From: a virus
Virus record (IMG/VR): IMGVR_UViG_3300042519_001698
Strand: one strand, 5' to 3'
Length of the DNA: 64,000 nt
Numbering within the stretch: the first letter of the stretch is position 1; each line of letters starts with the position of its first letter. Below the pieces are notes generated by a model. It was given only the letters and a program-made list of their open reading frames with translations, was not told where the DNA came from and searched no databases. A program made the translations under genes and the position numbers. Positions 1-64,000 of this stretch are shown in pieces.

Positions 1-125
1 AATGCTTGTGAAGCCTCGGGGAAAAACACCGCACCTACCACAATCATACCAATTACTACGATTTTCTTGAAGAAAACGACAAATAGAGTTAATATTGAAA
101 GTTTTATCATTAGACTTTTTTTCAT
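1..125 (-). CDS. Hypothetical membrane/secreted protein, 5' part only (MKKSLMIKLSILTLFVVFFKKIVVIGMIVVGAVFFPEASQA...)
   Basis: Hand translation from ATG at 125; hydrophobic N-terminus; preceded by a consensus Bacteroidota promoter; runs off the window edge. Confidence 0.6.
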   Translation of the reverse strand, partial: MKKSLMIKLSILTLFVVFFKKIVVIGMIVVGAVFFPEASQA

Positions 126-143
126 ATCTTTATTATTGAGACA

Positions 144-175
144 CAAAGATACAACACATATTCGAATATTCCAAA
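144..175 (-). promoter_or_regulatory. Bacteroidota sigma-A promoter TTTG-N20-TATCTTTG
   Basis: Plus strand caaagata 144-151 and caaa 172-175; 20-nt spacer matches the TTTG/TAnnTTTG consensus. Confidence 0.75.
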
Positions 176-195
176 TTTATTTAGTATTTTTAAAT

Positions 196-223
196 AAAAA
201 AAGGGTACCATTTCTGATACCCT
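196..223 (-). terminator. Intrinsic terminator after the tail sheath gene
   Basis: Minus strand AGGGUAUCA-GAAA-UGGUACCCU followed by a U-tract. Confidence 0.85.
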
Positions 224-247
224 CTTCCTTTTATATCTCCTTTTAGA

Positions 248-3112
248 TTAGATATTGTCAAATGAAGCTCCTGTTGGAGTAATTACGAACTCAACATCAA
301 TAAATTCAAGAGAACGAGTTGGTTTGATATATATCTTACCTCTCAATGTGTTCGCGTCGATATCTTCAGGGTCGTTAGACACACTTACACGGAAATCGTA
401 CAAACCTCTTTCTTTTTTGATTGATTCCAAGATAGGGTTTACCAATCTTAAGAATTCTTGTCTTACTTGGTCATCGTTTTGTTCAAACAATAATCTTACA
501 GCGACTGCAGAAATTAATTTTCTTGCTCTTAATAATAATCTTCTTACGTTGATTCTATCCAATGCGGATTCTTTAATTTGAAGAGTTTTGTTCCCCCAAA
601 TAATGGTACCTGTATCAGAGAAAGTTGCAATTGGGTTAACTCTTGATTTGTATAACTCATCTCTTTCATCTAAAGTTAATTTTTTAGACGCTCTGATTGC
701 GTTTACAATACCTCTTGAATAACCCGCCACCGCGAACCAAGGATATGAAATATTGTCTGTTAAAGCTATATTCTTTAATACCTCACCTGTTGGCGGAACA
801 TATAATTGTGTAGCATTATCAGTATCTCTAATTTGAATCCAAGGCCAATATGTTGCAGAATAGTTAGAATCGAAAGCTAAATCGTCAATAGCATTTGCCA
901 CTTCGGTTGATGAGTTTAAAACATCAGGACCTGGTGAATTGATAATGTAAATCGAATCCGCTCTTTCATTTTCAACCATGTCAATTGCTGCGGCGACTAA
1001 TGACTCGTGATTATACCAGTTAATACCTGCGGTTGAGAATACGTTAATATCCACAGCTTCAGGATTTTGGAATGTTTGTATACCTTCTAAGTAAGCGTAA
1101 TAATCTGAGTTTCCTGCCGCTGTACTGAAAACACCACCATTAGATGTGTCACCAGTTATGTAGGTATTTTTACCGAATATATATTCGCCACCTAAAGTTC
1201 TTACTTTTCTGTATATGTCCCAACCATCAAATCCACCACCTAACGCAAATGTGAATTTACGATAATTGATGTTAGTTAATTTATTAGTTGTTGGATTTGT
1301 TTGACCTTCTAAATCGTATGTTGTTGTTTGGTAAATTTGGTCACCGCCAGATGTTAAAATAGAAGATGCATTTGTTGATAGGTGAAAACCATAAGTTGCA
1401 CCATTTGATTCTGATCCTTTATATTTTAATAAATCTGCGTCGTAAGACGAACCTTCTTGTGTTGAAAATCCTAAAGTTACCCTTTTAACCTTATCACCAC
1501 CTGATAAAATTTCAGTACCGTCAGCCTCATAATACATTACATCACCTGAATTGTAATATTGAGTTTTGAAAATCACATTACCTAAACTTGAACTACCGAA
1601 AGCAGAATTCTTAACAAACCCTTTAAAACCCGCAGGGAATGCGTTTGACGGTGCGTTTTCTGACATGTTTAACATGATGTATTTTGAATTCAACGTATAT
1701 TGACCATCAGATGTACCAACTTTTCTTGCAACATAACCCGCAACATCAGGGTTCATAGAACATCTTGTGAATTTTTCAAGAACTACTTGATTGTCGTCAG
1801 TATCATAGAAATCACGAACTAATATGTCAAATTCACCTGTTTCAGTGTTAATATTTGAAATTGAAACTTTAACTTCTGTGTTTGCGGACTCACCATCTGA
1901 AATTGTTATAACCTCAAATAAATCATCTACTTTATTACCACGAACTTCAGAAACAACCATAGGAGATATTGGTGTGTCCCATTCTCTTAGAAAATTATTT
2001 CCTTCTGCATTTGTAGATAATGTTAAACTTAAACCTCTAATATACCCCTTTTCAAAGGCGGATTTTAAGAAGTTAGGATATTGTTCATACACGTAAATTG
2101 GGAAATCGGTGTTATTTTTATCATAAACATCGGTACCTAATACTTTAGTGATATATTTTTTAGATGTTGAATCTAAAGAACAATCAAACGATTTAACTCC
2201 ACTAGTGACACCTGTTACATTTAATGTAAAATCAGCAAGTGGATTATTTTCTAATCCAACACTCACAATTGAAACTTTGTTTGTTGCTTCAACTTCTAAA
2301 TTTAGTGTTTGTCCTGAATAGACACCTCTACTCCTTAATGCTGCAACAACAAAATTGTCATAATCAGTATTTTTAGTGGCATCATATGTGTATTTTGTTA
2401 CATCAAAAACGGTTGTACCACTGTTGTACTCAAATAAGTAACCGTAAATTTCATCTGTTCCGTTTGTTAATGAATTATACCATTCTTTATTGTTACTATT
2501 GTCTGCATTAAATTTTCCCGTTAAAGGCGAAACCTTTTCTGTTCCCGATGGATCTGAATCATCAATCATACCTAAAACAAACCAATCACCATCATTTGAA
2601 GCGGTATTACCACTAAAATTTTTGAATATGTAATCGGTAATTGTTGTTCCATCTACTGATGTTTTACCTGATAATTCTGAATATATTGTACTACCAGTTA
2701 ATGAAGAAAATGGGGATGGGTCTAATGTTGTACCAGTAGTACTTGTAGGTGTTGAACTTGATAGTTGCATTCCACCAATGGTTTTAATACCATAAGTCAT
2801 ACTTGGTTTATATCCCGTTTTTCCAAGAATCCTTGATACAAATAATTGATTTGATTCTTGTAGATAAGATTTTGCAAGATAAGGTAACTCATATTTTGGT
2901 TGACCCGCTCCATCTTTTTCAGGGGATGTTGTTCCGAAATAAGTTCTATACTCATCGAAATTTGAAACTAAAATCGGTTCGAAGGCTGGACCTTTTAATG
3001 TCTCACCAACTAAACCTAATGTTGTAACCCCCACGCTTTGGGCCACGAATGTAAGATCCTTCTCTGATGTATAGACACCTGGAGACACGAATACTCTGTT
3101 TGAATTTGCCAT
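248..3112 (-). CDS. gp18: Tail sheath protein (T4 gp18-like)
   Basis: N-terminal SPGVYTSEKDL; C-terminal YSATYWPW, PWFAVAG, WGNKTLQ, RINVRRLL sheath motifs; 954 aa. Confidence 0.95.
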   Translation of the reverse strand: MANSNRVFVSPGVYTSEKDLTFVAQSVGVTTLGLVGETLKGPAFEPILVSNFDEYRTYFGTTSPEKDGAGQPKYELPYLAKSYLQESNQLFVSRILGKTGYKPSMTYGIKTIGGMQLSSSTPTSTTGTTLDPSPFSSLTGSTIYSELSGKTSVDGTTITDYIFKNFSGNTASNDGDWFVLGMIDDSDPSGTEKVSPLTGKFNADNSNNKEWYNSLTNGTDEIYGYLFEYNSGTTVFDVTKYTYDATKNTDYDNFVVAALRSRGVYSGQTLNLEVEATNKVSIVSVGLENNPLADFTLNVTGVTSGVKSFDCSLDSTSKKYITKVLGTDVYDKNNTDFPIYVYEQYPNFLKSAFEKGYIRGLSLTLSTNAEGNNFLREWDTPISPMVVSEVRGNKVDDLFEVITISDGESANTEVKVSISNINTETGEFDILVRDFYDTDDNQVVLEKFTRCSMNPDVAGYVARKVGTSDGQYTLNSKYIMLNMSENAPSNAFPAGFKGFVKNSAFGSSSLGNVIFKTQYYNSGDVMYYEADGTEILSGGDKVKRVTLGFSTQEGSSYDADLLKYKGSESNGATYGFHLSTNASSILTSGGDQIYQTTTYDLEGQTNPTTNKLTNINYRKFTFALGGGFDGWDIYRKVRTLGGEYIFGKNTYITGDTSNGGVFSTAAGNSDYYAYLEGIQTFQNPEAVDINVFSTAGINWYNHESLVAAAIDMVENERADSIYIINSPGPDVLNSSTEVANAIDDLAFDSNYSATYWPWIQIRDTDNATQLYVPPTGEVLKNIALTDNISYPWFAVAGYSRGIVNAIRASKKLTLDERDELYKSRVNPIATFSDTGTIIWGNKTLQIKESALDRINVRRLLLRARKLISAVAVRLLFEQNDDQVRQEFLRLVNPILESIKKERGLYDFRVSVSNDPEDIDANTLRGKIYIKPTRSLEFIDVEFVITPTGASFDNI

Positions 3113-3204
3113 TGATAATTATTTGATTAATTTTTTTTATTACTTATCTATAAATATCTTTGTTTTTATCAAAGATTTCCGTACTTTTTTTTAAAAGATA
3201 GTAA

Positions 3205-3233
3205 TTTATCTTTTTTTATCTTTATTTATCTTT
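3205..3233 (+). repeat. Three TTTATCTTT direct repeats at exact 10-bp spacing; inverted AAAGATA copy at 3194-3200
   Basis: Copies start at 3205, 3215 and 3225, immediately before the ATG at 3238. Confidence 0.8.
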
Positions 3234-3237
3234 ACAT

Positions 3238-3396
3238 ATGGAAAACAAATCAAAAAACGTAAAAATCAGTGAAAAGCATCATGAAATGTTAAAAGTCCAT
3301 TGTGAAAAAAACGGACTCAAAATCTATAAAATTTTAGAAAAATGGATAGAGGACTATTGTAAACCTAAAAAGAAAGATATGTACGGTGATGATTAA
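3238..3396 (+). CDS. Small ribbon-helix-helix-like DNA-binding protein, 52 aa (absent from the ORF track)
   Basis: MENKSKNVKISEKHHEMLKVHCEKNGLKIYKILEKWIEDYCKPKKKDMYGDD; beta-alpha-alpha pattern of Arc/CopG. Confidence 0.7.
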   Translation: MENKSKNVKISEKHHEMLKVHCEKNGLKIYKILEKWIEDYCKPKKKDMYGDD

Positions 3397-3908
3397 AAAA
3401 AGTAACTAATACTAATTTTAGAACCAATAACTGGATTGTATAAGTATTGGATTTGTTTATCACTATAAATAATAAAACCTCCATCATCCCCCTCTTCCAC
3501 AAGTTCTTCTTCCGCCAAACCGTTGGTTTCAACAGTCATCAAACTATTAATAGATTGTGATAAGTTAAATAAGGTTGAACCCGTGTAAACAAACTCTTCT
3601 TTTCTGAATTGAATTAACTTACCTGTATTATCTAACATAACACTATTAATACCCTTATAGTATTGTATGGTTATAATTGAATTTGGATATAAAGTTTGAA
3701 GAAATGTAATTTTAGAAGTAAATTGAGTGTGTGTAAAATCTGTATTTTGTATTTGAGCAATACCATTTATTGCAACCGAAAATAACGTTCCGATATTCTC
3801 ACCAACACTAAATTGAGTTTCATTACCGTTTGATACAAATGATGTGGTAGCAATATTGACCGCTCTATTAATTTGGTTTGGGTAAGTCTCTTTTATATAT
3901 TCGTACAT
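3393..3908 (-). CDS. Putative virion protein; paralog of the C-terminal region of the adjacent gp15-like protein
   Basis: FSVGENIGTLFSVAING...YYKG...GKLIQFRKEEFVYTG aligns by eye with FSVGESIGVLFDVLVNG...YYKG...GKILQFTRDEFNYTG. Confidence 0.7.
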   Translation of the reverse strand: MYEYIKETYPNQINRAVNIATTSFVSNGNETQFSVGENIGTLFSVAINGIAQIQNTDFTHTQFTSKITFLQTLYPNSIITIQYYKGINSVMLDNTGKLIQFRKEEFVYTGSTLFNLSQSINSLMTVETNGLAEEELVEEGDDGGFIIYSDKQIQYLYNPVIGSKISISYFF

Positions 3909-3921
3909 AATATATTATTTT

Positions 3922-5220
3922 TTAATATAAATAACCTATAGATATTTTTGAATTTATTGCTGGTAAACCTAATAATTTAATAGACTTCACTACAATATCA
4001 TTTATGGTTACATCATAAATTTCATAACCAATATTTTCTCTTTCCGATAAACCATTAATCTCCACTGTAATTATTTCTGTAAATTCATAACTTGTAGTGT
4101 AAATTGGATTATTATCTAAACCTACAGGTTCATCTCCTGTGTAATTAAATTCATCTCTCGTAAATTGTAAAATTTTACCGTTATCACCCGCAATTTTATT
4201 ACTTTTACCTTTATAATAAAGAATTGTTACGGTGTCACCTTCATTCGGAAAAATAGGTTGTCCTGAAGTTTGAATAAATTCAATTTTGGAAGTGTAGGCA
4301 ATGTGTAAATAATCTACATTTTTAGTTTGAACCACACCATTTACTAAAACATCAAATAATACACCAATACTTTCACCCACACTGAATATTTTTTGTAATC
4401 CATCTGCAACCGATGTTGATTTTTGAACCACATTATCTTTATTAAAGCTTTTTTTACTTTTTAAATTAGTATCTACCACAAATTCAAACATGGTGAATAG
4501 TCTATTTATCGCTGGCTTAACTTCAAACTCATCACTATCAATTAAATAACCCAACATGGTAAATGAATAGTTCTGCATATAGAATCTTCTACCTTCTAAT
4601 GTGTCCATAGGGGTGTTATCTTCTACTTTATCTAAAATAATTGGGATGTAATGTCCTTTTATCGTTGTGTAATCTTGTCTTGACGCGAAATTTTGTAATA
4701 CCTTTCTGTTGAATTTGTTTATATCCCTAAACTTATTACAAATAATAATAACATCATAAGATATGTCCACAGGTATTGGTTGTGGAATGGTATAAATGTC
4801 AGCACCTAAAGCAGCTCCATCCCAAGTGGGTACGGACGCATAATATATTTGGTGTCTATCAGGTATTGTTCTTTGTACTGATGGATTTGTACCTAATTGA
4901 ACTTCAGGTCTCCTAATGATAGCAATAAATGGTAATTCCATATTCCCGTCCTTATCGGAAAATTCCCAATTGTTGGCAAACTCACCCCATCTTTGTATTG
5001 TTAATATTTTATCAATAACAGGAATACGATGACCTTCGGATTCAACAATAAATGTTTCATTTACATAATCTAACATACCTCTATCTAAATCATCATGTAA
5101 TATTGAGTCGGGAAGAAACGTGTCGGACTTAGTTATTTTATCCAATAACTCTTGTCTTCTTTTGGTTAATTCCTGACCCTTGTAAACCGATAAATTCGTC
5201 TTCCTTTTTGGTAATGGCAT
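3922..5220 (-). CDS. Tail terminator/sheath stabiliser (T4 gp15-like) with C-terminal extension; start moved to MPLPKRK
   Basis: LPFIAIIRR and PIPVDISYDVIII...INKFNRKVLQNF resemble gp15; adjacent to the gp14-like gene. Confidence 0.65.
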   Translation of the reverse strand: MPLPKRKTNLSVYKGQELTKRRQELLDKITKSDTFLPDSILHDDLDRGMLDYVNETFIVESEGHRIPVIDKILTIQRWGEFANNWEFSDKDGNMELPFIAIIRRPEVQLGTNPSVQRTIPDRHQIYYASVPTWDGAALGADIYTIPQPIPVDISYDVIIICNKFRDINKFNRKVLQNFASRQDYTTIKGHYIPIILDKVEDNTPMDTLEGRRFYMQNYSFTMLGYLIDSDEFEVKPAINRLFTMFEFVVDTNLKSKKSFNKDNVVQKSTSVADGLQKIFSVGESIGVLFDVLVNGVVQTKNVDYLHIAYTSKIEFIQTSGQPIFPNEGDTVTILYYKGKSNKIAGDNGKILQFTRDEFNYTGDEPVGLDNNPIYTTSYEFTEIITVEINGLSERENIGYEIYDVTINDIVVKSIKLLGLPAINSKISIGYLY

Positions 5221-5221
5221 A

Positions 5222-5734
5222 TTATACTCCTCTAAATGATTTGTCTTGTACAGGTGCACAAGTTATTGTTCTATAATGTGGTTTATAACCCCACATACTA
5301 TGTTTATTATCCGAAGTAACTTTACCGTCATTGGTTACTGTATAGTATCTTGTTCTTGTTTCAGATTCAGGATATCCAACATAGTCACCATATCTAATAT
5401 CTACCCCCAATTCACTTAAATGTTTAATATAAACAGATAGTATCATATTACCTGGTTCATTATAATGTAATAAACCATTTTTATATGTTGAATTTTTTGG
5501 TTCTTCAATTTTAACTAAGGCGTTAAACTCCATAGGTGGGAAATATTTAATCTCATCCATCCCAACCTCAGCATATACGTCATCTATAGTCGTTTTCTGT
5601 CTATCCACACGATATAACACTAATTTAAAGTTAATGTCACCATGTAGATACTCTTGTCCCATCTGTATATTGATGTCAAAATCGTCTTGGGATATGAATT
5701 TAGATAATCTTGTAATTGGTAGTTTATTGTCCAT
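5222..5734 (-). CDS. Neck/head-closure protein (T4 gp14-like)
   Basis: Size, VLYRVD...DDVYAE pattern and position next to the gp15-like gene. Confidence 0.6.
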   Translation of the reverse strand: MDNKLPITRLSKFISQDDFDINIQMGQEYLHGDINFKLVLYRVDRQKTTIDDVYAEVGMDEIKYFPPMEFNALVKIEEPKNSTYKNGLLHYNEPGNMILSVYIKHLSELGVDIRYGDYVGYPESETRTRYYTVTNDGKVTSDNKHSMWGYKPHYRTITCAPVQDKSFRGV

Positions 5735-5784
5735 ACCCTAATAAATAGTTTAATCTTCCATTCTATTTATGTATATTTTAAAAG

Positions 5785-7536
5785 ATGTCAAAAATGATTC
5801 CAGAAATAGAAGCGAGAGAAGTACTATCAACATACGAAGGTTCCAACAATCAATTGTTAGATTGGAAGAAAAAGTTTGTCGATGTTAAGAATTTTAAATT
5901 AACAAGACCACAATCTGAGTATGTTTTAAAGTATAAAGACGTGGTACCAAAAGTGGCGAGAAAGTATATTAATATAGTTTCAACATTTGGTGAAAAAATA
6001 ATGGAAGATAGATTACTTCCAAAACCACCTGAAAAAATTTGGTGTGAAAAACTATTGTGTGATTCTGAAAAGGCGTTTCATATTTGGGGTAAAATTATAG
6101 ATAGTGAACAAAATCACGCAATGTGGTTACCTAAAGCAGCAATCGTTCAAGAAGAGAAAAAATTAGACAGAATTATAGATTACTCAAAGTATGATAGTCG
6201 TCCTCCCATGGAACACCAAAAGGTCGCCATTGAAAAATTATTGGCTAATGATAAGTTTATATTAGCCGATGATATGGGTCTCGGAAAAACTACCGCTGCG
6301 GTTATTGCATCAATGGAGTGTGATGTAAAGAAAGTTTTAATAGTTTGTCCAGCATCCCTTAAAATAAATTGGGAAAGAGAGATTAAAAATTACACAGATA
6401 AAAAAGTTTTAATAGTGGAAGGTCGTAAGTGGGGATCTACTTTTGATTACTATATTATCAACTACGATATATTAAAGAATTATCATACAACAGAAAAAAG
6501 TGAAGATAGTGATGATTATAAATTATTGGTAAATGAAAAGTTTGATTTGGCAATTGTGGATGAGGCACATTATGTTTCAAACACAACCGCCAACAGAACT
6601 CGTTTATTAAATGACGTATTGGAAACCATACCAAGGGTTTGGTTATTAACGGGTACACCCATGACATCTCGTCCAATAAATTATTTTAATCTTCTTAAAA
6701 TTGTTGATTCACCATTAGCATTAAATTGGCAATCGTATGTTCGTAGATACTGTAAAGGTTATCAATTTTCGGTTGGGAATAGAAAAGTGTGGAATACAAG
6801 TGGAGCTAGTAATTTAGATGAATTACGTGAACGTACTAAATCATATGTTCTCCGTAGGATGAAAATTGATATCCTTGATTTACCCGAAAAAATTGTTACT
6901 CCTGTTTTTGTGGAACTTACAAGTAAAATGTATGATGAGGAGTTAGAAGAGTTTACAAGAATTAGTAATGATAAGAAGGATAACGAAACTATTAGTGTTA
7001 CCTTAAATCGTTTGATGAAAATTAGACAACTTATTGCTTATGAAAAAGTTCCATACACTTGTGAGATTATAGATAAATGTTTAGACCAAGGAAAAAAAGT
7101 AATTGTATTTACTAACTTTACAATGTCATTAGATATGTTACATGAAAAATACAAAAAGAATTCTGTAATACTAAATGGTAGTATGTCTAAGGAAAAGAAA
7201 CAAGAGAGTGTTGATAGATTTCAAAATGAAGATAAGATAAAAATATTCATATCAAATATTGTCGCTGGTGGTGTTGGTATTACATTAACGGCGGGTGAGG
7301 TTGTTGTTATGAATGACTTATCATTTGTACCCGCACATCATAGTCAAGCGGAAGATAGAGCTTATAGGTACGGACAAAAAAATAGTGTTCTCGTATACTA
7401 TCCTGTATTTGAGAACACCGTTGAAAAGATTATCTATAATATATTACAAAAAAAGAAAGGTGTTATTGACCAAGTAATGGGAGACGGTGAATATTCGGAA
7501 TCTTTCAGTAAAGATTTACTTAAGAGCCTCTTTTAA
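5785..7536 (+). CDS. SNF2-family (SMARCAL1/HARP-like) helicase/translocase
   Basis: ILADDMGLGKT, IVDEAH, LLTGTP, GVGITLT, QAEDRAYRYGQ. Confidence 0.93.
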   Translation: MSKMIPEIEAREVLSTYEGSNNQLLDWKKKFVDVKNFKLTRPQSEYVLKYKDVVPKVARKYINIVSTFGEKIMEDRLLPKPPEKIWCEKLLCDSEKAFHIWGKIIDSEQNHAMWLPKAAIVQEEKKLDRIIDYSKYDSRPPMEHQKVAIEKLLANDKFILADDMGLGKTTAAVIASMECDVKKVLIVCPASLKINWEREIKNYTDKKVLIVEGRKWGSTFDYYIINYDILKNYHTTEKSEDSDDYKLLVNEKFDLAIVDEAHYVSNTTANRTRLLNDVLETIPRVWLLTGTPMTSRPINYFNLLKIVDSPLALNWQSYVRRYCKGYQFSVGNRKVWNTSGASNLDELRERTKSYVLRRMKIDILDLPEKIVTPVFVELTSKMYDEELEEFTRISNDKKDNETISVTLNRLMKIRQLIAYEKVPYTCEIIDKCLDQGKKVIVFTNFTMSLDMLHEKYKKNSVILNGSMSKEKKQESVDRFQNEDKIKIFISNIVAGGVGITLTAGEVVVMNDLSFVPAHHSQAEDRAYRYGQKNSVLVYYPVFENTVEKIIYNILQKKKGVIDQVMGDGEYSESFSKDLLKSLF

Positions 7537-7716
7537 TTCTAAAATCTTTTTATCTAATAAATTATCAAATTCCTTATCCTTATCATTCGGTATATTGATA
7601 AGGAATTTTTTTTCTTCTTTATTATACTCAACACTATTTGTTTCACCTTCTTTAGTGATTCTAAATTTTATGTCGTTTATTCCACATAGTTGTACTAATT
7701 CATTAAATTTATTCAT
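7516..7716 (-). CDS. Hypothetical protein
   Basis: 66-aa ORF coupled to the upstream minus-strand gene. Confidence 0.6.
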   Translation of the reverse strand: MNKFNELVQLCGINDIKFRITKEGETNSVEYNKEEKKFLINIPNDKDKEFDNLLDKKILELKEALK

Positions 7717-8647
7717 TGTAAAAAATATCTTTGTGTTTTAATTCCTCATCAAAAAAAATATATCCTGTTCCATCAAAAAATTTCATTTTAGTATAGTCTT
7801 TTCTTAACACTAAAATTCTTTTTTCACCAACAACAAAAACAAAATAATCACATCTTGATGTTCTACTTACCGACGGTGCTTTTATTTTATATCCCCCCTC
7901 TACTTTTATTATTGTACCAACTCCTTTTACTTGATGTGTTTTTTTCTGAAATGAAATATTATCAATTGAATGTGTTGTCCACACATCAACCCCCTCGTCC
8001 ATATCGGCAGAATCCCCCCTACCCGATGATGATTTTAATTCAACAATATCATTAAAAAAGTCTTTTATATTGTCAACATAAAATTTTTGTCTTTCATCAC
8101 CCTTATTCATTGATGAATCACACGCCCCCTCTAATAGATTATACATTTCACTACCACTTATAAAAATTTGATTTTTATAATGTTTTAACAATACCAATAT
8201 TTTTGTAATTTTATCATTCGTAGTTTGAATTGATTCATTACTACTAAATTGAAATTGATTTTGATATGAAAACATAACCCCATCAATAGTAAAACTTTCT
8301 TTTTTTCGTAATCTATAATAATCTAATAATATTTTATTACATCTATTAATTAAAATGACATGACACGTGTAATTGGTATTGATTTGATTTAAGAAACTCC
8401 ATGGATTTGATTGACCTTCAAAAACAACACCAAATTGACCAATCCTTGCGTTTTCAGTTGGGTTTTGCAACCATTTACCCAAAGGTTCGTATATTTCTTT
8501 TAAAATTAAATTTATCTCATCACTGAGTGGAAATTTAATTAAATTCTGATTTTGCCACGATGAAACAACATCAAAATCAACTAAAACTAACAAAGGGTCT
8601 TTTTTTGGTAACGACTTTAATTTATCTCTTAATTCTATTTGGTTCAT
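7709..8647 (-). CDS. Hypothetical protein with possible C-terminal PD-(D/E)xK nuclease domain; start moved to MNQIELR
   Basis: D-x3-G-V-D...H-Q-V-K pattern; TATATTTG element (plus caaatata 8654-8661) just upstream of ATG 8647. Confidence 0.55.
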   Translation of the reverse strand: MNQIELRDKLKSLPKKDPLLVLVDFDVVSSWQNQNLIKFPLSDEINLILKEIYEPLGKWLQNPTENARIGQFGVVFEGQSNPWSFLNQINTNYTCHVILINRCNKILLDYYRLRKKESFTIDGVMFSYQNQFQFSSNESIQTTNDKITKILVLLKHYKNQIFISGSEMYNLLEGACDSSMNKGDERQKFYVDNIKDFFNDIVELKSSSGRGDSADMDEGVDVWTTHSIDNISFQKKTHQVKGVGTIIKVEGGYKIKAPSVSRTSRCDYFVFVVGEKRILVLRKDYTKMKFFDGTGYIFFDEELKHKDIFYNE

Positions 8648-8687
8648 AATACACAAATATACGATATTTATAGGAATATACAAAATT

Positions 8688-9803
8688 ATGGCGACAATTA
8701 TCACACCGGAAGAAAAAGAAAAATTATATACACAGGTTTTCCACCTATTAGGTATGCCAGTTCGTGGTATAGAGTTAACTCAAGAACAAATGGATACCTT
8801 TTTGGAGTTATCCATATCAGAATACGAACAATACGTTAGTGATTGGTTAATTGAGTCCCAATGGTCATCATTATTGGGTCTTAATTTAGACACTCAATCA
8901 TTAAGTAGGGCCTTTACCACAAGAAGTGTGGATTATGAAACTCAGTTTACTTACGCCTACTCTAAAATCGTTGGTTTACAGGCTGGTGGTGAATCCGAAT
9001 TAAAAAAGGACTACTTTGAGTTAGTTGCTGGTCAACAGATGTATGAAATACCTGCAGGTCGTGAAATAAATGAATTATTATGGTTTAGTAGAGCAACACT
9101 TACAGATTCTATTGTTGATCCGTTTATTGGTGGTTTTGGTGGTCTTGGTGGGGTGGGATTTGGTGGATTTGGAGGGATGGCTCAAATGGGTAATGCGGGT
9201 TCATACTTTATGATGCCGGCTTTCGATATGTTACTTAGAATGGGGGATAGAAGTATTAAGAATCGTTTAATTGGTGGTGACTTGACATACAGAATCACTG
9301 CGGGCCCTGAAGGTAAGAAATACATACACTTATATAATGTACCGGGAGGAAAATATGACTTTGGTGCAATTCAAAAGGGTAATTACCAAGTTTGGTATTG
9401 GTTTTATGATACTATGGATAGAGATACTTGTTTAGAAAAAAATAGAGATATTGTAAAACTTCCCTCTGATGTTATGACCGAACAATTAACATGGGATAAA
9501 TTAAATAAACCTTCTCAGAACTGGGTTAGAAAATATCTAATTGCATATTCTAAAGAAGGTTTAGGTAGAATTTGGGGTAAATTTTCAGGTGACTTACAAG
9601 TTCCTGATAGTACTATTAAATTGGATTATTCTTCATTAATTACGGAAGGTAAAGATGAGAAACAAAAATTAATTGAAGAATTAATGCAACGTCTTGAAAG
9701 ATTACGACCAGACAAGATGATTGAAAGAAAGGCAAACGAAGCTGAAAATCTGAACAAGTCACTTAAATTCAGAGCGATGCCTTCCCCAATCAATGTTATC
9801 TAA
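8688..9803 (+). CDS. Neck/head-tail adaptor (T4 gp13-like)
   Basis: N-terminal LLGMPVRGIELTQEQM...LELSISEY; C-terminal WVRKYLIAYSKEGLGRIWGKF. Confidence 0.8.
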   Translation: MATIITPEEKEKLYTQVFHLLGMPVRGIELTQEQMDTFLELSISEYEQYVSDWLIESQWSSLLGLNLDTQSLSRAFTTRSVDYETQFTYAYSKIVGLQAGGESELKKDYFELVAGQQMYEIPAGREINELLWFSRATLTDSIVDPFIGGFGGLGGVGFGGFGGMAQMGNAGSYFMMPAFDMLLRMGDRSIKNRLIGGDLTYRITAGPEGKKYIHLYNVPGGKYDFGAIQKGNYQVWYWFYDTMDRDTCLEKNRDIVKLPSDVMTEQLTWDKLNKPSQNWVRKYLIAYSKEGLGRIWGKFSGDLQVPDSTIKLDYSSLITEGKDEKQKLIEELMQRLERLRPDKMIERKANEAENLNKSLKFRAMPSPINVI

Positions 9804-12697
9804 ACCTCAATAGCATGAAATGCATAATCGTGACCATTTGTTTCGATTATTTCATCCTCATTACTAATTGTACTATTTTCTTGTAAGGAAACAACCTTTC
9901 TATTGTAATCAACCCAATATGGGTCTACTAATTTTATACTATCCTCAACATACATGAAGAAAGGGTCTCTACCAACTCGATTCCAAAATAAGACTTCACT
10001 ATCGGATAATGTCATAACCTCATCAAACTTATCTTGACCTTCTTCTTTAAGTGGAAATCCATTTACCAATTCACATTGACCTTTAGTAAAGTATTGTCTG
10101 TCTTTAGGATCCTCAATTAAAATATCATCTCTAATCTCAGGTTTAAACACACATAACAAAGGTTCCATTCTTTTATTGAAATTACTTAAGTAACGAGCAA
10201 CATTATAATCACCCGTTAAATTTGGATTGTCAGTAATTTCTTTTTCGGGAATCATGTAACAATTCACTTCTATAAAATTATTAGGCATCGGGTAACCATT
10301 TTTTTCGGTGAATTCTTCTTGTTGTCTCTTAGTTGGTTTTGTGATTTTTGTCACATCACCCGAAGATTTCTTCACACCATTATTCACGTAAAATATCGTA
10401 TCACCTAAACCAGCGGGGTGGTCATTTTGAATAATCAATTCCATATGTGCTTGACGTGACATTAGTGAACCCGCTTTTGTTGTTTTTTGAATATATTTTT
10501 TATAATCATTAACAGATTGTTTAACACGTGCTTTATTTGCAATTTTAGCTAATGGTATTTCTTTATTGTAAATTTTATTTACATAATTGTAATATAACTC
10601 AACAAATGAATGTCCATCACCATTTAACAAATACTTTAAACCTTCATCTAAAAATTCAACTATATATGTTTGTAATTTTTTTGATTTAATTGTATTACCT
10701 GTTAATTTAATTTTCTCCTTACCTTTCTTCATCATTTTAATGATGTAATTTTTACGAGATACATTAATACAAGATGGTGCAACATAGTCAATATCTAATC
10801 CCATTTCATTTCTCATAAAGATGTCATTAAACTCAGCAGTGTCCGCCTCAATACCTTTATATTCTTTTCCTAACGTAACCATTTCATTTAATCCTTTACC
10901 TACATATATTGTATCATCAATATTCAATGGAGTTTCAAAGTTCACACCATCCGTATCCATTACAAGAGGTTTATATCCTTTCTTCATGTAGAACATAATC
11001 ATCATTCTTAAACACTGGCGACCAACACAAGTAATAGTTTCACCCATATTCATATCACCCCAAGGAAACACGTGTGGTGCAGATAAACTACCAAAATAAG
11101 CGTTAATAAAAATCTTAATTGGTAATTGTTTTCTATCATACATCTCCGCCTGAACAGGATCTGTTTTTGCTAACGTACCAGCAAGTAATTTATATTTGAT
11201 ACGAATGTCTCTAAAATATTTTAACATTGACTTTTGTACTCCCATTACATCACATTCAGGAAATACATCATATACAAGTTGAATAGATGGGTAAAGTGAT
11301 GCGTAGTCAAACTTAACTATGTTTTTTGAATAACCAACGTTCAATAATCTTGATAAACCCCCCGTGATTGCACGTTTCTCATCTTTTGCTGGAATTGCTA
11401 AATTATTTTCATAACTCCATGCTAACATGATAATCTTCCACAATGTTGCGGTACCCATTGTTGCAATACGTTCATATGTTGTAGGTACCAATTTAGAAAG
11501 TAAGAATGTTGATTGAGAGAATGAATCATCTACAATCATTGTTTCATACAAGTCATCGTCAAGATATTGTTCTACAATTTTTCTACCTGGCCATATTTCA
11601 AATTTACCAGGAAATTTTTTTAACAAATCTTCAGTGCCGGGTTCACCAATCTTTTTATAACCACCCGTCTTTGGATTTACATAATAACTTTCATTATCAA
11701 GATATATTTTAGAAATTTTCCCACCATCAACGTAAACCCGATTAGGTTTATCTTTTTCCAAATATGTTGTGATGTATTTCAAACCCCAAGATTTAATTTC
11801 GGAGTTGATTGCCTGAGCACGTCTTACTGAATGTGCAATATCAATAATATTAAACCCCCAAATAACATGTTGTTTATATGGTTCAACCTCATTTGCAAGT
11901 TTTAACATTCCTTCTTTCTCTTTCATACCTTGCGATGTGAAGATTTGTGTTAAACCATCAACATCAACACCAAGTATCTCTGCCCGTTTTAATATAAACG
12001 GCCAGTCAAAAAATGCTGAGTTATAACCCGCAACAATTGTTGGTTTTAAATCTTTTATGTATTTGAAAAATCTCTCAATACATTTCTTTTCACCATCTTC
12101 ACCAAATGCGGGGATTGTTTCATTTAAACCACGGTTATCTTTAACCCCAATTAATATAATAACACAAGTTTCGGGGTCAAGACCTGTGGTTTCAATATCG
12201 AATACAAATCTATTAACTCCTGAATATTCATCAACACCCTTAAACAATCTTTTTTTCTTTTGAATTAGGTATTGTTCTACGGGATTCAATACTGTAAAAT
12301 ATTGTCGGTATTTTTCATCCCATGGATTCAATCCACCCATTCTAAAAAATGAAATTAAATCTGTATATGACTTAATACTTTTAACAAGGTGAGTCATACC
12401 ATTTTCCAATCGTTCATTACCTTGGGTTTCTAATTTTTCAATTAAAATCCCAAATTCCCCCATTCTTCTCTTTTGAACTGATTTAGACCCACCATAAAAA
12501 TTTAAACCCGACAAGTCACCAACCCAAATAAATGGTGTGAATGTGTCTGTTTTAATGATTTTACCCTGAATTGGGTCTTGGATGATTTTGTAAATTGTGT
12601 TGGATGGATAATCGTATTCTACACCTACGATAAACTCTTCAGGGTCACCCCCATTAAGGAAGCTTTCAATAACTTCCTGTGAAATTACTTCTTTCAT
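9800..12697 (-). CDS. Family B DNA polymerase with 3'-5' exonuclease
   Basis: FDIETTG, YNSAFFDWPF, FDYASLYPS, KQLPIKIFINAYFG, MDTDG. Confidence 0.95.
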   Translation of the reverse strand: MKEVISQEVIESFLNGGDPEEFIVGVEYDYPSNTIYKIIQDPIQGKIIKTDTFTPFIWVGDLSGLNFYGGSKSVQKRRMGEFGILIEKLETQGNERLENGMTHLVKSIKSYTDLISFFRMGGLNPWDEKYRQYFTVLNPVEQYLIQKKKRLFKGVDEYSGVNRFVFDIETTGLDPETCVIILIGVKDNRGLNETIPAFGEDGEKKCIERFFKYIKDLKPTIVAGYNSAFFDWPFILKRAEILGVDVDGLTQIFTSQGMKEKEGMLKLANEVEPYKQHVIWGFNIIDIAHSVRRAQAINSEIKSWGLKYITTYLEKDKPNRVYVDGGKISKIYLDNESYYVNPKTGGYKKIGEPGTEDLLKKFPGKFEIWPGRKIVEQYLDDDLYETMIVDDSFSQSTFLLSKLVPTTYERIATMGTATLWKIIMLAWSYENNLAIPAKDEKRAITGGLSRLLNVGYSKNIVKFDYASLYPSIQLVYDVFPECDVMGVQKSMLKYFRDIRIKYKLLAGTLAKTDPVQAEMYDRKQLPIKIFINAYFGSLSAPHVFPWGDMNMGETITCVGRQCLRMMIMFYMKKGYKPLVMDTDGVNFETPLNIDDTIYVGKGLNEMVTLGKEYKGIEADTAEFNDIFMRNEMGLDIDYVAPSCINVSRKNYIIKMMKKGKEKIKLTGNTIKSKKLQTYIVEFLDEGLKYLLNGDGHSFVELYYNYVNKIYNKEIPLAKIANKARVKQSVNDYKKYIQKTTKAGSLMSRQAHMELIIQNDHPAGLGDTIFYVNNGVKKSSGDVTKITKPTKRQQEEFTEKNGYPMPNNFIEVNCYMIPEKEITDNPNLTGDYNVARYLSNFNKRMEPLLCVFKPEIRDDILIEDPKDRQYFTKGQCELVNGFPLKEEGQDKFDEVMTLSDSEVLFWNRVGRDPFFMYVEDSIKLVDPYWVDYNRKVVSLQENSTISNEDEIIETNGHDYAFHAIEV

Positions 12698-12727
12698 TAT
12701 GATTTTTTTTAATTTGACGTATTAGCT

Positions 12728-12742
12728 TGTGGATAATCCACA
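12728..12742. promoter_or_regulatory. Perfect palindrome TGTGGAT-A-ATCCACA upstream of the polymerase gene
   Basis: 7-1-7 inverted repeat about 30 nt before the polymerase ATG; contains an exact TTATCCACA on the minus strand. Confidence 0.5.
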
Positions 12743-12821
12743 GTTTGCCTTGATTACTTATAAATAATAAGAAAAAAAGTCCGTATTAAAAAATGTGTAA
12801 ACTATTTATAAAAAAAAGGTT

Positions 12822-13481
12822 ATGTCAAAATACGATAGTCTATTTGAAAAGGGGTATTATTTCGGAGATTTAAGTGAAATGTCATTTGACATGGATGAAT
12901 ATAATAAAAAATGTAAGGAAGTAATGGCATTTGCTGACGATAAGGAAAAATATTTTGAATATTTTAATATTGCACGTGATTATTTACCCCATAGAATACC
13001 ATATAGTGAAAGACAAGAAAGACTTAATTATCTAAAAAATAACCCAAATATTGACCCATTTAATTCCTCTAATAATTTAAAATATAATAATGAAACCATA
13101 CCATATTTAAATTATTTTACAGACCTTGTTTATGATTTTATACCTAATGTATATCCACATTTAACTAAAGATATGTTAGGTATTAGCCCTGGAATTCAAA
13201 TGTACCAAGACGGAGATTATCAACAATCACATTTTGATGGTCATATAGACCTATGTGTTTTTCTTTTGTATTTTTCTGACCCATCAACATATAACTATAC
13301 TGGTAGATTACAAATAGTAGAAGGAAAAAGTCCTGAAAAAATAATTGATATGGTGGACCCGATAAATGGTAAATTTGCAATGTTTGACACCGTAAATCAT
13401 AATCCCGAACATAGGGTTGAAAAGGTTACGGGTGATTTTAAAAGATTCTCTTTTTTAGGACAACTTTCTGTACTTAAATAA
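12822..13481 (+). CDS. 2OG-Fe(II) oxygenase
   Basis: H-x-D (SHFDG), distal H (PEHRV), 2OG-binding R (KRFS). Confidence 0.8.
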   Translation: MSKYDSLFEKGYYFGDLSEMSFDMDEYNKKCKEVMAFADDKEKYFEYFNIARDYLPHRIPYSERQERLNYLKNNPNIDPFNSSNNLKYNNETIPYLNYFTDLVYDFIPNVYPHLTKDMLGISPGIQMYQDGDYQQSHFDGHIDLCVFLLYFSDPSTYNYTGRLQIVEGKSPEKIIDMVDPINGKFAMFDTVNHNPEHRVEKVTGDFKRFSFLGQLSVLK

Positions 13482-13842
13482 TATTAATATAAAGTTTTTC
13501 TTTAACGGGTAATATTAATTTACCCAATTGCGTACATAACCCGTCTGTAAACTGTATGTTAATTCTCCCTTCATATTTCCCAACTTCTGATGTTTGTCCC
13601 TCTGTAAATCTATATATGATGTAATATTCGTCAGTTGTTTGATTATATAATTTTGTTCTTGTTGAAACATTACATGTTTCACCCAACAAAACAGGTTCCC
13701 CTGTTATAACATCAAACATATCAAATGTTATTATGGCGGTTTCTAAATCATCATTAAATGATGTTTTATCATTTTTACCGTCATCTAATAACCTTAATTT
13801 TAATATTGGATCTGACGACCCTTTCCTTATATGGAATTCCAT
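13474..13842 (-). CDS. BppU N-terminal-like baseplate/structural protein
   Basis: FHIRKG...P.LKLRL...G.YEG.INIQF...LILP pattern. Confidence 0.5.
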   Translation of the reverse strand: MEFHIRKGSSDPILKLRLLDDGKNDKTSFNDDLETAIITFDMFDVITGEPVLLGETCNVSTRTKLYNQTTDEYYIIYRFTEGQTSEVGKYEGRINIQFTDGLCTQLGKLILPVKEKLYINII

Positions 13843-14084
13843 TACTTAATTGTTAAAATAAATTCGTTACCTGATAAAAATGGTGCATTATCTTCATTTT
13901 TTAATTCATTTGACTTACAGTAAAATTCTTCTTTTACTATTTCAAATGGAAATCCCATTTCATCTTTAATAACACCTTTAATATGTTCAACCGTTAATGG
14001 TTCATTAGTGTTAAAAGTTTTTTGAAACCTTTTAATTTTTTGTTTGTTTTTGATGATTTTAACATCAATATCTAATATTTTCAT
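13842..14084 (-). CDS. Hypothetical protein
   Basis: 80-aa ORF translationally coupled to its neighbour. Confidence 0.65.
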   Translation of the reverse strand: MKILDIDVKIIKNKQKIKRFQKTFNTNEPLTVEHIKGVIKDEMGFPFEIVKEEFYCKSNELKNEDNAPFLSGNEFILTIK

Positions 14085-14103
14085 AATCTATTTTTTTTAA
14101 TTT

Positions 14104-16206
14104 TTAGTCATTTTGATAAATCCAATCATTCGTAGATTCTTCACTACTATAATCTTGAGTTGTTACTGATGTAATAGTATCTTCACTAACTAAATAAACT
14201 TCAACCGTATCATCCCCATTATAGTTCATAACAACAAATCTATCTTTAACACCATATGTATTATCCCAACCATTAGTCCAAGTTGTTGTTTCACTGTTTA
14301 ATAATGTTCCAGAAAAATTATACAATCTTATTTTAGTTACACCACCGTTAGTTTCATTATATACAAACATAAACTTGCTCTCACCAACTGAAATATCAAA
14401 ACTATTATACTCAGGGAAACTAAACTCACTAGTTATTCCGGTTGATGTTAATACTCTAAAATCTATTTGGTCGGTGTTAAATAAAACCGTTGCACCATTG
14501 TACTTGTCTGTGCCTGAGAAATGGGAATCTGTGTAATTAAAATTATTATAATAATCTGTTGAGGTAAATCCTGTACTACCACTATATACATAAAATCCAA
14601 GATCACCCTCCGTTCTGATTGTAAGATAGGCGGTTTCACCAAAAGAATACATAGTTGAACTATAAGCTGAGATTAAACCGTAATCGTTTATTTCATCAAT
14701 TACAACACCTAATTCGTTAATTAATTTGTAAGTTACATTGTTATTACTATTAGTAAAAATCTGTACAGCCGTTCTATTACCCAATGAATTCCAGTTCAAA
14801 TTAGTAACACCAGATACACTAACATTCATACTTTCTATACGAGTACTACCAGACATAATGGTTAACGTAGATACAATACCATCACCATTTACACACGGTG
14901 TTCTATAAATGTCACTTAATTGACCGTATGGTTGAATTGTTTTTGATTCATCGTTTGCGAATGTATATGTACTAAAAGATGTTTGATTATTGAACATATA
15001 CATAATGTCACAGTATGTAACATCCACACCAAAAGTATTCCAATTATAAGTGTCATAAAAATTTATTACAACACCACCATCATTTCCCTCACTATCTGGA
15101 TATAAACCAGAATCTCCATCTATATCGCTTTCAGTATATCCTGTACCTCTAGCGTGTGATGTTTCAATTAAGTTTGATGTGTTACCATTATAACTTATTA
15201 TTTTATATGGTGTTTCTACGTTATTATCATCCCATAGTAATATGGTATATTTGTTTGTTCCGTGAAATTGGTCATTATAATCGCTATATGTGGCACCAGT
15301 TAATGAAACCGTCTCTAAAATGGTTCCACTTGTGTTATATATTTCAAAATTTGTGAATGTACCTGAGGTACCTTGAGCTTCAGTTAAAACAGCAATAAAA
15401 TCAGATGAATTTGTCATTTTATGTCTAATGTATGTTCCATCTGTCCAAGTTTTAAATAAAGTTGTTGTACCGTCAGTTGGATTAACTATGTGTGATGTAC
15501 CTGGTCCATTGTATGTCCATCCACTTAAAGGTGGAACTTCCCATTTTTCGATAATCATTGTACCATCAGACGTGACTGCATTAAAATTCCACTCAATATC
15601 AATACTATATAATGCTGGGTTCCAAGTGTATGTGTATACTGACACACCATCTGAGTAAGTAAACACACCATTATCCACATCTTCAAATGTAACCCACTTA
15701 CCATCTAAATCGTTACCACTATAACCATTAGTTGTACCACTATATCTTCCAATTTCTTCGTGAATGGCATTTGTGAATATCACTAATCTATCATCACCAT
15801 CGTCAACACCTGTGAAATAGTGCATATAACCTGAATTATCTAACACATATATATTCTGATTATTCCATACATTAGTATCAACACCTAAGTCAATAATTTC
15901 TGCGGTTAAAACATCAAAATTTAAAAACGCAGCACCGTAGTTGTCAGAACCAACCATTCTATTTTGATAAACAAACGATTGAACAGAGGCATCTGGTTCA
16001 GGTATATTAAACGTGTATGTGTAATCATACTCAGCAAAGTAAAGGTTATAGTCACCATACGGGTGTGTATTGATGTTATTGAAAGGGATTGTCTTGGTTC
16101 CAAGGTTTTCCGTGGTTCCAGATGTTAATCCTGTATATGGGGTAAACGTTACTGTTGCCGTTTTACCACTTAGATTGTTACTTGTTATTCTTGCTCCTAC
16201 TGCCAT
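14104..16206 (-). CDS. Large beta-rich T/N/G/S-rich putative virion protein
   Basis: 700 aa, composition typical of tail/fibre proteins; TATTTATA motif upstream. Confidence 0.6.
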   Translation of the reverse strand: MAVGARITSNNLSGKTATVTFTPYTGLTSGTTENLGTKTIPFNNINTHPYGDYNLYFAEYDYTYTFNIPEPDASVQSFVYQNRMVGSDNYGAAFLNFDVLTAEIIDLGVDTNVWNNQNIYVLDNSGYMHYFTGVDDGDDRLVIFTNAIHEEIGRYSGTTNGYSGNDLDGKWVTFEDVDNGVFTYSDGVSVYTYTWNPALYSIDIEWNFNAVTSDGTMIIEKWEVPPLSGWTYNGPGTSHIVNPTDGTTTLFKTWTDGTYIRHKMTNSSDFIAVLTEAQGTSGTFTNFEIYNTSGTILETVSLTGATYSDYNDQFHGTNKYTILLWDDNNVETPYKIISYNGNTSNLIETSHARGTGYTESDIDGDSGLYPDSEGNDGGVVINFYDTYNWNTFGVDVTYCDIMYMFNNQTSFSTYTFANDESKTIQPYGQLSDIYRTPCVNGDGIVSTLTIMSGSTRIESMNVSVSGVTNLNWNSLGNRTAVQIFTNSNNNVTYKLINELGVVIDEINDYGLISAYSSTMYSFGETAYLTIRTEGDLGFYVYSGSTGFTSTDYYNNFNYTDSHFSGTDKYNGATVLFNTDQIDFRVLTSTGITSEFSFPEYNSFDISVGESKFMFVYNETNGGVTKIRLYNFSGTLLNSETTTWTNGWDNTYGVKDRFVVMNYNGDDTVEVYLVSEDTITSVTTQDYSSEESTNDWIYQND

Positions 16207-16277
16207 GGTTTGTTAATTTTTGTCTATTATAAATACTTTATTTTGATGTATCTTTTATTATTTGTTCTTTTTTATTT

Positions 16278-19202
16278 TTAGGAACCGATTTGTAATCTTA
16301 TCGAATCACTTCCCCAATCATACAGATAAGTACCAAGAGTTAATCCCATACTTGATATTGTTTTGTTCGCAAATGTTGCGGTTCCACTTAATGGACTACC
16401 CGAAGTATAACCTATCGGTAAAATTATATCTTTACCTAGTGACCCATCCTGAATACCAAATGTTTGTCCTGAGTATGATGTTGGTGCTGTATATCCTGAA
16501 CCGAAACTATTTGGGTAAACATTTAGATTATTTCCAAAAAATTTCCTAGCAAAAAATAGATTAGATTGACCAATTACCCAATAACCCAACGTACCGTTAA
16601 TACCTCCGGCTGTTTGTACTGAACCTTCAATTAATCCTGTTAGGTTAAGAGAACCGGAACCTGACATTATAACGTCAGAACCAACCTCTAAAATTGTTAC
16701 CACAAGACCTGATGTAGGTGTTGGAGTAGGTGTACTCGTAGGAGTTGGGGTATTTGTTGATGTTGGAGTAGGTGTATTTGTTTCCGTCGGAGTTGGTGTT
16801 GGTGTTGGTGTCTCTGTCGCCGTAGGTGTTGGTGTAGGTGTTTCTGTTGGCGTTTGCGTAGGGGTCTCTGTTGGTGTAACAGTATTCGTTGGCGTTGGCG
16901 TCGGTGTGGGTGTACTAGTTGGAGTTGGTGTAGGACAAATCCAAGTGGTTACTGAATCATTATAGTTTTGTAAAACATCTGAAGATGAAATTGCACCATC
17001 CCATATTTCTAATCTACCAAATTTAAGTGCGGAATATGTTCCATCATCTAAGTTCGTACTATCTGTAGCACCTATTGCATAATATAAACCATTACTACTT
17101 TGGTACGGTGCCTCTCTAACAACTGTTGATGAACCAGCACTTTGACCATTTACGTATGCGGTTAAAGTTGTGTTGTTGTATACAAATCCAATATAATACC
17201 AATTATTAAGGGGTGTTGATATTGATGATGTTATTTCACTACCATATGGCCATACACTAAACTTTAATGTTCCACTAACCATTTCAATTTGTGAATCGTG
17301 CCAACCAATGTTTAAAACAGCACTACCTTGTTCACTCAATATTACACCATTATCTGTTAAATAAACCCAAAGAAATATAGATGTATCTGTAGAATCATAA
17401 AGTGTATTAATTGAGGTGTTGGTTAAAATATATTGACTGGTACCGTTCAACACTATTGACGAAGTACATCCATCATTTTGATATGATGGTGAACCAATTA
17501 TACTTGCATTTGTGTTACCCAAAATGTCCGTAACCGTTGTTCCACTTCCAGAATATGATATTGAATCATTTATGTTTAAGTCAACAATTTTGTTATATGG
17601 TACCATTGTTGGTGTTGGTGTCGGTGTTGGTGTACTCGTTGCAGTTGGAGTTGGTGTTTGGGTTGGTGTTTCAGTATTTGTAGGGGTTTGAGTTGGTGTA
17701 ACAGTATTTGTTGGTGTTGGACTTGGTGATGGTTGTAATAATGAATAACTTAAATCATTATTTGGTATTAATGTGTATGTAGAATCTGCATTAGGAATTA
17801 ATGTATAGTTAATATCATTGTTAGGTAATAAAACATATATTAAATTATCAGGTATTAATGTATGGGTTAAATCATTTGTTGGGATTAACGTATATGTTAA
17901 ATCATCATTTGGTATTAACAAATAAACTAAATCATCATTTGGAATAATAACATAGGTAAAATCATTTTCAGGTACAGGTGTAACAGTTGGTGTAGGTGTA
18001 ACAGTTGGTGTAGGTGTAACAGTATTTGTTGGAGTTGGTGTAACAGTATTTGTTGGTGTAACACTTGGAGTTGGTGTAACAGTATTTGTTGGTGTAACAC
18101 TTGGAGTTGGTGTAACAGTATTGGTTGGTGTTGGGGTTGGTGTTGGGGTTAATAAAACACTATTACAATCGTAAATTGAATAATTTACTTTATTTAACGT
18201 TAAATAAAGGTGTTTTACATGAACAAAATTTAACGGCTCTTCATAGTATTGAAATTTTCTTATTATATAGTCCGTCAAATTATTACCAACAATTTGAACC
18301 ATTCGAGTAACCGATTTTCTTAATGATGGAATAACTTCTTCCCAATTCTCAATTTTATAAATTGGTTTACCATTAAGGTAAATTTTTAATCTACCAAGTC
18401 TCCTATGTTGTTCTCCCGCCCATTTTTTATTTAATTCCTCAATAAACTCATATTCAGGTGTTGATCCCGATACTATTATATCATATGAGTTCGTAATCGT
18501 ATAACCTGTTGCAATTTGATTTGCTGTCGATGCAGATAAAGGAGATGTATATGGTACTGCATGAGGACCTAATATTAAATCATTATAACCCCCATAATTT
18601 TCAATCTCACATTCTCTATCAAAATACACATATCTTTCAAAAGTTACGGTAATATTATAATTTCCCGATATGATATATAATGGTATTTGTCTGGTTTGAC
18701 CTGTTGATAGGTAATAACTTTCCGTATAACCCGAATCTGCTGAACAATTTCCCGAATATCTATACGCCTCCCATTTTATCCTATTATCCGATGTAAATGA
18801 AAAAGATAAATTATTATCAGCATAATTGTGAGTTAAAATATCATTTTTAATACCTAAATAATAAAATCTTGATTCAACGGGTGCACCACTAAATACAAAA
18901 TCCAAGGTCCAACCCTTTTCTGTTCTTCTTCTAATTAGATAGTTACAACTTTGAGTTAATCCAGTGTATTGTTGATTAACATTATTTTCCCAAGGATATG
19001 TTGGATTAAAACAATCCGAATCAAGAACTAAACTGTCATAATCAATAGGAGTGTTGAAATCTAGAACCTCACAATCATAATCATATTGTATTTTTGATAG
19101 TTCATAGTCATATAACTCTGAGTAATCTACCTTTAAATCAAGTTTGGAACCGTAAAATGTTAAAATATTCTGACTAGCCATACATTCATAAATATCTTTC
19201 AT
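16278..19202 (-). CDS. Multi-domain putative virion/fibre protein with LamG (ConA-like) domain, Pro-Thr linkers and 10-aa repeats
   Basis: LamG signature ([10 protein letters not shown]...LTAYVNGQ...IGA...[15 protein letters not shown]); three (PT)n tracts. Confidence 0.75.
16720..18150 (-). repeat. Coding Pro-Thr microrepeat tracts (~16720-16930, ~17610-17730, ~17975-18150)
   Basis: ggtgtt/ggtgta/ggagtt hexamer runs encoding TPTPT. Confidence 0.85.
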
Positions 19203-19234
19203 AACATTTGATATTTATATAAAAGTCCATTTAG

Positions 19235-20011
19235 ATGAATAATTTTATAAAACAGGTAATTGAGGAGAAATTTGCGTCAAAAGCACAACAAAGATTCTTC
19301 TTCGCTAAGGCGAATGAAAAGGGTAAACCTATGAAAGAAAAGAAAAAATGGGGTAAATGGGCGAAAGAATTTTCCGATAAAACTAATTTTGAAGAAATTC
19401 CCGATAAGAAAGAAAAGGAGGTTGATGAAATTGTTGACGCTTCGGGTAATATTGAAAGAGGTACCAAGCCAGGAAACCCTAAAGCATTTGTAACTCAAGA
19501 TAGAACAACTGATGAGGTGGTTAAAGCGACACGACCACAACAAGGTAATTACGGTACTAAAATTTCTAATTTTGTTAGATACCCAATTGAAGAAGAAGTA
19601 CTAACCAAAGAACAAGTAATGGAAATTGCAATGAAAGATTCATTGGGTTACCAAGAAACCTTAGGTGCGGACGCTGATTACGATGAAGCTGAAGAATATT
19701 TTGAAAAAGAATTAGAATTACCTGATGAAGAAGTAAAAGACAGAATGGGTAAAATGGGATATGATGAAGATTTACCTGAAGATATGGTAAGACTTGTTGA
19801 AAACCCTAAAAAATTCATGGAGGAATATATTGAAAGTGTTCTTTCTAAAAGAAAAATGGATGATGAGATAGTTACAAGAGAAGGTGAACAAACCGAAGAG
19901 AAAGAAATAAACCCAATAGTTTTAAAACAATTAAAATCGTTAAAAAGTAGTCTTGAAAGTAATAAACTTACTGTAAATGACATTTTGAAACATTTAAAAG
20001 ATAATGAATAA
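19235..20011 (+). CDS. Hypothetical acidic protein, probably late/head-associated
   Basis: 258-aa ORF; TATTTATA at 19212. Confidence 0.75.
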   Translation: MNNFIKQVIEEKFASKAQQRFFFAKANEKGKPMKEKKKWGKWAKEFSDKTNFEEIPDKKEKEVDEIVDASGNIERGTKPGNPKAFVTQDRTTDEVVKATRPQQGNYGTKISNFVRYPIEEEVLTKEQVMEIAMKDSLGYQETLGADADYDEAEEYFEKELELPDEEVKDRMGKMGYDEDLPEDMVRLVENPKKFMEEYIESVLSKRKMDDEIVTREGEQTEEKEINPIVLKQLKSLKSSLESNKLTVNDILKHLKDNE

Positions 20012-20498
20012 AGATTTAAAAGATAGGGTTTTTGATTTACCTCAGAATATTCTTGACAAAATAAACCACACAATAAATGGTTTAAACGGTCAGCATTTTC
20101 ATGGTTTAAATAGAGCTCAGAAATTATTAAATGATAAACAAGTAAAATACGGACAACTTAAAAGAATTATACATGACTTTCAAAATGTTGATAAGATTAG
20201 TGATAGAATTAGGTATGACTTGTATGGTGGTGAGTTAATGGAGAGATGGGCTAAACAATTTTTACAAGGAGAAAGGGATTTAATTAGTAATCAAAAAGAT
20301 AGTAGAAAAAGGGCGGACGATATTGGTGCAATTACAGGAGAAAGAAAAAATTCTCATTTAAAATCACATAGTAAGAAGGCCAGTTGGTTACCCCCACTTA
20401 ATTTAGTTAAAAGTAACTCACATAAAAATTCAATAACATCTCTTAAAATGGGTAAATTATTTGAAGAAGTTGAAAGAATAAAAAAATTAATGTTATAA
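20004..20498 (+). CDS. Hypothetical protein ending in EEVERIKKLML
   Basis: 164-aa ORF overlapping the upstream gene. Confidence 0.75.
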   Translation: MNKDLKDRVFDLPQNILDKINHTINGLNGQHFHGLNRAQKLLNDKQVKYGQLKRIIHDFQNVDKISDRIRYDLYGGELMERWAKQFLQGERDLISNQKDSRKRADDIGAITGERKNSHLKSHSKKASWLPPLNLVKSNSHKNSITSLKMGKLFEEVERIKKLML

Positions 20499-20499
20499 T

Positions 20500-21033
20500 A
20501 TGGCAAAGACACAATTAGAAATAATAGGAGAACAAATTAGAATTCAAGGACTTGCAATAAACACATATACAGGTAATAATGGATATGGTGTTACAAATCC
20601 TAATGCTATTTCTGATGGAGACGAAAAAGGTAAAGGGGAGAATCAAAATGGAGAAATTGGTTCCGATACCGACATTCAAACAAGAATACAAATTTTAGGT
20701 TCCAATAGATATGATAAAAATAATGGTTATGGTCTTACAAATGCTAATGCCATTTCTGATGGAGACGAAAGAGGTAAAGGTCAAAATCCAAACGGACAAG
20801 TCGGTTCCCAAACAGATATTTTAACAAGGAACGAGGTTATGGGTAGAAACAAATATGGAAATAATAATTCATATGGATTAAATAACCCCGACGCAATATC
20901 TGATGGAGATGAATTCGGTAAAGGACAAAAAGGTGATAATGGTACTGTAGGTTCATTAAGTGACATTAATAATAGAAAAGATAATCTCGGAAGAAATAAA
21001 TTTAATTTTGAAAAGGGATACCCTGATTTTTAA
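20500..21033 (+). CDS. Gly/Asn-rich protein with three 48-aa repeats
   Basis: tctgatgga (SDG of NAISDGDE.GKG) recurs at 20611, 20755, 20899 (144-nt period). Confidence 0.8.
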   Translation: MAKTQLEIIGEQIRIQGLAINTYTGNNGYGVTNPNAISDGDEKGKGENQNGEIGSDTDIQTRIQILGSNRYDKNNGYGLTNANAISDGDERGKGQNPNGQVGSQTDILTRNEVMGRNKYGNNNSYGLNNPDAISDGDEFGKGQKGDNGTVGSLSDINNRKDNLGRNKFNFEKGYPDF

Positions 21034-21036
21034 TAT

Positions 21037-21978
21037 ATGATTTTTAATAAAATGTTCTTTGAGTTACTTCAAGAACAAAACATACTTAAGACTTCAAAAA
21101 CACAACCGTTAGTGGATGCAATTAGACAAAGGCACCCAATAACGTTTTACTACACAGGTCCTCAAAAACCTGAGAAGGAAAGAGTATTGCCAGGTACAAG
21201 ACAAAGTGGAGAACCTGTTGCACTCGGATTAAGTAAAAGGGGTAATTTAATTATTAGAGTATTTGTACCGTCACCAAACGTTTCTAAAAAAGGTTTAGAT
21301 AAAACCCAATGGAGAACGTTTATGGTTTCAAGAATGAGTAATGTTAAAATTGATGATGAAGTTAAGTTTGACGAAAAAAGACCGCAATATAAAGAAGGTG
21401 ACGATGATTCCATGTCAGTTACATATGTAACATCGGATTGGACACATACACCCGAACCCCAAGCAGAACCAACCCCACAAGAAGAACCACAAGGACAACC
21501 TGAACCACAGGATGAACCTACACCTCAAGTTGAACCACAAGGACAACCTGAACCACAGGATGAACCTACACCTCAAGTTGAACCACAAGGACAACCTGAA
21601 CCTGTTGCGGTTGAACCTACAACACAAACTCAACCTACACCCGAACCTCAGACGGAACCAACACCAACTGAATTACCTCAACCAAAACCAGAAGTTAAAC
21701 CAAGTAAAGAACCGGTACAAACTGGTATCGTTACCCCACAAAATACAGACCAAGAGTATCAAAATAAATTGAAACAACAATATGATACTTTAAATCGTAG
21801 TTGGGTTGAAAAACAAAAAGAGGTCGGTGGTAATATAAAGGCCGGTGAAGGAACAAGAGCAAGATTTAAAAAAGAAGCTGAAAAGATTTTAAATAATCCA
21901 CAACCAAACGAGAATCCTGAAGAATTAAATAAATTACAAGAATCCATTAATCGAATTAAGACTTTAATGTTCTCGTAA
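21037..21978 (+). CDS. WYL-like N-terminal domain plus PEPQ-rich linker
   Basis: ITFYYTG...EPVALG...LIIRVF...WRTFMVSRMSNV is WYL-like; Pro/Glu/Gln linker follows. Confidence 0.7.
   Translation: MIFNKMFFELLQEQNILKTSKTQPLVDAIRQRHPITFYYTGPQKPEKERVLPGTRQSGEPVALGLSKRGNLIIRVFVPSPNVSKKGLDKTQWRTFMVSRMSNVKIDDEVKFDEKRPQYKEGDDDSMSVTYVTSDWTHTPEPQAEPTPQEEPQGQPEPQDEPTPQVEPQGQPEPQDEPTPQVEPQGQPEPVAVEPTTQTQPTPEPQTEPTPTELPQPKPEVKPSKEPVQTGIVTPQNTDQEYQNKLKQQYDTLNRSWVEKQKEVGGNIKAGEGTRARFKKEAEKILNNPQPNENPEELNKLQESINRIKTLMFS
21484..21602 (+). repeat. Perfect 48-bp tandem repeat, 2.5 copies (EPQGQPEPQDEPTPQV)
   Basis: Units start at 21484, 21532 and 21580. Confidence 0.95.
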
Positions 21979-22009
21979 AAAATTTTAAATTAGAAAAAAT
22001 ACAATAGAT

Positions 22010-22591
22010 ATGTCACAAACACACGGATCAATATCACAGAACGATTTAATGATGAAATTAGTTCAAGCAAAAAAAGTAATGAATAAAGTTGACGGTGGTA
22101 ACTACACAAAGGGTAATATAAATGAAAATATACTTAGAAGTGCTCCCGAAGACATCGATATGTCTGAATATCAATCAACTACGGTATCTAAACCAGTTAG
22201 TGGACCTGTTAACGTAAATAAAATACAAAATTCTAAATTACCCGACGCAATTAAACAAGCAATGATTAATCACCCTATTGAACAAATGCCATCCATTTCT
22301 TTAAATGAGACATTGGATATGGATTTTATTAAAGGAGCGAAACGTTTAATGGAACAAGAGGGAGTATCAACAAGACCATCGGCTCAAACAAAACAAACCA
22401 TTGTTAATAACAATATTGATATGAATGCAATTGCAGTTCTTATCGAGAATACAGTTCGTAAAGTAATGGATGAGAAATTAAATCAAATTTTGACCGCATC
22501 TACCACATCTACAATTAATGAAAACTTAGTACTCAAAGTGGGTGATTCAATCTTTAAAGGTAAAATTACTGGTGTAAATAAAGCAAAGTAA
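22010..22591 (+). CDS. Hypothetical protein
   Basis: 193-aa ORF in the operon. Confidence 0.75.
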   Translation: MSQTHGSISQNDLMMKLVQAKKVMNKVDGGNYTKGNINENILRSAPEDIDMSEYQSTTVSKPVSGPVNVNKIQNSKLPDAIKQAMINHPIEQMPSISLNETLDMDFIKGAKRLMEQEGVSTRPSAQTKQTIVNNNIDMNAIAVLIENTVRKVMDEKLNQILTASTTSTINENLVLKVGDSIFKGKITGVNKAK

Positions 22592-22642
22592 CATTTTGTT
22601 TTATCGTTTTTTTTCTCTATAATTTAGACATATAGTATTATT

Positions 22643-23869
22643 ATGTCGAAAATTAAAATTTTAGCAATTGCTTCAGATAAACACGGTGTCGGTAAGTTCA
22701 GAATTATGGACCCATATAAATTTATTGGTGAAAATTTCACTGATGATGTACATGTGGATTTTTCATTTAACGCCGAAGATAACGATGAGTTTTTTTTAAA
22801 TTACAATATTGTTGTATTTCACACGTTTATTCATCAAACAACTCACGAACATAATGTAAAGAGAATTATTTGGTTACAAAAACAAGGTATTAAAGTAATC
22901 ATGGACATTGACGATTTATGGTTTGTCGACCAACGTCATCCAATGTATCACCAAATTAAACATTCTAAGATAGGTGAAATGAAAGTTGAAATGATGAGAC
23001 TTTCAGATTATGTTACAACCACTACTCCAATTTTCTCGAAGACAATTAAAGATAGGTTAAAAATAAAAAATGTTTTAGTATTTCCAAATGCCGTTAATGA
23101 ACAAGAACCACAGTTTCAACCAAAACCAACAAAATCAAATAAAGTAAGATTTGGTTGGTTAGGTGGGTCATCACATTTACATGATATCGATTTAATGGCT
23201 CAAGGTATTTCAACCACACACAATTCATATAAAGACAAGGTTCAATTTGTACTATGTGGATTTGATACAAGAGGAAAAGTTACCGAAATTGATAGTAACA
23301 CTGGTCAACAAAGACAAAGAGATATTCAACCATTAGAGACGGTTTGGTATAAATATGAAAGTATATTTACAGATAAATTTACCGTTTTAAATCCTGAACA
23401 TAAAGCATATCTATCAACCTTTACTAATGGTGTGTATAATGATGAGAATGAACCATATAGAAGAAGATGGACTCAAGACATTACCACATATGCTAATAAC
23501 TACAACATGTTTGACGTATCATTAGCACCATTAGTGGTGTCTGATTTTAACATTAATAAATCACAATTAAAAGTTATCGAAGCTGGTTTCCATAAAAAAG
23601 CGGTAATTGCAAGTGAAACTGACCCATATCTTTTAGACTTAGTAAATGCGGTTGATAATGGGGTTTTCAACAAGAATGGTAATGCTTTATTAGTCAATCC
23701 AAAAAGAAATCATAAAGATTGGGCTAAACAAATGAAACGTTTAATCGACAACCCTAATATGATTGAAGATTTAGGTAATAGATTATATGAAACAGTTAAA
23801 GACACATATTCATTAAAAAAAGTGTGTAACGATAGAGTAGAATTTTTCAAATCAATTATAAATAAATAA
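22643..23869 (+). CDS. Glycosyltransferase (GT-B/GT4-like)
   Basis: DIDDLW, GWLGGSSHLHD, DVSLAPL...FNINKSQLKVIEAG...VIAS. Confidence 0.85.
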   Translation: MSKIKILAIASDKHGVGKFRIMDPYKFIGENFTDDVHVDFSFNAEDNDEFFLNYNIVVFHTFIHQTTHEHNVKRIIWLQKQGIKVIMDIDDLWFVDQRHPMYHQIKHSKIGEMKVEMMRLSDYVTTTTPIFSKTIKDRLKIKNVLVFPNAVNEQEPQFQPKPTKSNKVRFGWLGGSSHLHDIDLMAQGISTTHNSYKDKVQFVLCGFDTRGKVTEIDSNTGQQRQRDIQPLETVWYKYESIFTDKFTVLNPEHKAYLSTFTNGVYNDENEPYRRRWTQDITTYANNYNMFDVSLAPLVVSDFNINKSQLKVIEAGFHKKAVIASETDPYLLDLVNAVDNGVFNKNGNALLVNPKRNHKDWAKQMKRLIDNPNMIEDLGNRLYETVKDTYSLKKVCNDRVEFFKSIINK

Positions 23870-23880
23870 AACAAAAACAA

Positions 23881-24117
23881 ATGCACTACTTAGTAACTAT
23901 CGGTTATGAAACCGACCAACAGGACAGAGCTGGTAATCCTCGTCTTCAAAAATTAAAGTATATTATTGAAGCAGAAACAGTGGAAGAGGCGACTATTGTT
24001 GCTTCAAAGTATAGAGCGGGAGACGTTCGTGGAAGTGAAAGCATTTCAGTCGCTAAAATGGCAATTGAATGTATTATCGACCAAAAGAATACTCCTGAAT
24101 ATTACAAAATTAAATAA
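23881..24117 (+). CDS. DUF4494-like protein
   Basis: YLVTIGYE...QKLKYIIEAETVEEA pattern resembles Bacteroidota DUF4494. Confidence 0.55.
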   Translation: MHYLVTIGYETDQQDRAGNPRLQKLKYIIEAETVEEATIVASKYRAGDVRGSESISVAKMAIECIIDQKNTPEYYKIK

Positions 24118-24138
24118 CAATTTAAAACACCAACTGAT

Positions 24139-24351
24139 ATGGATTTCTATAGTCGTGAAATACAAATTATGCGTCAATCGCAAAGTAAAATGGCATTAGA
24201 GTACGTAACATCAGTTGGTGTTTCGGTTACTTTAGAGGAGTTGATACGTATAACCGATTTATTCGTGGAAATATGTTTAAGACCTCAAGATGATGACCTT
24301 AAAAAAAGAATTAAGGCATTAGATAAATGGTTGGAAGAAAAGAAAAAGTAA
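24139..24351 (+). CDS. Hypothetical protein
   Basis: 70-aa ORF in the operon. Confidence 0.7.
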   Translation: MDFYSREIQIMRQSQSKMALEYVTSVGVSVTLEELIRITDLFVEICLRPQDDDLKKRIKALDKWLEEKKK

Positions 24352-24353
24352 AA

Positions 24354-24977
24354 ATGGAAAAAGAAGAATTGGAAGGTTATGTAAATAAATTAAAAGAAAT
24401 GGAATTATCACTAATGAGTGATGAAACATTTGACGTTAATTTCATACAAGAATTGGACGATGTTTTAGGTAAATTAGCGAGTGATGTTGAAAAACAAGTT
24501 ACACCTAAGATGCCTAATTTTCCCACAAATTTTGGTACCATGAGTGAGGGTGTTATGGTTAAAGTTAAAAAACTACATCCAAACGCGGTGATTCCATCAT
24601 ATTCTAAAGTTGGAGATGCTGGTATGGATTTAACAATAACAAAAGAAATTGAAAACACATCATTTAGTGTTTCTTATGGTTTTGGGATTGCAATGGAGAT
24701 ACCTAAAGGACATGTTGGTTTAGTGTTCCCTCGTTCATCCGTTCGTAATCAAGATTTGATTTTATCTAATTGTGTTGGTGTAATTGATAGTGGTTATAGA
24801 GGTGAACTTCAAGCAACATTCAAAAAAACACAAGGTTTAGATTCTATAAAATATAATGTTGGTGATAGAGGAGCTCAAATAATCATATTACCATATCCAC
24901 AGGTATTTATGACTGAAGTACCCGAATTATCCGAATCTGATAGAGGTCAAGGTGGGTTTGGAAGTACTGGAAAATAA
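24354..24977 (+). CDS. dut: Trimeric dUTPase with N-terminal acidic extension; start moved to MEKEEL
   Basis: GDAGMDL, FPRSS, GVIDSGYRGEL, GDRGAQ, RGQGGFGSTG. Confidence 0.95.
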   Translation: MEKEELEGYVNKLKEMELSLMSDETFDVNFIQELDDVLGKLASDVEKQVTPKMPNFPTNFGTMSEGVMVKVKKLHPNAVIPSYSKVGDAGMDLTITKEIENTSFSVSYGFGIAMEIPKGHVGLVFPRSSVRNQDLILSNCVGVIDSGYRGELQATFKKTQGLDSIKYNVGDRGAQIIILPYPQVFMTEVPELSESDRGQGGFGSTGK

Positions 24978-25019
24978 GATATTTATAAATAATAAAAGTA
25001 GAATTTAAAAAAAGATATT

Positions 25020-25748
25020 TTGGCATTAAAACCTAAAATCAGTAAAAACCAACCAACCGTCCTAATCGAAGAAAAGAAAACATCACATAAAGATAAGATT
25101 AGACAAATTATCAAAAAACCCAAAGAAAAGTTTTTAACCAAAAACCAAGAAACTTATTGGAATGTTCTTGGGGAAAATCAAATCACATTATGTTTCGGTC
25201 CTGCGGGTGTGGGTAAGTCCTATATAGCGATGAAACGTGCGGTAGACCTATTACACGACGATTCTAACAAGTATGAGAAGATTATTATAGTTAGACCCGC
25301 AGTTGAGGCTGAGGAGAAATTAGGGTCACTTCCAGGTGGTTTAGAAGAGAAATTAGATCCATACATATATCCATCATATTATCTTTTAAATAAGATTATT
25401 GGTAAAGAGGCTCGTGAAACTTTAAAAGATATGGGTTATATTGAAGTTGCTGCTCTTGCTTACATGAGAGGATGGAACGTCGATAATACAATATTAGTTT
25501 TTGAAGAAGCACAAAACGCTACACCGTCCCAAATTAAGTTATTACTTACTCGTATTGGTTATAACTCAAAATTCTTTATTTCAGGAGATTTAGAACAATC
25601 TGACAAATATAAAGATAAAACCAAATCAGGACTTTACGACGCTAAAAAAAGATTACACGATGTTAAAGGAATTGGAATCTTTGAATTTGGAATGGAAGAC
25701 ATCGTAAGAAACCCAATCATAGGTGAAATATTGAATAGATACGATTAG
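25020..25748 (+). CDS. phoH: PhoH-family ATPase
   Basis: GPAGVGKS, LGSLPG, AYMRG, EEAQN, GDLEQSD, DIVRNP. Confidence 0.95.
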   Translation: MALKPKISKNQPTVLIEEKKTSHKDKIRQIIKKPKEKFLTKNQETYWNVLGENQITLCFGPAGVGKSYIAMKRAVDLLHDDSNKYEKIIIVRPAVEAEEKLGSLPGGLEEKLDPYIYPSYYLLNKIIGKEARETLKDMGYIEVAALAYMRGWNVDNTILVFEEAQNATPSQIKLLLTRIGYNSKFFISGDLEQSDKYKDKTKSGLYDAKKRLHDVKGIGIFEFGMEDIVRNPIIGEILNRYD

Positions 25749-25784
25749 GGTTTACTTATATCCCTAATCGTTCTATATTTTACT

Positions 25785-26432
25785 ATGGAAATATTTTTAA
25801 GTATTGATGGTGTATTGAGAAACACTATTCAAAAATTTGACTACCATTATAAAGACGCATATCTCGATTCTGAAACTGACGATACGTTTGAGTATAATGT
25901 AATTGAGCCAATTCATAATAATAACATTTTAGATTCATACAAATTCCAATCACAGGAAGAGTATGAATATTTTACATTTATAGAATATCCAATCGAGATA
26001 TTTGGTCACGCTGGTCTAAGCTATTCAACAACATTTAGTGATTTGAATAGAATGATACATGAAAATCCAGAACACACTTTCACATTAGTCGGTCTTGATG
26101 AACTTGGTAAATCGAAACCAGCCACTTTATTCTTTTTATCTAAGAATGGATTTCTTGGTAATAACATAACGTTTATTAAAAGCCAAGACATTGAAAATAT
26201 GTGGTCCAAATGTGATGTTTGGATTACGGATTGTGAAAAAATATTAGAAAAATGTCTTGATGAAAAAATAGGAATTAAATTCAATACGACTTATAATCAA
26301 TACTTTACTTATAAAAAAGAAATAACTAAATTAACTGAAATACAAGAACCATGGTTGAACTATTTGGAAAAACCTACTACATTGACCTTGACGGAATCAC
26401 AGCCAAATGTGGAACCGGAAAAAACATTGTAG
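25785..26432 (+). CDS. HAD-fold 5'(3')-nucleotidase-like protein with degenerate motif I
   Basis: LSIDGVLRN (first Asp replaced by Ser), DVWITD, FNTTYNQ. Confidence 0.6.
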   Translation: MEIFLSIDGVLRNTIQKFDYHYKDAYLDSETDDTFEYNVIEPIHNNNILDSYKFQSQEEYEYFTFIEYPIEIFGHAGLSYSTTFSDLNRMIHENPEHTFTLVGLDELGKSKPATLFFLSKNGFLGNNITFIKSQDIENMWSKCDVWITDCEKILEKCLDEKIGIKFNTTYNQYFTYKKEITKLTEIQEPWLNYLEKPTTLTLTESQPNVEPEKTL

Positions 26433-26641
26433 AAGAAGACGAAGTCGAGGGAGAGACACTTGAAATTAACATATTCAAGTATGAAATAATAAAAATGTGT
26501 TTAGAAAGGATTCTATCTGAATATGAGGAAGTTGACGATACGTTAGGTGCGTTTGGAAAAAATTCACAATCACTATCATTTAAAATAGCTTTTAACACTT
26601 TAATAAAATACGAAATATTAATCGAAGATGATGAACAATAA
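26351..26641 (+). CDS. Hypothetical protein
   Basis: 96 aa, natural-looking sequence; overlaps the HAD-like gene by 82 nt. Confidence 0.7.
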   Translation: MVELFGKTYYIDLDGITAKCGTGKNIVEEDEVEGETLEINIFKYEIIKMCLERILSEYEEVDDTLGAFGKNSQSLSFKIAFNTLIKYEILIEDDEQ

Positions 26642-27695
26642 TGAAAACATTGAAAAAATAAATACCGCATTAGGTAGATTGGAAGACAGTAAAAGTATTG
26701 TATATTTTTTAACATATGATACTAAAAATAACGCAAGAGCATCTGTTAAATACATTTATGATTTAGCATTAACATTAAATCAAAATGGAATAACGTCTAA
26801 AATTCTTGTAGAAGATTCAACGTATGTTGGTGTCGAATCTTGGTTAGGTGACAGGTATAAGGAATTAGAAGTTGTTTCAATTAAAGAAGATAAGGTTGAG
26901 ATTAATATTGACGATACGATTGTGGTACCTGAATATTACACAAATACCTTACAAAAACTATCTAGTATTAAATGTATTAAAGTGTTACTAATACAACAAA
27001 GAGAGTATATCTATGAGAATTTACCAATTGGTAGTAGATTCAGTGATTTTGGTTTTGATAAAATTATTACCACAACGGAACAATCTAAAAAATATTTAAT
27101 AGAATATTTTCCTGAAAGTTTAGTTTTCATTATACCACCAATTATTGAGGACATATTTACCCCATCATTATTAACATTAAAACCATATGTTGCAATTAGT
27201 GTAAGAGACAGAAGTATACAAAGAAAAATAATTTCTGAATTTTATTTGAAATTTCCACAATTAAGATGGATCACATTTAGAGATATGGTTCAAATGTCAT
27301 ATGAAGAGTTTTCAAATAATTTAAAAGAATGTATGGTTTCATTATGGGTAGATGATGATTCAACTTTTGGTACATTCCCATTAGAATCTATGAAATGCGA
27401 CGTTCCCGTAATTGGTAAAATTCCTGATACTGAACCAGATTGGTTAAGTGAAAATGGTATGTGGACATATGATGGAAATAAATTAGTTGACATATTAGGT
27501 ACCTATATTTTAGCTTGGATTGAAGGTGTAGAATTGACTCAAGAAGTTAAAGATAAAATGAAAGACACATTACTACCTTATAAAAAAGATATAACCGAAA
27601 ATAATATTTTATCTGTTTTTAATTCATTTAAAAATAAAAGAATTGAAACATTTAAATTAACATTAGATAAATTAAAATTAGAAGAAAATGCATAA
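26628..27695 (+). CDS. Glycosyltransferase (GT4-like)
   Basis: STFGTFPLESMKCDVPVIG matches the GT4 E-x7-E region, with only the second Glu kept. Confidence 0.75.
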   Translation: MMNNNENIEKINTALGRLEDSKSIVYFLTYDTKNNARASVKYIYDLALTLNQNGITSKILVEDSTYVGVESWLGDRYKELEVVSIKEDKVEINIDDTIVVPEYYTNTLQKLSSIKCIKVLLIQQREYIYENLPIGSRFSDFGFDKIITTTEQSKKYLIEYFPESLVFIIPPIIEDIFTPSLLTLKPYVAISVRDRSIQRKIISEFYLKFPQLRWITFRDMVQMSYEEFSNNLKECMVSLWVDDDSTFGTFPLESMKCDVPVIGKIPDTEPDWLSENGMWTYDGNKLVDILGTYILAWIEGVELTQEVKDKMKDTLLPYKKDITENNILSVFNSFKNKRIETFKLTLDKLKLEENA

Positions 27696-28479
27696 AATAA
27701 ATTATACGGTAATACTACCAGTTCATAAAATAGATGAGTTATATACAGAATTATTAATTAACTCAGTAGGTTCAATTCAAGATTTTCATAACGATGTTTT
27801 GTTAACTATTGTTTGTCCTAAAGATGTTAAATCTGAAATTGAAAAAATTGATTTAGGTCAAAAATTACAAATCACATACTTAGAAAATAAGGGTCAAACA
27901 GATTTTTGTTCACAAGTAAATTTGGGTGTTGAAAATTGCAACACTGAATGGTTTACAATTTTAGAAATTGACGATGAGTTTAGACCAAATTGGTTAAAAT
28001 CGGTTAACGAATATACTGAAGAAAATAAAGATGTGGATGTTTTCTTGTCAATCGTTAAAGATGTTAACGTAAATGGAGAATTCATCAGTTTTACAAATGA
28101 ATCTGTTTGGGCTTATGGATTTAGTGACTCCCAAGGTAGTTTAGATAACGAAGTTTTATTGGAATATGAAAATTACCAAACAAGTGGTGGTTTATATAGA
28201 ACAAAAGTGATGAAAGAACAAGGATTTTTTAAAGACAACGTTAAATTAACGTTTAGTCACGAATTACTTTTAAGATTAACGCACAATAATATTAAAATAA
28301 TGACAATACCTAAAATTGGATATCAACATGTTAATTTTAGAGAAGATTCTTTATTTTTTAACCTTAAAAATGATGAAAACAGTAAATTAACTGAAGATGA
28401 AGTTAAGTTTTGGATGGATACAGCAAAAAAAGAATTTTTCTTTAAAAATAAACGTGATGTAACATATACTAAAGCCTAA
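27688..28479 (+). CDS. Glycosyltransferase (GT2/GT-A)
   Basis: TVILPVH, QVNLGVENCNTEWFTILEIDD (DxD-like). Confidence 0.85.
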   Translation: MHKINYTVILPVHKIDELYTELLINSVGSIQDFHNDVLLTIVCPKDVKSEIEKIDLGQKLQITYLENKGQTDFCSQVNLGVENCNTEWFTILEIDDEFRPNWLKSVNEYTEENKDVDVFLSIVKDVNVNGEFISFTNESVWAYGFSDSQGSLDNEVLLEYENYQTSGGLYRTKVMKEQGFFKDNVKLTFSHELLLRLTHNNIKIMTIPKIGYQHVNFREDSLFFNLKNDENSKLTEDEVKFWMDTAKKEFFFKNKRDVTYTKA

Positions 28480-29178
28480 ATGCCAAGAAAACGAACCCAA
28501 AAAATATACTTTGGGGAGGATCAAGAAGAAGCGGTAGTACGATATTTAAAATCCGAAGACGAAGACGAACGAAATAAGATATTCAATGAATATTTAAGAG
28601 AACCCCTAATAATAATGGTTGAATCTATAATTCGCCGTTATAAACTTTATAGAAAAGACATGGAATTCAATGAAATCCATACGGATACCATGTCTTTTTT
28701 AATTACAAAAATTAATAAATTCAATCCCGACGCAAATCATAAGGCATATTCGTACTTTGGTACAATATGTAAGAATTATTTGATGGGGGCAATACAAAAA
28801 GACACTAAAGAACAAAATAGACAAGTATCGTATGACGATATTTCTTCGGATATTGAGGGTCGTAGTGATTTATCTTATGTTATTGACGAATATGTCATTG
28901 ATTATAGAGATGTAATTATTAAACTAACAAATACTTTAGAAGAGTTCATGGAAAAGGAAAATTTAACCGAAAATGAACAAAAATTAGGGTATGCATTACT
29001 TGAAATTTTTGAAAATTTTGACAAAATCTTCCAAGTGGGTGACGGTAATAAGTTTAATAAAAATCTAATCTTACTCTCATTACGAGAAATGACCTCATTA
29101 TCGACTAAAGAAATAAGAATCTCCCTTAAAAGATTTAAAAAATTATATAGTGGTATTTTAGTTGGGTTTTTAGAATAA
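28480..29178 (+). CDS. Late sigma factor (T4 gp55-like; sigma70 region 2)
   Basis: KINKFNPDANHKAYSYFGTICKNYL resembles the sigma region-2/gp55 core. Confidence 0.7.
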   Translation: MPRKRTQKIYFGEDQEEAVVRYLKSEDEDERNKIFNEYLREPLIIMVESIIRRYKLYRKDMEFNEIHTDTMSFLITKINKFNPDANHKAYSYFGTICKNYLMGAIQKDTKEQNRQVSYDDISSDIEGRSDLSYVIDEYVIDYRDVIIKLTNTLEEFMEKENLTENEQKLGYALLEIFENFDKIFQVGDGNKFNKNLILLSLREMTSLSTKEIRISLKRFKKLYSGILVGFLE

Positions 29179-29192
29179 ATCTATTTATTGGT

Positions 29193-29567
29193 ATGAGAAC
29201 ACAAAGAAACAATATTACTTTAGATGTAGATTCCGCATTAGCTTTAATGCAGGAAATTTATAATGATGTTGTTGAAAACAGGAACACCGCATCTACAATC
29301 ATGAGAAAAATGATGAGTTTCATGAAAGACGCTGAAGATATGAGTGTTATTGGTCCTGTAATTAAAGAACAACAAAAAATCCTTAATGATTGTACTGAAA
29401 AGAAAATCTCTTTAGTTAAGTTACAAGGGGTTTTATTAAAACAAACCACAGGTAGTGGAGGTAAAGGTATGCCTATGGGTAGAATGGAGTTATCAGATGA
29501 AGATAAAAGAATATTAGACCAATTGGTAAACGATGGGGATAATAATAAAGATAATTACTCAATATAA
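29193..29567 (+). CDS. Helical hypothetical protein, possible small terminase subunit
   Basis: 124 aa with predicted antiparallel helices; TATTTATT upstream; no gp16 next to TerL. Confidence 0.35.
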   Translation: MRTQRNNITLDVDSALALMQEIYNDVVENRNTASTIMRKMMSFMKDAEDMSVIGPVIKEQQKILNDCTEKKISLVKLQGVLLKQTTGSGGKGMPMGRMELSDEDKRILDQLVNDGDNNKDNYSI

Positions 29568-31474
29568 TGCCTAGTTCATCCCAACAAAAACAATCTGTAA
29601 TCACTAAAATAAGGGCGATTACAAAAGTGGTTAATGAACCTAGTGGTAACCCATTAGATTCTTTTATTGATAACTCAATTGGTCCCGTTTTAGATGATGG
29701 TTTAAAAAATTTCGATAAACAACCACCTAAAAAACTTACCGATTTACAAAGTAAAAATAGTAAAAAAAAGGAAAGTAAAACCGATGTTTTTGGTGATTTG
29801 ATTGATATTGCAGATGCGTTTTTATCGGGTGCAAATAAAAAAATACAATTAGAAAGTCCTCTTGAATCTAAATCAAGACTAAAACAAATAACTAACGAAT
29901 CAATTGATGAGACACTTAAAAGTGTTAAAAGTATAATCGGTAACGCTGCGGACCAAGTATTATTTGTTGGTGATGGAATTTGTGGTACTAATAAAACATT
30001 CCCATCTAACACAGTATCGTTAAAACCATCGGATTTTGACTTCATGAACGTATTACAAGTTGACCCAACAAGTAATAGTGGACAAATTTTATATGAAGGT
30101 AAAAGTAATGGTTCGGTTCAAATGAATACTGAACTTTTTAATTTATTTAATTCAGGTGGAAATTACGATTTAGCAACACCTAAGGGTGATGTTTTGATGA
30201 CTACAACGTGGGACGTATCAACTCAAAAATTTAATGTTAGTGGATTAACTGGAAACACAGTTAATGAATTTGTACAAGGATATTTTTCAACAGTTCAATT
30301 ACCAAATTTAAAAGATGTAACCAAGGTGTCAACCTTGTTAACACTAAAGGGAGACAACAGTGCCCCAATTGGTTTAGATATTGGTATGAATGAACTTAAT
30401 AGATTATTAAGTAAAATGTTGAAGAGTTGTAATGGTGCAAAGGCTAACTCATTGTCAAAATCTAATTTTGAAACTAATGACGAAATTGAAGAATCGTATT
30501 TTGATTTTGATGACGTTGAAGGTATTGATTTAGAAGAAGAAAGTAGAAGATTTCAAAAAGTAATTAAGTTTAAAGATTGTAATGATGTCGTTGTCCCAAC
30601 AGACACATCAACCTTTGAAGATTTTGTTTATATGATAAACAACAATAATAAAATGAGTTTAAATCAAGTAGTTGATAACACATTATATAATGTTGCAAAT
30701 CTTTCATACCAAAATTCAGGTCAGGCCGCCTCATTACAAAATTTCCATATTAACATTATGAATAGTTTTATAATGAATATGCCAAAAGCAATGATTGGGA
30801 CGGTATTGTCTCCAAAATTTTTACTACCAATTGTTGTAATATATAAAGCGGTGGTTTTAAAAGGACAAGAGACATTAAAATCGGCAAAGGACTTATTAAA
30901 AAAACTTTTTAAATTATTTACAAAAATAATTAAAGATATTTTTTGGAAATTTATAACTGAAATATGGAAAAGAATAAAAAGAGATATTTTAGATTTTATC
31001 AAACAATTAGCACTTAAAATATTAAAAGATAAATTTAAAAAATATGCGTTAATAATTGCGGGTTTGATTGCATTAATTAATGCCGTAATTAATACAAATT
31101 TAGATGATTGTAACGCTTTATATAATACAATTTTAACAACTATAAACACGGCACTTTCCGCCTCGTCTATTAGTTTACCATTACCAGCTTTACTGGCATC
31201 GTTTGCTAATCTAAGACCGGGTACAAGTGAAACTAGTATGTTAATTGATTTTATTGAAAACGCGCAAAAAAATGGTGTCAATTTAAGTGATATTCATGGT
31301 GAACCAAATAAACAAATTAACCAAGCTAAATCCGTTATAAGTGGAATTGTTGGTAATGTGGTAAACAATGGTGTTGCTGCTGGTGGTAACGAAACAGGAT
31401 TTGGTATTACAGCAGATGGTATGCCTGTAACAATACCAAGAGGGTCATTAAAAGTTAATTCAGTATTTTATTAA
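29567..31474 (+). CDS. Hypothetical protein, probably baseplate/tail
   Basis: 635 aa, in an operon with the spike-like gene. Confidence 0.55.
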   Translation: MPSSSQQKQSVITKIRAITKVVNEPSGNPLDSFIDNSIGPVLDDGLKNFDKQPPKKLTDLQSKNSKKKESKTDVFGDLIDIADAFLSGANKKIQLESPLESKSRLKQITNESIDETLKSVKSIIGNAADQVLFVGDGICGTNKTFPSNTVSLKPSDFDFMNVLQVDPTSNSGQILYEGKSNGSVQMNTELFNLFNSGGNYDLATPKGDVLMTTTWDVSTQKFNVSGLTGNTVNEFVQGYFSTVQLPNLKDVTKVSTLLTLKGDNSAPIGLDIGMNELNRLLSKMLKSCNGAKANSLSKSNFETNDEIEESYFDFDDVEGIDLEEESRRFQKVIKFKDCNDVVVPTDTSTFEDFVYMINNNNKMSLNQVVDNTLYNVANLSYQNSGQAASLQNFHINIMNSFIMNMPKAMIGTVLSPKFLLPIVVIYKAVVLKGQETLKSAKDLLKKLFKLFTKIIKDIFWKFITEIWKRIKRDILDFIKQLALKILKDKFKKYALIIAGLIALINAVINTNLDDCNALYNTILTTINTALSASSISLPLPALLASFANLRPGTSETSMLIDFIENAQKNGVNLSDIHGEPNKQINQAKSVISGIVGNVVNNGVAAGGNETGFGITADGMPVTIPRGSLKVNSVFY

Positions 31475-31475
31475 T

Positions 31476-31676
31476 ATGGATAAGGACAAAATAATTGAGG
31501 TGATTAAAAATGTGGAAGATAAATCTAATAAAGATTTATTTTTAGTTGTTAATGAACTCTATACAGAATACGAGAAAACAAAACAATTAATAATTGACTT
31601 AACAAGACATTTAGAAACTGTAGAGAGTTTATATAATGATGTTAATAACGAAATAGGTAAAAGAACTAAGAAATGA
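31476..31676 (+). CDS. Small coiled-coil protein
   Basis: Heptad pattern, 66 aa. Confidence 0.7.
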   Translation: MDKDKIIEVIKNVEDKSNKDLFLVVNELYTEYEKTKQLIIDLTRHLETVESLYNDVNNEIGKRTKK

Positions 31677-33181
31677 GTACAATAAGTATTGGTATTTGTG
31701 ACGATAATATCGACCCGTTAGGTCTTGGTAGGATTAGATTTAAATCATTCTCTTCAAATCCAGGTAATATAGAAGGAGCGTTTAACTATGAAAAATGGGA
31801 TGCAAATGATCCATTTATAGCTTCACCTTTATTACCTGGCAGTATTAATCACGTACCTGAAACTGGACAGACAGTTCAAATATTCTCATATGACCCAAAT
31901 AAATCATTAGTTAATAAAGTATATGTTGCGGGTCCGTTTAATTCTAATTTTGATTTTAACAATCAAACTTTTTCTGATGGTGTTGGAGAAACTACCTTTG
32001 GTAATGCATCCAAAAAAGGACCTAATGTGTTTTTACCCGATGGTACATATGTAGATAAGAAAGCGAATGGTGCGTTCGCTAAACCCGAACATCATGCAAT
32101 ACAAGGTATGTACGGTTCAGATGTTTTATTTACCGATAGTGGTGTTAACATAAGAGGAGGTAAATTCCCAACTAAGGAATTCGCTAACGCTAGTGATAGG
32201 AAAAAACTAATTAGCCAACCGATAATGTCAGACAACATTGCCACATTATCGTTAAAGAAATTTCCAAAAAAATTAGAACTTGTTGAGGAAGAAGAAAAGA
32301 CAAAAAAATTTAAAACAGGTAAATTAAAATATATGGTAGAATATGAAATTGAAAATTTCAATTTTACCGGAACAACCAATATTAATTTCGATATCTATAA
32401 CACCTCAAATGAGAATGATTTATTTGTTATCCAAAATGTAAAAATTGACGATGCTAAAATCACAAGTGGATCAACATTAACACACGTTTTTAGTAATTTC
32501 AACGAATTACCAAATGCAACGGGTCATACTTTTACTGTTACAGTTTCAGGAATTACCCAAGCATATATTACGGTTAGAGATATTATTAAAGGATTTAATA
32601 GATATGGATTTAAACATTTTAATGCAATGGACATGGAAGAAAATGTCCATCCATTTTATTTTAGACCCAAAAAAGTATCAGCGGTAACCACTTTAACGGG
32701 TACTTCTGAAACTAATCGTGAAACAGTTTTTAATAAAATAGACCCATTTAATAGAGTCACGAAAGGAATGGTATTTTCAAAAGAAGATGCAAATATTCCA
32801 TTTGATGATGAAGTTAAAAAACTTACAAAATTAAAGGAGACGGAAGAAAAACAAGAACAGTCTTTTGCTTCCTTAAAAGGTGACTTGGTTTATTTATTAT
32901 CTACCGATACCAATGAAATAAAACCTATTAATTTTAAGAAATTAGACAAGTACGAAAATACTCATGAAAACTATATTGAGGACATTCACCCAAATACATT
33001 CGCGTTAGTTAGAGGTGAGATTTTACTTGATATTTTAACCACAATGATGGATTTACTTGAAAGTCACCAACACCAACCAACCGAACCTTTAGTTAAAAGT
33101 GACCCCAATTTCGTTAGGTTACAAAAACAAATTTCCACTTTAGCAAATGACTTATTAAATAAATCGATTAGAATCAACTAA
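31673..33181 (+). CDS. Baseplate hub/spike protein (gp5/gpV-like OB fold)
   Basis: N-terminal DDNIDPLGLGRIRF; C-terminal LESHQHQP HxH tip motif. Confidence 0.7.
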   Translation: MSTISIGICDDNIDPLGLGRIRFKSFSSNPGNIEGAFNYEKWDANDPFIASPLLPGSINHVPETGQTVQIFSYDPNKSLVNKVYVAGPFNSNFDFNNQTFSDGVGETTFGNASKKGPNVFLPDGTYVDKKANGAFAKPEHHAIQGMYGSDVLFTDSGVNIRGGKFPTKEFANASDRKKLISQPIMSDNIATLSLKKFPKKLELVEEEEKTKKFKTGKLKYMVEYEIENFNFTGTTNINFDIYNTSNENDLFVIQNVKIDDAKITSGSTLTHVFSNFNELPNATGHTFTVTVSGITQAYITVRDIIKGFNRYGFKHFNAMDMEENVHPFYFRPKKVSAVTTLTGTSETNRETVFNKIDPFNRVTKGMVFSKEDANIPFDDEVKKLTKLKETEEKQEQSFASLKGDLVYLLSTDTNEIKPINFKKLDKYENTHENYIEDIHPNTFALVRGEILLDILTTMMDLLESHQHQPTEPLVKSDPNFVRLQKQISTLANDLLNKSIRIN

Positions 33182-33205
33182 TTTGATATTTATTAATAAA
33201 AAGAG

Positions 33206-34579
33206 ATGTCATATTTTCGTTCGTATTTTGAGAAAAACAATACCCTATTAAAGGATAGTCGTGTTAATACGTCAAAAAACCCCACAACTGAGATTTTTTA
33301 CGGTTCTGGATTTTCCAAATTTATATTTAAAGTTGACTTAACCAAGTTAAAAGAAAAGATTACCAATAATGAACTTATAGTTAATTCTAACACAAAACAC
33401 ACCTTACACCTAACTAACACCATTTTTGGTGATGAAGGATTAAAGGGGTTAAACAGAACAACAGGTAGAGATAGAGCCACCTCATTTAAGTTGATTGTTT
33501 TTAAAATAACACAATATTGGGATGAGGGTATTGGTTTTGATTATCAAGACCTTTCATATGATTTTGTTGATGGTAATAAGACATATGATGAAAGACCATC
33601 AAACTGGTATTACAGAACAACCATGAATTCATGGGGTACTGCAGGAATATATTCAACAACCCCAACAATTATAGGAGAACAAACCTTTGATAATGGAAAT
33701 GAAGATTTAAATGTGGATATTACCACATATGTTAATCAAATTTTATCAGGTGGTGTCAATCAAGGTATGGGTATTGCGTTTGACATTGTTTATCAGGATT
33801 TAAACGTCGATAGGGACCAATCGGTGGCCTTCTTTACAAAATACACACAAACATTTTTTGAACCTTACGTTGAGTCGTATTTTGATGATGTTATTAAGGA
33901 CAACAGGTCCAATTTTGTGGAAAAACAAAATCAAAATTTATACCTATATGTGACTAAGGGTGGTAACTACTATAATTTAGATAACACACCAACCGTAAAC
34001 ATTTCCGATTCTACAAAAAGCCCAATAACCGGATTAAGTGCATTATCAAGTACATTGATTAAAAAGGGTGTATATAAAGTTACATTTAATATTAATAACA
34101 TATCGTGCGACGGTAAAAAATTCTTCTATGATAGATGGAGTAATTTATCTTTAAATGGTTCTAGTCTATCTGACGTAACTCAAAAATTCGTACCTAACCC
34201 AATCACTAACGGATTTACCATTGGTGAAAATCAAACCGAATTAGAAAGATATAGTTTCCAATTTTTTGGTGTCAAATTCGGTGAAAAAATTAAAAGAGGT
34301 GATGTTAGAAAGATTACCATTACAATGAGGTCTATTAACACACCTAAGACTGTGATATTAGATGAATTATATTATAGAATGTATGTACTTGAGGGTAGAA
34401 CACAAGTTAATGTTCATGATTGGACACTAATCGATAAAACAAATAATGAGAACTCATTTCATTTTGATACGTCTTGTTACATACCACGTGAATACCATAT
34501 TGAACTTAAAGGTAAAACACATACGGAAGAAATACACTACAAGGAACCAATAAAATTTGAGATTGTCTCAGAAAAATAG
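33206..34579 (+). CDS. Putative virion protein with DNRLRE-like and Ig-like domains
   Basis: W...SWGTAG...DLNVDITTYVNQILSG..NQGMGI pattern. Confidence 0.55.
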   Translation: MSYFRSYFEKNNTLLKDSRVNTSKNPTTEIFYGSGFSKFIFKVDLTKLKEKITNNELIVNSNTKHTLHLTNTIFGDEGLKGLNRTTGRDRATSFKLIVFKITQYWDEGIGFDYQDLSYDFVDGNKTYDERPSNWYYRTTMNSWGTAGIYSTTPTIIGEQTFDNGNEDLNVDITTYVNQILSGGVNQGMGIAFDIVYQDLNVDRDQSVAFFTKYTQTFFEPYVESYFDDVIKDNRSNFVEKQNQNLYLYVTKGGNYYNLDNTPTVNISDSTKSPITGLSALSSTLIKKGVYKVTFNINNISCDGKKFFYDRWSNLSLNGSSLSDVTQKFVPNPITNGFTIGENQTELERYSFQFFGVKFGEKIKRGDVRKITITMRSINTPKTVILDELYYRMYVLEGRTQVNVHDWTLIDKTNNENSFHFDTSCYIPREYHIELKGKTHTEEIHYKEPIKFEIVSEK

Positions 34580-34593
34580 AATATTTATAAAAT

Positions 34594-35007
34594 ATGAAAA
34601 CAATTAAATTAACAGAGGAACAATTAAGAAAAGTCGTTAAAAGTGTCGTTAAAGAAAATGAAGACCGTGGTGGGAACTATATGTTCTTTGGTAATCTTGA
34701 GCAGATTAAAAGACAATGTGAATTATTAATGAAACTTGACCACAATATGGTTAATGAGTTATTAAATAATGGTCATGATTGGGCTGATGACCATATCTCA
34801 ACAGCAAAGGAAAATATGGATCAAGTGTTTGATTTTATGATGAATGAAACCAATGGTGGTAGTCAAAAAAATAACTTAAATGAAGATTGTTGGAAAGGTT
34901 ACAAACGAGTTGGTAGTAAGAAAAAAGGTGGAAAAATGGTACCAAATTGTGTACCTGTAAGTGAAGCAAGTAGTCCCGCACAACAAGCGGCTATTGCTAT
35001 CAACTAA
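34594..35007 (+). CDS. Modular putative internal head protein
   Basis: KLTEEQL leader; LNE-DCWKGYKRVG...VPNCVP and VSE-ASSPAQQAAIA modules. Confidence 0.6.
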   Translation: MKTIKLTEEQLRKVVKSVVKENEDRGGNYMFFGNLEQIKRQCELLMKLDHNMVNELLNNGHDWADDHISTAKENMDQVFDFMMNETNGGSQKNNLNEDCWKGYKRVGSKKKGGKMVPNCVPVSEASSPAQQAAIAIN

Positions 35008-35015
35008 ATTATAAT

Positions 35016-35294
35016 ATGAGGATAATAATAACCGAAGACCAAAAAAATACAATTATGAATAGTAGTAATTGGGAGGAAGTAAGTGGTAAACTAATAAAAA
35101 CATTCTATTTTAAAGATTATAAGGAAGTTATGTCATTCGTGAATGAGGTTATGAAAATCGCTAATAAACAGAATCATCACCCTGATATGACAGTTCATTA
35201 TGATAATGTTAAGTTATCTATCACAGACCACGATAAAGGTAAGGTATCTGATAAGTGTCATAAATTTGTTAATGAAGTAAATAAAATTAAATAA
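35016..35294 (+). CDS. phhB: Pterin-4a-carbinolamine dehydratase (PCD/PhhB family) with IITEDQ leader
   Basis: W...KLIKTFYFKDY...FVNEV...NHHPD...DHD. Confidence 0.85.
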   Translation: MRIIITEDQKNTIMNSSNWEEVSGKLIKTFYFKDYKEVMSFVNEVMKIANKQNHHPDMTVHYDNVKLSITDHDKGKVSDKCHKFVNEVNKIK

Positions 35295-35295
35295 A

Positions 35296-35721
35296 ATGAC
35301 ACATTTCAATAAAGAAAAAAGTAAAAAAACAATAATATCTATAACTGAAGACCAATTTCAAAGATTATTTGAATTTAACGAAGAAACTCCCGTTTTAATA
35401 TATGAAGATGAGGATGGTTCTGTTGAAAACACAAATTTTGAACCAACCAATCTTTTAAATGAAGCTGAATACCAAGGACATAAAGTTCAATTAGGTAAGA
35501 TTATGCAAGGTGACATCAAGAAATTTAAGGTATATGTTAAAAACGATAAAGGTAAAATTGTTAAGGTAAACTTTGGATTTGGTGGTAAATCTGCCAAAGG
35601 TAAGAGGATGGTTATAAAGAAAAACAACCCTAAAAGACGTAAATCATTTAGAGCACGTATGAATTGTGATAATCCAGGTCCACGTTGGAAACCTCGTTAT
35701 TGGGCTTGTAAAAGTTGGTAA
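35296..35721 (+). CDS. Basic protein with acidic leader and RRKSFRAR..C...RYWACKSW C-terminus
   Basis: SITEDQ leader, LLNE boundary, then a strongly basic domain. Confidence 0.7.
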   Translation: MTHFNKEKSKKTIISITEDQFQRLFEFNEETPVLIYEDEDGSVENTNFEPTNLLNEAEYQGHKVQLGKIMQGDIKKFKVYVKNDKGKIVKVNFGFGGKSAKGKRMVIKKNNPKRRKSFRARMNCDNPGPRWKPRYWACKSW

Positions 35722-36162
35722 TTAATAAAACACAACCTTAACCCCACATTCGTAGAGAAGTTGGAGGGATTTTCTTTGAGATTCTTCCCACTTCTCTTTA
35801 TTTTTTGTGGTACATTCAGACTTACAATACACCTCCTTAATTCCTGAGTTTACAATTCCTCTTGCACAATCCATACATGGTAATCCCGAAGTTAGGTATA
35901 TTGTTGAACCTTTTAATGGTGTTCCCACCCGAGCGGCATTATAAATTGCATTACGTTCAGCATGTTCAAACCAGAAGTATTTTTCGGGTCTCTCCTGACG
36001 TTCTTGTAACGAGTCATCCAAACCCCTCGGAAACGAATTATAACCCGTTGAGAGGACCTCATTGTCCGTTCCTACGATAACTGCACCTATCTGTGTAGAT
36101 TGGTCCTTAGATTTGAGTTTTACCTGTTCTGCAATCCCTAAAAAATATTCTGTCCAATTCAT
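35722..36162 (-). CDS. dCMP deaminase (ComEB-like); start moved to MNWTEYF
   Basis: STGYN, HAERNAI, PCMDCAR zinc-deaminase motifs. Confidence 0.92.
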   Translation of the reverse strand: MNWTEYFLGIAEQVKLKSKDQSTQIGAVIVGTDNEVLSTGYNSFPRGLDDSLQERQERPEKYFWFEHAERNAIYNAARVGTPLKGSTIYLTSGLPCMDCARGIVNSGIKEVYCKSECTTKNKEKWEESQRKSLQLLYECGVKVVFY

Positions 36163-36467
36163 TATACTAATTTTTGTGTTGACCAATAATTCAATCTATT
36201 ATCGGAATACCTGTTTAAATTACGAGCCTCTTTTTTAAGAATTAAATTACCCATTTGAATCATGTGATTCTTATTTTTTAAATCAATCCCAACAATATAC
36301 CCACCAGTAGTTTTTTCATATGTGGTTTCTCTTATATATTTCCCCTCATCATCCATTACAAGATATTTTATTATCTCATCCTTCTTGTTTTTACAAGAAA
36401 TACCCCTCTCATCGATGAGTTTAATTAGAATATCCAACCTGAGTTTATCGTATTCAATCTCTGACAT
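36162..36467 (-). CDS. Small protein with N-terminal SAP/HeH-like motif; start moved to MSEIEYD
   Basis: LRLDILIKLIDERGISCKNKKDEIIKYL; start lies 5 nt after a -7 promoter element. Confidence 0.6.
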   Translation of the reverse strand: MSEIEYDKLRLDILIKLIDERGISCKNKKDEIIKYLVMDDEGKYIRETTYEKTTGGYIVGIDLKNKNHMIQMGNLILKKEARNLNRYSDNRLNYWSTQKLV

Positions 36468-36472
36468 AAAAA

Positions 36473-36504
36473 CAAAGATAAGAAATATTCCAGAATATTC
36501 CAAA
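36473..36504 (-). promoter_or_regulatory. Bacteroidota sigma-A promoter TTTG-N20-TATCTTTG
   Basis: Plus caaagata 36473-36480 and caaa 36501-36504. Confidence 0.8.
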
Positions 36505-36507
36505 AAC

Positions 36508-36538
36508 AAAAAACCCCCGTATTTCTACGAGGGTTTTT
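36508..36538 (-). terminator. Intrinsic terminator after the MCP gene
   Basis: CCCUCGUA-GAAA-UACGGGGG followed by a U-tract. Confidence 0.9.
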
Positions 36539-36557
36539 ATATTCCGATTTATTAAGA

Positions 36558-38312
36558 TTATCTTAAAGTATCAGTTCCAAATACTTGGATACCTTTCACA
36601 TCGATAGTTGCGAAGTAACGGTTGTTCACCATTTTCTTTGCGTATCTTGTCATGATACCTTTGATAGGTGTCATGTTGAAAGGATTGTACATAGTTGGAG
36701 TTAATTGTAAAGGTACATACGGAGCGTAGATGTAACCAGCGTCTAATAATGACTTACCTTTGTGACCAATCAAAATTTTGTTTGGTGGGAAGTAAGGATC
36801 ACGATAAACTTGGTAACGACCAGCTAATGAACCGATTTTCTCGATACCCATGTTGTATGTATCTTGCTCAGGATCTGCATTAGATACGTGGAAATACTCT
36901 AAATCATCGAATACTGCAGAAACTTCTGAAGAAACAACAATCCAGTTAGCACCACCTCTTAATGTAGTCTTATGGATTTGAGCCGATAATTGGTTAATCT
37001 TAGTGATTAACGTTTGGTTCCAATCTTTTTGAGTGTAACCTTGTAATGTAGCACCTGCGTTTCCACCGTACTTCCATTCGTTATAATCCCACTTAGCAGT
37101 CCATGCAGCACCTTTACGTAAATCACGTAAGATTTCACGGTCAACTTCTGCAGCGATTTGCTCAGATAATAAAGCTGTTAATTCAGCTTCAGCATCGATG
37201 TTGTGGAATGCACTAACGTCTTGAGCCAATTCAGGAGACCAGCTAGCTCTTAATTTTCTTTCAGTTACAGAAACTGTTACTGACTCTAAATCAAAAGATA
37301 CTTCACCGATTTCATCTTCAAACTCTAAAGAAGCGTACTTACGATATGTTACAGCAAATTCAGTTTTTGCTAATGTTGAACCAGTTACCTCATAATCAGT
37401 AAATCCGTTAGAAGAGTCATACTTTTGTAAATCAACTTGGATATACATAATACCATCTTCATCACAAATATCATTGAAATTACCAGTAGCTCCCGCAGAT
37501 TTTTTACCATACTCAACAATACCTTTGCCGTATTTGTTTGTAACGATGTTAATCGGAAGTGGTGCACTTGTAATTCCTAAGAATGATTGTAAATTCGCAT
37601 CAGTTGTTCTAACTTCTAAAGAAGCTAAGAATTCTTCTGTGTCAATTTCATGACCATTAGGTCCTGATAATTTACCAACTCCAGCGTTTGTAAATCCTGA
37701 TACCGCTAAGATAACACTTGATTTAGTTACACCAGTTGCAATTGCAGTAGCGTCAATAGTAACAACACCAGCATTGAAAACGGTGAAACCACTTACAGTC
37801 AAACCAGTTTCAACTGTAAAAGCACCTTTTGAATAATCAAAAAGACCTTGGTCTAAGTTGTCACTATTCTCGTAGAAACGATCGTAAAGACTTCTTTTAC
37901 CTGCTGTATAACCTTCAGATGCTGCATCAGAATTACCTGGCATACCGTAAGGTGCATAATGACCATTACCATTTAATTCCTGAATTTTAGGAATGAAGAA
38001 AAATAATTTACCAATTGGTAAGTTCATAGCTTGTACAGACACGATGTCGTTAGCTAATAATTTAGAGAACACACGACGAATAATAGGGAAAACTACTGTC
38101 TCAAATGAACCAGACGCATCAGCTACTGCTGCTTCGTTGATTAAATATGATGCTTGGTTTTCATATAATTGTGCGATGTTATCTTTTTGGTGACCGTCTA
38201 GACCTTCTAAGAATCCTAGTTCGTCCCATTTTTTGATGGTATCTTCTTTGATCACACGTAAGTGCTTAAGACCAATGTTTCCTACCATACCTGATTCTAA
38301 TAATGCTCCCAT
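36558..38312 (-). CDS. gp23: Major capsid protein (T4 gp23-like)
   Basis: VSVQAMNLP.G..F, RKLRASWSPELAQD, DAEAELTALLSEQIAAEVDREI, YAPYVPL, GIMTRY. Confidence 0.97.
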   Translation of the reverse strand: MGALLESGMVGNIGLKHLRVIKEDTIKKWDELGFLEGLDGHQKDNIAQLYENQASYLINEAAVADASGSFETVVFPIIRRVFSKLLANDIVSVQAMNLPIGKLFFFIPKIQELNGNGHYAPYGMPGNSDAASEGYTAGKRSLYDRFYENSDNLDQGLFDYSKGAFTVETGLTVSGFTVFNAGVVTIDATAIATGVTKSSVILAVSGFTNAGVGKLSGPNGHEIDTEEFLASLEVRTTDANLQSFLGITSAPLPINIVTNKYGKGIVEYGKKSAGATGNFNDICDEDGIMYIQVDLQKYDSSNGFTDYEVTGSTLAKTEFAVTYRKYASLEFEDEIGEVSFDLESVTVSVTERKLRASWSPELAQDVSAFHNIDAEAELTALLSEQIAAEVDREILRDLRKGAAWTAKWDYNEWKYGGNAGATLQGYTQKDWNQTLITKINQLSAQIHKTTLRGGANWIVVSSEVSAVFDDLEYFHVSNADPEQDTYNMGIEKIGSLAGRYQVYRDPYFPPNKILIGHKGKSLLDAGYIYAPYVPLQLTPTMYNPFNMTPIKGIMTRYAKKMVNNRYFATIDVKGIQVFGTDTLR

Positions 38313-38339
38313 TTTAAAATTGTATTTTGTTTTTTTTTA

Positions 38340-39701
38340 TTATTTTATTTTGCTCATCAAATCTTTCATTCTCTTAAATTGAGGATTTTCGTAAGCTTTT
38401 GACTCAGCTAAAACCTCTTGAGAAGATGATGTTGATGGTGCGTTTGAGATTTTTTCTACAACTGACTCAGTAACATTAGTTTTAGTTCCTAATTCAGTTT
38501 TTATTTGTGAGAATAAATTTTTAGCCTCACTCAAAGTTGAAATACCATCAAATCTCTTAAGGATGGTTAATTTTTCCCTTTTTGTTGTTGAATGTTCAGT
38601 GAATAAACGAGTTGCATATGCTAAATTTGCATTAAACACGGCTACTTCATTAAGCTTATCTTTAAAAAGAACTAAAGCCTTCTTGTACTCAGCATTTTGC
38701 TTTTTCAAGTTTTCAACTTCTTCGTTCATTTCATGACGACCAGCTTTATATTTTTTACCTTGATTTGCAGGTTTTCTAACATCGTTACCGAATGTTCTTG
38801 CTGCCTCATCAACTTCAGTTTCTACTTCTTCTGTTTCTTCTTTAGCTTCAACCTTCTTAGGATTCTTTAGACCAGCTAAAGCTTCTTCTTTAGGTTCAAC
38901 TTTTTTAGGTTTTGATAAACCAGAAAGTGCTGACTCTTTAGCTTCTACTTTTTTAGGTTTTGATAAACCTTTAAGAGCAGATTCCTTAGCTTCAACCTTT
39001 TTAGGTTTTGATAAACCTTTAAGAGCAGATTCGTCTAATTCGATTTCATATAATGATTCTTCTTCCATTTCTGAATCAACGTCAGAATCCATTCCTGAAT
39101 CCATACCGCCAAAATCATCATCAGATGAGTCGTCATCATCTCCATCAAGTTTAATAATGAATTCGTCTTCTCCAGTATCAAAAGTTACGTTGTTGCCGTC
39201 TTTTTTAACTACAATACCATCTTCTGGTTTCATAGCTTTGAATACTTTAAGAACTTCTTCATCAGATGCTCCTGTCATATCCATAACGTCGTCGTCAGAT
39301 TCTTCTTCATCTGAATCTAAATCGTCTGAACCAAAATCATCCATAGATGTATCGGTATCATCAGATTCACTATCAGAATCCATATCATCGATTCCTTTTG
39401 TTGGGTCTTCGTTATCGAGGTTTGTGTCATTTTCAGCGTCATCAGCTTCAGCATCATCTGCCTCTGCGTCATCGTCTGACATATCGTCTTCCTCTTCGTC
39501 AGGAGTTGGTTGCTCGTCCATTGAGTCTTTTGACTCATCGTCTTTTGCAACTTCTTCCTCTTCTTCCAATGATTCTTTAAGCAAGTCGCTTAGTTCTTCC
39601 TTCATTGTTGAAGCAAGTATACCTTTTGCATTTTGCTTAACCGCTTCTTCAAGAGTTTGTACTTGAAGTAATGCTTGTTCTAAAATTGATTTTTCGCTCA
39701 T
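38340..39701 (-). CDS. Prohead core/scaffolding protein (gp22-like)
   Basis: Very acidic and coiled-coil; between protease and MCP; C-terminal LNEVAVFNANLAYATRLF. Confidence 0.85.
   Translation of the reverse strand: MSEKSILEQALLQVQTLEEAVKQNAKGILASTMKEELSDLLKESLEEEEEVAKDDESKDSMDEQPTPDEEEDDMSDDDAEADDAEADDAENDTNLDNEDPTKGIDDMDSDSESDDTDTSMDDFGSDDLDSDEEESDDDVMDMTGASDEEVLKVFKAMKPEDGIVVKKDGNNVTFDTGEDEFIIKLDGDDDDSSDDDFGGMDSGMDSDVDSEMEEESLYEIELDESALKGLSKPKKVEAKESALKGLSKPKKVEAKESALSGLSKPKKVEPKEEALAGLKNPKKVEAKEETEEVETEVDEAARTFGNDVRKPANQGKKYKAGRHEMNEEVENLKKQNAEYKKALVLFKDKLNEVAVFNANLAYATRLFTEHSTTKREKLTILKRFDGISTLSEAKNLFSQIKTELGTKTNVTESVVEKISNAPSTSSSQEVLAESKAYENPQFKRMKDLMSKIK
38841..39032 (-). repeat. Four 48-bp/16-aa repeats (SALKGLSKPKKVEAKE) in the scaffold gene
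   Basis: Seen in both protein and DNA; the fourth copy is diverged. Confidence 0.9.
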
Positions 39702-39788
39702 TGTGAAAATTGTTGTTTTATTATCTTATAAATAGTATGAAATATTGAAAAATTCTTTTTTCCGATATAAACAGACTAATAAAATTGA

Positions 39789-40472
39789 CTATTTGGATAA
39801 AAATTTATCCAATCCACCCATTAATTTTTTCATTCTATCATCCAACATAGGTTTTTCTTGAACCTCTTCTTGGAACTGATCTCTTTCTGATGGGTCGTGG
39901 AAAACGTAAGCACCGGGTGTAGATGGAGATGATACTAAATCAAAACATACCAATTCAAAATCATCTTGAACTATATTTTGACCTTTAACATTTTTGAGTG
40001 AACCAACTCCACGAGATGATATACCCAATGTTGCACCATTCATGATTAACATTGCGGCTTGATCCCCCTTAGTTGATACAATACCCATTTTTCTCCAACC
40101 CGGAGATGTAAATAATTTGATTTTTCCCATTAACATTCTACCATCCCACCAAGTTTCAAGAATAGAGTGTGAAACTCGGTCTAAATCAATAAGGGACGAT
40201 GATGGGTGATTTAATTCATTTAACGCACCACCTTTTTTAATAAGTTGTTGGTATTTTTGATCTTCTCTTTTTAAAATTGACTCAGGATAGATTCTACCGT
40301 TCTTATTTGGGGTATCGTATTTTTGTAAAACAGCAAAAAGAATCAAGTCTTCTGAGAAGTCAAGATTCTTCATTTCTGAAATAACTTTTTTGTTGTCGTC
40401 AGGGGAAACATGACCAGCGTCATATTCGATTAAAATTCCTTTCCCCGTCTCGTTTGGTCCTAATATCTTCAT
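39789..40472 (-). CDS. gp21: Prohead maturation protease (T4 gp21-like)
   Basis: NKNGRIYP, ELNHP, GISSRGVGS, FDLVSSPS. Confidence 0.93.
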   Translation of the reverse strand: MKILGPNETGKGILIEYDAGHVSPDDNKKVISEMKNLDFSEDLILFAVLQKYDTPNKNGRIYPESILKREDQKYQQLIKKGGALNELNHPSSSLIDLDRVSHSILETWWDGRMLMGKIKLFTSPGWRKMGIVSTKGDQAAMLIMNGATLGISSRGVGSLKNVKGQNIVQDDFELVCFDLVSSPSTPGAYVFHDPSERDQFQEEVQEKPMLDDRMKKLMGGLDKFLSK

Positions 40473-40511
40473 TTATGGATTTATTCTCCTATAAATACAT
40501 CGATAAGTGAG

Positions 40512-40940
40512 TTATTTTTTAGATTTGTTAAAATTAAAGAGTTTTTTATCGTTTAAACCCTCGTCAATTATACTTTCTAATATATTTTTTATTGAATTTT
40601 TAATGTCTTTAGTTTTGATATCGAATTGTTTGTTAACATATAATGTTATTTCTAAATTCATAAAAGACCTCTTTTCCAATTGTATTCCCTTAGTTCTTAT
40701 ATCTAAATCAACAATAGATTGTTCTTTAAATAATGGATCTTTAAGTCCACTTACAATTTGTTTTAACCTTCTTCTTGATTTATTAATTGTAAAATCAAAA
40801 TCATCAGTTTCGTTTTGTGGTTGTATCCACGAGTTTAGTTTTAAATAAATGGTTTTTAGATTTTTAAAATCCACGGTTCCATATCCGATTTTTACGTTGT
40901 TGTACGTCCCCAAAGGGATGTACTTACCAATTTTCATCAA
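40512..40940 (-). CDS. Hypothetical protein in the head module
   Basis: 142-aa ORF. Confidence 0.75.
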   Translation of the reverse strand: MMKIGKYIPLGTYNNVKIGYGTVDFKNLKTIYLKLNSWIQPQNETDDFDFTINKSRRRLKQIVSGLKDPLFKEQSIVDLDIRTKGIQLEKRSFMNLEITLYVNKQFDIKTKDIKNSIKNILESIIDEGLNDKKLFNFNKSKK

Positions 40941-41044
40941 TTTTTCATGTTATATATTTTTATTATGGTGTTATTTAAAATATAACAAAAAAATACTTAA
41001 AAAACAAAAATATTTTTTATATATTTGTAATATACTTATATACT

Positions 41045-41236
41045 ATGATTATAATTGATTTATCAAAAGAAAGGAATCTTGAAAGTGCTTTGAGAACTTA
41101 TAAAAGTAAAGTTCAAAAAACAAAACAAGTTCAAAAATTAAGGGCCAGAGAACAATTTGTCAAACCTTCTGTAGTTAGAAGGAAACAGATGTTAAAAGCG
41201 AAGTATGTACAACAAATGAAAAATGGTCTTAGTTAA
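41045..41236 (+). CDS. rpsU: Ribosomal protein bS21
   Basis: NLESALRTYKSKV...LRAREQFVKPSVVRRKQMLKAKY; 63 aa, Bacteroidia-type. Confidence 0.92.
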   Translation: MIIIDLSKERNLESALRTYKSKVQKTKQVQKLRAREQFVKPSVVRRKQMLKAKYVQQMKNGLS

Positions 41237-41975
41237 GACCATTTTTTAGTTCTGTTAATCTGTAGTAGTTGTATTTTGATGGTGACATTCCACTCACCTC
41301 TTTTTTTACATTATCTAATTTAATCTTTAATTCATTATCACTCGACTCAATTAATAAAGAATCAACTTTACTTAGAATTGATTCCGCTAATTCATTTGAT
41401 TTGGTGATTAAATCATCATTAGAAATTGATAAAATATTTTTCAATTCTTCTTTCTGTGATTCTGATAATGTATTAGAAAATAATACGTTAAAGTTGTTTG
41501 CTAAAACCGCGTTTAATAATGTTTCATTAGGTACTAAAGATGTTTCTTTCGATTCGGTAATTTCTTTCTTAGTTGTTAAATGTTCAACTAATTTCTTTTT
41601 AGCTATAACTTTCTTTTCAATATTTGATAATGAATCTTTTTCAGATAACATATCTAAACACTCGTATAGTTCATTGGTGTTGATTTCAACGTCACCTAAT
41701 TTATTATGTAGAGATTCACAAAACACATTTAAATCATTCCAATTACCTATTGGTTGACCAAAATATGTATTTAATCCTTCGACATATAATTTCGCGGTCT
41801 CTTTATCGTCAATGTATTTATTTTCTATTTCTTCATAAAACAAATACATTTCTTTAAATTCTTTGTTTTCTTTAATTTCTTTTAAGATACTTTTTATCTC
41901 ACTTTTATTTTCATTCGCGTAAGATTCTGTTAATTTATTTAACATTTTAGTCTTAATAATACCAAATTTGTTCAT
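41229..41975 (-). CDS. Hypothetical helical protein downstream of portal (possible core protein)
   Basis: 248 aa, coupled to the portal gene. Confidence 0.7.
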   Translation of the reverse strand: MNKFGIIKTKMLNKLTESYANENKSEIKSILKEIKENKEFKEMYLFYEEIENKYIDDKETAKLYVEGLNTYFGQPIGNWNDLNVFCESLHNKLGDVEINTNELYECLDMLSEKDSLSNIEKKVIAKKKLVEHLTTKKEITESKETSLVPNETLLNAVLANNFNVLFSNTLSESQKEELKNILSISNDDLITKSNELAESILSKVDSLLIESSDNELKIKLDNVKKEVSGMSPSKYNYYRLTELKNGLN

Positions 41976-41977
41976 TG

Positions 41978-43816
41978 TTAGTCGTTTAAAATTTCATTTA
42001 ATTTATCTTCCATTTCATAAATATTCTGTTGTGCCTTATCCATATCAAATAAATCAGTAAATTTCATTTCTTCTTCACCTAACATACCTAATATTTTAGA
42101 TTTTTTAGATTTTGCTTTAAATGATTCACTTAATGGACCTTCTCCACCGGCTGGCGGTGCTGCCGCTGGTGCACCTCCACCACCCATATCCATTCCACCA
42201 CCCATATCACCACCAGGTGCTTCACCCGATGCACCCGCGGCTTCTAATTTAGCTCTTTCTTCTTCAGATATACCATACTTTCTATCCACATCATCAAATA
42301 TACCTGAACGTTTAATAACATTCTGTGTGTTTGTTAATTCAAAACCAATTGCTCTTTCAAGACGTTGTTGTTGTAAATCAAGAATCACTTCATTCTCACT
42401 AAATCCAAGAATATTCTTTTTAGCCCAAGTATGTGATACTGGTAAAATACCAACTTGAGATTGGTCAGATGTTGCATCTTTGTAAAGAGTAACTTTTTCT
42501 TTCCATTGTTCAATCTTTAATAAATCAGATTGTGCGGAAGGGTTAGTTAACGACAATTCAAAATTGTTTAACTCATCTTCCATACCTAAAAGGTATAGGT
42601 GAATTAATGCAACTTTATTAAGTTCTTGTATTAATGATTTTTGAATTTTATTAATTGTTCTTGCAAAACGAATATCCATTAATGCAAGATTCTTTCCATC
42701 ACCAACCACCTCTTCAAATCCTAAGAACGCTTTTGGAATACGTAATGCCGCCAATAATTTCTTTTGTATGTATTCAATATCTGCAATCTCACCTAAATTT
42801 TGTGCTCCAGGTAATGTTTCAATTGGCATTGTTTGTGATGCGTCGCGTACGGGTACAAAATAATCTTGGTCCACAGCCATTTGATTATATCTCATATCTA
42901 CTTGACCATTACGAGGATCAGATACAGGTTGACGTTTGAATTTATTTGCAACCTTTTGTACATATGGTTCAATATCCTTATCATCCATATTACCAACAAA
43001 CACTTTGAATACACGTCTTTCAGGTGCTCTTGATGTTCTATAAATTAACATCGCATCTTCGGCAAGTAAAAGTTGTTTCCATATACGTCTAATCTTATCT
43101 AACATAGAAGTACCATATGGTAACTTTCTATCATCACCTAAAATTCTAAAGTGAGCGACTTCCCACGCTTGGAATTCCATATCCTTATTTTTCCATTGGA
43201 AACGTAATTCTCTAATTGGTAATTTAATATCTTTTTGTGTTGGTGTTTTACTTGACGCACCTTCCACTCTTTCTATTTCAATATTTGGTAATTGTTGTAC
43301 TCCAACAATTCCTTTCTCAGGGTTAATTTTTAAATAAACAAAATTGTCACCATACTTACAAACACCTCTAGCCCACATTTGTAGGTTAGTATTAATGTCC
43401 ATTTTATTATGAAATAAATCTTCAAGTATTCCTTTAATTCTTTCTGATTCGGAATATATTGTTAATATATCTCCCTTTTCAGACATAGTTGTAGATTCTT
43501 CAGAATAGATATCTAAAGCTGCAGAAATCTCAGGTGTAAATTCCATTGATTCATAATCATAGTATGCCGCTAATCTATTCGGTTCATAGTAAATTGATTG
43601 ATTATAAAGATTTTGGTCTAACTTGGCCCATTTATCGGCAACGTATTGACTTTGTTGTGCCTGTAATAAAGCCTTTTCAAAATCTTCTTTACTATCTGTT
43701 TTTAATAATTCGTCTTTATTGAAATTAAATGAAGGTGTGTTATCCTGTTTTGTTTGACCAGGATAACCAAACATTCTAGTAAGTTTCTGAAAGACGGTTG
43801 TGGTTTGATCTGCCAT
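41978..43816 (-). CDS. gp20: Portal protein (T4 gp20-like)
   Basis: PEISAALD, LLAEDAMLIYRTSRAPERRVFKVFVGNM, IETLPGAQNLGEIADIEY. Confidence 0.96.
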   Translation of the reverse strand: MADQTTTVFQKLTRMFGYPGQTKQDNTPSFNFNKDELLKTDSKEDFEKALLQAQQSQYVADKWAKLDQNLYNQSIYYEPNRLAAYYDYESMEFTPEISAALDIYSEESTTMSEKGDILTIYSESERIKGILEDLFHNKMDINTNLQMWARGVCKYGDNFVYLKINPEKGIVGVQQLPNIEIERVEGASSKTPTQKDIKLPIRELRFQWKNKDMEFQAWEVAHFRILGDDRKLPYGTSMLDKIRRIWKQLLLAEDAMLIYRTSRAPERRVFKVFVGNMDDKDIEPYVQKVANKFKRQPVSDPRNGQVDMRYNQMAVDQDYFVPVRDASQTMPIETLPGAQNLGEIADIEYIQKKLLAALRIPKAFLGFEEVVGDGKNLALMDIRFARTINKIQKSLIQELNKVALIHLYLLGMEDELNNFELSLTNPSAQSDLLKIEQWKEKVTLYKDATSDQSQVGILPVSHTWAKKNILGFSENEVILDLQQQRLERAIGFELTNTQNVIKRSGIFDDVDRKYGISEEERAKLEAAGASGEAPGGDMGGGMDMGGGGAPAAAPPAGGEGPLSESFKAKSKKSKILGMLGEEEMKFTDLFDMDKAQQNIYEMEDKLNEILND

Positions 43817-43870
43817 GTATATAAATACTTTTCTTTATAATATAAACTTATTATTTAACAAATGGAAGTA

Positions 43871-45646
43871 TTATTTACGTCCACCAAACAACCATGAGTT
43901 CTCCCTATAAGCATCTTTGGATACGTTATTTGGATTATTTCCGTGATAAATTTGGTCATTATCCATACCCATTGAACCAATTTGGTCGAAAGATGTACCA
44001 TAAGAATAAAATGTTTTATTTGGTTCATATGTTCTTTCGGATAAAACCCACGATTCAATCATTGCTTTATTTTTCGAATCATTCTTTTGTAACTGATTGA
44101 AACACATATCACCAGCATAAAGAGCCATGGACATACTCATAATCGCATCGTCGTGAGCTCCTTTCATGTGGTCAGGTCTTCCGTTCATATAAACAAACGT
44201 ATTAAGTTCATTCAATAACCTACTTGACCTAACACCAAACCCTTTTCTTAATTGTTCTTCAAATGCAGCAACAATTTGAGTTCTTTTATTATTGAAATTA
44301 AGTCCCGGTATTTTCTCCATCGCCTTAGCGTTATAGTCCCAAATGTTTTGAGTGTTAACACCTTCAATATATAAATTTTTATAATTTAATTCTTGTAACT
44401 TTCTTGATGTTGCAACACCCATTCCACCTGTAATATCAATTACTATGAAACAATCATATAAAACACCCCATTTATAAGCAATTGAAGCCAAATCATCAGG
44501 AGGTATTTTACCAATATATTCAACCACTTGTTCTCTATCGTCAAAATCAATAATTGATATCGCTGAGAAATCTTCACTATCACCTCTACTAACATCGACC
44601 CCCATAATATATCTATGTCCTTGAATTGGTTCTTTCCATTGCCAAAAGGTACCTTGCATGTATTTCTCTTTAGGGATTCTAATCATATTCTTGGCAATAT
44701 TCTCTTGAATATCTCCCGGTATAACACCGTCACCCGAACCTAAAAAGTCACATTCCAATTCCTGAGCAATCTTACGTCTATCGTATTTGAATTTTTTAGA
44801 CATAGATTCAAACCAAGATGAAAATGGTTTATAACCTTGTTCTTCTAAATCGTGATAATTTTTCATATCAAATTCACGAAGAACAACTTCATCATCATTA
44901 TATTGTTCTCTATTTAACATGTAATGACATATATCTTGACACTTAACCCAATGTAAGTCTTTGGTATAACGAGGGTCTTTAAACCATCTTAAATCGGTTA
45001 TATGGAAGTCATTGATTCCACGTAACGCTTGGTCATAAACACCGTAATATATGGGGTCATAACCATTTGGTGTGGAGATAAGAATAATCTTACCACCCGT
45101 TGATAGAGACGCCATAGATGCCGCCCAAAAATCCTCACCCGCCTCAATATATGCCGCCTCATCAAATACAAGTACCGTTGGTGTAAAACCACGAAGTGCA
45201 TCCGCCGAAGTCGCTACCGCCTTTACCTCTGAACCGTTATTTAATCTAAATCTACTTTCTGAGTTTTTATCGGGTGAAAACCCAACATTTATCCATTCAG
45301 GCCATTGGTCTAAGAAATGTCTAATTTTATTAGCCATTTCCACCGCTGTGTCTTTCTTGTTTGCGATAATCAAAACCCTTTCTGGATTTTCAGGTTTTGC
45401 TAATTGTAATATTTTAGATAACCAAGCGGCCGTTACAGTTGTAACACCAGCCTGTCTATATTTTTTTGTGATATTTTCATTATAATCCTCATAATCCCGA
45501 ACCAATTGTAATTGGTCAGGAAATAAATCCATAGGAACGAATTTCTTTTGAGTGTTATCGTAAGTTTGAAGATAGGTTCTTAGTGCATAAGGAGTATCTT
45601 TTATGATTCGAGCATACTCTTTAATTTGTTCTATTTTACTATTCAT
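43871..45646 (-). CDS. gp17: Terminase large subunit (T4 gp17-like)
   Basis: KYRQAGVTT, VFDEAAYI, ISTPNG, QELECDF, GVDVSRG, HDDAIM. Confidence 0.95.
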   Translation of the reverse strand: MNSKIEQIKEYARIIKDTPYALRTYLQTYDNTQKKFVPMDLFPDQLQLVRDYEDYNENITKKYRQAGVTTVTAAWLSKILQLAKPENPERVLIIANKKDTAVEMANKIRHFLDQWPEWINVGFSPDKNSESRFRLNNGSEVKAVATSADALRGFTPTVLVFDEAAYIEAGEDFWAASMASLSTGGKIILISTPNGYDPIYYGVYDQALRGINDFHITDLRWFKDPRYTKDLHWVKCQDICHYMLNREQYNDDEVVLREFDMKNYHDLEEQGYKPFSSWFESMSKKFKYDRRKIAQELECDFLGSGDGVIPGDIQENIAKNMIRIPKEKYMQGTFWQWKEPIQGHRYIMGVDVSRGDSEDFSAISIIDFDDREQVVEYIGKIPPDDLASIAYKWGVLYDCFIVIDITGGMGVATSRKLQELNYKNLYIEGVNTQNIWDYNAKAMEKIPGLNFNNKRTQIVAAFEEQLRKGFGVRSSRLLNELNTFVYMNGRPDHMKGAHDDAIMSMSMALYAGDMCFNQLQKNDSKNKAMIESWVLSERTYEPNKTFYSYGTSFDQIGSMGMDNDQIYHGNNPNNVSKDAYRENSWLFGGRK

Positions 45647-45658
45647 ATATATAAATAC

Positions 45659-45684
45659 AAAAAAAGGTGGTATAAACCACCTTT
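45659..45684 (-). terminator. Intrinsic terminator
   Basis: AAAGGUGG-UUUAUA-CCACCUUU followed by a U-tract. Confidence 0.75.
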
Positions 45685-45694
45685 GTATTATCTT

Positions 45695-47071
45695 TTAACG
45701 AGGAACTACTTCTCCTCCGTCATCATCGTCCTCTTCATTATCATCCGATAAGTCAATTCCTAAACTATTAAAAAAGTTTTTAAAATCATCTTCTTCAGTT
45801 TCTGATTCAATTGTTTCTAATTCATCATTAAATTGAGCCATAGTCTCTTCGTAATTTTGGTCATTTAATGTTTGATTAATTGCGTTAACTATTTGTTGTA
45901 ATAATCTCTTACCCGTTTCTGAACCTGAAATAACCTCTTTCATTAAAGTTAAAAATCTTCTAGCTGGTAATTTGAAAATTTCAACTAATAGATAATTTTG
46001 AATTTCTACTTTATTTTCATCAGTTAAAATATCTTCTGGAAATTGATTTCTAATTCTGTCCCATATTGCAGGTCCTAATCTTAAATCCCACATTTCCTTT
46101 TCCAAAGTATCTTCATGTTGCATCACTTGTTGGAATAAGTCTTTATCTTCAGGTTCACCTTGATGTGAAAATAATTCCATCATTCCTTTAATTAATTCGT
46201 GAACTAATATTGGAAAATTAATTGCTCTTGCTTTAATTGTTGGTGGATCTGTATCTCTTTCAACCTCTTCACTACCCCCAACGGCACCAGCAGCACCACC
46301 CATCATCATTTGCATCATATCATCACTTAATTGCCAATATAGTGTGTCGTTAATTGACATCAATACACCATATTGATTTATAAGTTCTTGTGACCCTGTA
46401 ATTTGTTGTATTTTCTGAGGTACTAATTGGTACATGTAATGTCCTTTTTTAGATGACCCCTGAACCATACTATTAATCAATCTTCTTTTTGCTCTTTCTA
46501 AATCTAAAGTTTCCAAATCTTGCATCAAATTTTGTTCAATGTTAAATTCTTCCTCTTGGTCTTCAGTTTCAACTTCTTCAGGATTTTCTTGGTTTCCATC
46601 TTCTCTGTTAAAATCAGACATATCAACCTCACCCATACCAATTATTTTAGCGTCAAATTGAACTGAACCTTCAGGTATACCCATCTCTTTCATTACCAAT
46701 TCAATTGCTAATTGTTCCAATTGTCCTCTGTGTTCTCTTTCTGTTTGGACAATAGAATTGTGAGCATCCATCATCATTTGTGATAATTGACCGATACTAC
46801 CTCTTTCACCAACCATTGGTGCTTCAACACCAGTGTATTGTCTAACTTTATTTATTACTTGTTTATACCTTTCAGATGCTAATAATTCTTGAAAATTACT
46901 ATTTGGTTCGTTACCTGTTTTAGGTAAAGGAACTTTCTTTATAGGTGTATCTCCACTAGCAAGTTTATTTTGTATATCTTGGTGTGGTCTATCTTGGGTA
47001 TCAAAATCCATTGGCATCTCATTCAAGTTTTCTTGAATCAAATATAATAAATTTTTCTTAGATAATTTCAT
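45695..47071 (-). CDS. Hypothetical late protein with LIQENLNE leader and HELxKG motif
   Basis: 458 aa; ARAINFPILVHELIKGMMELF. Confidence 0.75.
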   Translation of the reverse strand: MKLSKKNLLYLIQENLNEMPMDFDTQDRPHQDIQNKLASGDTPIKKVPLPKTGNEPNSNFQELLASERYKQVINKVRQYTGVEAPMVGERGSIGQLSQMMMDAHNSIVQTEREHRGQLEQLAIELVMKEMGIPEGSVQFDAKIIGMGEVDMSDFNREDGNQENPEEVETEDQEEEFNIEQNLMQDLETLDLERAKRRLINSMVQGSSKKGHYMYQLVPQKIQQITGSQELINQYGVLMSINDTLYWQLSDDMMQMMMGGAAGAVGGSEEVERDTDPPTIKARAINFPILVHELIKGMMELFSHQGEPEDKDLFQQVMQHEDTLEKEMWDLRLGPAIWDRIRNQFPEDILTDENKVEIQNYLLVEIFKLPARRFLTLMKEVISGSETGKRLLQQIVNAINQTLNDQNYEETMAQFNDELETIESETEEDDFKNFFNSLGIDLSDDNEEDDDDGGEVVPR

Positions 47072-47091
47072 ATTTTCTGGAATATTTTAAA

Positions 47092-48333
47092 TTAAGCCAT
47101 TTCAGGTACTTCAGCCGCAACTTCCGCTTGATTTGCTTGCATTGCTGAAACCATAGATTTAGTTAATGAATTGTGAACATCTTCACCAAATCTGTCTTTT
47201 ATTTCATTTTCATCTCTTAAATCGATAAAGTTACCTCTTACCATAAAACCTAAAACATTATCTAAATTGATAGTTCTCCAAGCTTTTTTTGCCGATAATT
47301 CTTTATCTCCTGTTTCTCTTAATGATTTATTATAAGCATTTAAATCAATAACTCTTTTAACATCGTGAGTTTGATTTATCGCCATTTGTTTTTCTGTTCT
47401 TTCTTTTTCACTTGGAACGTAAGAAGACAAATATCTTTTAACTAACATATGTCTTACTGTACCATCATTTTTAACATAAGCAACACTTACATTAACATTT
47501 TTAGCCAACGCCTTTCTGAATTCCTCAAATCTTGGTGAATTCTTCAATTCTTCATGGTCTAATTCCATGATATCGTCTTCATTTAAACCTAAAGCTTTAG
47601 GTTTGTGTTTTGGACCGATACCTGGTTGGTATGGAGTTTGTGGTTTTGGTTTACCTGGCTTTGTACCTGGCTTAGTTGTTGGTGATGGTTTTGTTGGTGC
47701 AACTGCAGGTCCCGAAGCTGTTATTGCTTCATAACTCATAAACTCAGGAACATTATTATGTCCCTTCTTTACGTTTGGACCATGTTGTATTTCAGATTCA
47801 TTTAACTTAATGTTAATTAATTCCATAATTTCATTTTTTGATGTAAAATTATGAAAATTTCCTTCAGCTAACGAATTAACCCATTCTTTTACTTCTGATG
47901 GTTTTTTTACTTCTTGATTTCCTCTTGATTCATGGCGTTTTCCTTCTTTATCGATTGAATACCCACCTTTCATTCTAGGCTCATTTTTTAATTCTTCACC
48001 ATCCGCATTAAAATGTTTCCAATCTTTTCTAGAAATTTTAGGTCCTTGTTTGTAATCTGCCTCTTTTGATTCTATTTTCTTACCCTCACTACTTTGAACT
48101 TTAACAGCTCCCTTCTTTTGTGCCGCAGCTAAACCTGCTGGATTACTTATTAATGAATTCAAGGCATTTACGTCATTTTGATCTTTGGCGTTATATACGG
48201 TTGCAACTTGTGTTGTAACTTCTGACACCACTCTTTCAAATAATTGTGAAAGTTGATTATCACTAAATTTAACCAATGTTTTTTCAGAAAACCCTTCTTT
48301 AATAAGTTTTTCTACAATGACATTTCTTTTCAT
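47092..48333 (-). CDS. Modular protein with C-terminal WYL_2/SH3-like domain
   Basis: VSVAYVKNDGTVRHM...DLNAY...WRTINLDNV. Confidence 0.65.
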   Translation of the reverse strand: MKRNVIVEKLIKEGFSEKTLVKFSDNQLSQLFERVVSEVTTQVATVYNAKDQNDVNALNSLISNPAGLAAAQKKGAVKVQSSEGKKIESKEADYKQGPKISRKDWKHFNADGEELKNEPRMKGGYSIDKEGKRHESRGNQEVKKPSEVKEWVNSLAEGNFHNFTSKNEIMELINIKLNESEIQHGPNVKKGHNNVPEFMSYEAITASGPAVAPTKPSPTTKPGTKPGKPKPQTPYQPGIGPKHKPKALGLNEDDIMELDHEELKNSPRFEEFRKALAKNVNVSVAYVKNDGTVRHMLVKRYLSSYVPSEKERTEKQMAINQTHDVKRVIDLNAYNKSLRETGDKELSAKKAWRTINLDNVLGFMVRGNFIDLRDENEIKDRFGEDVHNSLTKSMVSAMQANQAEVAAEVPEMA

Positions 48334-48731
48334 ATGTTCTTGAATTTAATTTCTTCTTTAATTAACGGATAACTTCTTTGTTTAAGTTTTTTAGTAACGG
48401 ATTCTATTGACTCTCCAAATTTAAATGTTAATCTATCCACCTCAACATTTATGTCAAATTTTTCCCACGCTAACGATATTACACCATCCACAGCATCAAT
48501 AACTCCGAAATAATCGGAGTCTTGAACTAAATCTAATTGTAAATCTGTGTTCTTTAAAAGTCCCACCAAATCAACATATTCAACTGAAGGTGATTTTGGT
48601 AACGTTGTAGCAGCTGCGGGTATTATAAACCATTCATCCATGTCAATTTCATATGATTCACTAAAAACAAATTCATATTGTTTCTGACCTTTGTAATCGG
48701 AACCGATTTCATTGACATAGATAAGATGCAT
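48330..48731 (-). CDS. Hypothetical protein
   Basis: 133-aa ORF in the operon. Confidence 0.75.
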   Translation of the reverse strand: MHLIYVNEIGSDYKGQKQYEFVFSESYEIDMDEWFIIPAAATTLPKSPSVEYVDLVGLLKNTDLQLDLVQDSDYFGVIDAVDGVISLAWEKFDINVEVDRLTFKFGESIESVTKKLKQRSYPLIKEEIKFKNI

Positions 48732-48735
48732 TTTA

Positions 48736-49815
48736 TTATTTAAAATATTTACTCAATGTTTCACTAACCGCTTGGCTAATGTTATGTTTCATTTCTTCTA
48801 AATCAAGTTCTTTTTCTTCGTCAACATTCCCCATTTCTAAATCAGCGTGATCACCAAAATTGTGAACTCCACCATGATTTTCATCGGTGTTACCCTTTCC
48901 TGTTGATGTGTAAGATGATAAATCAACTTCATCATTTTGAACCGGACTATTAATAAATTCCTCTAATTTCTCCATGGCTTGGTCACCTTCACTCATTTCT
49001 TCATCAGGTACCTCTTCAGATGATGGTTCTTCGTCAGATGGGTTATTTAAAGAATCTCCATCTTCCTCTTCCTCACGTTCAAATTTCTTACCTATTTCTT
49101 CAATATCGTCATCATCTAATTTATCTAAATCAACCGCCGAAATAACCATATTCAAAACATATTTGATATCGTCACTTTCCATCTTATCGTGTAAATCTCT
49201 CAACTCTTGACCTAATTTACCCGCATATTTTTGAACTTCAGTCATATAATCTGAACGCTTTGATTCACCATTCTCATCTTTTTCTTCACCACCCATGTCG
49301 GATGTTGGAGCGTCTGATGGTGGCATATCTGAAGCTGGTTCCTCAGCTGGTGGGTTATCCAAAGAACCCATATCATCACTTGGAGGAGGGGTATCTGTTG
49401 GGGAGTCCATAGATGGTGCCGGCATTGGTGCTTCCGCTGGAGCAGGTGCTGGTGCAACATCCTGAGGTTTGTTTTGTTTTAAAACATATTTTGTTGCCTC
49501 ATTCAATTCTTCCTGACCTTGTAATAAGTTCAGTCTTTTAGCTGCCTCAGCATATGATGAAAATTTATTTTTATTTTTCATGAACATTCCACCGATGTAA
49601 TCAAGTGATGATTCATTTAATCCTCTCTTTACATAGTATCCGTCTCTTTCTTTGACGATACCATAAACACCACCATTGGTTGATTCTTTAACCAACTCGG
49701 CTTTGTTTGTATTGGATTTTTTATTTTTTTCGTTGTAGTACGTAAGTTCAAGGATTCTTTTTAGTTTCTCGTCACCTTGTAACTTTTCACTACCTAGAGG
49801 TTTTATTTCTGCCAT
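48736..49815 (-). CDS. Acidic hypothetical protein (putative internal head protein)
   Basis: 359 aa; low-complexity P/A/D segments; TATTTATA upstream. Confidence 0.7.
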   Translation of the reverse strand: MAEIKPLGSEKLQGDEKLKRILELTYYNEKNKKSNTNKAELVKESTNGGVYGIVKERDGYYVKRGLNESSLDYIGGMFMKNKNKFSSYAEAAKRLNLLQGQEELNEATKYVLKQNKPQDVAPAPAPAEAPMPAPSMDSPTDTPPPSDDMGSLDNPPAEEPASDMPPSDAPTSDMGGEEKDENGESKRSDYMTEVQKYAGKLGQELRDLHDKMESDDIKYVLNMVISAVDLDKLDDDDIEEIGKKFEREEEEDGDSLNNPSDEEPSSEEVPDEEMSEGDQAMEKLEEFINSPVQNDEVDLSSYTSTGKGNTDENHGGVHNFGDHADLEMGNVDEEKELDLEEMKHNISQAVSETLSKYFK

Positions 49816-49885
49816 TGTTTTGATATTAAGATAAACTTATTCTTATCCTATAAATACATAGATATAGGGAAAAAAATAAGGTTCT

Positions 49886-50665
49886 TTATTGTGTTATGGA
49901 CAATTTCTTGTCTGTTATATTCGTTTTTAGTTTTATTAATTTTCCAAAGTAACCATTTCTCCTCAATAATTTAAAGGTTAGGTTCTCATATGAGTACTCC
50001 CCACCTGATTCTAACCCACATTGTCTAAATTCTTTAATCTTCTTTCTTAGTGTGTCTATTTCACTTGTAACATCTTGTTTTTGACCTAATTTTATAAGTC
50101 TATCTATTTTTTTAGCGTATCCCTCGGACTTTTCTAATATTTTTCTATCGTCAATGTTAGGACTATTTCTTTCAGGTTTTATTAACCATTTGTCGTTTAA
50201 TATTGAATAAACCCCCGATGATACATGTTCTTGATTTATATCCTGAACATATACCTCAACATCATACCCCTTGATTTTAATGTTATGTTTTTCATTCCAT
50301 ACCCTTTCTTTCGCATCAAAAAACTCTTTAAAAATATTATGAATTGCAATTGAATTTGAGTTTTTACGATTACCAATTTCATCAAAATCTATAATAAAAT
50401 GTAAATCAACATCCGAATATTCTGACCAGTTATAATTTGCTAATGAACCTGTTAACACAATATCGTGTATGAAAAAATCAATAGACAACGATTCTATGAA
50501 ATCATCTGATATTTCCAATAAACGACTTCTTATATCTTCTCGCATAGAAAAATCACCATCTGAACCCTCAAAAATTTGGTCAGATAGTGATTCCTTAGGT
50601 TCAAAAGATTTGACAATCTTTTTATCCGTTTCTAAATCTTCAATAAGTTCTTCAAATAAACTCAT
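49886..50665 (-). CDS. Pol-beta superfamily nucleotidyltransferase
   Basis: LTGSLANYNWSEYSDVDLH (hG[GS]...DxD) plus a third acidic residue in YDVEVY. Confidence 0.85.
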   Translation of the reverse strand: MSLFEELIEDLETDKKIVKSFEPKESLSDQIFEGSDGDFSMREDIRSRLLEISDDFIESLSIDFFIHDIVLTGSLANYNWSEYSDVDLHFIIDFDEIGNRKNSNSIAIHNIFKEFFDAKERVWNEKHNIKIKGYDVEVYVQDINQEHVSSGVYSILNDKWLIKPERNSPNIDDRKILEKSEGYAKKIDRLIKLGQKQDVTSEIDTLRKKIKEFRQCGLESGGEYSYENLTFKLLRRNGYFGKLIKLKTNITDKKLSITQ

Positions 50666-50907
50666 TTTACTTTGTTGTAGTTGTACTTTCTTCCAATGCT
50701 TTCATTGAAAAATTTACCTTGTGATTCTGCAAGTCTAAACTTGGTGAATACATTCCAAGGAACTTTATTATACTCATAAATAGAGCCATTATTAAATGTT
50801 ACAGATAAATCCTCCGATTCGGTATCATAAACTGCAGATTGTAAATTTGAAGACTGTATATCAACACTAATCTTCTTTCCTTCGATGTTTTCTTTAATTA
50901 TTCCCAT
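50662..50907 (-). CDS. KTSC-domain protein; start moved to MGIIKE
   Basis: SSNLQSAVYD...LSVTFNNGSIYEY.KVP...ESQGKFFNESI. Confidence 0.9.
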   Translation of the reverse strand: MGIIKENIEGKKISVDIQSSNLQSAVYDTESEDLSVTFNNGSIYEYNKVPWNVFTKFRLAESQGKFFNESIGRKYNYNKVK

Positions 50908-50951
50908 GTTATTATAATTTATACTATAATATAACAAATAAATACCAAATT

Positions 50952-50977
50952 AAAAAACCCCCGATTTTCGAGGGTTT
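50952..50977 (-). terminator. Intrinsic terminator
   Basis: CCCUCGA/UCGGGGG stem followed by a U-tract. Confidence 0.75.
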
Positions 50978-50981
50978 AAAT

Positions 50982-51146
50982 TTAATTACCAGATTTTAAC
51001 TGATTCATAAGTCTATCCTTCAATCTGTCCTTTTTTGTTGTGTCCTTAACAATTGGTTCTTCTTTCTTATAACCAGGTTTTGATCTTTTTTCCATTAAAA
51101 TATTGGCTTCTTCAATATTTTTACGTTTCATTTCTGCTTTGTTCAT
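50982..51146 (-). CDS. 54-aa basic/charged peptide (absent from the ORF track)
   Basis: MNKAEMKRKNIEEANILMEKRSKPGYKKEEPIVKDTTKKDRLKDRLMNQLKSGN; TATTTATA upstream, terminator downstream. Confidence 0.7.
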   Translation of the reverse strand: MNKAEMKRKNIEEANILMEKRSKPGYKKEEPIVKDTTKKDRLKDRLMNQLKSGN

Positions 51147-51171
51147 GTTTTTTCTTTATTATAAATAGTAC

Positions 51172-51196
51172 AAAAAAACCCCGAATAATCGGGGTT
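51172..51196 (-). terminator. Intrinsic terminator after hsp20
   Basis: AACCCCGA-UUAU-UCGGGGUU followed by a U-tract. Confidence 0.85.
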
Positions 51197-51200
51197 CAAT

Positions 51201-51569
51201 TTAATTAAGAGAAATTAGACGTTCAATGGACTTCTTTTTGTCTATTGGTAATATCAATTCTAATATACCATTTTCAACCTTACCTTCAATATCCTTTTCT
51301 TTTACATCATCTGGAATATTATAAGATTTACTAAAACTATGTACAAAATAGTCTTTCTCATCATCTTCTGATTTCTCAAAAGATATTCTTAAAATACCTT
51401 CTTTAACTAAAATTTTTAAATCTTCTTTAGTTAATCCGGGAACACTCACCTGAACTTTATATTCGGTATCGGTTTTACTTACTTTAATTTCAGGTGTTTT
51501 TATGAAACGAGAAGTTTCAAATGCATTTTCAAAATCTTGAAAAATTGGGTTTTTAAATAATGTTATCAT
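51201..51569 (-). CDS. Small heat-shock protein (Hsp20/alpha-crystallin); start moved to MITLFKNP
   Basis: VPGLTKEDL, FSKSYNIPDDV, ENGILELILP. Confidence 0.92.
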   Translation of the reverse strand: MITLFKNPIFQDFENAFETSRFIKTPEIKVSKTDTEYKVQVSVPGLTKEDLKILVKEGILRISFEKSEDDEKDYFVHSFSKSYNIPDDVKEKDIEGKVENGILELILPIDKKKSIERLISLN

Positions 51570-51670
51570 AATATATTTTTTTTGTAATATATTAATCAAA
51601 TAATTTGCCATATCATAAATTTAGTCAATATGTCATAAAAAAATAAAATATATTGACACTTTGTCATCCG

Positions 51671-51702
51671 TTTGGATATTTGTATAATTAGTGTTATATT
51701 TG
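51671..51702 (+). promoter_or_regulatory. Bacteroidota sigma-A promoter TTTG-N20-TATATTTG for clpC
   Basis: TTTG 51671-51674; TATATTTG 51695-51702; ATG at 51725. Confidence 0.8.
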
Positions 51703-51724
51703 TATAAATTAAACTTTATTAATC

Positions 51725-53743
51725 ATGGCAGTAGATTTCTTTGAAGATGGTCCGACCACAAATCCTAAAAAAGTTAGAAAAGGTTCTAATACCCCAATTT
51801 TAGATAATTTTTCAAGAGACTTAATTAAACTCGCCGAAGAGGGTAAAATTGACCCTGTTGTCGGTAGAGATAAAGAAGTGAAAAGAATAGCACAAATTCT
51901 TTCTCGTAAAAAAAAGAATAACGCAGTAATTGTTGGTGATGCTGGTGTTGGTAAATCGGCACTCGTTGAAAAATTAGCACTATCCATTGTTAAAGGGGAT
52001 TGTCCAACAAATTTACTCGATAAGAGAATAATGTCTTTAGATTTAACTTCACTTGTTGCAGGTACAAAGTACCGTGGTCAATTTGAAGAAAGAATTAAAG
52101 CGATTCTAAATGAGTTACAAGAAGCTCCAAATGTGATTGTTTTCATTGATGAGTTACACACTATGGTTGGTGCGGGTAATGCAAGTGGTTCTATGGATGC
52201 TGCAAATATTTTGAAACCTGCATTGGCGAGAGGTGAAATGCAATGTATTGGAGCAACCACATTTGACGAATATAAAAAATCGATTGAAAAAGATTCAGCA
52301 TTAGTTAGACGATTCCAAAAAATTGTTTTAAAGGAACCAACTCAACCTGAAACAATTGATATTTTAAAAAATCTACAATCATCATATGAGGATTTTCATA
52401 AGGTAAAATATGATGATGGTGTTGTTGAGGTAATCGTAAAATTATCTGCGAGATATATTACAGATAGACAATTTCCCGATAAGGCGATTGATGTATTAGA
52501 TGAATTAGGTTCTGAAAAGAAAATATCAATGAGGATTCCCGAATCAATTGAAAAATTAAAAAGGGCGGCAGATGAAATTAAAGAAAAGAAAATTTTAGTT
52601 GTTAAGAGTCAAAATTACGAGGAGGCTGCGAAGTTAAGAGATGGTGAAAGGAAAGTAATTGAAAAACTTGAGGATGAAAAAAAGAAATGGTCTGAAAAAC
52701 AAAAGGACAATAAAATTCCTGTGAGTATTGATGATGTCTATTCTATAGTATCAAACATGACGGGGGTTCCAATTATGAAGTTAGACTCAAAAGAAACTGA
52801 GAAACTTTTAAAAATGGAAGATACATTATCTTCAAAGGTTATTGGTCAAGAAGAAGCTATTAGTGCTATTTCTAAGGCGATTAGAAGAAATCGTGTCGGA
52901 ATTAAAGAAGGTAATAAACCAATCGGCTCATTTATTTTTATGGGTTCAACGGGAGTCGGTAAAACATTTTTAGCAAAGTCAATTGCGGAATTGTTATTTG
53001 ATGATCCTGATAAAATTATTCGTGTTGACATGAGTGAATTTATGGATAGACACAATGTTTCTAAATTAATTGGTTCTCCTCCGGGTTATGTTGGTTATGA
53101 TGAAGGTGGACAATTAACTGAAAAAATTAAGAACAATCCTTTTTCTGTTATATTGTTTGATGAGATTGAAAAAGCACATAAAGATGTTTTCAATTTACTA
53201 CTTCAAATTTTAGACGAGGGTCATTTAACAGATTCATTTGGTCGTAAGATTAACTTCACCAATACTATCGTTATTATGACATCTAACATAGGTGCTAAGA
53301 AAGTATCTGAGTTTGGTGGTGGTGTTGGATTTAGTACAAATGGTAGTGAAGAACAAAAATATGAAGTAAGAAAAACCATGATTCAAAAATCGTTGAAACA
53401 ACAATTTAATCCTGAATTCTTAAATCGTATTGATGATATTATCTTATTTAACGCACTTAATGAAGAGACGTTGAAGAAAATTATCACTATTGAGTTATCT
53501 AAATTAAATAACAGATTAGTAGATAAAGGATATAAGATTACGTTTGAAAAGACAATTGCAAATCGAGTTTATGAATTAAATAAACAAGAAGAATATGGTG
53601 CACGACCACTTAAAAGAATCATTCAAAATCTATTGGAGGACTTCTTAAGTGAGGAAATATTAAAGGGTAACATTAAAGAGAATGAACAAATAACTTTAAA
53701 ATTTAAAGATGAAAATCTTACAATTGTAAAAAAAAGTTCATAA
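51725..53743 (+). CDS. clpC: ClpC-type Hsp100 AAA+ ATPase lacking the Clp-N domain
   Basis: GDAGVGKS/FIDELH, UVR M-domain (QNYEEAAKLRD), GSTGVGKT/FDEIEKAH, VGF ClpP-binding loop. Confidence 0.88.
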   Translation: MAVDFFEDGPTTNPKKVRKGSNTPILDNFSRDLIKLAEEGKIDPVVGRDKEVKRIAQILSRKKKNNAVIVGDAGVGKSALVEKLALSIVKGDCPTNLLDKRIMSLDLTSLVAGTKYRGQFEERIKAILNELQEAPNVIVFIDELHTMVGAGNASGSMDAANILKPALARGEMQCIGATTFDEYKKSIEKDSALVRRFQKIVLKEPTQPETIDILKNLQSSYEDFHKVKYDDGVVEVIVKLSARYITDRQFPDKAIDVLDELGSEKKISMRIPESIEKLKRAADEIKEKKILVVKSQNYEEAAKLRDGERKVIEKLEDEKKKWSEKQKDNKIPVSIDDVYSIVSNMTGVPIMKLDSKETEKLLKMEDTLSSKVIGQEEAISAISKAIRRNRVGIKEGNKPIGSFIFMGSTGVGKTFLAKSIAELLFDDPDKIIRVDMSEFMDRHNVSKLIGSPPGYVGYDEGGQLTEKIKNNPFSVILFDEIEKAHKDVFNLLLQILDEGHLTDSFGRKINFTNTIVIMTSNIGAKKVSEFGGGVGFSTNGSEEQKYEVRKTMIQKSLKQQFNPEFLNRIDDIILFNALNEETLKKIITIELSKLNNRLVDKGYKITFEKTIANRVYELNKQEEYGARPLKRIIQNLLEDFLSEEILKGNIKENEQITLKFKDENLTIVKKSS

Positions 53744-53780
53744 ATAGTTGACTTTTTTGTAAAGTTATATATATTTATAT

Positions 53781-53883
53781 TCTCAATAGGTTCTCTTTGT
53801 CGATTACCTTTTCGTTTTATTAAAGTAAGTGGGGTTGAACCCACTGAAAGACCTTAAACCCCGACATCTTGTTGGGGTTTTTT
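53781..53883 (+). ncRNA. Candidate ~100-nt structured small RNA
   Basis: ORF-free; TATTTATA at 53772; three stems plus terminator AAACCCCGACA-TCT-TGTTGGGGTTT-T3. Confidence 0.35.
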
Positions 53884-53927
53884 ATTTAAATTTTTTTTTA
53901 TCAGGGGATTTTCGTATATTTACTTAT

Positions 53928-54149
53928 ATGAAAAAATATACATTAATTATGGCTATCGGTGTTGTATCAACATTGATGTCATGTGGTTCAGGGTCAACCA
54001 CAAAAGAATCAACTGACTCTTTAGCGGCTCAAGTTGACACTGCTGCAGTATCTGCAACAGATTCTACAACTGCACAAATCCCAACAGTGGGAGGTGGTAC
54101 AGCAAAGGAAGATGCTGAAAAACCAGTATCTAACGAGGCTGTAAAATAA
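53928..54149 (+). CDS. Small lipoprotein; start moved to MKKYTL
   Basis: Basic N-terminus, hydrophobic core, LMSC lipobox, disordered S/T/A/D tail. Confidence 0.8.
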   Translation: MKKYTLIMAIGVVSTLMSCGSGSTTKESTDSLAAQVDTAAVSATDSTTAQIPTVGGGTAKEDAEKPVSNEAVK

Positions 54150-54151
54150 GG

Positions 54152-54186
54152 AATTGGGGGTTGGTTTTAATCGGCCCCCAATTTTT
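54152..54186 (+). terminator. Intrinsic terminator
   Basis: AATTGGGGGTTG/CGGCCCCCAATT stem followed by a T-run. Confidence 0.8.
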
Positions 54187-54203
54187 AATTTAAAATTTGT
54201 GAT

Positions 54204-54632
54204 ATGGAAAATATAATAGATAAACAAGGAGACTTAATATTACTTAGAGGATTACCTGGTTCAGGAAAATCCACTTTGGGTAATGTAATATTACAATTAC
54301 CAAATAACAATCCACAAGAAGTTTTATCTGCTGATGATTTTTTTGTAAACAACGAAGGGGAATATACCTTCGATGGTACAAAATTAAAAGAGGCTCACAA
54401 TTACTGTCAATTTAGATGTTCTGAAAGAATGAGACAACAAATAGTTAGAATTGTTGTTGCAAATACATTTACCGAAGATTGGGAAATGAAACCCTATTTT
54501 GACATGGCGGAAAGATACAATTATAGGGTTCATACTTTAATTGTAGAAAATAGACACGAAAGTGAAAATGTTCACGGAGTCCCTGAAGATAAACTTCAAA
54601 AAATGAAGAATAGGTTTGAAATAAAATTATAG
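54204..54632 (+). CDS. AAA_33/N4BP2-like polynucleotide kinase
   Basis: LLRGLPGSGKST, SADDFF, VANTF..WEMKPY, HGVPEDKL. Confidence 0.85.
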   Translation: MENIIDKQGDLILLRGLPGSGKSTLGNVILQLPNNNPQEVLSADDFFVNNEGEYTFDGTKLKEAHNYCQFRCSERMRQQIVRIVVANTFTEDWEMKPYFDMAERYNYRVHTLIVENRHESENVHGVPEDKLQKMKNRFEIKL

Positions 54633-54881
54633 ATGAGTCAATTTATTGAATCTTATTTTAAAACAACGTTATCACCAAAAAAAGTTAAAATGAAATTCTC
54701 TTCTCATACATTTAAAAATCAATGGGCAGTATACCCATTACCGTTTGCATACATTTATTTTGAAACATGTGAACCAGAATCACATAAATCATTATTCCAA
54801 AACAAAATATGTGCGGTGTATTTGTCTTTTAATTGGTTAAAGTGGACTTACAATATTGGATTTTATAAACCAATTAATTAA
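54633..54881 (+). CDS. Hypothetical aromatic-rich protein
   Basis: 82 aa, coupled within the kinase-ligase operon. Confidence 0.6.
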   Translation: MSQFIESYFKTTLSPKKVKMKFSSHTFKNQWAVYPLPFAYIYFETCEPESHKSLFQNKICAVYLSFNWLKWTYNIGFYKPIN

Positions 54882-56059
54882 TGTTGGAAATTTTAGAAAA
54901 ATACCACAAAGACGGTTTGTTACATAAACAAATCCACCCAACCTACGACTTAACTATTTGGAATTATTCACCAAAGGTTCAATACGAAAAATTATGGGAT
55001 GATATTACTTTGCAATGTCGTGGGTTGGTAACCAATTCGAAAGGAGATATTGTTGCAAGGCCATTTAAAAAATTCTTCAACTACGAGGAGCATGAACCAG
55101 AAGAAATACCCAATGAAAATTATGTTGTTTATGAAAAGATGGATGGATCTTTAGGTATTCTTTTTTATTATGAAGAAGAATTAACCGATGAGAGAAGATA
55201 CAACATATGGTTTAATAACAATTATGAAACAGGAATGGAAAGGTTCTTTGACCCTAACAATTTACCTGATTTTGATAATTCATATTATGAACCGACACCT
55301 AAAACAAAAGGTGAATGGATTTTAGCAACTCGTGGTTCTTTTACATCACCTCAGGCAATTAAGGGTAAAGAAATACTTGACAGACACGACATCAGTGCGT
55401 GGAGAAAAGACAATACATATTTGTTTGAAATTATTTATCCTGAAAATAGAATTGTGGTCGATTACAAAGGTGAGGAAAAATTAGTTGTTCTTGGTGCGAT
55501 TCATACTGAAACTGGAAATGAGGTTCCCGATAGTTCCTTGTTTTTTTTACAAGAAAGTGGATTTGAAATTGTAACAACATATAAGACATGGGGAGAAGGG
55601 TACGATTTACTTAAAGAAGAAATTAGTAAAGACAGAGAAGGTTATGTAATTCGTTTTAAAAACGGATTTAGAATGAAAATTAAAGGAGATGAATATAAAC
55701 GTCTTCATAAGATATTAACCAACATATCCAATAGAGATATATTTGAATATGTAAAAGAAGGGAAACCATTAGACGAAATACTTGATAAAGTTCCCGACGA
55801 ATTTTATAATTGGGTTAAAGAAACTAAAGAAGATTTTGAACATCAATTCAAAACAATTGATAAAGACTATACAAGAACATATAAAACCATTATAGACATT
55901 AATGGAATTACCGATAAAAAGGCATTTGCGAACTACGCATTAAGTTATAAACACTCAGCGGTATTGTTTGCAATGTATGATAATAAGAAGTACGACCATA
56001 TTATTTGGAAAACACTATACCCAACATACTCAAAACCATTTAAGAAAGATGACAACTGA
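54881..56059 (+). CDS. RNA ligase (T4 Rnl1-like)
   Basis: CRGL, PFKKFFN, EKMDGSLGI, ATRGSF, FEII, EGYV, KIK. Confidence 0.9.
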   Translation: MLEILEKYHKDGLLHKQIHPTYDLTIWNYSPKVQYEKLWDDITLQCRGLVTNSKGDIVARPFKKFFNYEEHEPEEIPNENYVVYEKMDGSLGILFYYEEELTDERRYNIWFNNNYETGMERFFDPNNLPDFDNSYYEPTPKTKGEWILATRGSFTSPQAIKGKEILDRHDISAWRKDNTYLFEIIYPENRIVVDYKGEEKLVVLGAIHTETGNEVPDSSLFFLQESGFEIVTTYKTWGEGYDLLKEEISKDREGYVIRFKNGFRMKIKGDEYKRLHKILTNISNRDIFEYVKEGKPLDEILDKVPDEFYNWVKETKEDFEHQFKTIDKDYTRTYKTIIDINGITDKKAFANYALSYKHSAVLFAMYDNKKYDHIIWKTLYPTYSKPFKKDDN

Positions 56060-56522
56060 TAAAAAAAGATTATATCTTGATGATGTGAGAACACCACATG
56101 CCGAAGATTGGATTATTGTTAGAAATTACGACCAATTTAAATCTACTATAAGATTATACGGATTAAATAATTTTGAGGTTATTTCTTTAGACCATGATTT
56201 AGGGGATAGTGCAATGGTTGAATATTATAATAATGTGAAAGATAATTACATATTAAATTATGATAATATAAATGAAAAAACAGGAATGGATTGTTGTAAA
56301 TTTTTAGTTAATGAAAGTATTGAAAAAAATATACCATTACCAACAGTATATGTCCATTCCGCAAACCCAATTGGTAGTCATAATATGATGGGTTACATTA
56401 ATAACTATTTAAAAAATTGTCATTTAGAACAATCATGTATACGAGTTGAAATTAAACATACAGTTGATGAAAGTTTTATGTTAAGTCCCGAGGCTAGAAG
56501 AGCGAAATGGAAAAGACCTTAA
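56049..56522 (+). CDS. Cyclic-phosphate-processing receiver-like domain protein; start moved to MTTDKK
   Basis: LYLDDVRTP, ISLDHDLG, TGMDCCKFL, HSANPIG. Confidence 0.8.
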   Translation: MTTDKKRLYLDDVRTPHAEDWIIVRNYDQFKSTIRLYGLNNFEVISLDHDLGDSAMVEYYNNVKDNYILNYDNINEKTGMDCCKFLVNESIEKNIPLPTVYVHSANPIGSHNMMGYINNYLKNCHLEQSCIRVEIKHTVDESFMLSPEARRAKWKRP

Positions 56523-56594
56523 AAATTTTATTTGTCAATTAAATAAATTTTATTAATTTAGTGCTCAATAACTAACAATAAACAACTAACTAAC

Positions 56595-56924
56595 ATGTCT
56601 ACTAATCAAAAAAATGCCGAACCTTTTAAGTCATTAGAACTGAAGGGTAAGTACAATGACTTTACCGATTTTTATGATGAAAATAAAAGAATTATCTACG
56701 AATCAATATTTGATGTTTTTAAGGAATTTAGAAACACAAAAAAAAAGAAGTTAACCTTATTTGTTTCAGCTAAAATAAGAGGACTTGAATGGGATACAGA
56801 ATTTAACTTTCATAAGGAAGAATCTGTCGTTTTAAAAAGAGATTTAATGCCATATTTTGAGGAGATTGAGGACTATGAAACTTGTAATGAAATAAATAAT
56901 CTTTATAAAGAATTGACTTTATAA
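56595..56924 (+). CDS. Hypothetical protein with C-terminal UVR-like motif
   Basis: YFEEIEDYETCNEINNL. Confidence 0.6.
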   Translation: MSTNQKNAEPFKSLELKGKYNDFTDFYDENKRIIYESIFDVFKEFRNTKKKKLTLFVSAKIRGLEWDTEFNFHKEESVVLKRDLMPYFEEIEDYETCNEINNLYKELTL

Positions 56925-56983
56925 AAATTATTTTTTATAATTTATTTATGTATTTGGAGAGATACATGTGATTTTTTGTCAAT

Positions 56984-57017
56984 ATCCCCGTCAGTTTCTA
57001 CTTTCGGGGATTTTTTT
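56984..57017 (+). terminator. Probable terminator between convergent units
   Basis: ATCCCCG...CGGGGAT followed by a T-run; 14-nt loop. Confidence 0.55.
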
Positions 57018-58575
57018 ATAACATCATTCTTGAACCAATTAGGAAGTTACTTAAGAATGGGGAACCCGGCTGAGTGTTTCCACTTAATTTATAGTTAAAA
57101 CTAAAACCAAATCGTTTGGTTAATTTATAGTCAAAAGAACTACCTAATAAGAATCCCATATGTCTATTAACTGTTGTCACCCCTGTAGAACTATTCCAAG
57201 AAATTGGTGAGAACATTGTAAAAATTTGTGGAGACACCGTTAATTTTTTTGAATACGTATATGGTTTAGTCCAAAACGCAATCGCAGAACTTGCCATATT
57301 ATAATCATATCCCTTTCCATTATTAAGGAATAAATTAATTATACCGACATTGTATCCAAATGTTCCCTTTTTAGGTGTTGGTTTAATCCAAGTATAACCT
57401 AACAGATTCATATAGTTACCCCCAAGATATGCAAATGCGGTTCCGTATGAATGTATAGCGTCTAAGTTACCATCTTTAGTCATTGCCATTTTAGTATACC
57501 CACCAGTTGTTACAATTGAACTTAAATCACTATTAATTGTCAATCCCCCACTAAAACTTTCATCTCCAGCCATAGATGATTTACTTATACCCGTAGATAT
57601 TTGTACCAAATACCTATTATCTGGTGTTTGTGCCGTTGTTAAATCGGAAGATAAAAGTAATGGATTTGTTATTGATTGTTTTTTCTTTTCTTCCTCTTTT
57701 TTCTTTTTCTCTTCCTCTTTCTTTTTTTCCTCTTCTTTCTTACTTTCTTCTTTTTTTTCTTCACTCTTACTTTCTGATTTTTTCTCTTCAGTTTTTGTCT
57801 CTTCTTTCTTTTCTTCGGTTTTAGTTTCCGTTTTCTTTTCTTCTGTCTTACTCTCAGTCTTACTTTCAGTTTTTGATTCTGTTTTAGTTTCCGTTTTACT
57901 TTCTGATGATGAACTACTGCTAGATGATGAACTACTGTTAGATGATCCACCGCTAGATGATGAACTACCACCACTTGCCGGTGGTGGTGACGAACTACTA
58001 CTTGATGGTGGTGGGGTACTTACAGGTGGTGGTGTTGATACACTACTTGCCGCCGACGATGCTGCACCACTTGCAGCACCACTTGCAGACGAACTTGCCG
58101 CAGAACTTGCGGCGGATGACGCCGCACTACTTGCGGCTGAGGATGCTGAATTACTAGCGGCGGATGATGCACTAGCCGCAGCAGCGTCCGCCGCCGCTTT
58201 CGCCGCAGCATCGGCAGCAGCTTTTGCCGCCGCGTCCGCCGCCGCTCTTGCTGCAGCATCTGCCGCCGCTCTTGCTGCAGCATCTGCCGCCGCTCTTGCT
58301 GCGGCTTCTTGAGCTAATCTAACCACATCATTTTGTGGACATGGTGTTGCAAATACACTATTCACCCATATTTGAAATGCACCACTACTTATGTCGGCTA
58401 ATGTTACAATTTTAGACTTACCTCTAATAACCGCAACGGTTTGATTTTGACCAAATGGGATTATAACCACATATACTTTTTGATCACACGGATCAATATA
58501 TGTTTGTGTTATGGTTTGACCAAACGACTCACTACAAAAAAATAATATTAGGAGAGATACTATTATTTTTTTCAT
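57016..58575 (-). CDS. Secreted/outer-membrane protein: Cys-pair N-domain, Ala/Ser/KE-rich stalk, C-terminal predicted beta-barrel
   Basis: Signal peptide ending ESFG-Q; AAAD repeats; alternating-residue strands in the last ~240 aa. Confidence 0.7.
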   Translation of the reverse strand: MKKIIVSLLILFFCSESFGQTITQTYIDPCDQKVYVVIIPFGQNQTVAVIRGKSKIVTLADISSGAFQIWVNSVFATPCPQNDVVRLAQEAAARAAADAAARAAADAAARAAADAAAKAAADAAAKAAADAAAASASSAASNSASSAASSAASSAASSAASSSASGAASGAASSAASSVSTPPPVSTPPPSSSSSSPPPASGGSSSSSGGSSNSSSSSSSSSSSESKTETKTESKTESKTESKTEEKKTETKTEEKKEETKTEEKKSESKSEEKKEESKKEEEKKKEEEKKKKEEEKKKQSITNPLLLSSDLTTAQTPDNRYLVQISTGISKSSMAGDESFSGGLTINSDLSSIVTTGGYTKMAMTKDGNLDAIHSYGTAFAYLGGNYMNLLGYTWIKPTPKKGTFGYNVGIINLFLNNGKGYDYNMASSAIAFWTKPYTYSKKLTVSPQIFTMFSPISWNSSTGVTTVNRHMGFLLGSSFDYKLTKRFGFSFNYKLSGNTQPGSPFLSNFLIGSRMML

Positions 58576-59390
58576 TACTTATTATTCAATCCGATTGAAA
58601 TTTGATGATATCCTCTGATTGGGTCTGTATCTAATTTTAATGTGACGAATTTGAAATCTTTTATAATACCAACTTTAAATGTGGTGAACGAAGAATTTGA
58701 TTTCGGAAATGAGATACCACCTAAGTCATCTTTACCTTGCCATCTGATAACCTCATTACCAAATCCTATCATACCATGTATTCCTATTTTACCTATTCTT
58801 TTACCGGCACCAACATAGAAAGTGGATTCTTTTTTCCAATCATTTTTACTAAGTGGAAAATCAACATTGTTAATTTGACCATATGGATAATAGCTGTTTT
58901 GGTCTATTGCATAAGTCATTACATAATCCATAATGAAATATCCTTTCTTACCACCAACAGTTCCCCAATATGATACTTGTTTATTATTTGTATGTCCAAA
59001 TCCAAAAGAGGTATAAACTCTTTCTTTTCTAATTGTGTCTCTTTTACCACTTTCGTATATGTGAATTACACTTCTTTGTCTCCACCCAAAATCATCATAC
59101 CAAATGTAAGGTATTGGTTGATACCACCCCCAATTACCCCAATAATAACCAAACTGATTATTTCTATTCCAATTTTGAATACGAACTCTACCACGTTGGT
59201 CTGGTTGTAATTGTTGTGGTGAGTTATTTCTCCAACTACTTACATTATTTTGTTGTGGTACAGATGGTTGAACTCTTGTTTGAGTTGATTGTGATGATGA
59301 TGGAATACTTCCACCAGTTTGTCTCCAAGTTGATACTTGACCAAACATTAATGTCGGTGTTAACATTAAAAATAATAAGAGAGTTTTCAT
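58575..59390 (-). CDS. Secreted protein with Q/R/W-rich N-terminus and predicted C-terminal beta-barrel
   Basis: Signal peptide; amphipathic strands (TSFGFGH, FYVGAGK, GMIGFG, FKVGII, ISIGL). Confidence 0.65.
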   Translation of the reverse strand: MKTLLLFLMLTPTLMFGQVSTWRQTGGSIPSSSQSTQTRVQPSVPQQNNVSSWRNNSPQQLQPDQRGRVRIQNWNRNNQFGYYWGNWGWYQPIPYIWYDDFGWRQRSVIHIYESGKRDTIRKERVYTSFGFGHTNNKQVSYWGTVGGKKGYFIMDYVMTYAIDQNSYYPYGQINNVDFPLSKNDWKKESTFYVGAGKRIGKIGIHGMIGFGNEVIRWQGKDDLGGISFPKSNSSFTTFKVGIIKDFKFVTLKLDTDPIRGYHQISIGLNNK

Positions 59391-59413
59391 AAATGTGTTT
59401 TTATATAAATATT

Positions 59414-59442
59414 AAAAAAGGGGGTTATAACACCCCCCTTTT
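59414..59442. terminator. Bidirectional-type intrinsic terminator
   Basis: A6-GGGGGT...ACCCCCC-T4. Confidence 0.75.
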
Positions 59443-59465
59443 AAATAATTATCTAAATCTTTATG

Positions 59466-60188
59466 TTACTTGGTGAAGATTCCTTTCTTAATCATCCTAT
59501 CAAGAATGTTCGCACATGCAATGTCTAACGCCTTTTTGGTTGCAATACTAATTGTTGACTGATTGAACTTAATTGGATCAATGGTTGCGTCTGATAATAA
59601 AGTTAATTCTCTTTTTGTTGTTGCTTCACCCAAACCTGACCCACCAAATACAACACCTGTCTCGGCATTTGTAAATCTAACCTGAAGACCAATACGAGTT
59701 ACCATATTGTCTTTAATACCGTCTTTAAGGTTGATGGTTTCATCTTCTGATACTGAGTAGTCATAACACTCAATTGTTACAAAATACTCTGCCAAGTTGA
59801 TTTTACCACGACCATCTAACTTATTTTCAGAAATACCTGCGGCCGATGCTTGAAATTGTTTTACCATACGGTTCTTAATTTCTGTCTTATCTTCTGTGAA
59901 TTTGAATCTGTTTAAGTTTTCAAGGTATTCCATTGATATATTTGCTACACCCAAACCTACACGTTTTTCTTTCAATTCGGGGTACATCTCATACATCTCA
60001 TCAGAAATACCTGCTTTTAATATTTGAATTGGAATTTGAGGACCGTCGTAGTCCATGTAAGCACTTATATCTCTTTTCTTTTCAAAGTCTGCCTTATAGT
60101 CTTCCGTTTTAGTTTTACCTATTGTTTGAGCACTAACGACAACACCGCTTAGTAAATAAACACTTAATAATATTAATAATTTTTTCAT
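59466..60188 (-). CDS. CsgG/HfaB-family protein; start moved to MKKLLILL
   Basis: Signal peptide; LENLNRFKFTE, AEYFVTIECYDY, IGLQVRFTNAETG, STISIATKKAL resemble the CsgG fold. Confidence 0.75.
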   Translation of the reverse strand: MKKLLILLSVYLLSGVVVSAQTIGKTKTEDYKADFEKKRDISAYMDYDGPQIPIQILKAGISDEMYEMYPELKEKRVGLGVANISMEYLENLNRFKFTEDKTEIKNRMVKQFQASAAGISENKLDGRGKINLAEYFVTIECYDYSVSEDETINLKDGIKDNMVTRIGLQVRFTNAETGVVFGGSGLGEATTKRELTLLSDATIDPIKFNQSTISIATKKALDIACANILDRMIKKGIFTK

Positions 60189-60193
60189 ACATT

Positions 60194-60430
60194 TTATTTT
60201 AATTCTTTTAAACAAATTCTATCTAATTCTTCGGGTCTTAATGCAAATGTTTGTTCTACGTGACCATTATTTGAAATCAAATGAACCATCCATAATCCTA
60301 ATCTTTTTTTCTCTATTTGAATTCTTTGACCTGTTATAAATCCCATGTCCATTAAACGTAATCTTAAACAAGGTTTACAATTTTCACATATTTCACTTTG
60401 GGGGACATCTATAATATCATAGGATTTCAT
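60194..60430 (-). CDS. feoA: FeoA-domain protein
   Basis: RLRLMDMGFITGQRI...FALRPEE. Confidence 0.8.
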   Translation of the reverse strand: MKSYDIIDVPQSEICENCKPCLRLRLMDMGFITGQRIQIEKKRLGLWMVHLISNNGHVEQTFALRPEELDRICLKELK

Positions 60431-60452
60431 GTTATTTTATTTATAAATATAT

Positions 60453-60483
60453 AAAAAGGGGAGTTAAAAACTCCCCCTTTTTT
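60453..60483. terminator. Bidirectional-type intrinsic terminator
   Basis: AAAAAGGGGAGTT-AAA-AACTCCCCCTTTTTT. Confidence 0.8.
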
Positions 60484-60733
60484 AACCTTCTAATACTTCT
60501 TCTTTCTTTTTGTGAGAGAATTTATCCAAAGTGTCAGCACCCATTCCAATTCCCGTGATTAACATCACCGCATTTACCAATTCAGGTGATGGAGCAAAAT
60601 CCGCGTGAGAGAACGAATTTAAAATCATTGTAATACATAGGAATAAAGCACCTATCATTGCTATTACCGGTTTTACCGATATTGATCCTCTTTCATCTTT
60701 GAAAAGTTCAATAACCCATTGTTTAAAGTTCAT
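60482..60733 (-). CDS. Small two-TM membrane protein (holin-like)
   Basis: Two hydrophobic segments; charged C-terminus. Confidence 0.6.
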   Translation of the reverse strand: MNFKQWVIELFKDERGSISVKPVIAMIGALFLCITMILNSFSHADFAPSPELVNAVMLITGIGMGADTLDKFSHKKKEEVLEG

Positions 60734-60762
60734 AATTTTTTGTTTTTTGTCTTTTGTTTATT

Positions 60763-61392
60763 TTATCCTTCCATATGCATTTCTGCATTTTCATCTTTTA
60801 TTTTACCACATTTCAAACACTCCTCAATACCGTCTCCGTCTGAATCACCCCAAACGTGTTGACATTGTCTGTGTGCGAAATACATATCAATTTTACCGTC
60901 ACCATCGAAATCAATACCATCCATTGTACCATCACCGTCTTCATCAACTTCTACACCTGTTCTTGGTTGAACCGTTGGTACCTGTTCAAATGTATCGTTT
61001 ACCTTTTCTATTTTTGAGTTTTCAATAGCAGTTTGAAACGCCTCAGGTATGATTGGTGTGTTGTTTGGTGGGGTATCTGGTAAATCGGAGGTACTTGATA
61101 ATGATATACCATCTTCCTCATCCATCTTTTGAACTAACATCTTATCCTTATCAGTATCACTAAACCAATAGTCAATGATTTTACCATAAGAACCAATGAA
61201 TGCTCCTAATAACAATAATAGAAGTTCTTTCCACTCTCCTTCTATTGCTGATTTATTTAATATAGCGAAGAACATTCCTCCTATTATAAACATAAATCCA
61301 CCCAAAACTAATGCGGTGATGTACCATCTTCTGGCCATCATATTACTTAATAAATCTTTAAAACCACTTGGGGGTTGATTATTTTCTGCCAT
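60763..61392 (-). CDS. Two-TM membrane protein with DxDxDG repeats and C-terminal Cys/His motif
   Basis: DEDGDGTMDGIDFDGDGKID; CQHVWGDSDGDGIEECLKCG. Confidence 0.7.
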   Translation of the reverse strand: MAENNQPPSGFKDLLSNMMARRWYITALVLGGFMFIIGGMFFAILNKSAIEGEWKELLLLLLGAFIGSYGKIIDYWFSDTDKDKMLVQKMDEEDGISLSSTSDLPDTPPNNTPIIPEAFQTAIENSKIEKVNDTFEQVPTVQPRTGVEVDEDGDGTMDGIDFDGDGKIDMYFAHRQCQHVWGDSDGDGIEECLKCGKIKDENAEMHMEG

Positions 61393-61415
61393 TTTACTTA
61401 TTTTCTTTTTTTAAT

Positions 61416-61574
61416 TTATGGTCTATTCCATGACCATCCTTTTTTTCTACCTCTTATTATTAAATAACTACAACCTCCAATAAAAAATGTTAAAAACATC
61501 GATTGAGAATCAAATACAAACATAGCTATCATACATAATACGATTACAACTATAAAACTTAATCCCTGTTCCAT
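61416..61574 (-). CDS. 52-aa two-TM membrane peptide (absent from the ORF track)
   Basis: MEQGLSFIVVIVLCMIAMFVFDSQSMFLTFFIGGCSYLIIRGRKKGWSWNRP. Confidence 0.65.
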   Translation of the reverse strand: MEQGLSFIVVIVLCMIAMFVFDSQSMFLTFFIGGCSYLIIRGRKKGWSWNRP

Positions 61575-61583
61575 TTTAAATTT

Positions 61584-61892
61584 TTACCACTTAGGGGCCT
61601 CTTCCTTAAACTCATCACCTTCTTTTTTCTTAGGTTTTGCAACCGGTTGTGCTGGTGTTGACTTTTCTTTAATGATAACAGTTTTACCACCACCCGCAGA
61701 TTGTTGTTGAGTTTGATTAGTTGTAATGTTAATTACAGGTGCAGCTTGTACTGGTGCCGGTTCAGCTTTGTCACCACCTAAAAGTGTTGATAACCATACT
61801 CCACCCGCAGTTACTAATGTTCCTGCAACCCCAATTATTGTCTTTTTTAATCCTGACCAAGTTCCTTCTGATTGTTCTACTTCTTCTGACAT
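61584..61892 (-). CDS. Single-TM membrane-anchored protein
   Basis: IIGVAGTLVTAGGVWL followed by a P/A/Q/K-rich tail. Confidence 0.7.
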   Translation of the reverse strand: MSEEVEQSEGTWSGLKKTIIGVAGTLVTAGGVWLSTLLGGDKAEPAPVQAAPVINITTNQTQQQSAGGGKTVIIKEKSTPAQPVAKPKKKEGDEFKEEAPKW

Positions 61893-61911
61893 TTTATTTG
61901 TTTTTAATTTT

Positions 61912-62283
61912 TTAGTTTATTTTATTGAAATCTGTAATTCCTAATTGTTTATTATTAGAATCGAATAACCCTATTCTGTATGCTGATGATGGTAATGCGT
62001 TAGTGTATACTTTTAAAAGGTTATCACCGGCAATTACATTCATTGTTTCTTTAGACACTACCCTATTTGAAATGTCGAATATCTTAACCGTTACCGAACC
62101 CGCGGTTTCAGTTTTAACGTTCATTGCCACTTCTGAAGTGACAAATGCTGATTGTAATTTAATACCAATAGAACTTGTCATTTTAAGATCTTCCGATACT
62201 GATTGAGGTGTTGGTAAAATGTCATCTTTGTAACATCCTGTTAAAATTGTGGATAATAACACCATTGAGAGAATTTTTTTCAT
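61912..62283 (-). CDS. Lipoprotein with T9SS-CTD-like Ig fold; start moved to MKKILS
   Basis: LTGC lipobox followed by YKDD; VKIFDISNRVV...LPSSAY. Confidence 0.7.
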   Translation of the reverse strand: MKKILSMVLLSTILTGCYKDDILPTPQSVSEDLKMTSSIGIKLQSAFVTSEVAMNVKTETAGSVTVKIFDISNRVVSKETMNVIAGDNLLKVYTNALPSSAYRIGLFDSNNKQLGITDFNKIN

Positions 62284-62294
62284 TTTTGTCATTT

Positions 62295-62636
62295 TTAATT
62301 TACTATTATTTTTGTTTTTTTCAATTCATTTCTATCCACACTTTCAAGTACCAAATATAAATATCCTTTAGGTAGGGAATTGGTATAAATCTTCTTGACA
62401 TTTTCACCATTTTGTCCAATAAACTTTTCTCTACTTATAATTTGATTTGTTGTAACATCTATTAAAGTTAACATGTAGGTACCTTCAGACGGTAAGTCAA
62501 AATATATTGATTGACCATTTGTAACTTTACTTTCATCCACATTGAATATTTTTTCAACAGTCATAATTGGGGTTGGTAATTCAGGTTTAGTACACCCCAC
62601 CAATAAAATCAACGATATTAATATTATCTTTTTCAT
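62295..62636 (-). CDS. Lipoprotein with T9SS-CTD-like Ig fold
   Basis: LVGC lipobox; C-terminus LPKGYLYLVL...KTKIIVN. Confidence 0.7.
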   Translation of the reverse strand: MKKIILISLILLVGCTKPELPTPIMTVEKIFNVDESKVTNGQSIYFDLPSEGTYMLTLIDVTTNQIISREKFIGQNGENVKKIYTNSLPKGYLYLVLESVDRNELKKTKIIVN

Positions 62637-63529
62637 TAAAATTGAAAGTTTGTTCCTATCATGAATAGAATTGGGTTACTCTTTTTATATCCAACCGATT
62701 CACTTAATTTATCCCAAGTTGTGTTATACCTAATATTGGTATTCAATACAAATCTTTTAGTTATTTTCCAATCAATAGATGTACCATAATATAAGTCCAA
62801 ATTGAAATCCTTTAAATATGCCAAATCGGATTCAGTACCATCTTTAAATACTTTGTAGATATCACTCATTGCAAATATTTGTGGTGAGACGTTTACTCTC
62901 TTTGTTTTCAATGTATAGGTGTACATCACCATACCTCTATAACTTATTTCACTTGATGCCGGCACCATTGGATATATTAAATCTTTAAAATCACCATTTT
63001 CATCTACCGTATATTTTCCTTCCCATTGACCTTCATATGTTCCCCAAAAAGATTTTGATGTAATTAAACTATATCCAAATGTTCCAAACTTTTTAGTTCT
63101 GAATACATCTATGAATGATAGTGTAATATCTTTTTGGAAATCAAAATCGGTTGAATAAAATGATTGTAATGTAGTAGTTCTCTTATTCGTATTTCTATTG
63201 AAACCATATCCTACTCCATAATATTTCCATATAGGGTTTATTGACGCTGCGAATGTGTGTCCCCATTGACCATTCATAGATGATTTATTGTAACCCAAAT
63301 TAATAGTAGTTGATACTTGTCTACCAATTATACCAACTGAAAGATTTGATGATGATAGAACATCTTTTGAAAAATTAATATAAGATTGTAATATACCCAC
63401 ATCGTTCCAATCATCACTTTCTCCAAATAATTCTTTTGGTGATAATTGTAATGTATCAGGTTTTACGATTTGTGCGTTTACAACAAACCCAATTAAAACT
63501 AACGATATGGTTAATAATAGTTTTTTCAT
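62636..63529 (-). CDS. Outer-membrane beta-barrel protein
   Basis: Signal peptide; many amphipathic strands; C-terminal IGTNFQF (terminal Phe, BAM-type). Confidence 0.75.
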   Translation of the reverse strand: MKKLLLTISLVLIGFVVNAQIVKPDTLQLSPKELFGESDDWNDVGILQSYINFSKDVLSSSNLSVGIIGRQVSTTINLGYNKSSMNGQWGHTFAASINPIWKYYGVGYGFNRNTNKRTTTLQSFYSTDFDFQKDITLSFIDVFRTKKFGTFGYSLITSKSFWGTYEGQWEGKYTVDENGDFKDLIYPMVPASSEISYRGMVMYTYTLKTKRVNVSPQIFAMSDIYKVFKDGTESDLAYLKDFNLDLYYGTSIDWKITKRFVLNTNIRYNTTWDKLSESVGYKKSNPILFMIGTNFQF

Positions 63530-63825
63530 TTATATAATAAATCTAATATTTTACTTTTGAATTCTCTGTAAAAAACTGATTCGATGCTCCACCTCATAAG
63601 TTCGTCTTTTCTTATCCTATATCTATATCCGTCAAATATAAATTTTTCAGTCTCAATATCATCTATTAGATAAGCCACTTCCATATCTACTTCTTCTTCT
63701 TCTCTTCTATATTGATTATACCAACTACTAGGAACTTGAATAAAACACTTAACATTTACAATTTTATATTTACCTGTGTGAGAGATAAAATTCTTCATCT
63801 CATTATATTCAAATGATATATTCAT
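63526..63825 (-). CDS. Hypothetical protein
   Basis: 99-aa ORF. Confidence 0.65.
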   Translation of the reverse strand: MNISFEYNEMKNFISHTGKYKIVNVKCFIQVPSSWYNQYRREEEEVDMEVAYLIDDIETEKFIFDGYRYRIRKDELMRWSIESVFYREFKSKILDLLYK

Positions 63826-63830
63826 AATTT

Positions 63831-64000
63831 TTAATTTATTTTTATTTTTAATTGTGTTCCATTCTTATTGACAGCATCGGTTGTTGATATTGAAGTTAAA
63901 CCCAAAGTACCACTCAATCCTATTAATGGTAAAAATGTTATTTTATATTCTGTTGTTTTATCCAATAATGTTGAACCATCAGTAATCAATGAACCTAATG
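63831..64000 (-). CDS. 3' end of a gene truncated by the window edge (...GLTSISTTDAVNKNGTQLKIKIN)
   Basis: Open frame to TAA at 63831; beta-rich. Confidence 0.6.
   Translation of the reverse strand, partial: LGSLITDGSTLLDKTTEYKITFLPLIGLSGTLGLTSISTTDAVNKNGTQLKIKIN

Follow-up and report, generated by a model that had tools for sequence, protein, structure and literature searches.

The region from 57016 to 64000 of the window, the 64,000-nucleotide stretch of viral DNA analysed here, belongs to a conserved block that spans at least 11 kb and encodes products exported to the host envelope; it forms the promoter-distal 7 kb of this block. The phage is a giant myophage of Flavobacteriia, of lake origin and with Flavobacterium-type hosts. 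Three genes form the conserved core, named here by their lower coordinates: the inner-membrane tether 61584, the CsgG-fold protein 59466, and the outer-membrane barrel 57016 with its spacer-borne N-terminal domain. The best reading of the region, to which a probability of about 0.4 is given, is that it encodes a platform that re-dresses the envelope and surface of the infected cell. The CsgG-fold protein would not act as a CsgG pore; it would form a ring or adaptor beneath the outer membrane and cooperate with the core barrel as PelC does with PelB, or LptE with LptD. The C-terminal peptide of the tether would dock on this platform and so link it to the inner membrane. Partners of the platform would be the second barrel (62636), 58575 as a possible small barrel, and two lipoproteins, at least one of them surface-exposed, joined by lectin and cohesin proteins that are encoded just upstream and are T9SS cargo in relatives. 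Such re-dressing would likely provide receptor masking, exclusion of other phages, or cell stickiness. The small membrane proteins, 60482 above all, may belong to lysis control, and FeoA may be a mobile passenger. No paper describing this module was found in the literature. The existence of a cultured relative, Flavobacterium phage immuto, makes the purpose of the module testable.

Table 1. Features of the region, with positions counted along the window.
Feature	Coordinates	Strand	Remarks
519-aa protein, C-terminal outer-membrane barrel	57016..58575	-	paralogue of 62636
271-aa secreted protein, possibly a small barrel	58575..59390	-	atlas lead only
Intrinsic-terminator hairpin	59414..59438	-	read from sequence; then TATTTATA at 59404-59411
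240-aa CsgG-fold protein	59466..60188	-	fold and family searches; ordinary cleavable signal peptide, no lipobox
78-aa FeoA-domain protein, no export signal	60194..60430	-	PF04023
Intrinsic-terminator hairpin	60452..60478	-	read from sequence; then TATTTATA at 60442-60449 and the FeoA start codon
83-aa protein, two predicted membrane helices, charged C-terminus	60482..60733	-	candidate holin/antiholin
209-aa membrane protein, acidic Cys-containing C-terminal domain	60763..61392	-	helix, residues 27-45
52-aa small membrane protein	61416..61574	-	hydrophobic segment, residues 3-21
102-aa inner-membrane tether	61584..61892	-	one helix, residues 19-37
126-aa lipoprotein	61912..62292	-	mature N-terminus C-Y-K-D-D
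113-aa lipoprotein, beta-sandwich-like domain	62295..62636	-	invariant lipobox Cys
297-aa outer-membrane beta-barrel, signal peptide, C-terminal Phe	62636..63529	-	AF2, Foldseek, VIA
99-aa protein, no export signal, variable insert	63526..63825	-	found in just 13-14 of 80 related loci
3' end of secreted C-type-lectin protein gene, cut by window edge	63831..64000	-	matches L003 tail

The initial annotation had described about 7 kb of co-oriented, envelope-targeted genes ending in a truncated upstream gene, and both points were confirmed. All 13 genes lie on the minus strand at the coordinates first annotated, and 11 begin with a signal peptide, lipobox or membrane helix, leaving only FeoA (60194) and 63526 without an export signal. 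Cleavable signal peptides are found in 57016, 58575, 59466 and 62636, the lipobox Cys is invariant in 61912 and 62295, and hydrophobic helices are present in 60482, 60763, 61416 and 61584. The truncated gene encodes the C-terminal end of a 761-aa protein that is whole in relative L003 (L003:4435-6720), where it has a signal peptide, a Lectin_C domain (7e-6), and dockerin-like and cohesin-like segments. The expected synteny holds in about 40 IMG/VR loci, the check being restricted to those having full flanks. About 160 of 175 loci, drawn from three phage clades, carry the triad of tether, CsgG-like protein and barrel, as does immuto; the order and adjacency of the triad are kept between clades whose CsgG-like proteins share only 43-55% identity. 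The earlier view of a module built around the CsgG-like protein gives way to a three-gene set. The CsgG-like family itself is highly abundant: a cut-off of E ≤ 0.001 gives 5,889 proteins from public data, and 523 IMG/VR stretches encode members.

The genes around the triad are less constant, with inserts in relatives that include FeoA, a lipase, a TonB-dependent receptor with its lipoprotein, a tail-collar protein, and the 99-aa gene, which has no Pfam or PHROG match. FeoA, named in the initial annotation, is above the Pfam cut-off (PF04023, E 2.3e-5, 24.8 bits vs 23), and its gene lies upstream of the CsgG-like gene here and downstream in relatives. Both terminator hairpins that precede TATTTATA are strong, and the arrangement at 59404-59438 is kept in relatives L003, L005, L011, L017 and L043. 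The motif itself is not above chance in the window (34 found vs 34.8 expected). Because at least two terminators cut the block, it is not a single operon. The varied inserts and internal terminators would also suit a hotspot that piles up unrelated envelope accessory genes beside lysis genes, with no common function, and to that extent they count against the re-dressing reading. A hotspot is nevertheless improbable, since the triad keeps its order and adjacency across the diverged clades and the CsgG-like/barrel pair recurs in bacteria.

The assignment of 59466 to the CsgG/HfaB family was upheld by structure and by distant homology. The 240-aa protein itself has no Pfam match at E ≤ 0.1; PF03783 (CsgG) is matched by 14 of 33 distant homologues (best 1.9e-17), and the family profile matches E. 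coli CsgG (3x2r) with E 0.004. The AF2 model (pLDDT 79.6) has CsgG (4uv2) as its top Foldseek match (E 6e-8), and VIA aligned 171 aa with E. coli CsgG at Z 13.0 and rmsd 3.0. PelC (Z 9.8) and LptE (Z 8.8) come next among the structural neighbours. In the alignment, the Tyr-Pro of the E. coli CsgG constriction loop falls at Y-P-E-L, the motif with the highest conservation. The lipobox Cys is absent from the window's protein and its phage clade; the CsgG-like protein is lipidated, as an outer-membrane lipoprotein, in the P0135 clade. The equivalent of hairpin 1 has 18-19 residues vs 25 in E. coli, and the window copy, 6 residues shorter, carries 7 charged residues among its 19, on both faces. 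An uncharged face is present on both hairpin arms in only 2 of 33 family members, and the hairpin of two members is only 11 residues long.

The 240-aa protein is probably a periplasmic ring or adaptor and not a channel. The phage-built pore suggested earlier is unlikely because the CsgG-like protein has neither a lipid anchor nor an amphipathic membrane hairpin. A true CsgG-type channel would be a nonameric outer-membrane pore that secretes an amyloid-like substrate, for example 58575 with its Gln/Asn- and aromatic-rich region, or takes up solutes. CsgG is the best match by both structure and profile, and the aligned Tyr-Pro is in keeping with a channel. However, the missing lipobox, the short charged hairpin, and the confinement of 58575, which neither immuto nor the other clades' sampled loci encode, make this reading highly improbable. 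It is further opposed by the lack of curli partners: the curlin noted earlier as not visible is indeed missing from the block, and a Pfam search found no CsgA, B, E or F. The block is also distinct from the csgGF genes of pelagiphages: a tblastn search (E ≤ 1e-3) of 50,697 phage records found Flavobacterium phage immuto as the sole match.

Three barrels had been predicted, and two of them stand as paralogous outer-membrane barrels. The AF2 model of 62636 is all-beta with about 12-14 strands, and its top 50 Foldseek and VIA matches are outer-membrane (or mitochondrial) beta-barrels with one low-probability exception. The pLDDT of this model is only 65, a moderate confidence that counts against the re-dressing reading. 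Relatives of 62636 are 79-92% identical. The C-terminal domain of 57016 is paralogous to 62636 (jackhmmer 2e-68) and follows a signal peptide, a disulfide-type N-terminal domain of about 65 aa with two invariant Cys, and a low-complexity spacer of about 230 aa rich in Ala, Ser, Pro and Glu/Lys. The 57016 family is present in 161 of 175 loci and three clades, and in the sampled loci its gene directly follows the CsgG-like gene wherever no insert intervenes. The third protein, 58575, remains a lead (OMP_b-brl_2, atlas score 0.90) with nothing in Pfam or PDB; its N-terminal half is Gln/Asn- and Trp-rich, its C-terminal half is beta-rich, and a subtype in relatives has a C-terminal Phe.

The structural neighbours also bear on an exporter of the PelBC/LptDE type, in which the CsgG-fold ring and the barrel would translocate a phage-directed glycan or glycolipid through the outer membrane. 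These phages have large clusters of genes for glycan synthesis. PelB (Z 13.9) and PgaA (Z 13.8) head the barrel matches of 62636, PelC and LptE follow CsgG for 59466, and bS21 phages carry many polysaccharide and LPS genes (PMC9723584). The barrel matches are, however, tied at Z 10-14 with many unrelated barrels, and the block showed no genes for glycan synthesis or export, which leaves an exporter quite improbable. Pairing with a probable barrel is also seen in bacteria: in 3 of 5 fetched FCB-group loci, the neighbour of the CsgG-like lipoprotein is a protein of the same architecture that is probably a barrel. Each of these partners (L081-L083) has a signal peptide and an N-domain, together with a charged linker and a beta domain whose last residues are R-F, and they match one another at 1e-30 to 1e-55. 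Homology between them and the phage barrels is not detectable by sequence (hhalign probability 5.6%), so the parallel is one of architecture alone, a point against the re-dressing reading.

A surface destination for the re-dressing platform is suggested by the C-Y-K-D-D terminus of 61912 and by the lectins, cohesin and genuine T9SS CTD encoded in the block of relatives (C-type lectins, 7e-18; cohesin with CTD, 1.7e-11). The Bacteroidota lipoprotein export signal is C-X-K-(D/E)2 (PMC5080379), which the mature N-terminus of 61912 fits, and this protein is probably surface-exposed. The paralogous 62295 (E 8e-8) has a conserved Lys at +2 after the Cys (position +3 by the numbering of PMC5080379) and weak matches to Por_Secre_tail and DUF3244. 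Both proteins are lipoproteins, as first described; the T9SS-CTD likeness also ascribed to them falls below the cut-off (14.8 vs 27 bits), and 40 relatives gave 16 weak T9SS-CTD and 17 DUF3244 matches. The Bacteroidota sorting signals originally proposed find no support as T9SS CTDs, as no genuine T9SS sorting domain turned up in the window; its own signal is the lipoprotein export motif on 61912, and the genuine domains are on the cohesin proteins of relatives.

The tether has an N-in helix, a Pro/Ala/Lys-rich periplasmic spacer and an acidic-Pro-Trp C-terminus. Its family is found in 157 of 175 loci, with the C-terminal Trp in 157 of 157 members, and includes immuto gp016 (1e-16); in the other clades its gene is directly upstream of the CsgG-like gene. 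Surface display needs no inner-membrane tether, which counts against the re-dressing reading. Among the other small membrane proteins, the 60763 family occurs in 139 loci of three clades and 61416 has no family match. One helix of 60482 was found by a hydropathy scan and the second was read from the sequence. It has no holin-family match itself and belongs to a 135-member family that includes small proteins abutting endolysins (GH19 in L072, Amidase_2 in L089); in L136 a member abuts a Pfam holin that precedes a GH19 endolysin. On this basis 60482 is a candidate holin or antiholin. The lysis-support part of the initial annotation gains weight because the family adjoins endolysin or holin genes in relatives.

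The main rival reading, although unlikely, is a lysis apparatus in which the tether, CsgG-like protein and barrel span the envelope and either take the place of spanins, disrupting the outer membrane after endolysin action, or act with 60482-type holin-like proteins to set the timing of lysis. Like the genes of an i-spanin and an o-spanin, those of the tether and the CsgG-like protein overlap or abut, the tether is a type-II inner-membrane protein, and lipidation of the CsgG-like protein in the P0135 clade fits such a pair. An endolysin (GH19 or Amidase_2) lies in the fetched flank of 43 of 175 loci, its median distance from the CsgG-like gene being about 3.3 kb, and in 29 of these 43 no more than 600 nt separate it from a 60482-family gene or a Pfam holin. 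In 14 loci a class-3 lipase gene lies immediately upstream of the CsgG-like gene, and the endolysin of complete giant relatives is isolated, without an adjoining holin. A lysis role has been proposed for the CsgGF of pelagiphages and Melnitz (PMC9004378). Against this reading, the endolysin of complete relatives is 40-45 kb from the block, the periplasmic part of the tether is Pro/Ala-rich with no coiled coil, the window's CsgG-like copy is no lipoprotein, L089 encodes a separate Rz-like candidate next to the triad, and there is no place for lectins, cohesins and T9SS cargo. The recurrence of endolysin, holin, class-3 lipase and a weak Rz-like match beside or inside the block in relatives counts, in turn, against the re-dressing reading.

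Compared with known systems, the phage protein resembles E. coli CsgG, the outer-membrane channel for curli (type VIII) secretion (PDB 4UV2, 4UV3, 6L7A), in fold, profile and the Tyr-Pro position, but differs in its anchor and hairpin, and its locus has a barrel protein and an inner-membrane tether in place of CsgA, B, E and F. Pelagimyophages of the HTVC008M type and the OM43 phage Melnitz carry csgG/csgF, for which surface or lysis roles are proposed (PMC7029224, PMC9004378). They share with the present block a CsgG-superfamily gene in a T4-like aquatic phage and the lack of curlin genes, whereas the present block has no detectable sequence similarity to them, no CsgF, another host phylum and other conserved partners. 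Two-component spanins (lambda Rz/Rz1, T4 PseT.3/PseT.2) likewise feature a type-II inner-membrane protein whose gene adjoins or overlaps that of a partner directed to the outer membrane, and holin and endolysin genes are nearby in relatives; here, however, the tether lacks the coiled coil, the partner is a folded 240-aa protein and not a small Pro-rich lipoprotein, and the endolysin is about 40-45 kb away in this genome type. PelC and LptE are outer-membrane lipoproteins with a related fold, and each works with a barrel, PelB and LptD respectively. The phage set is alike in encoding an alpha/beta protein of the same superfold beside an outer-membrane barrel, presumably its partner, and bacterial homologues of the phage protein are lipoproteins; it differs in having no sequence relation, an unlipidated CsgG-like copy and a barrel whose N-terminal domain is borne on a long spacer. 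Lambda Lom and Bor, T5 Llp, and Cor are also phage barrels or lipoproteins placed in the host envelope, and Llp and Cor mask receptors, but these are single genes, whereas here a multi-gene conserved set includes lectin and cohesin proteins. The window's own proteins differ from Bacteroidota T9SS cohesin/dockerin surface proteins and PorP/SprF-type barrels in giving no PorP/SprF or CTD match above threshold, although relatives resemble these systems in carrying CTD cargo beside barrels (L098, immuto gp015).

The envelope block at 57016-64000 comprises 13 genes, all on the minus strand (table). The G+C content of the window is ~31%, its nearest relatives in public data are IMG/VR contigs that reach 335 kb, and the genome would be in keeping with the bS21-encoding myophages described from freshwater Bacteroidota (PMC9723584), a report in which CsgG and this block are both unmentioned. 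One flank of the block lies tail-to-tail with an RNA-repair set and a ClpB-like ATPase and the other is the window end. The RNA-repair-type set (51725-56522, plus strand) converges on the envelope block and may counter tRNA-cleaving defences. Both terminator hairpins in the block were read directly from the sequence, the one 3' of the CsgG-like gene is kept in relatives, and the two together divide the block into at least three transcription units. Each hairpin is followed within ~3 nt by TATTTATA and, ~12-14 nt further on, by a start codon; the same compact stop-and-restart layout is seen again in relatives. The window contains 34 copies of the motif TATTTATW versus 34.8 expected from shuffled sequence, a frequency at chance, and it is its placement alone that is suggestive. 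Additional ORFs listed within 57016-58575 (57624, 57669, 57957 and 58020; region 57600-58300, both strands) are frame artefacts of a repetitive spacer rich in Ala, Ser, Pro and Glu/Lys.

Table. Features of the envelope block in transcription order, of the converging RNA-repair region, and of the related bacterial gene pairs
Feature	Position	Strand	Remark
Large secreted protein, cut 3' end	63831-64000	-	first in transcription order
99-aa protein, no export signal		-	between the 63831-64000 remnant and 62636
297-aa signal-peptide protein	62636	-	
Two lipoproteins	62295, 61912	-	
Four membrane proteins	61584, 61416, 60763, 60482	-	
Terminator hairpin + TATTTATA	60442-60478	-	after 60482, before FeoA
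FeoA, then 240-aa CsgG-like protein	60194, 59466	-	
Second terminator + TATTTATA	59404-59438	-	after CsgG-like gene
271-aa signal-peptide protein	58575	-	
519-aa signal-peptide protein	57016	-	last in transcription order
T4 Rnl1-type RNA ligase	54881-56059	+	
cREC-REC cyclic-phosphate-processing domain protein	55968-56522	+	
P-loop kinase	54204-54632	+	
ClpB-like double AAA ATPase	51725-53743	+	
Bacterial CsgG-like lipoprotein + R-F-ending secreted protein	L081:7947-9899		
Bacterial CsgG-like lipoprotein + R-F-ending secreted protein	L083:4979-6967		
Bacterial CsgG-like lipoprotein + R-F-ending secreted protein	L082:7011-8645		

The 240-aa CsgG-like protein has no match as a direct query in Pfam (E<=0.1), PHROG, NCBIfam or, by phmmer, the PDB, and the link to CsgG therefore surfaced only via distant homologues. 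A scan of 1.84 billion cluster representatives with this protein gave 212 clusters at E<=0.001, and the family alignment, drawn mostly from that scan, consists of the window protein and 32 full-length proteins that are 21-96% identical to it. PF03783 (CsgG) is matched by 14 of the 33 homologues (best 1.9e-17), LpoB is matched by six of the aligned homologues, and the family profile matches E. coli CsgG with an E value of 0.004 (residues 1-194). The AF2 model of the 240-aa protein (pLDDT 79.6) has CsgG as its best match in both Foldseek (E 6e-8) and VIA (Z 13.0, rmsd 3.0, 171 aa), where the runners-up are Cj1090c (Z 11.0), PelC (9.8) and LptE (8.8), and a phage CsgG tops the list in the viral structure library BFVD as the sole strong match (2.8e-7). 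The alpha/beta fold supports the CsgG/HfaB-family assignment made in the initial annotation, and both the fold and the superfamily membership are sound. The top-conserved motif of the family is Y-P-E-L followed by K-R-V-G, which in the alignment falls on the constriction-loop Tyr-Pro of E. coli CsgG. A second "CsgG-like" protein upstream in relatives (L003:2082-2759) was rejected as a paralogue, as the two have no more than a C-terminal helix of 30 residues in common (hhalign probability 6.4%).

The annotation of a phage gene as CsgG need not imply a curli-type pore. The ordinary signal peptide of the window protein and of the phage proteins closest to it lacks the lipobox Cys, and a G/A-C lipobox is kept by the majority of distant homologues, the bacterial proteins and those of the P0135 phage clade among them. 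In E. coli CsgG, hairpin 1 is 25 residues long and each arm has one uncharged face; the equivalent in the window protein has 19 residues, seven of them charged and spread over both faces of each arm. Uncharged faces of the E. coli kind are found in 2 of the 33 family members, and in two members the stretch is just 11 residues long. This comparison applies to hairpin 1 only, hairpin 2 lying outside the alignment in a region of low model confidence. Pfam and PHROG scans of every ORF in the block found no csgA/B (curlin) and no csgE/F, which bears out the earlier remark that no curlin is visible. A phage-built pore, as had been suggested, is decidedly unlikely for a protein that has neither a lipid anchor nor an amphipathic hairpin 1. 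We read the protein instead as a putative ring or adaptor under the outer membrane, and the ring form is suggested by relatives such as CsgG and PelC.

Three barrels had been predicted in the block, and two of these hold. The AF2 model of the 297-aa protein at 62636 is all-beta with ~12-14 strands (pLDDT 65), and the protein has the signal peptide, all-beta sheet and C-terminal aromatic residue (a terminal Phe) of an outer-membrane beta-barrel. Its top matches in Foldseek and VIA are outer-membrane barrels with tied Z values of 10-14, so that the subfamily is not nameable. PelB and PgaA happen to lead this list, and a glycan exporter is a possible reading of the block, though one with a slight chance. 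A homologue search with this barrel gave only relatives that are 85-92% identical and no added diversity. The C-terminal 220 residues of the 519-aa protein at 57016 are a paralogue of 62636 (BLASTP 2e-4; jackhmmer 2e-68), however, 57016 ends in Leu, unlike the terminal Phe of 62636. The protein begins with an N-domain of ~65 residues with two invariant Cys, followed by a spacer of ~230 residues rich in Ala, Ser, Pro and Glu/Lys, whose Glu/Lys tract looks like a single-alpha-helix spacer. The profile of this barrel family (A4) and that of the 271-aa family of 58575 (A5) have no significant match in the PDB or Pfam. For 58575, a small outer-membrane barrel is suggested by a language-model lead alone (score 0.90), Pfam and the PDB being blank; a subtype of this family in relatives has Phe at the C-terminus.

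The tether (61584, a 102-aa inner-membrane protein), the CsgG-like protein and the 57016 barrel form a triad that recurs in phages. In agreement with the synteny expected from the initial annotation, gene order is kept, with variable inserts, in ~40 IMG/VR loci having full flanks. A functionless hotspot is a possible explanation for the block, with slender odds. One insert, found in six relatives, is a TonB-dependent-receptor-like barrel (Plug + OMP_b-brl_3) with a 400-aa lipoprotein partner (L055:6469-9920, L072:6306-9763). In the cultured Flavobacterium phage immuto (160 kb) the order is lectin gp013, gp014, cohesin gp015, tether homologue gp016 (1e-16 to the tether), CsgG-like gp017 (1.5e-79) and gp018; the gp015 product has a T9SS-type tail, read from sequence. 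The demonstrated likeness of gp018 to 57016 is one of position and architecture (N-domain, spacer and beta-tail), and barrel profile A4 does not detect gp018. Two more phage clades, of 9 and 126 IMG/VR loci, were found via distant homologues as queries, and their CsgG-like protein is ~43-50% identical. The seven loci read in these clades have the order T9SS cohesin protein, tether, CsgG-like protein, barrel protein, C-type lectin (7e-18) and 150-aa secreted protein, and the T9SS domain on the cohesin protein is genuine (1.7e-11). In the larger clade the CsgG-like protein is a lipoprotein. The tether family is present in 157 of 175 loci, with a C-terminal Trp in all 157, and the barrel family in 161 of 175.

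Surface-directed signals are found on neighbours of the triad, in the window or in relatives. The lipoproteins 61912 and 62295 are paralogues, their lipobox Cys is invariant in 40 relatives, and the Lys two residues past it (position +3 in the numbering of PMC5080379) shows at least 90% conservation over both paralogue groups. C-X-K-(D/E)2 is the optimal signal for lipoprotein export to the cell surface in Capnocytophaga, and related acidic signals operate in Flavobacterium and Bacteroides (PMC5080379). The mature start of 61912, C-Y-K-D-D-I, matches C-X-K-(D/E)2-X and that of 62295, C-T-K-P-E-L, is a partial match. The T9SS-CTD-like folds initially assigned to these two lipoproteins were not borne out, with PF18962 scoring 14.8 bits, below the cut-off of 27, and giving weak matches in 16 of 40 relatives (best 0.0014). 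The same sorting domain is recognised in the cohesin protein of relative L098 (1.7e-11). The cut ORF at the window end, annotated as a truncated upstream gene, proved to be the tail of a 761-aa secreted protein, identified by its counterpart in L003. This relative, whose CsgG-like protein is 98% identical, encodes just upstream a pair of secreted paralogues (555 and 761 aa), which feature a C-type-lectin domain together with segments resembling dockerin and cohesin. The FeoA assignment stands, as PF04023 scores above its gathering score (24.8 vs 23 bits, E 2.3e-5). FeoA is detected in 20 of 80 loci and behaves as a small mobile passenger. In the window it precedes the CsgG-like gene, and in L005, L008 and L058 it directly follows that gene, there with its own terminator and TATTTATA.

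We favour a platform that would re-dress the surface of the infected cell, to which we give a probability of roughly 40%, because the surface signals (export motif, T9SS cargo, lectins and cohesins) occur together with a barrel-plus-adaptor pair. The purpose of such a platform might be masking, exclusion or adhesion. A role in the virion was rejected, since Sec and T9SS signals are incompatible with cytoplasmic assembly.

A bacterial counterpart was found with a four-sequence alignment as query, which gave five loci, the single CsgG-like protein having no match when scanned against genomes. The five FCB-group genomes encode CsgG-like homologues (phmmer 1e-27 to 1e-41), all of which are lipoproteins. 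In three of them the neighbour is a protein with a signal peptide, N-domain, charged linker and beta-rich domain ending in R-F (L081:8658-9899 and L083:5750-6967, for example), and these three neighbours match one another (1e-30 to 1e-55). In the other two (L084, L085) the adjoining gene is a second CsgG-like paralogue. The bacterial partners share the architecture of 57016, but neither hmmsearch nor hhalign (probability 5.6%) detected homology between their sequences and the phage barrels. The bacterial loci indicate that the pairing of this CsgG subfamily with a barrel-type neighbour is older than the phages, and the tether is seen in phages only, compared with these five loci. The pair of CsgG-like lipoprotein and probable barrel, which occurs in Bacteroidota, Ignavibacteriales, Cloacimonadota and Rhodothermales, is unstudied. 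Tentatively, the triad may be a trans-envelope machine of Bacteroidota phages that has so far gone unrecognised, in which a tether in the inner membrane, its C-terminal Trp invariant, was added to this two-gene bacterial cassette, and which would either replace spanins in outer-membrane breach or anchor or export phage-made surface material.

A role of the triad in lysis is the main, less probable alternative, and the inner-membrane tether, the overlapping genes, the lipidated CsgG-like protein of one clade and the recurrent lysis-gene neighbours speak for it. The 83-aa protein 60482 has two predicted helices and a charged tail and belongs to a 135-member family, some small members of which directly precede an endolysin gene, of GH19 type in L072 and of Amidase_2 type in L089. 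It has no holin match in Pfam or PHROG. In L136 a member is followed by a Phage_holin_4_1 gene and then a PG-binding GH19 endolysin, and this separate holin suggests that the 60482 family may be an antiholin. An endolysin lies inside the fetched flank in 43 of 175 loci, at a median of ~3.3 kb from the CsgG-like gene, and in 29 of these 43 it is within 600 nt of the 60482 family or a holin. In two complete giant relatives the lone endolysin is 40-45 kb off the block, and tblastn with the relatives' GH19 found no endolysin gene in the window. Directly upstream of the CsgG-like gene, 14 window-clade relatives have a class-3 lipase without a signal peptide (PF01764, 2.6e-28; L008:9248-9991), and others have the TonB-dependent-receptor-like barrel and its lipoprotein at that spot. 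The lipase of L008 has a tail-collar-domain protein and an unknown protein of 357 aa as neighbours. In L089 (8725-9379), a relative from another clade, a coiled-coil protein with a membrane anchor and a weak Rz-like match (E 0.001) comes after the Amidase_2 endolysin, and its gene is overlapped by a signal-peptide ORF without a lipobox; these two may form an atypical spanin pair.

Few large phages of freshwater Flavobacteriia are as abundant as these, and the CsgG-like family has thousands of metagenomic members. To our knowledge, little has been learned of the ways in which Bacteroidota phages breach or remodel the outer membrane. In the literature searched, phage csgGF is described only in pelagiphages and Melnitz and nothing on the triad module was found; new here are the test of the hairpin, the gene pair in bacteria, the tether with its invariant Trp, the split into lipidated and non-lipidated clades and the holin-side 60482 family. 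The triad gives a concrete hypothesis open to genetics in Flavobacterium phage immuto on host strain LMO8. Two-component spanins resemble the tether and CsgG-like protein in their type-II inner-membrane topology and gene overlap. However, the periplasmic domain of spanins is a coiled coil whereas the tether has a Pro/Ala-rich spacer, and the outer-membrane partner of spanins is a small lipoprotein whereas the CsgG-like partner is large and, in the window copy, unlipidated. Additionally, spanins are found beside a holin and an endolysin, whereas the triad has an adjacent endolysin in some relatives only.
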